This document shows, piece by piece, positions 1 through 64,000 of a stretch of 64,000 nt of DNA (within the stretch, counting starts at the first letter, position 1; each line of letters opens with the position of its first letter). Origin of the DNA: Leucoraja ocellata (Eukaryota). Below the pieces are notes generated by a model, which saw only the letters and a list, made by a program, of their open reading frames with translations, made no database searches and was not told the origin of the DNA. Both the position numbers and the translations under genes were made by a program. Where the stretch lies: contig JAWMAR010000051.1 of NCBI GenBank assembly GCA_036785375.1, forward strand, positions 3,038,001-3,102,000, read 5' to 3'.

Positions 1-82
1 TGCCACCACACAGAGGAATATAATCAATCATATTTCCCCCACTTATTTCCCTGTAACTCATTCTTCCAAAACATGCCCCACT

Positions 83-745
83 TCACCTACACTTAGGATA
101 ATTTCGCCGGGGCAAGATGGCGGCGCGACCGGAGCTCGCAGCGACCTCTCCCAGTGAAAGTTCAGTGTATTCGTGGATTTTTGGAGCGAGTGGTGTGTAC
201 GAAGAGTGTGTGTCGGAGGAGTGTGTGTACGTGCGTAAGTACGAGCGGCAGGTTCTTTTAAAAATCGGCAGCAAGGCTGGGAAGAGGTACAGGAGCATTA
301 GCTGCAAAACCAGCAGGATGCTCCTCAGCTTCTTCCCACAGGCTATAAGACTGTTAAATGGACTTTGCCCCCTGCCAAGTATCGCGCACAAACCCCCACA
401 CTGCAGCAGAGCCACTGTTGTGCCGCTGCCGGTCGGAACGGCTGTTGAATGTTTAGTAGAGTGTTAAATTTGTTCATGATACATGTATTTTTTATTTCTA
501 TTTATTTTTTCATGCACACTGAATGGACACTGGTTGAGCAACGTTTTTTTGTTTCCTCTGGGTATGCGAATACTCAGGAAATTACAATAAAGATATACAA
601 TACAATACAATTTACAATAACCGATGAACCCAACAACCACCATGTCTTTGGGATGTGGGGAGAAACTGAAGTGCCCAAAGGAAACTCACATGGTCACAGG
701 GAGACCACACAAACTCCAAACAGACAGCACCAGATGTCAGCGATG
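83..745 (-). mobile_element. Degenerate V-SINE/HE1-like SINE split by the Rex1 element
   Basis: CCTACACTTAGGATAATTT (left) continues as TTTACAATA...GTCTTTGGGATGTGGGGAGAAACT...CAAACTCCAAACAGACAGCACC (right), colinear with other SINE copies in the window. Confidence 0.7.
105..608 (+). mobile_element. Internally deleted (bipartite) Rex1/Babar-type non-autonomous LINE
   Basis: CpG-rich 5' end with AAGATGGCGGCG. Short ORF ...YERQVLLKIG joined to the Rex1 C-terminal motif GKRYRSISCKTSRMLLSFFPQAIRLLN. AATAAA plus (TACAA)n tail; AATTT on both flanks. Confidence 0.7.
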
Positions 746-759
746 AACATGATACCAAA

Positions 760-1960
760 AGAAACTAATCTCCTTTGATCCATTTCAATCTATTCCCTGA
801 TTTTAGAAAACCTCCCAACTGCCAGTACCATATCTGCTGTGACCATGACCCTTCACTACCCTCCAGGCACCCACAACTCTCGGTGTGAAAAACATGCCTG
901 GCACATCGCCTTTAAACTTTCGCCCACTGTGACCTTAAAGCAATGCCTTCTTGTATTTGACATTTCCATCCTGCAGAAAAGTTCTGAATTTATACTCTAT
1001 CTATACTCTCAATTTTATATGTTTCTATTAGGTCTTCCCCTTCATCCTCTTATGTGACAGTGACAGTGACAACAAACTGAGTCTGTCCACCCTCTAATCC
1101 AGGCAACATTCTGATAAACCTCTGCACAGTCACCAGAGCCTCCACAACCTTTCTGTAATGGGATGGCCAGAAATCCATAGTAGCTTAACCAAAGTCCTAT
1201 AAAGCTGCAACATGACTTTCTGATCCTTATATTCATGACCAATGGAGGCAAGCAATGAATACCATATGCTTTCTTTTCCACTCTATCTACTTATGCTGCC
1301 ACTTTCAGAGACTTATAGACTTGGAGCCCAAGATCCTTTTGTTAATGACTGCTGTTAAGGGTAATGCCATGAATTGTATATTGTCCCTTTACATTTGACC
1401 TCCCAAAGTACAAAACCCCATGCTTGCTCAGATTAAATGCCACCTGCCATATCTCCATCCATTTCTGAATGCTATTAAGGGTAATGCCATCTATTTTCTG
1501 CTGTATGCTTTGGCAGCCTTCGTCACTGGCTGCAACTCCACCAATGTTGCCAACTTACCAACTTACCAACCAACCCATCTACATTTACATTCAAGTCATT
1601 TATAAAGTCTCAGTACAGAGCTCTGCGGAATACCACTGGTCACAATCCACCACCAGCATTGGCCTTCTAATGGTAAGCCAATCTTGAATCCAAACTACCA
1701 AATCACTGTGGAATTCTACTGCATCTTAATCTTCTAGATCAGCCGACCAAGAGATGACTTTATCTAGTGCCATACATCCAGTACCCTACCCTCAATCAGT
1801 TTTGACGCCTCCTCAAAAAAATCAAATTGGTAAGACATGACAGGCCACAGACAAGGCCATGCTGACTGTCCCCAACTATCCTCATTCTTTTCTAAAAGTG
1901 AATAAATCCTATCCTGAAGAATCCACTCCAATAGAGGTTCACCGGTCTACGATTTCCTGA
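760..1960 (-). mobile_element. Old CR1/HER1 LINE ORF2 fragments
   Basis: Degenerate similarity to the CR1 copy at 5756-6690 (e.g. KSCCSFIGLWLSYY corresponds to the LQLY/LVRPHLEY region; TTTTTTGAGGAGG RT-proximal motif). Confidence 0.6.
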
Positions 1961-2065
1961 TTATCTTCTCTCTGAAGTCAGGTTGCTGGAGTTGGGAGAC
2001 AGCTGGTCTAACGCTGTCCATCCTGCCCATTGTAATATCCATTGTAATATCCATTTCAAACTGCT

Positions 2066-2346
2066 GTTTAGTTTAGAGATACAGCGGGGAAACAGGCCCT
2101 TCGGCACCGACCAACAATCCCCGCATGTTAACATTATCCTAAACACACTAGGGATAATTTTTACATTTACCAATTACCCTGCATACCTGTATGTCTTTGG
2201 GGTGTGGGAGGAACCCGATGACCTCGGAGAAAATCCACGCAGGACACGGGAAGAATGTACAAACAGCACCAATTGTCGGGATCATACCCGGGTCTCCGGC
2301 GCTGCAGGCGCTGTAAGGCAGCAAAACTATTGCTGCGCCACCATGT
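2066..2346 (-). mobile_element. V-SINE/HE1-like tRNA-derived SINE
   Basis: Reverse complement has a GGTGGCGCAGC A-box head, GGTTCCTCCCACACCCCAAAGAC core and CR1-like tail GAAGGGCCTGTTTCCCCGCTGTATCTCTAAACTAAAC. Confidence 0.85.
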
Positions 2347-2589
2347 CGATATAAGAGCTTTCATCATAGTGAGAAATCATATTCAAAGCTTGTGCTTCTC
2401 ACGAGACTTTGGAAGTACTGGAGAAATGCTGCAGCTGATTGCACAGAAGACTGGGATTTACAAAACCTATGTGCATGATGTTAAGCAGATTGAGCACACA
2501 AGGAAACTCCTTCCACTACTGTGCATTCCCCACCCTATCTGCATCTGAAAACTAATTTGGTTTCTCTTGTTCCTAGTTATTGATTTCAG

Positions 2590-3510
2590 GAAATGAGGCG
2601 GTGTGCATGCCCCAGTTAGTGTCATTGGTGCTAATGTGGAGAGGTCAAGAGCTTCAAATTCCTAGGCATAAATGACAGCCATAATTTGTCCTGGACCAAC
2701 CACATTGAATCTACAGCACATTGAATCTAAAGACTAAGGAAGTTTGGCATGTCTCCAATGACTTTTACCAACTGGGATTGGAAACAGCCCTGCTCAAGAC
2801 CACAAGAAATGAGAGGGACAGACACAAAAAGCTGGAGTAACTCAGCGGGCCAGGCAGCATCTCTGGAGAGAAGGAATGGGTGACGTTTCGGGTCAAGAAA
2901 TCTTCAGAAGGGTCTCGAACCGAAACGGCACCCATTCCTTCTCTCCAGAGATGCTGCCTGGCCCGCTGAGTTACTCCAGCTTTTTGTGTCTATCTTCGGT
3001 TTAAACCAGCATCTGCAGTTCCTTCCTAGAAATTACAGAGAGTTGTTGATGCAGCCTAATCCATCAAACCAACCAGTCTCCCCCACCACCACCCCCTCTA
3101 AGGTGTGGCTCTACACTTCATACACCTCAGGAAAATAGGTAACAACATCTCAGACTTTTTTCATCCCGGTCATTTACTTCACCTGCCTCTCCTGTCAGGC
3201 AGACGATACAAAAGCCAGATTCAACAAAGCTTCTTTCGCAACATTATCAGACTACTGAAAGGTCTTTCCATAAGTTCCCAATTTCCCAATCTACCTCTTT
3301 GCGATATTGTACTTTTGTTTTTTACTTACACTTTCTCTATAACTGTAACACGGTAAGCTGTAACACTATATTCTGCACGCATTTCTCTTTGCACTACTTC
3401 TCGTACTTGTTTGTGGCTTGATTGTCCTCATATATATGATTTGACTGGATAGCACACACACAAGGTTTCACACTGTTCTTCGGTTTTCTTGGTAATAATA
3501 AACTAATACC
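2590..3510 (+). mobile_element. Old Rex1/Babar LINE 3' part, interrupted by a fold-back element
   Basis: Remnant frames VKSFKFLGI, AQDHKK|LQRVVDAA, HPGHLLHLPLLSGRRYKS..FF..IIRLL; AATAAA near 3498. Confidence 0.7.
2811..3027 (+). mobile_element. Penelope-derived palindromic (fold-back) insertion
   Basis: About 75-bp inverted arms (2820-2898 / 2913-2991) plus a ~35-nt unpaired tail ending CAGCATCTGCAGTTCCTTCCT; AGAAAT direct repeat at 2805-2810 and 3028-3033. Confidence 0.75.
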
Positions 3511-3879
3511 AGTAGGTAGTGCATATGTATGTGCTGTTATCTTCATAACTATGGTGTCTTGTGCAACTCTGGCAGACTCTGCCTGCAAGATCAAATGCCA
3601 CCATAACAAAAAATGGCAAATAATCCTTAAACAATGTCAGTAGCAGAGCCCAATTTCATACCTGCTATTTCTAGGGTATACCTTCCCCCTCAATATTGCC
3701 TTAAGGTCCGATACAACTAAAGGAATAAGACAAGATAACAGATTGTAGCATTGCTTAGTCTATTAATGTAAATCTACAAATTACATTTGTATTATGGGTT
3801 GGGAAAGAAAAACAAAAAAAATAAAAAAATGAAGTGATTAATAACATAGGCACCTCAAGATTTGACTCCACTATTGCGA

Positions 3880-4370
3880 AGGGGAGGCTTTGGAAAGGGC
3901 GCAGAAGAGATTGACCAGAATGCTGCCTTGTTTGTGGGGTATTAGCTGCAAGGAGAGGTTGGACAGACTTGGTTTGTTTTCTCTTGAACAGCGAAGATTG
4001 CAGGATGACTTGATAAAGGTATATAAAATTATGAGAGAGAGATAGAGTAGAAGTCAGAACCTTTTCCTAGGATGGAAAAATCAAATACTAGAGGGCATAG
4101 CTTTAAGGTGAGTTTGGCTATTTAAGGGAGATGTGCGGGCAACTTTTCTTTTTACACAGAGGATGGTGAGTGTCTGAATGTGCTGTCAGCTGTAGGTGGA
4201 GGCAGATACAATAGTGGCCTTCAAGAGGCTTTTGGATAGGCATATGACTATGCAGGGAATGGGAGGATATGAATTATGCGCAGATAGATGAGAGAGGGTC
4301 TGAGCCTCAGGTTTGGCAGGGACACAATGGGCTGAAGGGCCTGTTCTTGTGCTTTACTGTTCTACATTCT
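3880..4370 (+). mobile_element. CR1/HER1 LINE 3' fragment
   Basis: ACTAGAGGGCATAGCTTTAAGGTGAG, TTTTACACAGAGGATGGTG and GGGCTGAAGGGCCTGTT tail, typical of CR1 3' ends. Confidence 0.8.
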
Positions 4371-5755
4371 ATGTTTTATGATACAAGTTCAAATTTGAAC
4401 CATATAAATCATTTATTTGCAATTAGTGCTGGAGTACATTTGCCACACCTATACATAGGTCTTAATACACAGTATTAATGTGCCAGTTTTTGAAAATTTC
4501 TCTTTGTATTTTTGCTAAACAATGCAAGTGCCACACTGCTCCATTAAATATGGTGTGACACCAATTAGTGAAGTTGGGAGTTCCAACAGCCCTACTGTAA
4601 TCACTTAGGAACCAAAAAGGAAACAGCTCCTTTAAACTTCCTGTGCCTAGGGAAGCCATTTCCTTCCTGTTACCCAGATGCAGTTGTACCTATGCAATGG
4701 TAAAAGGACATTAAAAAGTAGCTAATACTTTTTAGGCAAAAAGATTTTCCATAAACATGGCATGCGCTATTACTCTATCAGTATGAATTGTAAAAAGAAA
4801 TGTGGCATTGATACAATTTCTGTACATTGCGACTCAATACACAGTTTATTATTTATTGACATTTTTGATTTTTACATTGGAACACATCTTTTAATTACAA
4901 ATCTGTTCCTTGGTGCGATCGTTGCAGATTAGATACTCACAGATACAGATGGGATAGCAGATAGTAAAGAATAATGCCAAAAGATTATTAAAGCCAGATA
5001 AGCTCCAAAAAAAAACTTGTTTGAAATGTTTCTACTTAAATCACCATGTGGGACTTCTTAATGGCATAATCTACTTAATAGCATTGATGCCTCTGGAGCT
5101 GTTGATGTGCAATTATGTAGTTATTTTTCGGGAGTGGAAATCCCACAGGAATTTGATGAAAATTATATTATGAAAACAGCTTTATGCTATGCAACAATTG
5201 ACAGAAAAGATCTGGTTTTCAATTGATTCCTGACAATACAGATGGTGAGATTCTTTTTAAATTGACTTTTCTATTTCTTCTTTGCCCCCTCTAAATTTTC
5301 CAAGGTCATCAATATGTCAGGTGCCTTTGCATTTAAAAATACATATTATTTGCATCCCACAGCTTTAACTTTGTCTAATGAGGCAATTTAAAACTTAACA
5401 ATTAATCTAGTTCATTATGAACTCAAGCTATCATTCCTTGAACAGTCCCAACTCCCAAATGGTACCACTTGTGAGCTGAGAATTCCAGTCAATATCTATT
5501 AGGTCGTTGATATTCCTAGAAATATACCACTTGGTCTAATTTTTTAATTTGCACAAATATCCTGTAATTGAATAGACAGATACAATTAAATAGTCTCTTT
5601 TTATTTGTTTAGTTACTGAGTCAGGTGCTTCTGTCCAAATTTCACTAATTTTTTTAGAAGTTCTTTGCACAATTTAAAAGAAAAAAAACTCAAATGCAGA
5701 CCTAGCAAGTTCTCACCCGATTCATATTAACAATATTCCTATAATAGTCAATATA

Positions 5756-6690
5756 TGACAATAGACAATAGGTGCAGGAGCAGGCCATTTGGCCCTTCGA
5801 GTCAGCACCACCATTCAATGTGATCATGGCTGATCATCTCCAATCAGTACCCCATTCCTGCCTTCTCCCCATATCCCCTGACTCCGTTATTTTTAAGAGC
5901 CCTATCTAGCTCTCTCTTGAAAACATCCAGAGAACCTGCCTCCACCGCCCTCTGAGGAAGATAATTCCACAGACTCACCACTCTCTGTGGGAAAAAGTGT
6001 TTCCTCGTCTCCGTTCTAAAACGTATTCTTAAACTGTTGTCCCTGGTACTGGACTCCCCCAATATCGGGAACATGTTTCCTGCCTCTAGCATGTCCAAGC
6101 CCTTAACAATCTTATATGTTTCAATGAGATACCCTCTCATCCTTCTAAACTCCAGAGTGATCAAGCCCAGCTGCTCCATTCTCTCAGCATATGACAGTCC
6201 CGCCATCCTGGGAATTAACCTTGTAAACCTGCACTGCTCTCCCTCAATAGAAAGAATGTCCTTCCTCAAATTAGGGGACCAAAACTGCACACAATACTCC
6301 AGGTGTGGTCTCACTAGGGCTCTGTACAACTGCAGAAGGTCCTCTTTGCTCCTATATTCGATTCCTCGTGTTATAAAGGCCAACATGCCATTCGCTTTCT
6401 TCACTGCCTGCTGTACCTGCATGCTTACTTTCATAGACTGATGTACAAGGACCCCCAGATCCCATTGTACTTCCCGTTTTCCCAACAACGCCATTTAGAT
6501 AGTAATCTGCCTTCCTGTTTTTGCTACCAGTGGATAACCTCACATTTATCCACATTAAACCTCATCTGCCATGCATCTGCCCACTCCCCCAACCTGTCCA
6601 AGTCACCCTGCATTCTCATAGCATCCTCCTCCTCCTCCTAGTTCACACTGCCACCCAGCTTTGTGTCACCTGCAAATTTGCTAATGTTTT
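5756..6690 (-). mobile_element. Relatively young 5'-truncated CR1 LINE (ORF2 C-terminus + 3'UTR)
   Basis: ORF 5844-6494: DLGVLVHQSMKVSMQVQQAVKKANGMLAFI...LYRALVRPHLEYCVQFWSP...RRMRGYLIETYKI, hallmark CR1 ORF2; (TATTGTC)n tail. Confidence 0.95.
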
Positions 6691-6714
6691 CTATTTTAAT
6701 GCAAAGAAAGGTCA

Positions 6715-6830
6715 TAGTCATATAGCATGGAAACAGGCCCTTTAGGCCAACTTGCTCGTGCTGACCGAGATGCCTCATCTATTCTAGTCCCACCTGCCTG
6801 CGTTTGACCCATATCCCTCCAAACCTTTCC
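6715..6830 (-). mobile_element. CR1/HER1 3' tail fragment
   Basis: CAGCATGGAAACAGGCCC-like tail, CCCACCTGCCTGCGTTTG, CCCATATCCCTC. Confidence 0.7.
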
Positions 6831-7719
6831 ATATGATGCACCATTTTAAAAACATTACATATTATTCCACTAGGAAATCCTTTAGGTGTGAATTTTATTT
6901 AAATTGACTTTAAATATACTTCTATCAAGTCATCCTATGACTCATATAAATGACTATATGATAAACGATTAATATTAAAGAATTGAAATGACTGTCACAG
7001 AATCCTTTCAAACTGAAATGGGAGATCAGCCATTTTTGATTACTTTGATTTGAAAAGGATTTTTCAAATAATGCAAACCAACAAATAATTTTTCATAAGG
7101 TAAGTACGGTAATAATGCAGGGTCTTCCAATGCATATTAACTGTCCATGTGAAGTTAAAGAAAATGTTTTTGCTGGGAAGCAGTATTAATATACATCTCT
7201 AAAGTAATCTCAGATATATTGTTAGGACGAAGAGTTTAAAAAAAAATCCAGTTAATTCATCAGAAGCCCCTTTCTCCAACATTTGCCTTCATTGCTCATG
7301 TTAAATTCCTGACTTTACTAATTTATACTTAGGAAAATTGTAGTATAGAACATATTCATGTTTGTAGTATTTCAAAAATGTTCACCCTGAATTCCCATCA
7401 GCTTTTAAAGCACTATAGAGTTGTCAGATTTACCTTTTTAAAGGATAAATTATTTCTTAAAAGTGACCGATTAGAATCAATGCTTGACAAGGAATTAAAG
7501 TCAGGCCAGTTATGGCCATTGTGTGTTTGGGCATCTTCTGAAATGCAATATACAAACAAGAGGCTGTAAATCAACCCACCAAGAAAGCACCAGATGCCCA
7601 GTATTGAGCCAGGTTTGTGTATATAAAAAGATTGTGGCTCTAATGAAACCCTGCCTACAATTTGATGCATTTGCAACTTGCAATATTAAGTTACATGAAA
7701 TAAAAATTTGGTATGAAAA

Positions 7720-8250
7720 TGAGTGGGTGAGGGTGTGTGAAGTGAGTGAGTGAGTGAGTGTGCATGTGGGTGTGGTGTGAGTGGGTGAGGAAGGAATGGG
7801 TGTGAGTGAATGAGGGGTGAGTGTGATAAGTGAATGGGGGTGCATGAGTGAGGGGGGGGGTGAGTGCGGAGTGAGCAAGTGAGAAGTGAGTGAGGGGGAG
7901 TGGGTGAGCCAGTGGGTGTGGTGTGAATGGGTGAGGAGTGAACGGGTGTGAGTGAGTGAGGGGGAGTGAGTGCAGAGCTAGTAATTGTGGGGTGAGTGGT
8001 TGGGTGAGGGATGAGCAAATGCAGAGTGATTAAGCTGGTGAGTGGGTCAGGGGTGAGAGGATGAGTGGGACTGGACAGGTGAAGAGTGAGGAAGTGAATG
8101 AGTGATGGGTGAGAAATGAGCAAGTGAGAAGTGAGCGAGCGGAGGGGTGGATGTGGAGTGAGTAAGGGGTGCATGGGGGAGGAATGAGTGGGTGGTAGTG
8201 AGTGGATGTGGAGTTAGGGAGGAGTGAATCAGGAGTGAGTGAGTGAGTAT
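7720..8250 (+). repeat. GAGT/GGGT-rich low-complexity tract
   Basis: Degenerate (GAGT)n/(GGGT)n with extreme strand asymmetry and almost no C. Confidence 0.9.
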
Positions 8251-8390
8251 TTAAGAGGGAACTGCAGATGCTGGAGAATCGAAGGTTACACAGAAAAGCT
8301 GGAGAAACTCAGCGGGTGCAGCAGCATCTATGGAGCGAAGGAAATAGGCAACGTTTCGGGCCGAAACCCTTCTTCAGACTGATCGGGGGG
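8251..8390 (-). mobile_element. Penelope-derived 3' terminus with hammerhead-core motif
   Basis: Near-identical to the right arm plus tail of the 22840-23022 element. Minus strand reads CTGAAGA-A-GGGT-TTCG-GCCC-GAAA-CGTT (8377-8350). Confidence 0.75.
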
Positions 8391-9901
8391 GAGTGAGTAG
8401 TTCTGCTCAGATTTCAAAACCATTAATGCATGAACAAATGTCACATGGTCAAATTCTGTCTGCAAGCAGGCAAATGACCCCCCCCCACGCACATATATTC
8501 AACATCTCCACAACGCAAAACAAAACAGTGCAATATACTAGCAGTCCCTAAACTGTGAACATTTTTAAATTCTGGTTCGCGAGTGGGCAAGGTCATTTTT
8601 GGTCCCAGTGAAATCAATGGGTTAAGAAGTCACCTTGTTTTTATTGTGTGAGGTTGTGCTTATGCAGGCAGAAATCAGGACATCTGGAACATGGAGCGAG
8701 AACAAGGAAAGGAGGTACATGAATAAACCAATCACAGGCGCTGACAAGGGGCACAGCATGGACAATGCAGAGGGGAGGCAGCTCGGAGCCGGCCGCTTTG
8801 TCTAGCGAGGGCCAGGCAGCGATGACTAATGAAGCATCAGGGGTGTGGGCCGTATGCCAGTACTGGAAGAAGATGTGCAGCAGCTTTGCAGATGTGTCAA
8901 AGCCCCCTTGAGCAAAATAATGACATAATCACCATCAGTGTCACAGACCAGACTGCATACAAGGTGACATGGGAGACAAAAAAAAAATGAAAGCAAATCC
9001 TTCCGAGGTTCTGAATACACAGTGCAAGATTGGTATCTCTAGTGGGAAAGAGTTGAGCAGCAGGGAGAGGCCGAATCAAAGATACTTATGAACAAGGAAA
9101 ACTAAAACTGAGGTTCATGTGCAGGAGTTAAGCAGTGGATTAGACACAAATAAAAACTGAAAAGAGAACTCTTTTCAAGTGGCACTAATTACTTGCCAAC
9201 AGGCTTTCTGTGTGGCAGAGGTGTTTGTGTCACTACAGCTGTCTGAGCCTCAAGTGACTTTTGTCAGCTTTAAGTGATTGTGCGCTTGTGAAGGTGGAAG
9301 AATAATAGCAAGTAACCAATGAGGAGTGATTGTTACAAAGCATTTGGCTCCAGTCGTTCCCTTTTCATTGCTTCTAATTAAAGATTCATAAGAACAGTTT
9401 CAATTTTTCATGAGTCCTTTTGCATTATCAAATCGACAGCAGTTACCTCTATTTTCACAAAGTTTCATGTATATGCATGCACTGCCAAATAGAACACACC
9501 CATTTTATGGTGTATCTGTGAATATATGAAGGAAAGACAAAGTGAAAAGTGTATTGTTTGATTGATAACTGCCTCAATCCTCAGGAAACATAACACAACA
9601 AGTGTTTTTTTTTTATTGACCCAAATGAAATATTGCATTTACCAGCTGTGGCTTCTTCTATTAGAACGAAGAATAAAGTTGCAGTAAACACATGGATTAA
9701 CCGCAGAATTGTACAACACGAGCTGCAGTATGGTGGCTGGAAAACCACATATCATTTACTTGGATCTTGTTTTTAATGCAGGCATTCTTCCAAATGTGAA
9801 TTATTGTTTGCTGTTGAACACTGCAAATATAAATATCATACTTCACCCTAGAGAACCCAGTGATATCGGGAGAGGCAAAGACCATCGGAGATGTAATATT
9901 A

Positions 9902-10125
9902 CATAGTAACATAGAAAATAGGAGCAGGAGGAGGCCATTCGGCCCTTTGAGCCAGCACCGTCATTCATTGTGATCATGGCTGATCGTCCCCTATCAATAA
10001 CCCGTGCCTGCCTTCTCCCCATATCCCTTGACTCCACTAGCCCTTAGAGCGCTATCTAACTCTTAAATCCATCCAGTGACTTGGCCTCCACTGCCCTATG
10101 CGGCAGGGAATTCCATAAATTCTCA
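9902..10125 (-). mobile_element. CR1 3' end
   Basis: AACATAGAAAATAGG...GGCCATTCGGCCCTTTGAGCCAGCACC; same family as 29695-29870. Confidence 0.85.
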
Positions 10126-10598
10126 GAATTATCCTTTACTTTAATAGCAATTCAAAGATAATTTTCTTACCGATTCACAGAACGTATAGAAGTGATTAAA
10201 ATGTCTATGATTTATCATCTCCTCTTCACTGACCATCAACGCATCTGCCCCTCAGGCTGTTTGCTTATCCCCCCGCTTCACTCTCTTTACACCCACCCAT
10301 GTGGCTAAGCATAGCACCAATGCCATTTATACATTCACTGATTGTGCCTGTGGTTGCCCGAATCATGGGTGTAATGAGGTCTTCAGAAAAGGGGAATTTG
10401 AGAGACCATGCGTCTGTTTTCATTGCTGGATCGGTGGTGGGGAGAGTTAGTATCTTCAAATGAAGGCGTTAATATCTTGAGTAACCTGCCCTGGGTCCAG
10501 CACACAGATGTAATCACCAAGGCAGCAATCCAGCACCTCCACTTTCTTAGAAGTTTAAAAGATTTGTCATGGCAACAAATAATCAAACAAACTTCTAC

Positions 10599-11112
10599 AA
10601 ATGGCAGATCCAGGCAGACTGAGACTCAGTAAACACCTTTGCTCAGTCCGTCTTGACCGACCTGATCTCCTGGTTGCTAAACGCTTTAATTCTCCTTCCC
10701 ACTCCCACATGACCTTTCTGTCCTAGACCTCCTCCATCGTCAGAGTGAGGCTAAACGCAAATTGGAGGAACAGCATCTCATATCTCACTTGGACAGCTTA
10801 CAATCCAGTGGTATGAATATTGATTTCTCACTTCAGGTAGCCCTGGCATTCCCTCTCTCTCCATCCCTCCCCCACCCAAGTCGCACCAGCTTCTCATTTT
10901 CACCCAACAAACAGCAAACAGTGGCCTGTTTCTTTTATCATTGCTACATTTTTGCATATCTTTTATTCATTGTTCTATAACTCTCTATGTCATCGTCTAT
11001 ATCTCTCATTTCCCTTTTCCCTAACTAGTCTGAAGAAGGGTCTCGACCCAAAATTCCTTCTCTCCAGAGATGCCGCGTGTCCCGCTTAGTTACTCCAGCT
11101 TATTGCGTCTAT
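10599..11112 (+). mobile_element. Penelope-like element 3' fragment (GIY-YIG C-terminus + terminal repeat)
   Basis: Remnant PDLLVAKRFNSPSHSH...SEAKRKLEEQHLISHLDSLQSSGMNIDF, then TCTGAAGAAGGGTCTCGACCC and CCAGAGATGC..TTACTCCAGC; CTTCTAC at both flanks. Confidence 0.8.
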
Positions 11113-11375
11113 CTTCTACTTATGCACTATAGAATATATCCTGATTGGTTGCATAATGGCCTGGTATGGCAATTCTAACATGCAGAAATTCAAGAGGTTG
11201 CAGAGAGCGGTGGACTCTACCCTTTCCCACATGGCTGCAGTCTTCCCCACCAAAGGCATCTATGAAGCACTGCCTCAAGTAGGTGGCATCTATCATCCCG
11301 CCATCCAGGTCATGCTCTCTTCTTGCTTGGTACCATCAGGCAAGAGGTACAGACACATGAAGTCACACATCACCA

Positions 11376-12010
11376 GGGATGCACAGTGGCGCAGCAGTAG
11401 AGTTGCTACTTTACGGGTGCTGTCTGTATGGGGTTTGAACGTTCTCCCTGTGGCCTGCGTGGGTTTTCTCCGGGATCTCTGGTTTCCTCCCACACTCCAA
11501 AGACATGCAGGTTTGTAGATTATTGGGACACAGCTACCAGCCTTGGAGGGCACACACGGTGCCTCAGGAAGGCCGTCAGCATCCATAAAGACTCCTCACA
11601 CCCTTGTAACGGACTGTTCGAACTACTTCCCTCCGGCAGACGTTACAAGGCCTTCTACGCCCGAACCTCCAGACTCAGAAACAGCTTTATTCCCAGAGCT
11701 ATAGCGGCTCTGAACCGGCCCTGCTGAGTGCCCCCCATCCCCCCTGGACTGTCTCCCTCGGATGGTCACGTCACATAGCTTATTTATTTATTTTACTTTT
11801 CTTTTACATCGGTTGGAAGCTGCATACTAAATCTCGTTGCACTGATGTGCAATGACAATAAAAGATATTATTATTATTATATTATTATTATTATTAATTG
11901 GCTTGATATAATTGTAAATCGTCCCTAGTGTGTAGGGTAGTGCATGTATGCGGGAATCGCTCCTATGTGGGCCAAAGGGCCTGTTTCTGCGCTGTATCTA
12001 TAAACTAAAC
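11376..12010 (+). mobile_element. V-SINE/HE1-like SINE (interrupted)
   Basis: CACAGTGGCGCAGCAGTAGAGTTGCT head, GGTTTCCTCCCACACTCCAAAGAC core, GGGCCTGTTTCTGCGCTGTATCTATAAACTAAAC tail. Confidence 0.85.
11525..11896 (+). mobile_element. Young Rex1/Babar 3' end with (ATT)n tail
   Basis: TRCLRKAVSIHKDSSHPCNGLFELLPSGRRYKAFYARTSRLRNSFIPRAIAALN, AATAAA, (TTA)n. Confidence 0.88.
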
Positions 12011-13869
12011 AAGGTTCAAGGACAGCAATTTTCCGAAAACTCTTGAACTAACTGCATAACCCTCATCCACTTTGACAATAGAACATTGGGAACCACCTCT
12101 TATACTAACATTGTCCTCTCATTGTGCTTTCTACGAATGTTTTGTTTTATTTTTGCAGTCTTCTTACTGTCTTGAAAAGTGTGTGCGCAATTTATGTATG
12201 ATTTATGTTTTTGTGTGTTTATCCGAGTTTATTTGCCTTTGATAGTGTTGCAAGCAAGTTTTTAATTGTACCTATACTTCACCGCACTTGCGCACATGAT
12301 AATAACTTGTTATTCTGAAATACGGGAACTTGGGGGGAAAAAGGCAATCCCAAGCGCTGACGATATGGAAGTGAAATATGCATCTACAATTTTTCCCCTC
12401 AAATAGACCTGTTATATGCTGATTTCCATTGAAAGAATTGGTGTAATTCTAGTCAAGTGTGAGAATCTCACCACCTTTATATTGAATGCACTCAGTATAC
12501 CTATACCCATTTTCACCAATGATTGAAAAACCATAATATATAGACTGATACAATGAAAAGAAAAATCTAAAATTAAAAGCTGGCAACTGGCAGATTCCAA
12601 GACTTTTCACAGCCACAATAGACCATGGTAACCATTTTCTTTTAGTGCTCTAGTTGTGTTTATAGTTGGGTGAAGCATTTTATAGCACCAATACAAATGA
12701 TTCAGATTCCTATTAAATCTTTTCCCCTTCACCTTAAACCTATTTGCATTATCAGAATTAACATAATCGAATTATTTTCCAAAAATAATCCCCAAACATG
12801 ATTAAGCATCACATTAGTTTGATAGACAACTATTATCCTGTGTCCTCTCTGCATGTTAAAATAAATAGAAATTAATGTTTTTAAAGCAGAAATTATAAAG
12901 CACTGGACATCTCTAAAATGAGGGCTTCAGTCTGGCCTGAGCATTGACACATCTTAATTTTGTATCTGCAACGTCGTGAAAGATGGGAATCTAACTATGA
13001 GCAAATCTAAATGTTTTGGTGTGTGTTGGTATTACATTCATTGCATGTAAATGTACTACCAAGCCACACCAAAGCAAGCATTGTGAAGATCTTCAAGGAA
13101 CCCTTTTGCATTGCTCAGAGTATACACTGGGGTCAAGGAAAGAGCGTTCACGTCTCAACCCTGTTTCCACCACCACGCACAAGAAGCAACAAGACAGACA
13201 CCATTGTATGCAGATGCTGAGAAATGTGTTCAGCTCTGGCTGAACAACTTCTAATCTAGTGTGTGGACTTGATAAGAAGAAGAGTATACACTCGCCACAA
13301 TTGGTCTCACCTCGAGTCCAATGTCACATGTTCAAAGTAGCTTATACTGGCCCACAAGGTTTCTTTGCATGGAACGTTGTTCGAATGAGGATGGAGAACC
13401 ACAATAAGAGCTTTATCTTGACACATGATAGAAAAATGTTCCAAAAGAACACATATATATTTCTGTAATAATTTGAAAAATACAATTTTGAAAGGGGTAA
13501 AGACAGTTCTGAGAGGGTCTAAAAATCTGTAGCCTATGGAAACGAAATGATGGATACTACATGGAGAAGTATTTTTGAGCACTAACACAATTCAAAACAT
13601 ATCACACAGTACTAGATGAATGATTTTCTTTTACCAATTATTTTCATTGTGATAACTTTGTAGCAGTTAGTTCATAGAAAACTAACAGGGAGCACCGACC
13701 ATCATAGCTCTGCCAACCCCTTTGTAATGGCTATCCAATTAGTCAAATTCCCCTGCCCTTGTCCCTGTAACTCCGCAATTTATTTTCGCCTTTAGGTATT
13801 TATCCAATTCCCGATGAAAATGTTGGTGGTGAAGATGAGAATGTGGGAGAAAGAAAGCAAGACACTGAG

Positions 13870-14065
13870 GCATGAGACAGAGAGAGAGAGAGGGGCATGA
13901 AGGGGTGGGAGAGGGTGGGGCGTGAGGGGCAGAGACAGAGGGGGGGGAAGAGAGGGGGGAGAGGGGGGGGGAGAGGGGGGAGAGAGGAAAGAGAGTGAGG
14001 TGAGAGAAAGTGAGGCGGGAGAGAGGGAGTGAGGTGAGAGACAAGGGAGAGCGAGGTGAGAGAGA
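13870..14065 (+). repeat. Purine-rich GA/GGGA low-complexity tract
   Basis: (GA)n and G-runs; almost purely purine on the plus strand. Confidence 0.9.
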
Positions 14066-14994
14066 TACCAACAGTACCAGGACATTGTCAACTAATGACA
14101 AAAAACAGCAGAATATGCTGATTGTAAACAACTGTTATTACTGCATCCAGTCTATGGTCAGAATGAGTACGCTAAAATGCAACAATGCTCCTATGAGCTG
14201 ACCTCTGCAGCAGGCCATTTGCCGTCTTAGGTTAGTAGCTGCAGCTCCAAATAACACTGGTAACCTTAACGCAAAACGGATAAAAGAATATTGAAAAATA
14301 CCTTAAGAAGTTCTCTTTGATTGATTATTTGTGTGACATTTAGAAAGCACTAATCTGTGTCATGTAGAATTTGAAAGGTCTATTACATGTAGGCATAAAA
14401 ACTCAAAAGGTTATTCACGGAATAATTTGCGCTTTGTCAGTATAGGTTTCCTTTTTACTCAGCTTGCTCACTGAAATCCCTCACACCTTTGCTTTTGATC
14501 TATTGGCTTCTGCATTTCAACGTTATTGTTGGTGGGAATACATGTTTCACCATAGGCTGTGACCCCCAGCAGTTGTTTGAAGAGCCCAGTCTTTGCTAAA
14601 ATTGATAACCCTCTCTGGAATGAAAAAAGAACTAAGCTGACAAAGCTGTGGGTGAGGGGAACTGAATGTCAGACAATAGACATCACCACATTCCGCCTTT
14701 GAACTTCTTCCCATCTCTGAAGGACGATTAATTATGAAGGCTTTGGGGTAGGTCAAAGCAAGGGAGAAGCTACTGCCGGCCGAGCTCTCCTGCCAGTGTT
14801 CATTTTTGTGAAGTGGCTGCTGCTTGTGGGGAACAGTAACAGAGGCAACGTCCCAAATAACCAATAAATCATTTGAAAGGAAGAGAAGGGGATTTTTTTT
14901 TTGATTTGTGACTGCCACTTGATCATCTGCTCACTTGAGAACAGGTTTTATAAGAGCCAAGGGGTAGGTCAGAGTTGAAGATGGTATTGCAATA

Positions 14995-15125
14995 GTTTAG
15001 TTTGTCACGTGTACCGAGGTACAGTTAAAAGCTTTTGTTGCATGCTTTACTGTCAGTGGAAAGACTATACGTGATTAGTACAGTCTAGCCGTCCACAGTG
15101 TACAGAGATACAGGATAAAGGGAAC
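14995..15125 (-). mobile_element. Rex1-type LINE 3'UTR fragment
   Basis: TTTGTCACGTGTACCGAGGTACAGT..AAAGCTTTTGTTGCATGC, resembling the reverse complement of the Rex1 3'UTRs elsewhere in the window. Confidence 0.5.
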
Positions 15126-15849
15126 CTGCTGGTGGAGTAGAGCTTTAAAAGAGTGGAGCGATTGTCATGAATTATGACAGATCCACTTCTGGGACCAGCA
15201 TGCTGAGGGTCACCTGGCTAGGGTGCCATCTTAGACTAGTGCATTAGAAGGGACAATCTTTTCATTACAGCAACTGAGGGAGGCAATAGTCCAATTACAA
15301 AACCTCACATTCGCAAATAATAAATTGAGTCATCTATAGGGTTAGACACATGGTACCCAAAGACACAAACACCATACATATACAAATAATGTTTCTATGT
15401 TAATATGGCACAGCAGCATCATTCAAAGATCACAGCAATCCATCAAACCTTTCAAATTAGAAGCAGAAGAAACATTTGCAGCACACAGCAAAGCAGGACA
15501 AAAGTGTATTCAATGCCAGAGGTAAGATGCCACCCCCGCTAACCCAACAAACCGCTGCTGAACTGTTATATTCCAAGGTACAGCCATTGAAAGTAATGCC
15601 AGTTTGTTATACAGGTAGTTAAAGTAAAGCTATATTCATTGCAACAAACACAATGGCTCTGTATCATTGCAAATTACCAAGGCATATTATACACACACAC
15701 ACACAGAAAAGAAAAAGACAAATGATCAGCGAATCCTGTCCAAATGCAAATATATAAAATATCCTGCTATAAAAATTATATTCTGCTTTCCTACAGTAAA
15801 GCTCCCAATCTGAGTATCAGTGAGTGTGTGTAAGTAATCGTGAAGATAA

Positions 15850-16240
15850 AGAATGAAAGGAGACAAGATATAAACAGGCCCTTTGGCCCAACTTGTATAT
15901 GCCGACCAAGATGCCCCATCTACGCTAGTCCCACTACGCTAGTCTACGCTAGTCCCACTTGCCCATGTTTGGCCCATATCCCTCTAAACCTTTCCAACCC
16001 ACAAACCTGCCCAATTGTTTTTTAAATGTCGTTGTGGTGCCTGCATTAACTACCATCTCCGGCAGCTCGTTCCATATACTCATCAAACTCTGAGTGAAAT
16101 AGTTGACCCTCAGGTTCCTATTAAATCTTTCCCCTCCAACCTTAAACGTATGTTCTCTGGTTCTTGATTCTCCTACTCTGGACGAATGACTGTATATTCC
16201 CTCTATCTCTTCACCTCATGATTTCATAAACCTCCACAAG
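15850..16240 (-). mobile_element. CR1/HER1 3' fragment
   Basis: AACAGGCCCTTTGGCCCAAC...GGCCCATATCCCTCTAAACC...CTCTGAGTGAAA...CCTTAAAC. Confidence 0.8.
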
Positions 16241-17344
16241 ATCACTGGCGGAGAGGGGTAGTAATGGAGGCAAGTGCTGGGGGTGAATGGGAAGTAGAGA
16301 AACAGGGAGTCAGTAGGGAGAGAATGAGAAGTAACAGTGGATGGGTAAGAAAAAGAGACTGAATTTTTGGAATAAAATCATGCACAATGATAAGAGAACA
16401 CTCACTTCCAGAATATAGAACAAGTGCTAAAATATTTGATGACTCAAAATTTGGCAAACATATAATTTGCTGAATCTGTTAGGCTTAATATTTCATATGC
16501 TGTTCATATAGTTATTACTTGTCAGTCATAGAAGCACTTTGTTATATATACACACCTTTAAAGGAATTGCTGATGCCACTGAAATTAAATGTCAGAATAA
16601 CCAAAAAAAGACGTTCCAAACAGTCAAGTAAAATGACTACATCTACACAGTACATTGCAAATGATTAATGGTCGAGGATGCACGGTTTGCACACAGAAGT
16701 TCTATATATTATTAAGCAAATACCAACTCTCCCCAACCACCCCACCCCACTTGCCAAATAACAGTGACTAATGAAGCCAAGAATTATTTTAGCCCCAATC
16801 TAAGCCAAACCTAAAATAGTGTAACTTCACAGCGTGATGGTAGATCATATTTGGTGGCTTTGGTCAATATAGTCCACAACTAGCAGGGAATTGAAGATAG
16901 ATTATCAGGCACTCCATTATATTTGGAGGAGATCAAAGAGTAGTGTTTAGTGTTTATTTGGAGTGTGACCCCATGTGTACAGTCCATTGTCTGAGGACAA
17001 ATACAAGAGAAAAACCAGCAGCAAGATGGGGATAGTCTCAAAGGCTCAGGGAATGAAAATGACATTGAAGTGATCTGTACTGAAGTGATCTGTACTGAAG
17101 TGATCAGAGAGAGATCAGGGAGGGAATGTTGCAACGTTATTTTGTCCATAGAGTTTGCTGTTCATGAATTTTGGTTTGGAACACTTCAGTGTGGTGAGTG
17201 CAACAGAAACATGTTAAACAATTGAAGCAATTGATGTGAAGCTGATAATCTGTTCAAAATTATTTGAAGCAAAACAGGTTAGAGGAAAGAGACACTGAAG
17301 GTAGGACATAGAGTGAAGTTCATTACATTATCAGTGGAGGGATT

Positions 17345-18331
17345 GTTACACGTTTAGCATCACCTGATTTGGTAGCCAAGACAATTTTCCTTCAATTTAA
17401 AAATACAATGAGGTCCCTATGATGCACCTTAAGGTCCCTGCCAATAATTATAAGCAATGCTCACCATTCGACTTGCGCTACAAAATGTTGCTGGAATCCA
17501 TACCATAGACAGATCTGGCCAACATAGAAACCAACTTAAGAGCTAGCAAAAACTAGGCAACAGCTTCTAAGCTTCTAAACTTTAATAATATACCTCAGTC
17601 CCAGAAACAAACAACAGTTGTTCACAAGAGAGAATATGAGCTAGGAGATGCAAATTGCTTTCCTGGCCCCAAAGCAATTATGCATACATGGTAGCAAGTG
17701 CAAATAACTCTACAAGTAAGCAAATCACAGTGAATAAAAGAAAGAGGAAGCCAGGGCAAACATGGAATATTTCACATGAAAAGAAAATCATTGGACCATA
17801 AAGTAAGAGATAGAGGGTGTCATTCTCAAGACATTCTGTTCACAAGAGAGTTTTGATAAGTTTTACAATACAAGTTGGAATGCGAGGGAAGCAGGTATTT
17901 AAAGCAAGAAGAATGATTAGCATCTTGTTATTCAGCCAAGCATGAATTTTAAATGTTTATGGTAGTCTAATAGTCTGCAGGTCTATAATTAAGACAGGAT
18001 ACAGATTGATCAAAAGGGCGCTGTATACAGCAGAACTATAATGTTGAGAGGTGTAAATATTTCAGCATTTGCCTGGGCTTTGGATGAAAACGAAGAATGA
18101 ATCAACCAGCAGGTTAGAAGAAGTCAGGGTGGTCAAGAGTTGTCACAGACGATGTGCTGATGCACCACTGCCTGTTTGGTCTGACCTGATCTGTTAATGC
18201 TGTACTTGTTTGGATTGTCTGTCTACTTTGTTTAACATTGATATATCATTCTCGTGATAAATGAATAAACTGGTTCTGAAGCTTCCTCCCACCAGTTTGG
18301 GCTTGCACCACAACTATTCTAAAATTTAACA
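17345..18331 (+). mobile_element. Possible solo-LTR-like dispersed repeat
   Basis: Segment 17870-18065 recurs at 19269-19463 and segment ~18050-18310 recurs diverged at ~40755-41010. AATAAA near the end; TGTTA...TAACA termini. No matching TSD found. Confidence 0.4.
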
Positions 18332-19268
18332 ATGCGTATAAATCTGTGGAAGTGGCAGAAAAGACCGAGAAAGTGAGTAGAACCAAGTAAGACTCGGTGA
18401 TTGGGCAGATAATATAAAAGCACAGCAGTTAGAATGAAACAAAATATTAGTTTTATGCACTAGAGTATTGTGCACAATTCTGGTCACTGTGCAGAAGGGA
18501 AGATGAGAAGACTCAAGAGTTAGCGGAAAAATAGATTTGGAAGAATGATCCAGGAATGAATGATTCAGTACTGTCAATAGACATGATCTGTTCTCCTTTT
18601 CACCAAGAAGGCCAACAGGTAAATCAGTAAAAGTATTCAATCAAGGGCCTAGCCAAAGTGAATAAAGGGAATCTGTTGCTTTGGACAGAAGGGTCAAGGA
18701 CACAGATTTAAGTTGATTGATTAAAAAAGGGAATATTTTCCTACCCGAACAGGGGTTGTGAAATGGTAAATATAAATTTAAATGTAATGTTTGAATGAGA
18801 ATTGGGTAGGAACTTGGGAGAGAGAGTTATCTGGCAAGCATATGCAAGTGGGTCTGAGTGGATATTGTTTAGTGAAAGACAGATCAGGATCATTGCACAG
18901 AGTGGGTGCCATCCACATTAAGAACAAGTATAGCACAAAGAACCATATAGCAGAGGAGCAAGCCTTCTGCCCACATGGTCTGTGACGAACATGATGCTAA
19001 ACTAAACACGTTGATCACCAGATATGTTGTCCCCTCAGAGAGCTAGTAGTAGAAGCAAGGCGTCCTGTAAACTTTGGGCTGATTGCAGGACTCATTTGGT
19101 CTCCACTACTATTCATGACTGCTGGATTCACGAGGAACTATTCAACATACCATGGGGAAATGTGCCGGGAAAGCAGATGATGTCCGTCACACTTGTGCCA
19201 TGTAGGAACAATCACCAGTCTTTAAAGATACACCGTGGAAACAGGCCATTCTGCCCTCTGATCCATTC

Positions 19269-19463
19269 AATACGAGTTGGAATGCGAAGGAAGCAGGTAT
19301 TAAAAGCAAGAATGATGAATGTCTTGTTCTTAAGCCATGCATACATTTAAAAGGTTTATGGTAGTCTAATGGTCTGCAGTTCTGTAATTAGGGCAGGATA
19401 CAGATTGATCAAAAACATGAAATATACTGCAGAACTATTATGTTTAAAGTTATACATATTTCA
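19269..19463 (+). repeat. Second copy of the 17870-18065 segment
   Basis: GTTGGAATGCGA.GGAAGCAGGTATT.AAAGCAAGAA...GTTTATGGTAGTCTAAT...CAGGATACAGATTGATCAAAA shared. Confidence 0.8.
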
Positions 19464-19570
19464 GGGCATCCATTCCAACTCCACATGAATGCCATGAGTG
19501 TCTTACTGCCCTTTACATGTTATCTGCTGACATCCAAATGATTCTCCAAAAAACCTACAAGTGATTGTGT

Positions 19571-19886
19571 CGGCACAGTGGCGCAGCGTTAGAGTTGCTG
19601 CCTCACAGTGTCAGAGATTCGGGTTTGATCCTGACCATGGGTGCTGTCTGGACGGAGTTTGTCCATTCTCCCGATGACCACGTGGGTTTTCTCCTGGTGC
19701 TCCAGTTTCCTCCCACGCTCCAAAGACGTACACGTTTGTGGGTTAATTGTCTTCTGTAAATTGTTCCTAGTGTGTAAGATGGTGCTAGTCTAGTCTAGGG
19801 ACACTAGTGTACAAGGTGATCATTGGTCGGCGTGGACTCAGTGGGGTGATGGGCCTGTTTCCACGCTGTATCTCCAAAGTCTAAAG
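19571..19886 (+). mobile_element. V-SINE/HE1-like SINE, full length
   Basis: CGGCACAGTGGCGCAGCGTTAGAGTTGCTGCCTCACAG..GGGTTTGATCC head; conserved core; GGGCCTGTTTCCACGCTGTATCTC tail. Confidence 0.9.
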
Positions 19887-21639
19887 ACTGATGATCCCTC
19901 GTACAGAGCATAGGTGTGGCGGGCATCATCTGCTTACGCTGCACATACTCCACAGTGTTATATACAGACCCATGATTAATTTTCACAGATGACCTTCCAG
20001 CCTACAGGACCAACATCACCTGTCTCTTTACATTAGTTCATCACACATATAGACCTGCCAGGTCACAATTCTCAATGTACTGTTAGTTACCATTTACAGT
20101 TAGGAACCAGACTTGAGGCAAAGTAGTAGTATGTCACTTAAAAAAGGTGTTAGGCAATTAAATGTTGCCCCCAGATCCTGACAAGAGCTATGCCGGCAGA
20201 ATGTAATAACTGAATATTGAAAATCATTAACCAAAACATTATTATGTTACATGAAAAACTGTTTGATAGCATGAAATAACATTCAATACCTCCCACAGTG
20301 AGGTATTTACAATTATCTTGAATGGGCGACAATTTTTTGGGGGGAAACATGATTATCTGTTGAGCTAAAGCTTCCAAATACACAATACTCTTTAAAAATA
20401 GCTAGGAGGAAAAAGTTGATGAGATGTTTAACTGAGAAGGATTGGGAGCTGTTATTCAAAGGTTTACTTTTATTGGAATATATAAATTGACTTGGCAGAC
20501 AAGACAAAACATGAGAATAGAGTGTTGTGGGTTATAGTGGTAGATATGAGAAAGGCAGATACAAAACAGATACATCTACAAATGTATGCATGAATGGCAG
20601 GGGGAAATCATGAAATCTAACTGGTCCTATTTTTATGAGGTGCGTGGAGCAGAGGATTGTCAAATATAAAACTAGAGGACATTGGAGCAAATATTCATAA
20701 ATTTCTGAAGGTGGCAAGGAAGTTGAGAAAATAAATCACTTGAACTGTAAGTAGGGTCAATTAATACATAAACAAAGAAATCATGCTACATCACACTGAC
20801 AGACATCTTCTTAATTAATGCTCGTGATTCTCACCATCATTCTTAAGCAGGGAAATCAAGATTTAGAGAAGATACAGTGGAAGTTTTCTTAGATGTTTAT
20901 CTCGGATGACTGGCTATAGTTTTCTGAAGAGACTGGAAAAACTTGCAGATGGTTTAAGAGAAACCCAAGCAAGGTATTCAAAATTCTAAAGAGATTTGAG
21001 AGAGCAAATAATGGAAGCAAGTTTTGTTTAATAGGTGAGTGGTTAACCAGTGCTGAGCTCCCCTAAATATTACTAAATTTAAACGAGAACCAGTCTTGGA
21101 AAAATAACTTGTTTAAATGTAACTTCCCCACAATAATCAGGCACCATGGTCTTAAAACCATAGACAGCCAGTTTCACATGGGAGGCCACTTAAATGACTT
21201 GCTTTGGAAATGAACAACAATCACTTCCTTTGATAATTGTACAACGATTCTCCTTTAAACAATGTAAGATCCAATGATGATTCACATCCATTGAAACCGG
21301 CCATTGAGTGTAGAAGGTCCTAAAACTAGCCAGAAGACGATACATAAATCCTCATGGTAATTCTGGGTTCTTGGCCCTCCAAAAATATTCCAAATGGAAT
21401 TTAAACTGGAGGTGATCAATTGGCACCTATCAACTTCATCCATTACAAAACGATATTATGTGTATGTTGCCTTCATCCCAGTGTTACCGACACTTACTTC
21501 ATCACCAGTTGCCATCATCTGCCCAATCCTAAACCCAAGCACACCTTTCCAGCACCCTGCCAAAGGCAAAATGTTCCACCCCTTTCCTTTATATTGAGTT
21601 CACCATGTTCAATTCCACTTGCAAAACATCAGCAAATGC

Positions 21640-22500
21640 AGCAGCACAATCCTGTAAATAGCAACATCCTGATAACGTCCAGCTTTGGGCTGATATGTGA
21701 CAAGCACCAGTCACACACAGAACTGCAGGCAATAACCACCTCTAGCGATCATAACATTCAATAATTTTAAGGGCCTGTCCCACTGTATGAGGTAATTCAA
21801 GAGCTCTCCCGAGTTTAAAAAAAAAATCAAACTCGTGGTAAGTACGTAGAATGTACGTAGTGGGTACGTCGGAGCTCGGGGTGCTTGTAACGCTAATGGC
21901 AGGTACTTGGGAAACGCAGTAAGCTCGTGAAGATTTTTCAACGTTGAAAAATGTCCATGAGAGCCCAGAGTACCAACGAGTGGCTATTACCGTAATTCTC
22001 CGAGTTCAAATCAGGGGAAACTCGGCAGAACTCGTGAATTACCTCATACAGTGGGACAGGCCCTTTACCATTACTTATGACTATGTCATCAATGCAGCAA
22101 GCTTCAATAATCTGGTTGGCCAAATAATTACAATGAATATCATAACTGGTCATTGCCTATGTATCCTGTGGTGAATGAGTCACTTCCTAACCGTACAACA
22201 CCTTTCCCCCGCCTACATGACATAATTCAGGAGCATGATGGAATATCCTCTACCTACTCCAACAACGCTCAAGAAACTCAGCACCATTCACACCAAAGCA
22301 CTGCACTTGGCTAGGGTCTTAAACAACACGGCGAACAGTCCACCATCTGCGATGCACAGGAGCTTCAGTGGGTACCCTCTACAGAATGCACTGCAGGTAT
22401 TCACCAGGCTAATCTTAAAGCGACCTCACAAACATGCAATCTCTATGACCCAGAATAATGTTGAAGAAAGAGCATGAGGCCACTCCCCTCCAAGTTGCAC
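21640..22500 (+). mobile_element. Old CR1/L2-group LINE ORF2 remnant
   Basis: Remnant frames DNVQLWAD..HTELQAITTS and MMEYPLPTPTTLKKLSTIHTKALHL..LYRMHC; split by a Harbinger MITE. Confidence 0.5.
21770..22064. mobile_element. PIF/Harbinger MITE
   Basis: TIR AGGGCCTGTCCCACTGTATGAGGTAATTCA / TGAATTACCTCATACAGTGGGACAGGCCCT; TTA TSD on both sides. Confidence 0.9.
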
Positions 22501-22594
22501 TGTATCTTGCCCGACTATAAACCAGAATGTTTTTTGGCCCCTCAGATCCAGTCAGTTCCCAGCAAAAAAAATCCTGCAAGTCCCTCTCGCCCTC

Positions 22595-23080
22595 TGATGG
22601 AGTTCTACAAAACTATGAGATGTGTAGATTGGGTTGATGATAAGATGGTACAGATGTTGAAGACCAGAAGACATAGGTTTAAGGTGAGGAGGCAAAGGTT
22701 TGCAGTAGAACAAAGGAATATGTTTTTGTCATTCAGCAGTTGATTGCAATCTGGAATGCATTGCAGGAGAAGGTGATGGAGGTAGGTATGCACACAATGC
22801 TTAAGCTTGTGGGAGAGCACATGAATTACTTAGACATAGGTTACACAAAAAAGCTGGAGAAACTCAGCGGGTGCAGCAGCATCTATGGAGCGAAGGAAAT
22901 AGGCAACGTTTCGGGCCGAAATGTTGCCTATTTCCTTCGCTCCATAGATGCTGCTGCACCCGCCGAGTTTCTCCAGCTTTTTTGTGTAACCTTCGATTCT
23001 CCAGCATCTGCAGTTCCTTCTTAATTACTTAGACATAGTTGCCTTGGTAAATGTGATGTGTAAAGACAGGGCTTATTGAT
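22595..23080 (+). mobile_element. Old CR1 3' fragment (host of fold-back insertion)
   Basis: CTGATGGAGTTCTACAAAACTATGAG, ACCAGAAGACATAGGTTTAAGGTGAG, ATCTGGAATGCATTGC. Confidence 0.7.
22840..23022 (+). mobile_element. Young Penelope-derived palindromic insertion with 16-bp TSD
   Basis: Near-perfect hairpin with ~76-bp arms centred on TTTCGG-G-CCGAAA, plus a ~30-nt tail; AATTACTTAGACATAG at 22824-22839 and 23023-23038. Confidence 0.85.
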
Positions 23081-23866
23081 CAGCAGGGGCATGAAGAATC
23101 GTGTACTATTCTGTACTGAATGATTATATGACTTGGGGTACTAAAAAGTGGAGAATTGATTTGTGAAATGTTGGGAATGCAATAAATGGGACACGACATT
23201 CGCCTGTCACAAACAACTCTGTGTACGGACATCTCGGATTGGGATCCCCCCCCCCCAACCACTTTCCCCATTAAAGCTTTCATGACGGGATGCTGCCCAA
23301 AGTCATGTTTACTAACTCAAGTGATTATCAATTTCAATCCAGCAAGATTCTGAAGTGCCTCAAGAGTTTGCCAAATACAGTGGTGAAGAAACACTGGGTT
23401 ACGCAACGATGAGAATCAATTGAAAACTGTTTTTTAATTGTTGTGATCCTTCATGCCTTTATAAAATAACAAAATAATTTCTCCTTACTGAATTGCAGTG
23501 ACAAAAGTACATATCATTTTGTGCTATCATTTACGATGCTGTGAGTAAAGGGTTCTTTCCATCGACGAAAACAACTCAATATAATGTGTCAAACTGTCCA
23601 AACCAAAACCACAGTGTCCCTCAGCAAGTTTCTCCACTGCGCATTCACTTCTCCTTTAATTGTGGATGTATACCAATAAATATGAAGAGAAAGTATATAA
23701 AACACACCGCAAAGTTATCTCAAAACTGAACTAAGCACAAGAAGGCTAATAAATAAGTGCGGTTTTTGTTCCTTTGAAGAGTGGCAGTGTATCATGTGGG
23801 AGATACTCTGCTGAACAGCAATGAAGGGCAGCAATGATGATCACTGTTAGAAATGTCTTACAGACA

Positions 23867-24086
23867 CGGCACGGTGGTGCAGCAGTAGAGTTGCTGCCTT
23901 ACAGCGCCAGAGGCCCGGGTTCAATCTTAACTGTGGGTGCTGTCTTATCGGAGTTTGTACTTTTTCCCCCAAGGGATCTGCGTGGGTTTTCATCTGCGTG
24001 GGTTTTCTCCGGGAGCTCCAGTTTCCTCGCACTCCCCATAGACGTACAGATTTGTAGGCTAATTGGCTTGGTAAAATTATAAATTG

Positions 24087-24128
<42 letters not shown>

Positions 24129-24211
24129 ATAGTGTTAGTGTGCGGGGAACACTGGTCGGCGCGGACTCAGTGGGCCAAAGGGCCTGTTTCCGCACTGTAT
24201 CGCTAAACTAA
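23867..24211 (+). mobile_element. V-SINE/HE1-like SINE with internal (GT)n microsatellite
   Basis: A-box GGTGGTGCAGCAG, B-box GGTTCAATC, core, (GT)n at ~24090-24126, tail CTGTATCGCTAAACTAA. Confidence 0.9.
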
Positions 24212-24801
24212 GGTACTCTGCTGAAATATTATTTGACAGCAACAAAGGGCAGCAATGGTGATCACTGTTAGAACGGTCTTACAGAAATATCCTGAAGTAA
24301 CCATGACATTTGAATACCTTGCATAATGTCTGTGTGATATGGTCATAGTTACAGTAGCCACCAACCTCATTGCTGGATGATAATAAAACTGACTGATGCT
24401 TTGTTCTTTGTGTCACTTTAAAACAAAACTGAATGCCCTGCAGTTCGATTATGGTCAATGCTCAACTGTCTTCAGCTGGCAGAGCTCCTGAACGTGAATG
24501 AGATGCACAAACCTAAAATGACTAAACTGCAATTAGGATTAGAATCTGCCTGGAATCAATCTTCACTTTAACCCTTTTGGAGTCATGAAACATATCTGCT
24601 CAGTTTCGAACAGTTATGCAACAACTACAAGCACAAAGAGAGTTGACACATACATTTATTAAATGCAAAAGGACTGATATTGTCATGAAAGAATTTATTT
24701 GTCTTGGAGCAGACAAATAGGAGGTAGGGTTAACAATACATCCACATAGTCTTGTAGTCCCAGGCAGCTTGCTAAATTCAGGCTGCCACCTCATTAAATG
24801 A

Positions 24802-24974
24802 AGATAGACACAAAATGCAGGAGGATTTCAGTGGGTTAGGCAGCAGATTGAAGAAAGGTCTTGACCCAAAACATCTATTCCTTTTCTTCAAAGATGGTGC
24901 CTGACCCGCTGAGTTACTCCAGCATTTTGTGTCTATATTCAGTGTAAAGCAGCATATGCAATTCCTTACTACAT
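24802..24974 (+). mobile_element. Older Penelope-derived fold-back insertion with 12-bp TSD
   Basis: ATAGACACAAAATGC...GCATTTTGTGTCTAT arms; TTGAAGAAAGGTCTTGACCCAAAAC core; CTCATTAAATGA at 24790-24801 and 24975-24986. Confidence 0.75.
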
Positions 24975-26799
24975 CTCATTAAATGATTCAGGTGTTTGCT
25001 TTGCATGCATTTGTGCTTTTCCATAGCTGCAGCAAAGGAGGGGAGAGATGTATCTGTGAGGAGTGACAAAACTAGTGAACTCGGAGAAAGGCTTCATATA
25101 TAGAGTTTTTACTCTTCTCACTTCTGACTCTTTGTACAGAATCTGCACGCTGAATGTGAGCTGGGTTTTCACGAGGTACACATCCCTTGCATGCATGTTC
25201 ACACTATAATCCTCATCCTGCTCATTCCCAAAAAATAAATCTGACAATAGTTTTGCAGGATCCTAGTCGGTATGCAGTGTGATGCATACCTTTTGTTCCC
25301 AGCCTACTTCCCTCCCACTCTAATCAAGTCTTCCCTCATGAATGTAGGGCCTGCAAGTCCAAAATGGAAGAGGAATCATTGATGCTGGGAATGAAACATA
25401 TGTATCGACTCCACACTTCATTGAGTGCAAGCACCCGTGGTTTGAATGTGTTTCCACCAGGTCAGCTGCTTCTTCAAACAGAAGCTGCTCATCGAGCCAC
25501 ACCACGGTGCACAAACTAATTTGTGTGTGTATACATATAGGTTGATAAATAGCAGACCCGGGACAGAGACGTGGAAATACGACCTAGATACGACCTAGCC
25601 GTGCTGCAGCCCTACTTCTTCTATTGAAGATTGTGCCCATTATTAGAGCATAAATTTATCATACATAAGCTAGGCAAGTGAACTTTGCACAATAAGAAAA
25701 GACTGTCACCATTCATAGCTGTTACCGTTTCTTTTGCTGTTGGACTCAAATGCCTCTCACTTGACCAGACAATCACCACTAATTGATGGTAGGAAAGAGA
25801 AAGAAAGGATATTCCCAACTGCCTGAGCCTATTCAACAACCTGGAGTACTGGCATAATCAGGTCCAAGAAGCAGGTTAGGAAATAATTCCCAAAAACACA
25901 CAGGGTCTACTGTGTGAAAATTTTACCTGCTCACAGAAGACATCAGAAGCACCCTGCAAAAAGCACCTTAAAGGCACCTAATCGAAGAACAAAGAGAAAC
26001 AGTTAGATGGTTAGTTCTTGTATATAGTCCTAACCATTCTTCAATTTATTAAGTAAATCTAAATTATACAGCAGAGCTGTATAAATAAGGGACATTCATT
26101 TGATATAATTTTTCTAAGTGTTTAAACTCAATTAGATAAGAATATAAGAAAATAGGGAGCGGGGCTAGGCCACTGGGTCCCTTGTGGTTTATCTGCACCC
26201 GGCCTCACCTTCTCTGCCAATCCCTATAGCACTCAACTTATTGATCTTTCAACAATTTCCTATCTACCCTCAACTATTCTAGCAACTACAATCCTCTGGA
26301 GCAGAGAAATGCAATAGATTCACCATCCTCTGTAAGAAGTTGTTCTTTGCAATTGTTTTAAATTAAATGCATTGAAAACAAAACGTAAAATGTGAATAAA
26401 ATCTTTGTAATATTGCGGAAATAATAATCCAGCTACATTTTGGATTTTCCCAGCGACAGCAACAATTAACTGCTTGGAGGAAGTGTGCATAGTCACCATT
26501 GTCAGATTATTGGTTTATTCACGCTTGACAGTCAATCAATTGAAGAAATGCACAAAAATGCAAATTAATCTGCTATTTCCTAAGGGGGGGGTTGTTGTGG
26601 AGAAAAGAGCAAGAGGGAATGCAAGGACAAGAGAACGTGAGAGCAGAAGAGTGCGACTGTACGTGCCTGGGCCCTTGCACAGCAGTGACTGACTCGCATT
26701 GTAGTTGTGGCAGTCAATCAGTGTCTTGGTAATAATAGCCTACTCATGTTTCATAAGCATTCACTGAGATATTTGATCTTTCCCCCACATCCGCCAACC

Positions 26800-27821
26800 C
26801 ACCCTACCATTCTGGCTCTGACATCCACCATCATGAAGTGCCTCGAGAGGTTGATCGTGGTGTACATCAACTCCAGCCTCCACTGTAATTCACCAACTAC
26901 TGCAACAGGCCAACGGCAGATGCCATTTCTCTGGCGTTATACCAATTCCTGAAGCATGTGGATAACAAGCAACACCCAGTTCAGACTCCTATTTATGAAC
27001 CATAGCTCCGCCTCAAAAACCATAATTTTGACCTAGGACTCAGCAGCCCCAACGGCACCACAACTGGATCCTTAACTTCCTGATCCATAGGCTACAATCA
27101 GCAAAGATCGATGACAAAGCATCCTCCACAATTATTCTCTAACACTGGTGCCATTGTGTTCTCAGTCACTTACAATACTCTCTAAACCAGTGGTTCCCAA
27201 CGTGGGGCGTACGCCCCACAGGGGGGCAATTTGATTTTTAAGGGGGGCAATTGAGCGCGACTGAGGAGGTCTGGGTCCAAATTTTCGATTTTTCGAATGA
27301 GACAATCCACAAATATTTCAATATTCTAATATAGAAAATTTTGCTCTCTTTATTACCTGTGAATACTCTTTTATGATCATATTTATCATTATTATAATTT
27401 TAATACCACCTAATGTTTTTTTCTTTTTTTTAACAATTTTTTAGTAATTTCTTGCTCAGAACATTAACTCTCTTTTGTTTATTTCATTTTTCTTTTTCAT
27501 GGATGCCATGTTCTTTTGAAGCTTGTTTAAACCAAGGTATTGGCGTTTTAAGCTTATTCAGCTGAAACGGAGTTCACTTTTTAAATGATAAGAATTATAT
27601 ATCACCACATGGGGGGGGGGGGGGGGGGCATCAGGATTTTAGAGGTGATTAGGTGGGGCATGGCCAAAAAAAGGTTGGGAACCACTGCTCTAAACATTAA
27701 TCGCTATTCAGACAAATTCTGCTCTAACTCCATTTACAAATTCTCCGATGATACCACGATCTTGGGCAGGATCTCAAACAACAACGAGGCTGAGTACAGG
27801 AAGGATGTCGAAAGCGCATGA
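26800..27821 (+). mobile_element. Rex1/Babar reverse-transcriptase remnant
   Basis: ALTSTIMKCLERL, WILNFL and IYKFSDDTTILGRISNNNEAEYR (catalytic F-x-DD motif); split by a hAT MITE. Confidence 0.85.
27188..27687. mobile_element. hAT (Charlie-like) MITE
   Basis: TIR CAGTGGTTCCCAAC / GTTGGGAACCACTG; perfect 8-bp TSD CTCTAAAC (27180-27187, 27688-27695). Confidence 0.93.
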
Positions 27822-28474
27822 AAATGGAGGGGGGCAGAGGATCAACTGCGATCTTGATAAATTTCTACGCAGTCTCAAAATGGGCTGGGTGACTTCACCT
27901 GCTGTTATTGCATATGTTTTTAGATAGGTTTAAAACCGGTTAAGTTTGTTTTTAAGATATAGAAACAAGAAGCTTCAGCTTTGAAAGGTTTTTAAGGACA
28001 AAGAAGATTTTTAGAATGATACATTCACCCAGGAATGATGCCATTAGCAAAATCAAAAGATGCTTAAACCCCAGTACATTCTTTCCACCACTACAAAGTA
28101 ATCATGCATGCACAACATGACAAATCTACCAGACACCCAATATAAGAGAAATAAACTGGCCATAAATGGGAAAGGTTACCACAAATGTGAAGGGATCATG
28201 AAACTGAGGCAGTAAAAGGGCATCACAAGGAGTTGTTAAGATATTGTCACGGCATTCTGTTAGCACTAAGAGTTGTAAGAAGTTCTGCAAAGTGAGCTGG
28301 AATGCAAAGAAAGCAGAGGTTATAAACAGGGAGAACTGATAATGCGATATCCATGCATGGATGAGTTTCACGGCATTGAATGTCAAATATTCTGTAGCTC
28401 CATAATTAAAAGACAGAAACAGATCGATGTGTGATAGCACCAAGCAACAAAACTTAAAAAGTGCACGTATATAA

Positions 28475-28590
28475 GGTCATAAGTTAAGGAGCAGAATTAG
28501 GCCATTCAGCCCATTGTCTACTCCGCCATTCAATCATTGTTGATCTATCTCTCCCTCTTAACCCAATTCTCCCATAACCCCTGACACCTA
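28475..28590 (-). mobile_element. CR1 3' tail fragment
   Basis: GGAGCAGAATTAGGCCATTCAGCCCAT...CCATTCAATCAT...CCCATAACCCCTGAC. Confidence 0.75.
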
Positions 28591-29104
28591 TATATTTCAG
28601 CATCAGACTGTCTTCCCTGAATGGTGGGGTTCTCTACAAACTTTCACCTGGGTACAGGAAACAGAGCTATCAGAAAATGGGGGCAGCACAGATACAATGC
28701 AGCCAGCAGTTTGGACCAGTCTGTTAATATTGTAATTTCATAGATCATGAGCCTGCTTTGTTTAACATGTGTTTTTGCAACTGTCATGATAATTGAATAA
28801 ACTAATTTAAAATCTAACAGCACCAATTCTAAATACACAGCAGCTACTATTCCAGTGACTCTGCAGTCACATCAGAGTTTGTCACCTGTATAAAGAGGTT
28901 TTCACATCCGCTGCAGCAAGCTAAATAACCAACTGCAAGCACTATTTCATTAGCTACCGTGTACCTAATATTTAAATAAATTAAATACTAATAGGGAGAA
29001 GATAACTACAAATGTTACTTGATTTATATAATGGATAAGATTAATGCATTGCTAACTTTTGCAATAAGCTGGTTCTTAAGCTCTCACTCAAGTTGGGTTG
29101 TACT

Positions 29105-29420
29105 ACGTATGGAGCGTAGGAGGATGAGGGGTGATCTTATGGAGGTGTATATGATCATGAGGGGAATAGATTGGGTAGATGCACAGTGTGGCTTGCCCAA
29201 AGTAGGTGAATCGAGGACTTAGGTTTAAGGTGACGGGGAAAAGATTTAATATGAATATGAGCGGCAACTTTTTCACACAAAGGATGGTGGATGTATGGAA
29301 CAAGCTGCCAGAGGAGGTAGTTGAGGCTGGGACTATTCCAACATTTAATAAACAGTTCAGTACATGGATAGGACAGATTTGGAAGGATATGGACCAAATG
29401 CGGGCAGGTGGGACATGTTG
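29105..29420 (+). mobile_element. CR1/HER1 3' fragment
   Basis: MERRRMRGDLMEVYMIMRGID and GNFFTQRMVDVWNKLPEEVVEAGTI. Confidence 0.88.
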
Positions 29421-29694
29421 GCTGATGTGGCTCTACGTATCATTTTAAAATCCAATATCACCGATCCTACCTTTAGTGAAGGCAAGAAACTGCAGATGGT
29501 GGTTTCTTGAGCAAAAAAAAAAAGCAAACTGCTGGAGGAATGCAGCAGGCCAATGGCAGTTGGGGAGGGAAATGGAGGACAATATTTTTCATCAGCCTTG
29601 TTTAAAAAAAGACTGCTAATGAATTTAGATCGCTTGATGTCTTTTAAGGATTTTGTGATCCTGTTGTCCTTAAATTGTTTATTCCATGTACGTA

Positions 29695-29870
29695 GAAACA
29701 TAGAAAATAGGTGCAGGAGGAGGCCATTCGGCCCTTCGAGCCAGCACCGCCATTCATTGTGATCATGGCTGATCGTCCCCTATCAATAAACTGTGCCTGC
29801 CTTCTCCCCATATCCCTTGACTCCGCTAGCCCCTAGAGCTCTATCTAACTCTCTCTTAAACTCATCCAGT
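29695..29870 (-). mobile_element. Young CR1 3' end
   Basis: GAAACATAGAAAATAGGTGCAGGAGGAGGCCATTCGGCCCTTCGAGCCAGCACCG; nearly identical to 9902-10125. Confidence 0.88.
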
Positions 29871-30472
29871 GTAAGGTCCATCCATGTAAGGTCCACAAGT
29901 GTTACCGACTGGTGACTATGCCAAACACAATTTTAAACGAGACTAGTGTTCTTCCATCAGAGTACATCTAAACCCTGATGAAAATAATGACTATAAAACT
30001 GATTGTCTTTTTCCTCCAACCACTTATTTTATAAACTTAATAATATTCTGTAAATGCATTACACAAAACCACACAATTTTGAAAGGTTTGTGGAGAATAA
30101 TGGATACCTGGAAATGATTACGAGGCAGTTATTTGATTGAAGCCTTGACATGGTGACATAAAGTGCGAGAAAAATGTTTGAGTGGTTTAGAACAGACATC
30201 TGAATTGCTAGATTAGATTACCGGCCAGTAATCACTTTTTAAAATATATACAGTTTTAATTTTAAATGGAGCTTTATTATATTTTCTGTTGGCCATGCTT
30301 GTTCGTGCCAGTACCAACTGTCAATGCACTCACTGTTAATTAATCTAAAGGATTAATTACTGTGATGTGGCCCCTTTGGCAGGAGTTTCTTACGAAGGTG
30401 CAGATCGGAGGTTAGAGCCAAATATGTCCCGATGTTGTGTTCGTATCCCCCTAATCTTTTAAGAATAGTCTG

Positions 30473-31010
30473 NNNNNNNNNNNNNNNNNNNNNNNNNNNN
30501 NNNNNNNNNNNNNNNNNNNNNNNNNNNNNNNNNNNNNNNNNNNNNNNNNNNNNNNNNNNNNNNNNNNNNNNNNNNNNNNNNNNNNNNNNNNNNNNNNNNN
30601 NNNNNNNNNNNNNNNNNNNNNNNNNNNNNNNNNNNNNNNNNNNNNNNNNNNNNNNNNNNNNNNNNNNNNNNNNNNNNNNNNNNNNNNNNNNNNNNNNNNN
30701 NNNNNNNNNNNNNNNNNNNNNNNNNNNNNNNNNNNNNNNNNNNNNNNNNNNNNNNNNNNNNNNNNNNNNNNNNNNNNNNNNNNNNNNNNNNNNNNNNNNN
30801 NNNNNNNNNNNNNNNNNNNNNNNNNNNNNNNNNNNNNNNNNNNNNNNNNNNNNNNNNNNNNNNNNNNNNNNNNNNNNNNNNNNNNNNNNNNNNNNNNNNN
30901 NNNNNNNNNNNNNNNNNNNNNNNNNNNNNNNNNNNNNNNNNNNNNNNNNNNNNNNNNNNNNNNNNNNNNNNNNNNNNNNNNNNNNNNNNNNNNNNNNNNN
31001 NNNNNNNNNN
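30473..31010. other. Assembly gap (538 N)
   Basis: Run of N. Confidence 1.
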
Positions 31011-31524
31011 AATGGAGCCCCAAGGAGTAATCTCAATATCTAGATTTCAACTAAAGCGACATTTATTCATCTCAGACTTTTCACAAATTTCTAACAGAGA
31101 AGCCTTTTATATATCTTGATGTGATTGACCCAAGCCAGAAAAATGCATTAAAAGAAATAAACCATAGAATAGTTCTGCTAAGTTTCAGATGATAAACATT
31201 TCAAAATGCTCAAAAAATGTTAAATTAAAAAACAGAAACATTCTGCACCAGTAAAGCTGGATACATTATTGCAAGTTCGCCCTCCCCTTGCAGGAATATA
31301 ATTGGAGCGCTATCATAATTAAGAGTTGGAAGCATCATCAGTTTTGTGTAACAGTTAATTGGAAGAAAGTTCATGGAGCAAAGAATATCAAGGAGTTTGG
31401 ACTGCATTGTAGTTGGGTACATGAAATGCATATAATTAGTTTGGGAGAGAGAAATCCAGAGAGAAATCCAGCCCTGGAAATGGTACAGCAACATTAACTT
31501 CCCATACAATTTGTTTAATATCCC

Positions 31525-31720
31525 TCAGAGTGTGGTGGGTATAGGGAAGAAGCTGCCAGAGGAGGCAGCTTAGGTGATACCATAACAGCTTTTAAAAGAC
31601 AATTGGGCAGGTACATGGATAGGAATGGTTTTGAGAGAGATGGGACAAACACTGGTAAATGGAACTAACTTAGATGGGGCATGTTGGATGGCATGGACAA
31701 GTTTCCATTCTGTATGACGA
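31525..31720 (+). mobile_element. CR1 3' fragment
   Basis: CAGAGTGTGGTGGGTATA..AAGCTGCCAGAGGAGG..TTTAAAAGACAATTGGGCAGGTACATGGATAGG. Confidence 0.8.
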
Positions 31721-33064
31721 CATTACTAAAAATGTCAATAAAACCTAAAGATCAAACTCTAATTCCAGTTAAATGGCATTCTTTGAATTACTGTACTTTT
31801 CCAGGCGATCTTGTGATCTTATAAAATGTAAAATCTAGAAATATCCTGAACAAAATGTGGATGTTGGAAATCTGTAATAAAAGTTTTTAAAACAACAGAA
31901 AATGCTGTAAACAGCAAACCTGAGATATCTGTTGAGAGTACCACAGGTGGAAGAAATTGAGATAATTATTGGCAATAACATATAATAAGCAATAAGAAGG
32001 GATGGAGTAAATAGAACACAAGCACAACATAACAGAAGAAATGAATGATTGTAAAGGTAACAAGTAAAGAGAAGATTTTAAAACAAAATCAATTGCTTCC
32101 AATCCCAACATTTATTGCACCATGCCCAAAAACACCAAAGGTAGTTGATTCAAACTTATTTCTCATGTTTAATATACCCTTTAGTTTGTTTTTTTCTCCC
32201 TAGCTTTTCTCATTAACGTATCGACCAGGGAGTTCTGTACATAGCAGAACGTGTTGCCCCTTTATCAAATATGTTTTCTTTCTACCCCTTACCCTAAAAG
32301 TCCATATTCACATCAGCTGCAGCATCCCTTTTTACACTATTGGTTACAATCTCAAAACGTTTTAGCAGATTTATGTTCTCTTTCCCAAACCCACATTGAA
32401 TCTTGCCAAACTATTTTTTTTCACCAAGGCATCCTTTTTTCTAAGAACTTCTTTAAAATTAGACTCCAGCATTTACCTGGCTAACATCAGACTAATTGAT
32501 CTGTAGTTCCTCGTTTCTCCCTCCTGGTGTCTTAATTTTTCATTTTCCAATCTTTGGAAACATGTGCAATTTCCAAACATGACATCTTGTTCAGCACAAT
32601 TCGCCATAGCTACCTCCCAAAAAGAACTTTAAGACACTGCTCATCATTTTAGCAGCTTTCAAATTCTTTAATTTCACCAATGCTCATTTTCAGTAGACCC
32701 TTACTCACTAATTCTGCAGATCTCTTTTCTGGGAGGCTTTTTTCTTCCACGAAGACAGACAAAATGTTCAGTTTGTTTAACAGTTAAATGTACTTCCTTC
32801 GGAGTCATCAGTATGAAGAAGTGCCCGGACCCAAAATGTAGTTTGTCCATTTCCCTTGACAGATGCTGCATGACCTGCTGAATTCCAGCAGTTTCTTTTA
32901 TTTTCTCCAGAATAAGATACCAGCATCTGAAGTATCATGCACATCTAAACTGCTTTAAACCTTTATATAAAATGCTTTCATATTTGTTCTTGAATCGCCT
33001 CTTATCCACCATACTGTCACCTAAACATTTCTCATTACACAATACTAGCTCTTTGATTGATACA

Positions 33065-33553
33065 CATACATCGATAGATGCTCCTGAACACATCATCAGT
33101 GATGTAACCTAGTGCCATTGGGTGTTTCGGGTCTTTCAACATCAGACACCTGCACCCAGACGACCCAGCCGTGGTTGATCAGACCACGACTTGTGTTCAG
33201 GTGGCATTCGCTCCTCCCCATGGACCTCCTTTCCTGATCCAGAACCATCTTGATGCCTTCTCCACTGCCTCTGTGGTGTTCTTGATGGCCCTTCTCCTTG
33301 CCACTCCGTTGATGCCCAGTGCATTCAAGGCTTTGTAGAGCGATTGCCCTGCAAAACCTCTGCACCCAACCTTGATGGGCATACACCTTGCCTTCCAGCC
33401 CTGCTTACGGCAGTCTATGACCAGCTCTTCATACTTGGCCATCTTCCTCTCGTGGGCCTCCTCCAGACAGTCCTCCCACGGCACTGTCAGTTCCAACAAG
33501 ACAATGTTTTTGGTCGCCTCTGAGACCAGGAGGATATCTGGCCTCAGGGTGGT
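33065..33553 (-). mobile_element. HERO-type (R2 superfamily, RLE endonuclease) non-LTR retrotransposon 3' end
   Basis: Open frame TTLRPDILLVSEATKNIVLLELTVPWEDCLEEAHERKMAKYEEL...PIKVGCRGF...AVEKASRWFWIRK, a PD-(D/E)xK restriction-like endonuclease; stop at 33197, short 3'UTR. Confidence 0.85.
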
Positions 33554-34828
33554 ACCCTTGCTGGTTCCACAACATACTGATCTAGAATGCTATCTCTTAC
33601 ACATAAACAAATTTGTCACTGACAGTATTTGAACTATTCATTTTATACTCGGGTTAAAATCTCCTTGATCATGCTGTTGCACATAGCTCTAAATTCCTGA
33701 TTTATCCTATACCCTACACTTCCCAATTTATACACAGGCCGTCATTTATGTCTTTTGAATCATTTTTCTCTGCCTTGCCTTTGATTAGAAGTATTTTTCT
33801 CTGCTAATATAATCTGGCAATTTGCCATCCTATAAAATCTTTTCCTTTCCGACTTTCCAAACACCCCCTCACCCGAGTTATTCATCACCTGAGTTATTCT
33901 AATCACACACTGTTCATGGTCCAATCCAGGCAACGCCTATTATCACCAAAATGCAAATCATCTAATCTACAACAATTCTCACTTCCTTCTCATTCCTTGC
34001 CCATGATACTGAGCAACACACCAAACTTCAACCATGAATGCAGCATTTCCCCATGATCACCAACAAGGTGGTCCTGCAGTGGTCCTTAGACTATTACATT
34101 GCGTCTTGCACTATAGAGAACCAAGAGATAAGCAATGGACTGGAATTCTTCATATCAGTACAGACAACAGATAGAAATGCGTTTTAAGAAATTTTACCAG
34201 GCGCAATAAACTAAAAGAATAAATTTAAATTTATTCATGGGCGAAAGGTTGGTGAGTAAATGTTGGATGGAGAGACAGCAAGAGCCAGTGAGAAAAACAT
34301 GTGAAAATTTTATTGAATGCAGGAATGAGATCAAAATGGTTCAATTTCCAGACTGGTAAGGTTGGCTGATATTGGTATCATAATATGTTATGAAAAGAGG
34401 CATGCAATTTCTATAGCAACCAGATTATTCAGGTTTGCAGGTGTAATGATACTCCTTGCTTCTATTCATACTTGGAACTCAAAGTGTGATTACTTTCTTA
34501 AAAGGATTACCAAATTATCTGGAATGCTGCAGAAAAAAAAATACAGTACAGCTGATTTGTTTCAGAGTTCCCTCAGGTACAGTGGCTAACATTATAGCTG
34601 CTTCTGATATTTTATACAAAAAAATATTTAGTTTTGCCTGAGAAGTTTTGTTCATCACAATTTTACATTTGTGTTTTGCACTTAACGGATTTTGATTAAT
34701 GAAAAAACTTGTTACCAATCATTAGAGCATTTTAACAACCTGCAGACCATGATCTATAGCTTAACACTTTGAATATCTTCAGCTAACAATCAAAAACATC
34801 CACATTTGCACAAGCAGCAAATGCAGTA

Positions 34829-35847
34829 CAAGTGCACAACCTTTTATCCAAAAGCCTTGGGACCAGACACTTGTCGGATTTCGGACATTTTCGGATTTCC
34901 GAATGGAAGATTTTTAGCGTAGATTAGGTAGGTAGCGCGGGCGGCTTGAAAAGTCTGGAGCAACTGCCTCCTCCCCGGAGACCGGGGAATCATGGTAAAT
35001 CATTGCATAAATGTTAGTCAGTTAGTTTGGAGGGATTTTATGTGGTGGTGGTGGGGTGGGAGAAACTTTAGGGGGAAACTTTAATTCTTAGTGCCCTACC
35101 TGGTCGGCGACTCCCAACATCGCGGAGCTGGGGGCTCCGTCCGGCCGCGGGCGGCGCCGGTTGTAGCTCCGACCCCGGCAACTCTACCCCTGGCTGCGAG
35201 GCGCTCCAAATCCAGCGCCGCCCGCGGCCCCAGCTCCGCGAATGTTGGGAGAAGGCGGCCTCCGCGCCCTGGAGCTTACCGCACAGCGACCCGGTAAGGC
35301 ATTGCCCGCTCCCCGCTGGTATCCCAGCGCTGCGACGCCGCTGACTCCCAACATTTGCGGAGCTGGGGTGGGGGGGCGTCCGGCCGCGGGCGGCGGTGGA
35401 TTTGGAGCGCCTCGCAGCCAGGGGTAGAGTTGCCGGGGTCGGAGCTACAACCGGCGCCGCCCGCAGCCCCAGCTGTATGTTGAGCGGCCACAGCGCTGCG
35501 GAGCTTACTGCACGGCGACCCGGTAAGGCATTGATCGCTCCCCGTCTCTCCGACCAGGTAGGGGACTAAGAATTAAAGTTTACCCCTTCAACCCCCCCTT
35601 CACATAAAATCCCTCCAAACTAACTGACTAATATTTAAGCAATGATTTACAGATGTTTAAGTGTCTCCCCGGTCTCCGGGGAGGAGGCAGCCGCTACAGT
35701 AGTACAGACCCGGGTTGACCGTGGGTCGTTTCGGGTCAAGTTTGGCGCTAAACGCGAGCTTTGGTGTGCCGATGACATCCTGGGAAAAATGGCCGGTTTT
35801 CGGAGGTTTTCGGTTTCCGGAACACCGGATAAAAGGTTGTGCACCTG
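34829..35847. mobile_element. Tc1/mariner-superfamily (Tigger/pogo-like) non-autonomous element with nested palindromes
   Basis: TIR CAAGTGCACAACCTTTTATCC / GGATAAAAGGTTGTGCACCTG (1 mismatch); TA on both flanks; CpG-rich interior. Confidence 0.85.
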
Positions 35848-36937
35848 TACATGATAATATACAGGTACTAGAAATTGATTATGTTTAATGATACAATTAG
35901 ATTCTTAACTCATCGATCTGACAGGCTAACTCCATTTTTTTCTCCACAGTTGCAGCCTGATGCCAAGTACTCCCCAACTTTCCTGATTTTATTTCTTGTA
36001 AATGTGCAACACTTTGTTCCAAATCATACTCTCAGCTGTAAATGGTCAGTTTAAATACAGAAATAAAAATCTTGGTCAAAAGAAACTGCAAATTCTTTCA
36101 AATTTGACAGCTCATGTGCACTGCCAACTCTGATCGGTAATTTAGAATTTTAAACACGATAGTTTCTCGTTTGCCTATCCTTTGCTGATTCATAGTTCCT
36201 TTGTTGATCCGTATGAATAATGTAATCCTAACAAATACATATTCGAATGCAATTACGTAACAATAACGAATACGTATGTTGATACGTGATAAGTATGAAC
36301 TTTCAGAAAATTAGCTGCAAATCTGTATAGATACAATGGTAATATCTCCCATGTGACACCAGGTCTCAATTAAAGAATGGAAACTGGCTTAGGGTATGAA
36401 TGAGGTTCATTTAACATATTTTTTCTATTCTGCCAGAGACTGAAGGCAAATGAAATTCCAAGAGGCTTCTTCGGGGCAATTTATGGGCAAAGTTAATTAA
36501 TTAATTACCTTCTTTAAATTTAGCCAAGGCTAGAAAGCAAAAGCTGTATATTTCAGGTCAGCGAGAGCATTGTATAGGCCGAGTTAAAACCACATTGAGG
36601 AGTGACAGCTTAACATGTGCTTGGAACGGTGGTTTTGTGCATCTTATCAGGAGTATATTCAAATAATGGAGCTGCATTCAGAAAAACAAAAAATGCAAAC
36701 AAGTTAGCACAATATCATGTTTTGTAGAACTGAGTTGCCTCGCTTCCATTTAACGCAAACATTGAACATAGGACAGGATCCTTTACACATCAATGTTTTC
36801 GTATGTTAACTAGCATGAATCGGATTCTGCAAGGTGAAGAATTGACATGTTGGTTGAATATTTGTTATGTGGATTAACAAAAAGAATACGTATCTGTGTG
36901 TTTTTAGCTTCTTTGGAACCTTTGTGACAAGAATATT

Positions 36938-37218
36938 GGGCGGCACAGTTGCGCAGTGGTAGAGTTGTTGCCTTACAGGGTTAGAGACCCGGGTTCGATC
37001 CTGACTACAGGTGCTGTCTGAAGGGTTCCTATGACCGTGTGGGTATTCTCCAGGTGCTCCAGTTTCCTCCCACATTCCAAAGACGTCCGGGTTTGTTGGT
37101 TAATCAATGTTTGTAAATTGTCCCTAGAGTGTAGGATAGGACCAGTGTACGGGGTGATTTTGGGTCAGGGTAGGTCAAAGAGCCAGCTTCCTCGCTGCAT
37201 CTCAAAACCAAAACAAAG
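36938..37218 (+). mobile_element. V-SINE/HE1-like SINE
   Basis: GGGCGGCACAGTTGCGCAGTGGTAGAG..CCCGGGTTCGATCC (pol III A/B boxes), core and degenerate tail. Confidence 0.88.
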
Positions 37219-38499
37219 CTGAATTAAATACACAGGGCGCATAATATTGCCATTTCTCTGCAAGATGTTGCAAGCAGCATTAAAGTCTAATTGTGAGTCT
37301 GGACTTTACAGTGGAAGGCAATGATCGTCTACTTGTCAATTTACCGGATCATTCATTCTTTTGCAGGGAATCACACAAGGTCTCAGGCCAAACCAAGCAG
37401 ACCTGTATAATATTCATAATCATTTATTGAAAGGTGCTAATCCATCTTTTTCTAAAATACCTTCCCTTCCCTGTCCTGCCTCATTTGAATTTTGTGGATG
37501 ACAAAACAGGATTAAATTGTCCATTCAGGTTGACGCTAAAGAGTTCAAAAATGGCACGCAATAGCAAATCATGGACTAATTCACAGAAGATGTAACCATA
37601 CTTCTACCTTCTGTTCACATTAACCTATGCTGACCTGCCTCAAGATTCCTGCTCATTCATGCTCCAATTTGCCTATTGTTTTAAAGATAATATAACACAA
37701 GACATTTCAACAGCAAGGCTCATGTGATGAATGAATGTAATTTTCATAATGTTGGGCTCTACATTTGAATAAAAATACCTCTAGCCTCAATATTCAAAAT
37801 ATTGCCACAAAATGAAACTATGTGTGTTACTGACATTAAGTTCATAATCTCTAAGAAGAGAAGAGCATCTATTTAAAGACAGCTGCACATATTGTTTGTG
37901 TGTTAAGACAGTAATCATGTACTTGTTGTTTCTTTATATAGTTCTATAGCAACAACACACAATTCATGCAGAAGAATATTGAAGATTGGTTTTACTTTCT
38001 TTTACTCCTCTATCTGTTTTGGTAACTAATTCTTAAAAAGCACTAAATAAATGTATACAAGAAAAAACTTTCAATTGTTGGAATGCATTTCTGACATTAG
38101 CTCCAAAAGAAATGTACAAGTTGAAGGCTGAGTATTTCTGGTTTGGATCAGATGCGAAGTAGGTTCATCTAGCTGAGTACTTCCGGTCTAAAGCAGTCAG
38201 AGTGACTCCAGAATAAAAGGATGCACCCTCCTGATTATCATTTACCATCTTCCTTGAGCTGTTGAAATATACTCCTCCATCCTGAATAGTACTGCAGGAC
38301 TGCTGCATTCTGCATTATAAGGGGCAAATGAACATTTGACAGGAAGATTCCCATCATCTAGAAAGGTAGAGCTTGGTATGCTTACGCCAAAGACAATGCT
38401 GAAGTATTTGCAAATATTTTCAGCTAGCAGCATTGAATGGATAATCTATTTAGTCTTATTTCCACACAAAGTCCCCACCACTGAAGAGGTCAGTTTCTA

Positions 38500-38705
38500 A
38501 ATAAAGGTGCTGTAGTAATTCAGCAGGGCAGGCAGCATCGCTAAAGAAGAGAACATGGAGAGGCAATGTTTTAGGTCAAGAAAAATCACAAAATAAATGT
38601 AGTTCAAAAGAAACATTGTTAGAATACATCCCAAAATGTTGCTTATCCATGTTAGTTTGAAGAAGAGTCTTGACCCGAAACAATACCTATCCATGTTCTC
38701 CATCT
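38500..38705. mobile_element. Old Penelope-derived fold-back remnant
   Basis: CAGCAGGGCAGGCAGCATC..GAGAACATGGA arm versus TTGAAGAAGAGTCTTGACCCGAAAC..TCCATGTTCTC. Confidence 0.6.
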
Positions 38706-39284
38706 ACACTTCCTTTTTCCTTCAGTTTCCAACCAATTTGAATTAATTCACATGATATTGAAAATCACTGAGAGCAATGGGTACAACCAAATACTTCCGG
38801 TATAGAACGGCATGCAGAGGGAAAAGCTGTGGTCCAGAAGTAGTACTCCACAACTCTAATTAAACTGTTTCATCCTGTTGGTCACAAGATTTTAATAAAC
38901 TGTTGGTTACAAGATTTTAATAAGCATGGCAATATGGAAAAATGTCCAGATTTATCCCATCATCAAAACAACACGGACAAATTCAATCCAGTTCATTTCT
39001 ACCTAGCTGGTATCTTCTCATTTGCCAGAAAGTAATGGAAGGTATTGTCCGTAGAACTATAAGCTGCATTTCCTCGCCATAACATGCTCAATATTATTCA
39101 TTTTTGGTTTAGTCAGGGGCTTGCCGACTCCAGACCACATCACAATCATCGCCCAAGAATGAAACAAACAGTTGAATTAACAAGGCACGGTGAGGGTGCT
39201 CATGACATCGAGGTCACGTTTATCTGAGTGTAACGTTACAACTCCACAATGAAAAAAAAGTCAATGAATATCAATATCAATTCA

Positions 39285-39590
39285 TGAGGATGTTGCCTGG
39301 AATTTAGTTCTTCAGTTCTGAAGAGAGACTGCTGAGGCTAGGTCTGTTTTCTCTGGAGCAGAGGAAGTAGTTAGGAGGTTGCGTTATTGAAGTTTTTAAA
39401 ATTATGAAGGATATTGATAGGGTAGACTGTAGAAAAACGTTTCTAGTGCCCTAGTGAGCACTAGAATTCCCTAGGTCTAGAAACCTCTGGGCCAAGTCCT
39501 AGAAAATGGGATTAATAAGGATGGGTCCCCATTTGTCAGCATTATCGAGGTGGGCCGAATGGCCCGTTTCCACGCTACATGGTTCCGTTA
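39285..39590 (+). mobile_element. CR1 3' fragments
   Basis: AGGATGTTGCCTGG..TTTTCTCTGGAGCAGAGGA..TTTAAAATTATGAAGG; TGGGCCGAATGGCCCGTTTCC tail. Confidence 0.65.
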
Positions 39591-39927
39591 CTATCCTAAT
39601 AATTGTAATCATGCATTACACAAAGGAAAATGATCGTGGATGTTGGAAGCTTCATTATCCCACGCAAGACATCACTGTAGGTACTCTCATGAAATATCCT
39701 ATCACCAATTTTCTTTACAGCTACATCAATGAACTTTCCATTATAAAAGGTCAGACGTGGGGATGCTTGTGGTTATAATGCAATGTCAGGTAATGCTGAC
39801 AAAAGAATATTAGCTACAATGGTGAGGTAGACACCAGGTGATAAATATCTCTGAGGGGTTTTAGGACAATGGTTGACTGTGTAAAGGTACAGTAGTAACA
39901 CATCCCCAGGAAAATAACTAAATGCAT

Positions 39928-40170
39928 TAGAATCAGAATCATGTAGCACAAACGCAGGCACCATTATCCCAAATTATTCATGCCAATAGCTAGTCCCATT
40001 CGACTGTGTTTACCCCATATCCCTTGAACCCTTTCCTATGCATGTACCTGAATTAAGATATTTTAAATGTCATAATTACACCTGCTACTGTTACTGGCAG
40101 CTCTTTCCATTTTACCATCACCCACTCTGTGGAAAAAGTTACCCCCTCAGATCCCTTTTAAATGTTTCCC
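39928..40170 (-). mobile_element. CR1/HER1 3' fragment
   Basis: CCCCATATCCCTTGAACC..CACCCACTCTGTGGAAAAAGTTACCCCTCAGATCCCTTTTAAAT. Confidence 0.7.
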
Positions 40171-41867
40171 TTTGTAGTAGGAATACAAGTTCAGATCACA
40201 AAACAGGAATAATAGGCAAGATTAAAGAGATGATAGGTCAAAAAAAGTCATTTGCTTTCAAAGTACAGAAATTTGGAGCTGCAGGGTGTTAAACAGATAC
40301 AAAGATGAGATCTTTAAGCAACAGCTCAGCCTAAGAAGAAAGCAGCTCTATTACTCATAAGAGATAAGACACAAATTTCCTCTCCTGCTATAGAGTATTA
40401 GTTTATTTACTGGAAAAACAGGATAAATAAATCCACCAGAATTCAACGGAGGGGAATCGACAGAGAATCTGAAGTTTATGCAAATATATTATATGCCATT
40501 AAAATCACATCAAGGGATTATTTTTTTAAAAGAGCTAGTCAGAAGCATTAAGAGTTTATTTAGAAATGTTCAGAATATTCTGCTAACAACAAGAGGTGTT
40601 AAGAAGTTTGACAATGTGACATAGAATGCAAAGTAAAACCAACTATAGTGAAAATAATTCAGCTATTGTGGATTTCAAAGTTTTGCTCATTTTGTAATTC
40701 CTAATTAAAGACAGAAAATGGATAGTTCAAGAGGGTCCTGCACTGCTAAAAGATAAGTATTTCAGCCCAAGACTATTTCTGCTGAGCATTGGTGGACAAC
40801 TCCAATTGCCAGTTTGAGTTATAAGATTCAGGGCAGTCAAGATACAGTCACAGAAGACATACAAATACACCACTGTCATTTGGTTCCTACTGGTCTGTTA
40901 ATGTATTCATTTGGATTGTACCTGCTTTGTTTAATGTATGTTGTGTCATACAGCTGTCTTGTTATTTGAATAAATTGGATTCTAAACTTCCTCAACAAGC
41001 AGCTTTGCACATGGAATCACTTATATCAACCATCCTCGTTTTTCCAAATTCCATTCACAGCTCCTTGGCAAATATAGCAGTCAGCATCCAAATGCAGAAT
41101 CACCTAAACAATATTCAAGCACAAGCTGATACATTCAATAGCATTATCATCGCAAACTCCCCCACCATCCATATTCTAGTCAATATTGAGGATAGGTACT
41201 AACTTCTGTCTTTGCCAATGGCACCCTCACTGCATAAAAACAGAAAGTTATGGGCAAATCAGTTTATGAACGGATACTAATTTATAGACAAATATTGAAA
41301 TGTTGTTCATCTGCCATAGGCTTTGCAAAAGTACCATCTCAATCTTAGTCTCCCAAGTTCTATAGGAACTTGCAAAACGATGCCGCAAGCTAATTCTTGC
41401 ATTGCAAATGAATTGATCACTGTGCAATAAATAGTGATGCTAGATATAAAAATGATTCAAAGTGCAAAGCAGATTGATGAGGAAGTTTAGGATTAGTTTA
41501 TTCAAATAACATAACAACAGCATTGTATTACACACATTAAACAAAGCAGGTGCAAACAAAACAAGCACACAGACAGACCAGATCCAACCAAACAACCTGA
41601 AACAGTGTATGACTAGTTCTCAACATCTCTTTCTTCTAAATCGGGCCTGCAATTGGACTGGTCCTCCACTCATCAGCAGAAATTGTCTTAGGCCGAAACA
41701 TTTAAACATCTTAAACATATTTCTGCATTATTTTCTGACTATTAATTATGTTTGTCTGTTACTGACATAATTACTCGTTCAACCCTTCTAACATTGAAAA
41801 AATAAATGTTACAGACAAATATTTTGTTGCTTCCTGCGTCAATTGCTTGTAGAGATGGTAAAGAAAG

Positions 41868-42545
41868 AAGGAGACATGAGAAACTGCAGATTCTGGGATC
41901 TCGAGCACATAGCAAGCTGCTGGAGGAAGTCAGTGGATCGGGCAGTGTCTGAGGAGAGACTAGTCAGATGACGTTCTAGGTCGGGACCCTTCGTCGGACT
42001 GATGTAGTGGAGGGAAAGGCTGGAAAAGAGGGGTGGGGGTGTGGCAGAGCTTGCCAAGTGCTAGGTGAATACAAATGAAGGAGGTGATTGGCAGATGGGT
42101 GGAGTAAGTGACCAAGGCTTGAGGTGAAAAGCAGCCAAAAGCAGCCAAAAAGGTGCAAGGCAAGGAAAGAAGATGAGGTATGAGACGTTAAGCCAGAGGC
42201 AGGGATGTGGGTGTAATGGGACAAAGGGGATAGAAAAGTGGTGAGGGATGAAGGGCAAATATGGGACTCGATGATGGTAGATGTATGTACGGAGGAGTGG
42301 AAAGGAGCATGGTGACAGGGGTAGTGGGAGATGGTGGAAGAAATGTGTGTGCATATTTGGATGTGCACACATAGAATACAAAGTACTGTTCTGGATAGGT
42401 TACAACCCAAAGGCATGAACATTGAATTCCCCAATTTCAAGCAACCCATCACCCCCTCTCTTTCCATTGGGGCCCACCCGACTCTGGTCCACATGCTTAT
42501 CTCCATGACCTTCATCACCCTGCATATTTCCCCCATCAAATACTT
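41868..42545. mobile_element. Penelope-like remnant: two pieces in divergent orientation
   Basis: 41868-42330 is a minus-strand PLE 3'UTR/terminus (CAGTCCGACGAAGGGTCCCGACCTAGAACGTC). 42390-42545 is plus strand and encodes LDRLQPKGMNIEFPNFK (GIY-YIG C-terminus). Confidence 0.7.
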
Positions 42546-45099
42546 CAAATCCCTGCAGAATCAGAATTTAACCTAGAGGTTTCCTCCTTTGGATATTAAG
42601 CTGTCAGATCACTGGTCCATGATATACAAACTCGATTCCCACCCTACAACTTGCAAAATACTTGAGGTAAGTAAGGTCTTTCCATTCAATGTGGGGTGGG
42701 AATGAGAATTGTGTACCATGGATCATCAATAGCATGGACCCAGTGCTGCTATTGCTCAATGAACCAACAACATTTTATGCTATGGTGACTTTAACAGTCA
42801 CTGGTCTACGCGGCTGATTGCCTTATAGAGTCAGTAGGTGAAATGCACCTCCAGTCCGATGTTCGTAGATCATTTCCATTTCAAATGCACCACGTCCTCC
42901 TCTAAATTTCCCTTTCTGCATAACTTCTCTTTCTTCCAATTACGTACTTAACTCCACTATCAGCAACCTCCCCCTGAGCTGCAGTTCCTTGTCTTCCCCT
43001 CCTACCTTCCTCTTCTTAAGACCCGAGTGTGCAAGACCCGAGTGTGCAACCACTGTTGCAGAGGACACATTTGATTTCTTCATGAGCCACGCAGAATTGT
43101 GCCTTTAAGGGTCAAATGCTTTCTTAGTGCAATTAAATTGGATGCTGGATGTATTTTCCCCAATAGCAGTTTGGTCAATATGGTCAATCCAGACATCGAC
43201 CATGGCAGTGTTAATTGTTGTGCCTCAAAACTGAATTGCATAACACCACGTCAAATCCTAATTCTACGATAAATTAAAATACATGAATATAAATCTGTGA
43301 CTTACCACCAAGATTGTAAATTCCACCATTTTCATGCTGGGGTCCTCTGTGTGGCTAACTTGGACTGCACACCAAAGACCTTTGATAGGTATTGTGATAT
43401 CCCATGACATGCAAAGTGTGTCTGTATACCATCTCTGTGACGTCTATGAGATTCAGAAGCTCCTCATACAGAAGCAGGGTATGAATAGTCTGTGACGCCT
43501 GTTTTTGTGGGGGTTCACGGCAGACATTCCCTAGCATGGTCCAGGCCAGGGCAGGAAACCCAATTGCAGTAGGTCACCTTTAAATTCTTGACTTGATTTG
43601 TGACGTTCCCACATAATCCCAAAATCTAACGATCCCCAAACACTTCCCAAGCTTGTGGAGCTTCAATACTTACAAAACACTCTGCTGACCGACGATGACA
43701 TAATACCAGTCTCAAACACCCCATTGACTTCAAACCTTCCCAACTTTCAAGAATACACTACAGCCCTTGCCAATAACTTTCCTCTGACTATTGATTGTGC
43801 TCCCCCGTCTTCAAGATTCGAAGCAGCTGACCCCCCCATTAATGGCACAATTCACAACTGCCCCAATCATCCACAAAACACACGATTGAAAAGGGGGCAT
43901 TACTTAAGGCCTTTTCAATAGCATGGGTCTATGACGACTTTACCATTGTGCTATCATGGCCTCAAATTCATATGTTCAACCAAAATGAACGAGCATTTTA
44001 TTTACAGCCAGAAATTTCATTAGGAAACAGGGTGGTGTTAAAGCAGATTTTGTTACTTCAAGTGAATATTTTGCTCCCTATTCCATTTTTGTTCACGACA
44101 GATTCAATTCATGTTAACCGTTTCTCAATACAACTTTTTATTCACTGGAGGGTGCAAATCATCAATTTCCTCTTCACATCCGACTTGCCCAGCACTATTC
44201 TGACTTATTGCTGTCATTGGCACTTGTTTTCTAGATTTCTCCTAAATTGACCCAATTTTTTAGAATTGTTCCTATTTCAAAAAAAAAACATTGAATTCCC
44301 CTTCATTACATTTTCTATTATAAATTTGTTGAATGAGATCATTCCTAGCGCTTAGCAGCAATACACTTTATATTTCCTTCCTAGTGCATTTTCTTTGGAA
44401 AATTAGATATGAAACTAATACAACCATATTCCTGTTTCATTACCTATCTGTACCTGAATTTTTACAAATCTGCTGAATAATTTAGTAAACATGCTATAAA
44501 CAATAAAGTATAATCAGTTATAAAATATTGGTCCATGTGGTGTATATTTAAAAATTAGTTTTACTTCCTTCCACATTGTAGGCATGGTCACCACACGTTT
44601 AAATATTTTAGTTTGGGTGACCTCTAAAAAGAAGATTGCGTCATACTAAGAGTTTGGTGACACAGTGGAATTTAAATTTCACTGACATCAAAGACGAACT
44701 GCTGAGAACACCCAAGGTCAAAGCACAAAATTAGCAGACAACAAAGAGCGATCCATAAACTTTCAACACTAGGACCTCGAGCTATGAATTTAATTTCATT
44801 TGCTTGGGATCGCAACATAATTTTAGCAGGCACAAATTGTTAGGATGTGTTGCTTAGGTTTCCAGTATCATTTTCAACAGTATTATTGTAACTAATCTTT
44901 CATCAGCTTGTACTTTCAGTAGCTCACAATGTGGGAGCAATAAAACAGACAGCCGGCCAAAGATTCCATTGTTTTCAAAGTTTTAAATATATACATTTCT
45001 GTATGAAATATGATAAACTAGGGTTGCTGCCCAAACAGTGTTAACATCAGTCTTCACACTTATTGTTGAATGCTCACATAAAAACAAACAAGCCCGTAC

Positions 45100-45294
45100 C
45101 TCAAAATCATTTGCTTTGTTGTAGTGCATGTTTAAGGCTCTGAAGAGTTCAGAGTCACGGGAGACAGTCAGCTCCTCCGTGCTTGTTGTCCCATCGTTAA
45201 TAGACTGACGAGCAAACTTCTCCATCTGGATGTAGTAAAATTCTCGGAAATTGCTGAACCACTTGATAAGCTGTGAGGTGATGCACCTATTAAA
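45100..45294 (-). CDS. PROX1: PROX1 internal coding exon (homeodomain/Prospero domain; equivalent to mammalian exon 4)
   Basis: Translates FNRCITSQLIKWFSNFREFYYIQMEKFARQSINDGTTSTEELTVSRDSELFRALNMHYNKANDFE. 195 nt, in frame with the previous exon. Acceptor TTTTTTCGATTGGCAG|TTT, donor GAG|GTACGG. Confidence 0.97.
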
Positions 45295-45891
45295 CTGCCA
45301 ATCGAAAAAATACAACAGGATGAGCAGATTCAGTTTCAATCAGCCACTATGCTTTAAGTTAATAACATTTTAAATAAAATATTATGTTCCATAATAAATC
45401 CAAAACTATTTTATGTGATCATACGTATATACTACATCCACCGCAGACGTAATGTGCAATAGAAACATATTGTGCAAAGAACATTTAAAAAATACTTTGC
45501 ACAATCTCTTCAGTTAATATATTCCTCCAGTTCAGCAGAATCACATTTTTTCCATAAACTCAATACATCTTGGGAAAAGTTATTTAAACACTTTTTTTCC
45601 CTTCTATATTAGCATGTATAAGATGCAACCATTATTCCACCCAATTGCAACAACACAAAACCTGCACGAGAACTAAATCTTAAATGATGGACTTCAAATG
45701 AATATGGTAAATTTTCAGCATTGGATAGGTTGGAATTAATGTTTAACATCTTGGCTTCTTTTTCATTTCCGTGATGAAATAGTTTAGATGGGACTATAAA
45801 ATTACACTTTTGTATATTAATTTCCCTTTCTTTTATTTTACCTAAACATCCGTTTGTGGATAAGTAGAGCACCACAAGAAAGTGCGGAGAA

Positions 45892-46235
45892 ACAAGTCAA
45901 GTCAAGTCAAGTCAAGTTTATTTGTCACATACACATACGCGATGTGCAGTGAAATGAAAGTGGCAATGCTCGCAGACTTTTGTGCAAAAGACAAACAACA
46001 AAACAACCAAACAAATTATAAACACAATCATAACACACATATTCTTTTACATAATAAATAATAGAAGGAAAAACGTTCTGTAGAGTTAGTCCCTGGTGAG
46101 AAAGGCGTTTACAGTCCGAATTGCCTCTGGGAAGAAACTCCTTCTCAACCTCTCCGTTCTCACTGCATGGCAACGGAGGCGTTTGCCTGACCGTAGCGGC
46201 TGGAACAGTCCGTTGCAGGGGTGGAAGAGGTCCTT
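45892..46235 (-). mobile_element. Young Rex1/Babar 3' end with (CTTGA)n tail
   Basis: DLFHPCNGLFQPLRSGKRLRCHAVRTERLRRSFFPEAIRTVN; AATAAA followed by (CTTGA)5. Confidence 0.88.
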
Positions 46236-46974
46236 TCCTAATGGACAAACGTCCTTTCCTAATGGAAATATATATAGGACCCAAGATACTTCTCTGTCAG
46301 ACTTAAATAAGAGAAGGTCTAGAAGGACCACAGCCTTTTCAACATTTGGTTCTTTGTTTCAACAAAGGATGACACCAAAAAAAGAAGTGGAAAATGCATA
46401 CATAGATATTGTGGCTTACTATCAACAATCACAATCGTGTAATAATTCCATACAAATAAAATCATCAGGGCAATCACGTTTCAAAGTGATTAAATGTTAT
46501 TGGGTAAATTAACCCATTTTAATACAGCCATCAGCCTTAATGTTTCCAGTAACTATTGCTCTAGTTTAGAGGTATTGTAGTGAAAAAGAATGCAATGAAG
46601 ATGTATGTACTTTGAGGGATTCTTTCTGTTGAACTGAACTAGGTCAGGCACGAAGTCTGGTAAAACAAAACAAATATCAGAGTCTGCAGCACCAAATGTG
46701 CATTAAAGTAATTGGTGCATGTTACATTCCACTTTTGGTTACAAACAGTATACAGCTGCTAAAAATATAGATACTTAGTGCTTGTGAGAGGACAAATTTC
46801 TCCCTTCTGAGCTCCAAATTTTCATTCGCATTCTGAGCTCAGCTTGTGTGGAAAAGACGTTTAGAGCAAATTGTTGGGTCCTCTGTCCCATAGGGACCAA
46901 TGATTTCAAATGCTGAGGTCTCTACTTCAACCTCAATGACATGGAGTGTATTAGGTTGGCTCCCAGGAGAATTA

Positions 46975-47358
46975 AGGGCCTGTCCCACTTACGCGACCTT
47001 TACAGGCGACTGCTGGCACCCGTGATAGGTTGCCGAAATTTTCAACATGTTGAAAATTCAGCGGCGACCAGAAAGATGCTACGACTCTTTGGAGACCTCT
47101 CTTAACCATATGAGACCTCTCATGACAATACAGGCTGTATGGTCGTGAGAGGTCCCCTATGGTCGTGAGAGGTCACCCGTGACATGTCACCAAGGGTCGC
47201 CTGTATGGTCTTGAGAGGTCTCCTATGGTCGCGAGAGGTCTCCAAAGAGTCGTACGTCTTTCTGGTCGCCGCTGAATTTTCAACATGTTGAAAATTTTGG
47301 CAACCTATCAAGAGTGCCGGCAGTCGCCTGTAATGGTCGCATAAGTGGGACAGGCCCT
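46975..47358. mobile_element. PIF/Harbinger MITE, almost fully palindromic
   Basis: TIR AGGGCCTGTCCCACTTA / TAAGTGGGACAGGCCCT; TTA TSD; arms complementary for more than 120 bp. Confidence 0.92.
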
Positions 47359-50259
47359 TTAGGATGCAAAAGGAGTCTGGTCAGCACCAGACAAATTTCA
47401 AAAGGGAAGGCAAGGGGACATAAAAAGTGTCTAAAAGTACTCCTGCCTCCCAAAACTCCTGACAAACAACCAAAAGGCACCCGCTGAGGAGAAGGCTCCA
47501 ATTTCGCTATTGCAAATATTCTGGCTGTACCAACTTTGAAGAACACAATCATATAGCAAGGGTTGCACTGTTTCCAGTTTACCCATTTCATGAAGGAAAC
47601 TAAAGCTTGCATATCCAAGCCATTAATTTCGAACTGAAAATTAATGTTTAGTAAAATAGTTATTGTATGTAACCTGACTAAGAACCTCTGCCTCTTCTCT
47701 GTCCCTCAATAACATCACCATTTCTATTTCAAGAACTATTAAAACATGTTAAAGGTCAAGGCTTTAGAGCTACCTTGTATATTAGCCACAGCTGGCAACT
47801 GATGTGACCAAAGTGGATGGTTTTCAAAGTAGTTATTCAAACCACTCTCGCTCCATAAAAGTGTCAAGGTCATGGACAATCTTCCAGACATAGCTATTGT
47901 CAAACTATTTGGAAGTTGGATTGCTCATGGTAGCTGACTTCAGACCTAGTTGCTTGATGACCCTGATCATTTATGGGGACCCACTGGTCTGTAACAAATG
48001 TTGGCCTCCTCTCCAATAGGATTTCATGTATGTTCAAGGTCAGCTAAATCTCTATTAGTCAAGTTAAAACCAGTAAATTTATACTGCCTGTACATCAGAC
48101 AGGCTTTTCTCAACATAGGCATCTATCATTTTTCTTCCCATTTACGGCACAAAGTGTGCATTAATCAAAAATCACAGTGAGCACTTATCAAGCAGTTGCT
48201 CTGGCCACGAAGAGGGCTGCCTGCTTCTATCAAGCTGACAGTTAATGGGTGTGTAATTACAAAGCAGAAAGTTGTTTCTATTCCAGTGAATTTAAGATAA
48301 TGAAGTGAATGAAAATTCATGGCAGTGAAGGCTAAGTAACATGGAAACAGAAGTGGAAGCTGGTGCAGCTCCTAAAGGCCAGCTTGCATCATAATTGCCT
48401 TCCAGTTGCAAGGGTCCTCACAGATAATTGACCAGAAAATGATTAAGTCATCATCAAATCACTCTGACTGCAAGAGTTCAAACATGTACTTAACCTATCC
48501 AAGAATTATATTTTCACTCTGTGTGTCTGTTCTGTCTCCATTCAGCCTTGCGGGGACCTGATTAAAAAAACAACTGAAGGACCCCATTATCTGATTTGCT
48601 GTTGATTTCAATAGAACTTAAACCCATTACTATTTGCTGAACTCTGAGTTCTTTCCATGTTATCTCTGCAGCAAAATACACTGTCCAAATTTCCAGACAC
48701 TGAGATAAGAACTGCAGGCCTCATGACGACTACTGTTCCTTTTTAATTCTTTTAGTATAAGAAACAAAACATAACAAAACGATAGCAGCCTGCGCACCCG
48801 GGAATGAAAATTGCTTTGACATGGAGATTAAGCTTCAGTATTGTCACAAGACATTGTCTCCTACATGCAAGAATAGAGAAAAAAGAAAGGGTATTTTTTC
48901 TAGAATGGCCTGTAGATGACCTAATGGGGCTACACAAAAAAAAAAGTCCACATGACAGTGTTTGGTAGAAGGGTATAAAGGGAGATTTAAAACCTATTGT
49001 TACAGATTTGAAATACCAGAGATGCACTGGCCAAAACAACAGAGCCACTCAAACATGAGGGCTCAGCATTTAAGACTTGTGTCACTTTTTGCTTATCAAA
49101 CATTAACAGTTCCCGAATTAGTTTTTTTTAAACAAACATAGTAATCTTGATCTTTAAGGTTTTCAGTGGTGCATCACAAACAAGTGACAGGAACAAGAGA
49201 AGGCCTCTTCTTTTTGCAAGCTAGTTGTTCCCGAGACGGATTAATGCTTCCCGTGGGACATGTCCAATCCCAGTGTTTGCTGAAGAAACTTCCTAAATAT
49301 TCAATGAGCACAGTCAAAAGACCCATAAAACAAATCAATTTGACACCTTAATCTAGTTAGGCAGTGATCGACTAGTGAATGTTTGGGGGTTGGTGGGGTT
49401 AGGGTTGTCAGACAGAAAGAGGGTAGAAGAGAAAATTAGTTTTTTAATATATTGATGAACTCTGCTCTCGGTGATCATGAGTGATTCTAAATATTTCGGT
49501 TATTTTAAGCAATAATATTAATCACATTACCTTATTAATACAAAAATGGCTCTTTATTTAATTGTCTTAATCTTAAATGCTGTGCTGGTTCCCTTGCAAA
49601 TAACTTCACCTGAGCAATTAAAATTTAACAGCAGTTTTGCAAAACATCCAAAATATATAGCAACTAGGTGCAGCATTAGTCATTCCAGTTGCCATTTCTG
49701 CTTGCGAAAAACTGATATGGAATGGGAACATTGTCCCATGTTGACTGAGAAAAAATGTGCAAAACTGGAGTTTAAAAAATATATAGAATCAGTATGAACG
49801 AATGATCGATGTTCAGCGTGGACTCTGTGGGCTGAAGTATGGTGTTTCCATGCTGCATCTTTCAATCAATTAAAATTAGGTATTTCTGCAAAATTATATA
49901 AAAATGTAAAAAAGGACAGGCTAGTTACAAAGAAGTCAGTCCTTAAAGAAGAGAATCCAACACCAGGAAGTGTAATCTCAGAATAAGTGATTGACTGTTT
50001 AATACTGAGGGTTTATTTATTTATTTATTTATTTTTTAACCCGAGGGCTGAAAATGGTTGGAATTTCCAATATTGTGGATACTTAAACATCAAGTGTATT
50101 CAAGACAGAATATACTCAATGACTGACTACACTAAAGGAACAGAGGGATAGGGAGCTCAGGTGGGGATAGTGAATGATGCACAGAATCAGGGATTGGAGT
50201 ATTGAACCATAAACTCGGTTCAAAGGGTTGTGAGACCAATCTTGCTACTATTACATAGA

Positions 50260-50485
50260 AACACAAGAGACTGCAGGTGCTGTAATCTGGAGCAAAACAA
50301 TAACAACTGGGAAAACTCAGTGGATCAGGCAGCACCTGTGAAGGCAAAAGGTTGATCAATGTTGTGGATTGGAACTCTTTCACCTGGACCCATCCACCCA
50401 CCATGGTCTCAGCCCACAACATTTACCTAGCCCATGCCTCCTCTGATGCTGCGTGACGCGCTGAGCTCTTCCAGCAGTTTTGACA
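50260..50485. mobile_element. Old Penelope-derived fold-back remnant
   Basis: ACTGCAGGTGCTG..AACTCAGTGGATCAGGCAGCA arm versus GATGCTGCGTGACGCGCTGAGCTCTTCCAGC. Confidence 0.55.
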
Positions 50486-52024
50486 TGCTCCTGGTAATAA
50501 TATCTTTTTAGATAAATGGCTATATTGGCTAGAAATTGTTCAGAATCCAAGGGATTTAATTTCATAAACTGGGAAAATTCACTGTCCCAACCTCAACTTT
50601 CCCTTCAAACCTGTGAAACGTTTCTAGGCATTAACATGAGAGACCATTTGAAGCTCAGGATTCTTTTTTAAAATTGGTGATAAAACCAGACCAAGTAATA
50701 TTCGGTGCTGCAAGTAATAGGTTTCTAGGAATTCAACAAATTAATTACTCCAGAAGCAAACTTTCCATTACACTATCCTAGGGAAGCCTGGCATTATATC
50801 AATATTTAAGTAATAAAAAGATGTCATTAAGGAAAAAGTACACCAAACTGAAAAAACTATTGGGTATTATGTTTTCTAATTATTAAAAAAAATTCCACTT
50901 AATTCATTTTTGTGCAATAATAGTGATTGTATCAAGTACAGTCACTGGAGAATAATAAATAGTATTGGCCGTGGTTGGAAATTCACATCACCTCACCCCA
51001 CTTCTGCATTACAATGCATGGTATTACCAGCAAAAATAAAATCATTTTAATTCTGGGGGGAGCTAAGAGTGGTACATAATTGGACTAGAAATAACTCAAA
51101 TGCATATTGGAAATTGCTAAGTAGCAGCAAGTCTGATAGCCACCCATAACTCTTAGAGTTATGGCTTAGAGTTCATTGTTAAGATTCACACACTTCATTT
51201 TGTGAGGACCTCCAAATATATGGCTGGCCATCATTCAACTACATGGAAGCTTACAATGACATCAATCCAAAGGTAGGATTTTGTCTTCTATCAAAATCGT
51301 AAACTGTCCAATTAATGCGTAGAAACAGCTGAGCAAAGTTAAATCCATTGATGAAACTTTAGACAGTGTATGTCCCTCTTGCGGAAAGAGGTTCAGAGGT
51401 TACATGTAACAGGAAAATTTAAATCAAATAAAATATATATTTTTCCACAAGCTTCTGAAAAAAAAAATCCAGAGCTATTTCCCTTTATGAAATCTCTTTG
51501 TCCACCCTTTTTAATTATTGTGTCAAAAGTTTACTTTTACAATTAGCTAATCTTTAGTGATCGAGGGATATTAAAATGATAAAAACTGTAAGTATTCCTT
51601 TGAATCTTAGGGCACACGTTCCTTCAATTTTTGAAGGAAAAAAATGCCATTAAAAGCTTCCATAAATAGATCTTCCTCGTATACTTCAATCTACAAACTG
51701 GTTTTCAGTTTTTAAAAAATGACCCCAGGCACATTTAATGGATCTTAAACCATGCAATCACAAGGTAGTTTTATATTAACAATCTGCCATTGCGGGTCGT
51801 CCTGTGTGCCTGTCAACACTGATGGTGCATCAGAATATAAATGAACTTTGAATGTCACACTTCCATACGTCTCAAGTGTAGCTGTCGGAAGGATAGAAAA
51901 CAAACAGATGTTCCTTTTGCCCTCTAAGAGGGAGAAGCAAGACATGTGCAGCAAAATTGGAAGGGCAATGTTTGGAATTGACTGGTGTTCAGCAGAGCAG
52001 TCCTCTTCTGAACTACCCCTAGCC

Positions 52025-52074
52025 AAAGTGTTCCCAACCTGGGGTAAATTTACCCCCAGGGGGTAAATCTCACC

Positions 52075-52112
<38 letters not shown>

Positions 52113-52264
52113 TAAATTTGTTGGGTCTGGATTTGTACATATTCATTCTCATTGTTAATGTTAACTATTTGCTCTCACTGTCAACATTAACTAATGAAGT
52201 AACATTGTTATGTTCTATTAAAGTTGCCAGGGGTAAACAGGACGAGAAAGGTTGGGAACCCCTA
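52025..52264. mobile_element. hAT-like MITE with internal poly-G
   Basis: TIR core GTTCCCAACCT / AGGTTGGGAAC; degenerate 8-bp TSD CCCTAGCC / CTCTTGCC; repeated GGGGTAAA subterminal motifs. Confidence 0.75.
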
Positions 52265-53618
52265 CTCTTGCCTTTCAGTTGATAAATACTGTTACTAGCA
52301 CAGAACCACATCCACTGGTATCTTGTGATTTTCACTCTTTGAATAAAAGGTCTACTGGGCCAACAATGCTGTTTATCACTTCCAGTGATAGTAATTTCAA
52401 ATATGCAAAGTTTTCACATTTACATATGAACACCTGGTCTTATTGTTGATACCCCGCCATTAGAAAGATGAAAGGCAAAGCTCGCAGTTGAGGAAGGACC
52501 ATACACGGACTTTCCTTGTCAGGTCCACTATTCTAATACTCAACGTAAGAAAGCAAAAAATTATTCATACCCCAAAATAAATTCAGAACAGTTACTCTAT
52601 CACCTTAATTACTAATTGTCTTCAAATAGGCTGATAATCCAGCCATCTGCATGAAAATGTCTACAACTGATGATAACTATTAGCAGTATAAACATTTATA
52701 ACCTGTTAGTCTGTGGAAATGTTAATGGAACATGCTACTTTCTTGGAGGGGTGTGGGTGAACAAGGGGAAAAAACAGCCATAACTGAGAAAGACTGTAGG
52801 AAAAATTGAATGTGGATATAATGTTAAATTGAAACATAAATAGCACTGTTACTTTAGACAGTTGTGGATTCGCCCTTTTTCCAGAATTTAAACACACATT
52901 CTTGGCTGATACTTGTTCAGTAAGTAATAATGCTGTTACAGTTGTCACTGGTGCAATTATCTGATTGACTAAAAAAAAAGGGATATTCAGAGGATGTGAA
53001 AGGCACTTGTCAATTGTTTGTCATTTCATTATTTCACTCCATAATTGTAAATTCTCTCTTTATTCCAGGTGTCTGTCGATAATCTGGCTTCCTGGGTGCA
53101 TTTGTGGTAGTTATCTACAATGGGACAGGATTTAGCCCTAACACCTCTCAAAGTATAAATGGTCTAAGTAGAAATATTCTGAAGACATATTTAGAAATAT
53201 ACAATGCTTAAACATGAAATTGGTCTTAACATATATTTTGTTTTGGAGAAAGATTGATAAAGAAAGGTACATGATATTATGAATGCCCATTAACTGCCCT
53301 GTCAAAAACGTCAACCACATTAGTCTTCATGGCGAATAATAACCTGGAAGTTTAACCTTTGATTTAAATAAAACATCACTTATTTGATATTGTGTTGTTG
53401 GCTTCTAAAATTTGGATCACATACAAAAACAGTTGCAATTTCCAACCCTAAATGAGACTTCTCATAATTAAGGTAAGGGGATACAATGAATGATCCACAA
53501 ATTGTGATTATTCTTAACTAAGCATTAATAATCTTCACACTTTGTATCTTGATGAAGGACTGCTTTTGCAGTTTTCAGATTGGTTAAAGTAACTTAGTTG
53601 TGTACAGTCCTAAATCTG

Positions 53619-54395
53619 TAAGAGTTCGGTATTCCGACTGAGCATGCCCAGGTCATAAGTCACTCGCTATAAACATTCTCGGCAACTGTGGTGCTGCGTT
53701 GTGTGCAGGCTTGCGTTTCGTCCGTGGTCGGGGTCGGGTCTCCGGTGCTGTGGGTGCTGTTGAGTTGCCACTGGGCCGTCCCCATCCACTCCCGGGTGTC
53801 CAGTCCCTGTCCAGGGGTGGCCCTGGTGGCCCCGGACTTGCAGCCGGCACGGGGGGGGGGGGGGGGGGGGGCTGTCTCCAGCTCGGCTCTGCCTGTCCCG
53901 CAGGGATGGCAGGCAGCCCTGGACTGTCCCACTGGGTTGGCCAGCAGTCCGGGCCCTGCCCGGAGCGGTGGCGGCCCTGGACTTGCAGCCATCGCGGGGG
54001 CAATGGCTCCGGCTCGGCTTTGCTCTGGGGGGGATGGGAACGGTTCAGTGGCGGTAAGCAACTTTTGCGGCGACGGGGACCTGGGTTCGATGGCTGCGGA
54101 TGAGGTGCGGATCTGTGTGCTCGCAACTGCCGAGAATGTTTCTCCGCCGGTCCAGTCTCTCCCCGTCTCCCAATCGCATCTGCCCCCTCTCTCTCTCGCT
54201 GTTACAACCCACTCTCCCACTACCTGGCACACCTGTTCCTAAGATTAAATGTATTTTTACACATAAATCATGAATAAAGATAAGAATTTATACACAGTTT
54301 ATATAGGCAGCGCTTTGTTCGCTTTTTCTTTATAGCGAGTGACCTTTGACAAATCCCATGATTCCTTGCGTTTTTCAGAATACCGAAATCGCTTA
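53619..54395. mobile_element. Unclassified GC-rich element with bipartite imperfect terminal inverted repeats
   Basis: Left TAAGAGTTCGGTATTCCGA..GTCATAAGTCACTCGCTATAAA versus right TTTATAGCGAGTGACCTTTGAC..TCAGAATACCGAAATCGCTTA; CpG-rich interior. Confidence 0.6.
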
Positions 54396-55338
54396 TTCAA
54401 CATGCACTTCTAATAAATTGGAACATCAGTAGAAATGGAAACCACTCTCACGATTCGATTTTTTTTAACATTAAAATAAACTACATCAACGATACTGAAC
54501 ATGGTTATTAATATGCCACTTACAGCAAACCATGGGACAATGTCTGCTGCAAAAGGCTTAAAAGCCCAATAGGAAAATATAAATGTATGCAATAATTCTT
54601 TAAAGTTTGCCTAGTTTCTGCATAATATTCTTAAAATTATAAAACGTGGAATTTTACTTTATATTGACCGATATCCAAACTACAGTTTATCACAACTGTG
54701 ATTTTGTTCATTCTTTTGATGAAAGGATACTCTGCAGGAATGTGTGTCTCGTTGAATGTGTAACAATCATTAACAAGTAGTGAAAATTATTTCCAACCCG
54801 AGGGAGGGAAATGAGGATCTATCCACTCAGACGCTGTGTGAAGAAGACATTTCTGCTGAGTAATGTTTTACTGATTCTCCGAAATGACTAAATGAAAAAA
54901 ACTAACCAACATTCCAAGTTTGATGAAAAATGATCTGATGTTGTAATTCCACAATGGTCTCAGTTTTTATTAAGATAATTTAGAACAAACTAAAACTTAA
55001 TATTCCAAGCGTTTATGACAAATGCAATAGCCATTTTGCAGGTGACACTGGGAGTTGGTTGAAGAACAACTAGTTCAAATCAGAAAAACGAAACTGCAGA
55101 TTAGGGGTAAATATACGCGGAGCAGAGGGAGGGTGCTGCTGCTAGTGGACAGCCTTCATATTCTCATTTGAATAATGCGGCCTGAATCTGTCAGTTTACT
55201 CACCATCCCTCTGCTCAATCTATAACTACATCAAGAACTATTTAAAAAGTACACAGAAGACAAGAACCATCATTGTTTTGTTTTTTCTTGTTGCAATAGG
55301 CGTGACCACAGAAAATGCAATAATCTCCTCAGACTTAC

Positions 55339-55446
55339 CTTCACGTCAGAGAAGAACATCTTCAGCATGTTTGAACTGGGGTACCGCGTGTAGAAGAACA
55401 TCAGCTTCGCCTTTTTGAGGTGGTTGGGTGACAGTCCCTCCTGTAT
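55339..55446 (-). CDS. PROX1: PROX1 internal coding exon (start of atypical homeodomain; equivalent to mammalian exon 3)
   Basis: Minus strand translates [36 protein letters not shown], the Prospero-type homeodomain N-terminus. 108 nt, phase 0, the size I recall for the mammalian exon. Donor AAG|GTAAGT at 55338; acceptor ...CATCATAC|ATA (AC-ending intron). Confidence 0.96.
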
Positions 55447-55470
55447 GTATGATGCTGAGCGTCAAGGAAA
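55447..55470 (-). promoter_or_regulatory. U12-type (minor spliceosome) branch site and AC 3' splice site of PROX1 intron
   Basis: Minus strand TTTCCTTGAC (55470-55461) matches the U12 branch consensus TTCCTTRAC. It is followed by 14 nt ending in AC directly before the exon, with no polypyrimidine tract. Confidence 0.9.
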
Positions 55471-57924
55471 ATCTACGGAGCATTTATGGGAAACAACACT
55501 GTTTGAAGAGAACACTTCTGCTGAGCAATGTCTTGGTGACCCTCTGAAAAGTCTAAATAAATTAAAAAAGCTAACCAATATTCCCACGTTCAAAGTAAAA
55601 AAGGAGGTACACAAAATTTTAATTATTTCGATTTGCTCTACTATTACCCCCAGACATTAATCAGGAGAGAACAGAAATATTGCACTGTCTATAGATTAAT
55701 AATAATGGATACAACACTTACAATCATCACAAGTCTTACAGTGTTGTTACTTCACTGATAAAAGCTGCAGTATTCGAGAAGAAATGAAAAAGGCTATTAT
55801 ATTGTGTCAGAATAAGTCACAACTGACATTACAATTTAACAAGTTAGCTGGAGATGCAAAAGAAACTCACAAAACAAATAAGGGCATTATTATAAAGTTA
55901 AAAATTAAACATCTTTGCTCATAGCAGAGAACACAGTATGCCTGGAAACCTTGCACAGAGAGGTTAGCGAATAGATCTAGAGATATCTGACCTACGCAGG
56001 GGTACTGAACCAAGATGTATGAAAGGTTAGTTTTCTGACAGACAAAGAGCCCCCAAGGGCCAGCTGATCAATATTTTTTTTCTTACATTGATAAAGAACC
56101 CTATTTATCTGCAAATATTACTACCCTTCAGGTCTGTAGACAGAAGCTTCCTAAAATAGTTCCCAGGAGAAAGTTTAATGCGAGGCTAACCGTAACAATC
56201 TAGCAATTCTGTTTTTCAAATAGCTTCCTTGGCACTCTTTTGTGCTTTGTGCATTAGTAGGGGTTTGGCACATCTGCGCTGCAGTTCGCCCACCATTTCC
56301 TCCACAAATTAATGGCTTTATAATTTATCAGAAATGAAGATGCATGTGGAGAAAATCAATGTGGGCCCCGGAAGGTCAATTAAGGGGTGCTTTCCAGAAG
56401 TTATTCCAAAGGGTATTATATTGAAGATTACATTTAAGAGCAAAAATGCTGTTAACTTCCATGGCTACACAAGTCATTTTGAAAAGATCTACTAATTTAT
56501 TTGAGGTGAAATCATTGTAAATGGAGATCCTATCTAAATGAACAAACTCTTAAGCAACTCGATCAAGCTGATGCTTTGTATTTCGAAAGCTTAATGATGG
56601 CTAAGATGATAACTCATGATTGACATGCTTCTTGTACCAAGAGGGAAGAGTTGAAAAACCTTCTGTGACCTCCATTAGACTGATAGGGAAGACTAAAAGA
56701 GCATTACACTCTCCACTGCCATCTGTCATAATGCATAAGTGAAATGACGATGGCAAATGAAAGGAAGTATAGCAAGCTGTTCTGCAGCGGCACATGAAGT
56801 GCCGAGAACTAAAAGAATCAATGCCTGCCTGCGCTGAAGGAAATAATGGAAGGAGGAGAAACAGACAGAATCTTCAAAATGCTTTAAAGATGCAAACAAA
56901 ATATTGCAAGGTAGACATTGCCATATGGAAAACTGCTGACTTGCAAGGATATCATCTTTTGAACTATATCCCAATTTAAATTCCTATTCAGGAATGCACT
57001 CCTTTAGAATCCATTTATCAGTTTCAGTTCAAATACAAACATTTAAAAACCAACTGGTGAATTCTGACGTACCCAATCCAGATTACTGAAGGAAGACTAC
57101 TGGGAAAGAGAGATTAGGGTTGAATGAATTGGCAATATTAGAATATTAATACAGGAACACTAAACAGTTGCACATCTTCCTGTTCATTATAAATGGAATA
57201 TGCAGGTCCACGCCACCATGAATCAATGTTTAAATTTTACATTAAAAAAAAATTAAGATCAAGAACAGTTCACAATATGCCCTCTAATGTATATTTAGCA
57301 CAGAGTTAAATTGATAAAGTAATAATGGTTTATGTTGAATCCACTTAGTTAAAACATACAATTAACTAAACTATAATTTGTCACTCTCTCCCTCTCTCTG
57401 GTTTGGAAATACAAGACCATTCTAATCATGGCATCTCAACCTCTCAATTATATTCCCAACCAGCTCTCTATGTTGCGGGCATGGGCCTTCTCTTTCAACT
57501 ACATTAAAAACTGGTAAACTTTGTTATCCAGCGTTCCTTACTACATTATTTTTAAATCATTCATGATGCATCAGAAGAAAAAAAACCCCACATCTAAAAC
57601 AAAATTTTCTGGTGGAAAATAACAATGATCATTAATGCCTAAATTATTATTACAGATTTACCACAAGGCTAAAATCCCATAAGATCATGAATTGCACAAA
57701 GCAATTTTACAGGGTTACATCTGTTACGCCAGTGGCACTTTGGCAAACAGAAGATTACATTGCATTTACCAGGCTAAAATCTCCTGGAAGATAAAATTAA
57801 TATAAATTTTATCTCGTTGCATCTAAATGATGTGGTTTAATTGATCTACCATTGAAATTTATAAAATGTGATGGCCAGCTAATTAATAAAATGACTATCA
57901 AATAAAAAGAAAATGGAGGTGGAT

Positions 57925-58195
57925 AACATCAGGGACAAGTTTCAAGGCAGGGTATAAGATGTTTACTGAGCAACCTACTAAAGGGAGGTTGGAAGCTGGA
58001 ACTCACTGCCTGAAGGGGTGGAGATTTGTGCAGCATTTATGAAGTATCTGGCCAAGCACCTGAATCACCAAGGCATGGAAGGCTACAAGCTGTGTTGGTA
58101 AATGAGATTAGTATAGATACAAACTGTAGGCACTTGATGGTCACATGGACATGGTGAGCTGAGGGCCTGCTTCTAAGCTCATTGGCTCTACGACT
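57925..58195 (+). mobile_element. Old CR1 3' fragment
   Basis: CTGGAACTCACTGCCTGAAGGGGTGG..CATTTATGAAGTATCTGG..GGACATGGTGAGCTGAGGGCCTGCTTC. Confidence 0.7.
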
Positions 58196-61100
58196 GCTTC
58201 AGGTACTTCAGTACAACAGTTTTTCCTACATTCGTTATTATCATGAAAATTACAGCAGCCTACATTAAAATATGGCTGTTAAGAAAGTAGTGCGTTTGCA
58301 GACTTGATCTTGCTTTTATTTTCCAAAAAACCTTGGATTATTACTATATTTGTCCACAATTTTACTCGAATTTGTTCTTGGGATGCAGTGATGTGATATT
58401 TATTGTTCATCCTTAATTGCTCAGAAAGCATGCTTTATTCAGATTTAACCCTTATTAAATATCGAGATGAGGAAATGTTCTTTTATAAATAGCAACTTCA
58501 TGCAAGCTAAACTTCATTTAGTCACAAATCTGTTATTGACTAAATTACTAAAGTTAATATCAAAATTAAAAGTTTTGAAGGGATATGTATTAACTAACTT
58601 GGTGGGCAGATTCCATGTCAGCAACTTGCTCTGTGGGTGTTTCAAGGAAGGGCAGATGTAATTTGAGGCCTCATGCTGTAGCAAAGCCAAGTAAAACTGA
58701 TCGCCATGGAGTTGAAAGTGGCATTAACTCAATTTTGCACGGATATATTGTGCAAACCTACAACTAGCGAGTGGTTCAAAATCCAATTTTAGAAAAGTTT
58801 ATTACAAAAACACTTGGTCTATTTCAATTTGTTAAATGACCACATCTGTTGAGAGCAACCGCAGGTGAAGAAACCAACTGCCTCCAATCTTTTCATCACC
58901 TAACAAGCACTGCTCAGGTAGCCACAAGAGCAATGTGTAAGGCAGATGAATTTGCTCCAGATACTTTTTGAGAATGTTTTGCATTAACTGTTTACATTCT
59001 CAGTTAGATGGGAAACAATGATGCAGGTTATCCCTGGCCTCCACTCACCTTTGGCTATTAATAGGATGCACGAGGAAGGGTAGCATGCCTCTCTATCCCC
59101 TCCCCCACCACATTATCTTTATTTACCTTCATTCAGGCAGCATGCCTCTAGCGTGGCAGCCATATTTCTATTAATGACCCCGCACAGTTAACCTTGACAA
59201 CAGAACAATAGGTGGGGTCGTGGACTTGCCACTAGAGACCAAAATAAGTGTAGAAAAAGTCACTACTGTGGAATCCTCTGGGAAAGGTGGAGAAAATGTT
59301 TTCTCGCAAACTTCACGAGGAATTTTTGGCCTCCAGCCCTGATATGGTAGAGATCATTCCCATATTTATCAACTTTCAATGTCATTTTTGCTCCCACTTA
59401 CTGGTTCTAAATGTCATACATCTCAGATTCCTGTGAAAACCACCCCCCAGGTTTATACATCAATATAAAACCTCACAAGAATGTAATTAATTATATCTCT
59501 ATGCCAAATACCTGCACAAGGATATGAATTGTGTTCTTGGGCTAAGAACACTTTCATTTTCAGAAGGAATGAAACAAGGGAGTACACAAATAATGTGTTT
59601 CTGCATCTTCAATTCCTGGATGTATTAAAAATGATTGAAAATCAGTCTGACCAACAACAGAAAATATTGTTTACTGCGGATCCCTTCTTCTTTAGGGTTC
59701 AGTGGGTGGGATGGGGTTGGTTTATGACAATTAACAGTGCACACCTTCAGAAGAAGAATTTCACTACCTAAAGAATTATTAATTTATTAGCATTTAATCA
59801 AAATAACTAAATGAACTTTAAAGATTTATTGGATTATATGAACTCCGTTAATCTGTTTAATGTTTTGTGAATTTATAAGAAAATTTAAAGCTAATGGAGA
59901 AAAATGACTCACTTTAATTTGTCATGTGTTATTTGTTAGATCAGCTGATATGTTTACTGTGTTCTTCCAAGAATTCTATAGCAGAAATATATCTGCTCTG
60001 TTATTCATTCAAGGAATGATTTTAAATAAAACATTGACACAAAGTTAAATGTTTATTCAAATATTATCCATTATAGTACATTTATTTAATTTGTGTTTTC
60101 CAGATTTCATTATCTATAGCCCCTTTTGTCTACATTTAAAATATAAAACATTCAAACTTAATTTGATCCTGTGCGTTTTATCCTTCTTATCCACTTCAAA
60201 CAAATGGACCATGATGTAAATTTTTACAGTAACAAAAGTTATTCTCTATATATTTACGTCATTGTGTCAACAGGAACATATGTTTTTATATTGCCTGCAA
60301 TGGATAAGGAAAATGTTAATCTGTCTTCTCAGGAATTTCAAAAAGAAGTGCACCCACTTTACTATTTCTACACAGACTGCCTACGACTTATTTCAAAGCT
60401 CTTCAGCAAGGGGATGCATCTTTGCAGCCTGTCAACATCCTCCTGCTACAATGCATTCACTGCTTAAATTCTAATCTCTTAATATTATCATTGGACCCCC
60501 TTGTTTAAAAGACAACAAAAACAGATGAGGAGCATCGTTTGAAAGTAAATGGTATCAAGTGCTGTGCTTTCATTATTTGTGTCTAACCAGCATTTCAGAG
60601 ATCATTCTATGTGGGGAGCTGTGCTTGCTGAAAAGGCATTTAAAGAGCCAGGACAGCTCAATTTAATATCTGCAGTTCTTGGTAGTGCTGATCCATGGTG
60701 GATGTGCCCAATCACCATGTAGTACACAGAGCGTTTGCAATTACTTAAAACTTTATACTTAACATTTATTTCCAATTTGTGGACAGAGGTGGTAAAAAGA
60801 ATATTTGTTCAACCTTGCACTAATAATTCACATAACTAATTATAATCACCCTTTAATAAGATTAACATTCCATAGTTTAATATCCTTGCACAATTGTTTA
60901 AAATATATATATATTCTAATTATATCTGGTGTAGAAATAAATTGTTTATTTCTATCTTATTTCATTCTAGACATACTTTCCTCTTATCTTAAAAGAAAGT
61001 TAGAATAAACTGTATTATATTTTCTATTCTGCAAAATATCACAGCAATAACTGACATGACTGCAGCACAATACAGAACATCAACTCTGACATTAAAGAGC

Positions 61101-64000
61101 TACATTAAACATTAATTTTATTAATTAAACATGAACGAACATTTAGGACCGCATGTGTGTTATTTTTAAAGTGAATCACCTGCCCAATCTCACTTTGTGG
61201 AAAAGAAATGTCAAAGAGGGAGCGCCCAATGCTTGAGCTACCAAATGTACACCATTGTTATTGAGTCATCCCAGCTGGACTCCAAATTTAATCCCAGGTC
61301 CCTCTTGAAATTATCTGGTTAGAGTTATGTTGGCAGTTGAAATACCACCATTGGTCTCAGTGCTCCAAGCCAAGGGAGAAAACAAATCAAGCAAATTTGC
61401 CGCCTGCAGCAAAAAAAATATGCATGATTGTTAAATGAAGACGGCATAGGGTTCTGCAATGATCATGAAATAACATGCCTGCACATATTACTCAAGCTGG
61501 TTCAAGAAGAATGGTTAGTTTCCATAGCACCATTATTGTCCTTGGTACTATACCTCAAGATGAATAATTATTTTTAGAGATGACAGAGAAGGGGAAAAAA
61601 ATGGTAAACAACACAAAGCAACGTAAAGATTGAGGATATGAACAGCTGGTGATATGTTATTTCATTTTGATTTCCTCAGTCATTTTATAGGATTTGGAAT
61701 CAGCGTAGTACATTTGTAAAAATTACATTTGACAAAATTGCAAATTTATATGTTCGTTCTTTAAATGCTAGGACATATGATTATCAAATCATATTAAATG
61801 CAAACGGAAAAGAAAATTAAATCACGGCATTTTTGAGAGTTTTTAAAACAACCTTAATAATTAATAAATACATCGTATAAATGAAATACTTCATTTTTTT
61901 TAACAATGTTGGGTAACTGCTACTTTGCCTAACTTGCTTCTAATATGAACTACAAAAAGCAGCTTAAAATCATGCTACACCAAAATTGATGTCACTGCTT
62001 CTCACAATAATGTAAAGCAGAACTGACCATTTTCCCTTTTAAGTGCTTACGCTAAAAGCAACTGTTCTCTCAAGAAAGCTCTGGCTGTTTCTAGGATACT
62101 TACACACGCACAATGACTCATGTTGGAATAGATTTTGTAAACATACAGCTGCACAGAATGTTAGCACAGCCCATTCAAGGCCAGAAGAAATGAGCACAAA
62201 TAAATATTAAGGAGGTAAGAAAACGTACAGCTCTGTCCCAGCAGCTCATGTGGCTCACCTCATTCTTTTAGCTTCAGCTTTGTTAAGACAGATGACATTC
62301 AATTCTACATGTCATGCAAAATAGACAATAACTGCTGAAACTTGAGCCAGCTGCCAGGTGTAAAAAAAAGAAAAGATGATAAATCCATAAATTAATGAAA
62401 GACATCTGCTCAGGAAAATAAAAGATCAGAGAAATACTGCACTGCAGCTGAACCTAAAGCAGTATTCAAACACCACACGAGTTTGTGTGTAGGCTGCATA
62501 CAGAGTTTTTACAAGGCAAATATGTAGAATTACCTGAGAGGCAGATGAGTTATGTCAGTGCAGGACAATGTAAAATTGCACAATTGGATTAAAGGCAGCA
62601 GCAGTGTAACTGGAACATTGCCATTTTTCCAATTCAGCCCGAGACTTTTTAAATCCATCCTTGACATGGACAATAAAGTTTTGTTTAAAAATAAATAATC
62701 AAAGCAGCATTTGCTTTATGTATCACTGTATGCCTATTGCTGCCAGAAAATAATTATTACAAAATTTGTGATCGAGTAGATAATTGCAGAATTTTAAGTA
62801 CAATTTCTAAATTCCATCTTGTTCAAGTTATCATCTTCTGCATTATTCCATATCATATGTAACGTAATCTTAGTTACCAGATTACTCGCAATTAAATATT
62901 TGGCACGGGACCAATGTTTGAAAGCATTAGAACTTGATTGTAGTTTCACTCCACCTGGTTCCTATTTATTATATTTTAGTTTATAACTCTAGGTGTCATC
63001 TTATTTTTTTGTTAGCTCCATGGAGATTGAATGTACTCGTCCATTAGCCTTGCCCCAAGCAGTAACTCAGCTCCAATGTGCTGTGTATTCTACAAGGTTA
63101 TTTTCTTGAGATGCAAAAGGAGGGTTGTGTCATGGAGGATCAAGGCTGAAATGTTGAGATAGCCATTCAACTGTTTCCTTTAACATTAGGGGTTGGGATG
63201 GTGGTGGGATAATTAGGGGAGGGGTTGCAGTAAAGAACCCCGGTCCAATTACTATCGTTCTATTCACGAGCTTGCAGAATATTTCACCATTAAGTTAAAG
63301 TAACTGAGATGCAACTGTGTGCAGCTGGACGTAATGGGTTTTAATACAATCATAATCTTTCTAGTTCAATAAGTACAAAATAGTACACAGTAAAAGTCAT
63401 TTCTCTTTTTGAGGACAATAAATTGTTACTATGGGAGTGAAATGGCTGAGCATCCTCTATTAGTTTAGCCAAATACCTGAAAATTCCTACAACATACTCC
63501 AGTCCAAAATTTGTGCATAGAGTAGGCCAAATTAAAGGGCAAGCAATATGTATCTTAACGCAACTTTCAAGGTAAGGTAATAAATTCATAGTTGCAATTT
63601 AAAAAGTGCATTTTCGTCACCTATGAAATATGTAACTGGCCATTTAATTCACGAAACACCGCAGCCTGCTGCTAAGCAACAATAAATGGTGCCGTATGTT
63701 ACTGACTCCTGTCAACAAATCTTTATAGTAAAAATAGAAGCTCTATTACTTCAACAAAGTGATAGGATAAAACAAAAGGAAAAGCTGTTTTGCGAACTGG
63801 CACTGAAATAGGAAAAATTGCTGTTGATGCACCATTTTGATACTGCATGAAATATTTTTGAGAGTTATCTGTTTGAAAAAGGGAAAAAAAGTACAGTAAA
63901 CCTTGTGAAAGAAGTTCAGTTTAGCTGAGCCCACTCTGATTGTGCTCACAAGCTTTTAAAATCATTTGCTTTGTATATACAAGGACAAAAGATTTCTGTG

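Follow-up and report, generated by a model that had tools for sequence, protein, structure and literature searches.

An AT-AC intron before the homeodomain exon of a skate PROX1 gene and a possible AT-AC to GT-AG switch in its PROX2-like paralog

All vertebrate Prox genes, like fly prospero, are described as having a U12-type AT/AC intron 2 where the homeobox begins (PMC2956630), and Table 2 of PMC2831892 lists the fly intron as a twintron and the human one as U12-type. Both papers agree with an earlier sequence-only reading of the locus studied here, which had counted vertebrate PROX1 among the U12-intron genes. The same Table 2 and PMC3564746 likewise agree with its statement that the AT-AC intron of Drosophila prospero contains nested U2 sites. 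These U2 sites arose in insects, and the nested GT-AG pair adds 29 amino acids to the protein in frame (PMC3564746); the layout and regulation of the fly twintron are described in PMC8329584. Table 1 of PMC3564746 names 18 human twintrons, a list from which PROX1 is absent. PMC6717393 gives AT donors for PROX1 and PROX2 in both human and mouse. Switches between U12 subtypes are known (PMC2831892), while PMC1557818 and PMC7730772 have little bearing on the PROX1 intron. Within a literature scope that mostly left out subscription journals, we found no report of a vertebrate PROX1 twintron or of such an isoform.

The window, a stretch of 64,000 nucleotides (G000:C51:3038001-3102000), carries PROX1 on its minus strand. 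Judged from protein matches, the gene is the PROX1 of a skate: the best matches are skate PROX1/prox1a (98-99%), the exon 2 protein is 99-100% identical to skate PROX1 models (99% to Amblyraja; 569 residues identical to Leucoraja), in line with the earlier label of chondrichthyan PROX1, and exon 4 matches the PROX1 structure 2LMD (E 3.9e-36). A separate Prox paralog is located on contig C87, which supports orthology of the window gene to PROX1 rather than to PROX2. A second genomic copy of the PROX1 region, on contig C635, has the same splice signals, including the same donor. Neither the window nor the 10 kb beyond its low end yielded the last PROX1 exon. The features are listed below in the direction of transcription, with extended coordinates continuing the window numbering past its end.

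Extended 65989-64277, minus strand: PROX1 exon 2, coding part (reading frame beyond the window end)
Extended 64276 (G000:C51:3102276), minus strand: start of intron 2 with the U12-type 5' splice site ATATCCTTT, directly after exon 2
55447..64000, minus strand: in-window part of PROX1 intron 2 (whole intron 8,830 nt)
55461..55470, minus strand: U12-type branch site TTTCCTTGAC, putative branch A at 55462 (motif and U12 snRNA complementarity)
55455..55457, minus strand: upstream CAG (-8), exon start would be 55454; not in frame with the U12 donor and without sign of use
55447..55448, minus strand: AC 3' end of intron 2 (in RNA, the sequence beyond 55446 is that of the exon 2 end)
55441..55443, minus strand: downstream CAG (+6), exon start would be 55440; encodes the Gln of QEGL, without sign of use in PROX1
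55339..55446, minus strand: PROX1 exon 3, 108 nt, homeodomain start (IQEGL...SDVK), both borders seen in RNA
55333..55338, minus strand: U2-type donor GTAAGT of intron 3 (exon 3-4 junction seen in RNA)
45100..45294, minus strand: PROX1 exon 4, 195 nt (FNRC...NDFE), placed by sequence match

When the contig is extended past 64000, as the sequence-only reading had proposed, exon 2 is found to end 276 bases beyond the window and to be followed directly by the U12-type donor ATATCCTTT; the bases after the end of its frame (extended 64277) are ATATCCTTTA. The donor conforms to RTATCCTTY and lies exactly at the exon 2 frame end in both genomic copies (C51 and C635), a placement with a chance of about 8e-6 under an independent-base model. 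At the other end of the intron, the minus strand has, in order, TTTCCTTGAC (55470-55461), a 14-nt segment with AC as its last two letters, the 108-nt exon (55446-55339), whose translation ends in ...FSDVK, and GTAAGT, so that the letters confirm the branch site 14 nt from an AC terminus and the exon starting I-Q-E-G-L that had been read there. The branch site conforms to TTCCTTRAC, a motif seen twice in the window against 1.2 expected and thus by itself not above chance; in its slot of 11 positions the chance is about 1e-4 (independent-base model). From AT to AC, intron 2 measures 8,830 nt and is in phase 0, and the join of exons 2 and 3, S-G-N-T / I-Q-E-G-L, is in frame, with no stop through exon 4. 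Because intron and exon both begin with ATA, the placement of the junction can slide by up to 3 nt; of the possible placements, only AT-AC matches a known intron class. Two other ATATCCTTG matches within the intron (59525 and 56952) were considered as donors and rejected, since neither is preceded by a long coding frame and, in RNA, it is the exon 2 end that connects to 55446.

The RNA comes from relatives, namely, three raw RNA runs (organism B) and one contig set (organism A), the tissues of the runs not being given. None of the listed RNA runs is of organism D, which carries the DNA in full; this has no bearing on expression. Four of the 24 listed runs were aligned to 55200-55650, giving 5, 5 and 16 records for the raw runs and 2 for the contig set. 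Reads were aligned around exon 3 only, and the donor used is seen in the letters of their loose ends, which are listed from three reads up. At 55446, four reads of run X21, five reads of run X24 and one contig of set X1 have loose ends with the letters of the exon 2 end; they agree exactly with the genome in X21 and X1 and differ by one letter in X24. The X1 contig, which is 5,786 nt long, shows no difference over exon 3. Splicing at the AT and AC termini is thus observed in the RNA of relatives (nine listed reads and one contig), and AT-AC is the main splice form. The sequence-only reading had called for a count of junctions ending at 55446, 55440 and 55454; no loose end is listed at either of the latter two positions in the relatives' RNA, among nine listed junction reads and with three reads needed for listing. 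By depth, all four X21 reads end at 55446 (1.75 = 4 x 7/16) and two X17 reads fit ends at or beside it (0.81 = 13/16), while X24 has a depth of 4.69 in the bin 55440-55455, in which single reads are not separable. With 0 of 9 reads for another form, the 95% upper bound lies near 28%; the read depth is low, and a form below about 25-30% is therefore compatible with the reads. The few intronic RNA records at window positions 55501-55650, just 5' of the branch site (X24 reads and one X1 contig), are compatible with unspliced intron 2 and are too few to weigh.

The genome holds U11 and U12 snRNA genes that score over the Rfam cut-off. The branch region forms nine Watson-Crick pairs with nt 20-28 of the U12 snRNA of this genome, and the pairing, read by eye, extends into the nt 18-28 region by a G-U pair, a bulged A and a C-G pair; the donor forms five Watson-Crick pairs with the 5' end of U11. 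With signals, reading frame and junction all observed, we are highly confident that the site is the 3' end of the AT-AC intron 2, which is cut out precisely at the AC. The minor (U12) spliceosome is the likely agent, AT-AC splicing is likely the one major form, and minor forms are likely absent. In the proposed mechanism, U11 would pair with the ATATCCTTT donor and U12 with the TTTCCTTGAC branch site, and the acceptor would be picked by its distance from the latter. The -8 AG, the AC and the +6 AG follow the branch motif at 6, 14 and 20 nt, respectively, and the AC is near the optimum of 11-13 nt given in PMC3584512. Such a choice would produce the in-frame exon join described above; the upstream AG would probably be incidental, and the downstream one would be a codon kept for the protein.

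This arrangement is that of the known conserved minor intron of vertebrate Prox genes, and in this sense it is ordinary. The skate intron shares with vertebrate PROX1/Prox intron 2 its place before the homeodomain, phase 0, the donor ATATCCTTT and the AT-AC ends, and PMC6717393 lists human and mouse PROX2 with the same branch motif, TTTTCCTTGAC. The length of the skate intron compares with 6,904 nt in human and 6,998 nt in mouse (PMC6717393), and skate exon 3, like that of bony fishes, opens with Ile rather than Met, none of which is a difference of kind. The intron is also orthologous to the AT-AC intron of Drosophila prospero, at the same place, where pros-S is made by U12 and pros-L by U2 splicing. 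However, whereas the fly intron carries the nested in-frame GT-AG pair, neither a nested in-frame pair nor a second form was found in skate PROX1.

The two CAGs reported by the sequence-only reading, one 8 nt inside the intron and the other, in frame, 6 nt into the exon, are present as described. From them, it had suggested a prospero-like twintron, that is, a regulated U2 intron overlapping the U12 intron and giving a second protein with an altered homeodomain start. We consider such an arrangement highly improbable, and a vertebrate PROX1 twintron is unsupported by the evidence. The -8 AG does have a fair pyrimidine stretch (68%, run of 8), equal in content to that before the genuine U2 acceptor of exon 4 (also 68%, with a run of 7), but the run is the U12 branch motif itself, and, with YAG in 28% and AG in 48% of the 12-nt windows of intron 2, an AG at the upstream position is no more than chance would give. 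Twelve GTs lying within 300 nt of the donor were listed (those scoring at least 5/9 or lying within 45 nt), of which eight are intronic. Whereas the fly layout is a nested in-frame pair, no such pair exists among these eight: all of them, joined to the -8 AG, run into a stop before the homeodomain is complete, and in the case of the six listed past +33 an in-frame TAA is taken in. With the same AG, the U12 donor gives a frameshift with a stop at codon 589; with the +6 AG, which belongs to the Gln codon of QEGL, Ile-Gln is lost. Four shifted in-frame GT-AG pairs can be written, with donors scoring 4-6/9 on a crude consensus count: the -8 AG with exonic GTs at -80 (6/9) or -47 (5/9), and the +6 AG with GTs at +25 (4/9) or -144 (5/9). 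On the same count, the true exon 4 donor scores just 6/9, equal to some of these candidates. Purine runs, too crude a proxy for the purine-rich enhancer of the fly to carry weight, do not exceed 6 nt within 600 nt of either intron end, and the longest in the whole intron measures 16 nt. A further point in favour of the twintron is that Table S7 of PMC6717393 lists mouse Prox1 and Prox2 with cryptic 5' and 3' sites at 100%. These entries, however, stand at 100% at both ends in every tissue measured, as do those of many genes in the table, and the human sheet, in the part available, has no PROX1 row. The mouse Prox1 calls would be explained as a mapping artefact of junction sliding, given that the first letters of intron and exon are identical; the table parts used do not give the coordinates of the cryptic sites. 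Thus, of the earlier interpretation, the conserved U12-type AT-AC intron before the homeodomain exon stands, with its donor found and its junction seen in the relatives' RNA, whereas the dual-pathway reading, with no reads listed at either AG, does not.

Two further explanations concern the same AGs. The minor spliceosome might sometimes, at a low and perhaps noisy level, take the +6 AG, giving an AT-AG intron, or the -8 AG, likely followed by decay of the frameshifted product. U12 acceptor choice has been described as error-prone (PMC3584512), Pyxicephalus PROX1 models X1/X2 have two residues more than the plain X3/X4, and the PROX2-like paralog likely uses the +6 AG. Set against this, AT-AG is described as disfavoured in the same source, none of 143 PROX1 models loses the Ile/Met-Gln pair in this way, and the X21 reads all end at the AC junction. 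We regard a share above 5% for such use as unlikely. A standard GT-AG intron that runs to 55441 and leaves an exon of 102 nt is close to impossible, although an in-frame CAG does precede E-G-L: exon 2 is followed by AT, not GT, and the reads and the contig contain the six bases 55446-55441. Hence, rather than a GT donor with reads joining only at 55440, which the sequence-only reading had named as contrary evidence, we observe an AT donor and reads at 55446, and the ordinary GT-AG reading is refuted.

The set of 143 PROX1-type proteins, clustered at 90% identity, consists of gene models and leaves out paralog rows and three in-house exon translations; of the largest shark cluster, 15 of 60 members are listed, and rare annotated forms may have escaped the count. 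The junction is plain in 94 models and of another form in 36, with the homeodomain start missing from the remaining 13, and the predicted mis-call of the exon as 102 nt did not occur in any of them. Among the 25 chondrichthyan models, 21 have the plain junction and four, from sharks and rays, have two additional residues, which fit neither AG joined to the U12 donor, as judged on the sites of this genome; in the Leucoraja model, exon 3 begins at 55458, a position that no AG precedes. The two-residue junctions are likely model errors, and, since they appear in four of 25 chondrichthyan models and are unseen in reads, the PROX1 intron provides a practical annotation warning. The 733/734 length difference between chondrichthyan isoforms was rejected as a junction variant, being due instead to an extra Gln before the last exon. 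Six frog models (P0023, P0026, P0029, P0030, P0047 and P0053) also have two extra residues at the junction (FY or LY), and in Pyxicephalus models of this type stand side by side with plain ones; an in-frame AG 6 nt upstream may be used there with the U12 donor, or these too may be model errors. In seven further amphibian models the residues are T-Q-F-Y or T-Q-S-Y, perhaps from a GT-AG intron called 5 nt ahead of the donor. Five teleost prox1a models reading into the intron end (P0081, P0122, P0129, P0132 and P0134) have Gln right before I-Q-E-G-L; no Gln codon has AC as its last two letters, and the teleost prox1a intron may therefore run from an AT donor to AG or AA.

Candidate optional exons and repeat-like stretches are found elsewhere in the window and beyond its end. 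On the minus strand, an in-frame stretch at 25977-25927, with AG and GT flanks, matches 17 of 17 residues of the insert in Amblyraja X1, and another at about 38302-38246 matches 18 of 19 residues of a Rhinoraja insert. Both inserts are annotated as optional exons between PROX1 exon 4 and the last exon, and shark PROX1 models have a different insert of 24-25 residues at the same place; such exons would change the prospero domain. Open frames at 5847-6494, 33200-33589 and, in extended coordinates, 87404-88492 (locus L005) are presumably decayed retrotransposon (LINE-type) fragments.

The paralog on C87, whose orthologues are named PROX2 or PROX1-like by NCBI, is present in one copy in the genome and has the following features (loci L023, L024 and L033).

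G000:C87:5795891: PROX2-like paralog donor, GT-type U12 donor
G000:C87:5784724-5784617: PROX2-like paralog exon 3

In this gene, GTATCCTTT follows exon 2 and a branch-like CCTTAAC precedes exon 3. At the ancestral AC position, the paralog reads CA, that is, neither AC nor AG, and its in-frame AG is that of the +6 CAG, 16 nt after the branch motif (distances by eye). The paralog intron is thus likely of the GT-AG type, with its acceptor 6 nt further on at the same Gln CAG as in PROX1. A quick tree contains 21 paralog gene models, the DNA having been seen for the skate genome alone. Among nine batoid rows, six are without Ile-Gln and three keep X-Gln (Pristis and two Mobula). Three of the five carpet-shark rows are without Ile-Gln, that of Rhincodon reads through as V-S-F (GT donor) and that of Hemiscyllium keeps Val-Gln. 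In the other seven rows, Ile-Gln is kept (four) or the model reads through as I-S-F (three; AT donor). The batoid and carpet-shark rows form separate clades, each with a support of 100, suggesting two independent switches as the simplest reading of the paralog models, into which four rows fit poorly. We tentatively propose, at slightly less than an even chance, that the Gln CAG of the homeodomain exon acted as a ready landing site, and that the paralog intron went from AT-AC to GT-AG via a shift of the acceptor to this CAG, dropping Ile-Gln, twice (in batoids and in carpet sharks), whereas PROX1 kept AT-AC. In line with the U12 subtype switching described in PMC2831892, PMC3584512 and PMC1557818, the paralog has a GT donor where orthologues are AT-AC; however, instead of AC turning into AG in place, the acceptor would have moved 6 nt to the codon CAG, with the loss of two residues. 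No report of this acceptor-shift switch was found in the literature covered, again mostly outside subscription journals.

The skate PROX1 intron itself adds nothing new and confirms the published picture of vertebrate Prox genes. PROX1 is a regulator of lymphatic, lens and liver development, hence the weight that a vertebrate twintron, if true, would carry: the homeodomain would be tuned by competition between two spliceosomes. The paralog, if confirmed, would represent a clean and possibly repeated natural switch from AT-AC to GT-AG by acceptor shift, and switching of this kind is the proposed first step in turning a minor intron into a major one.
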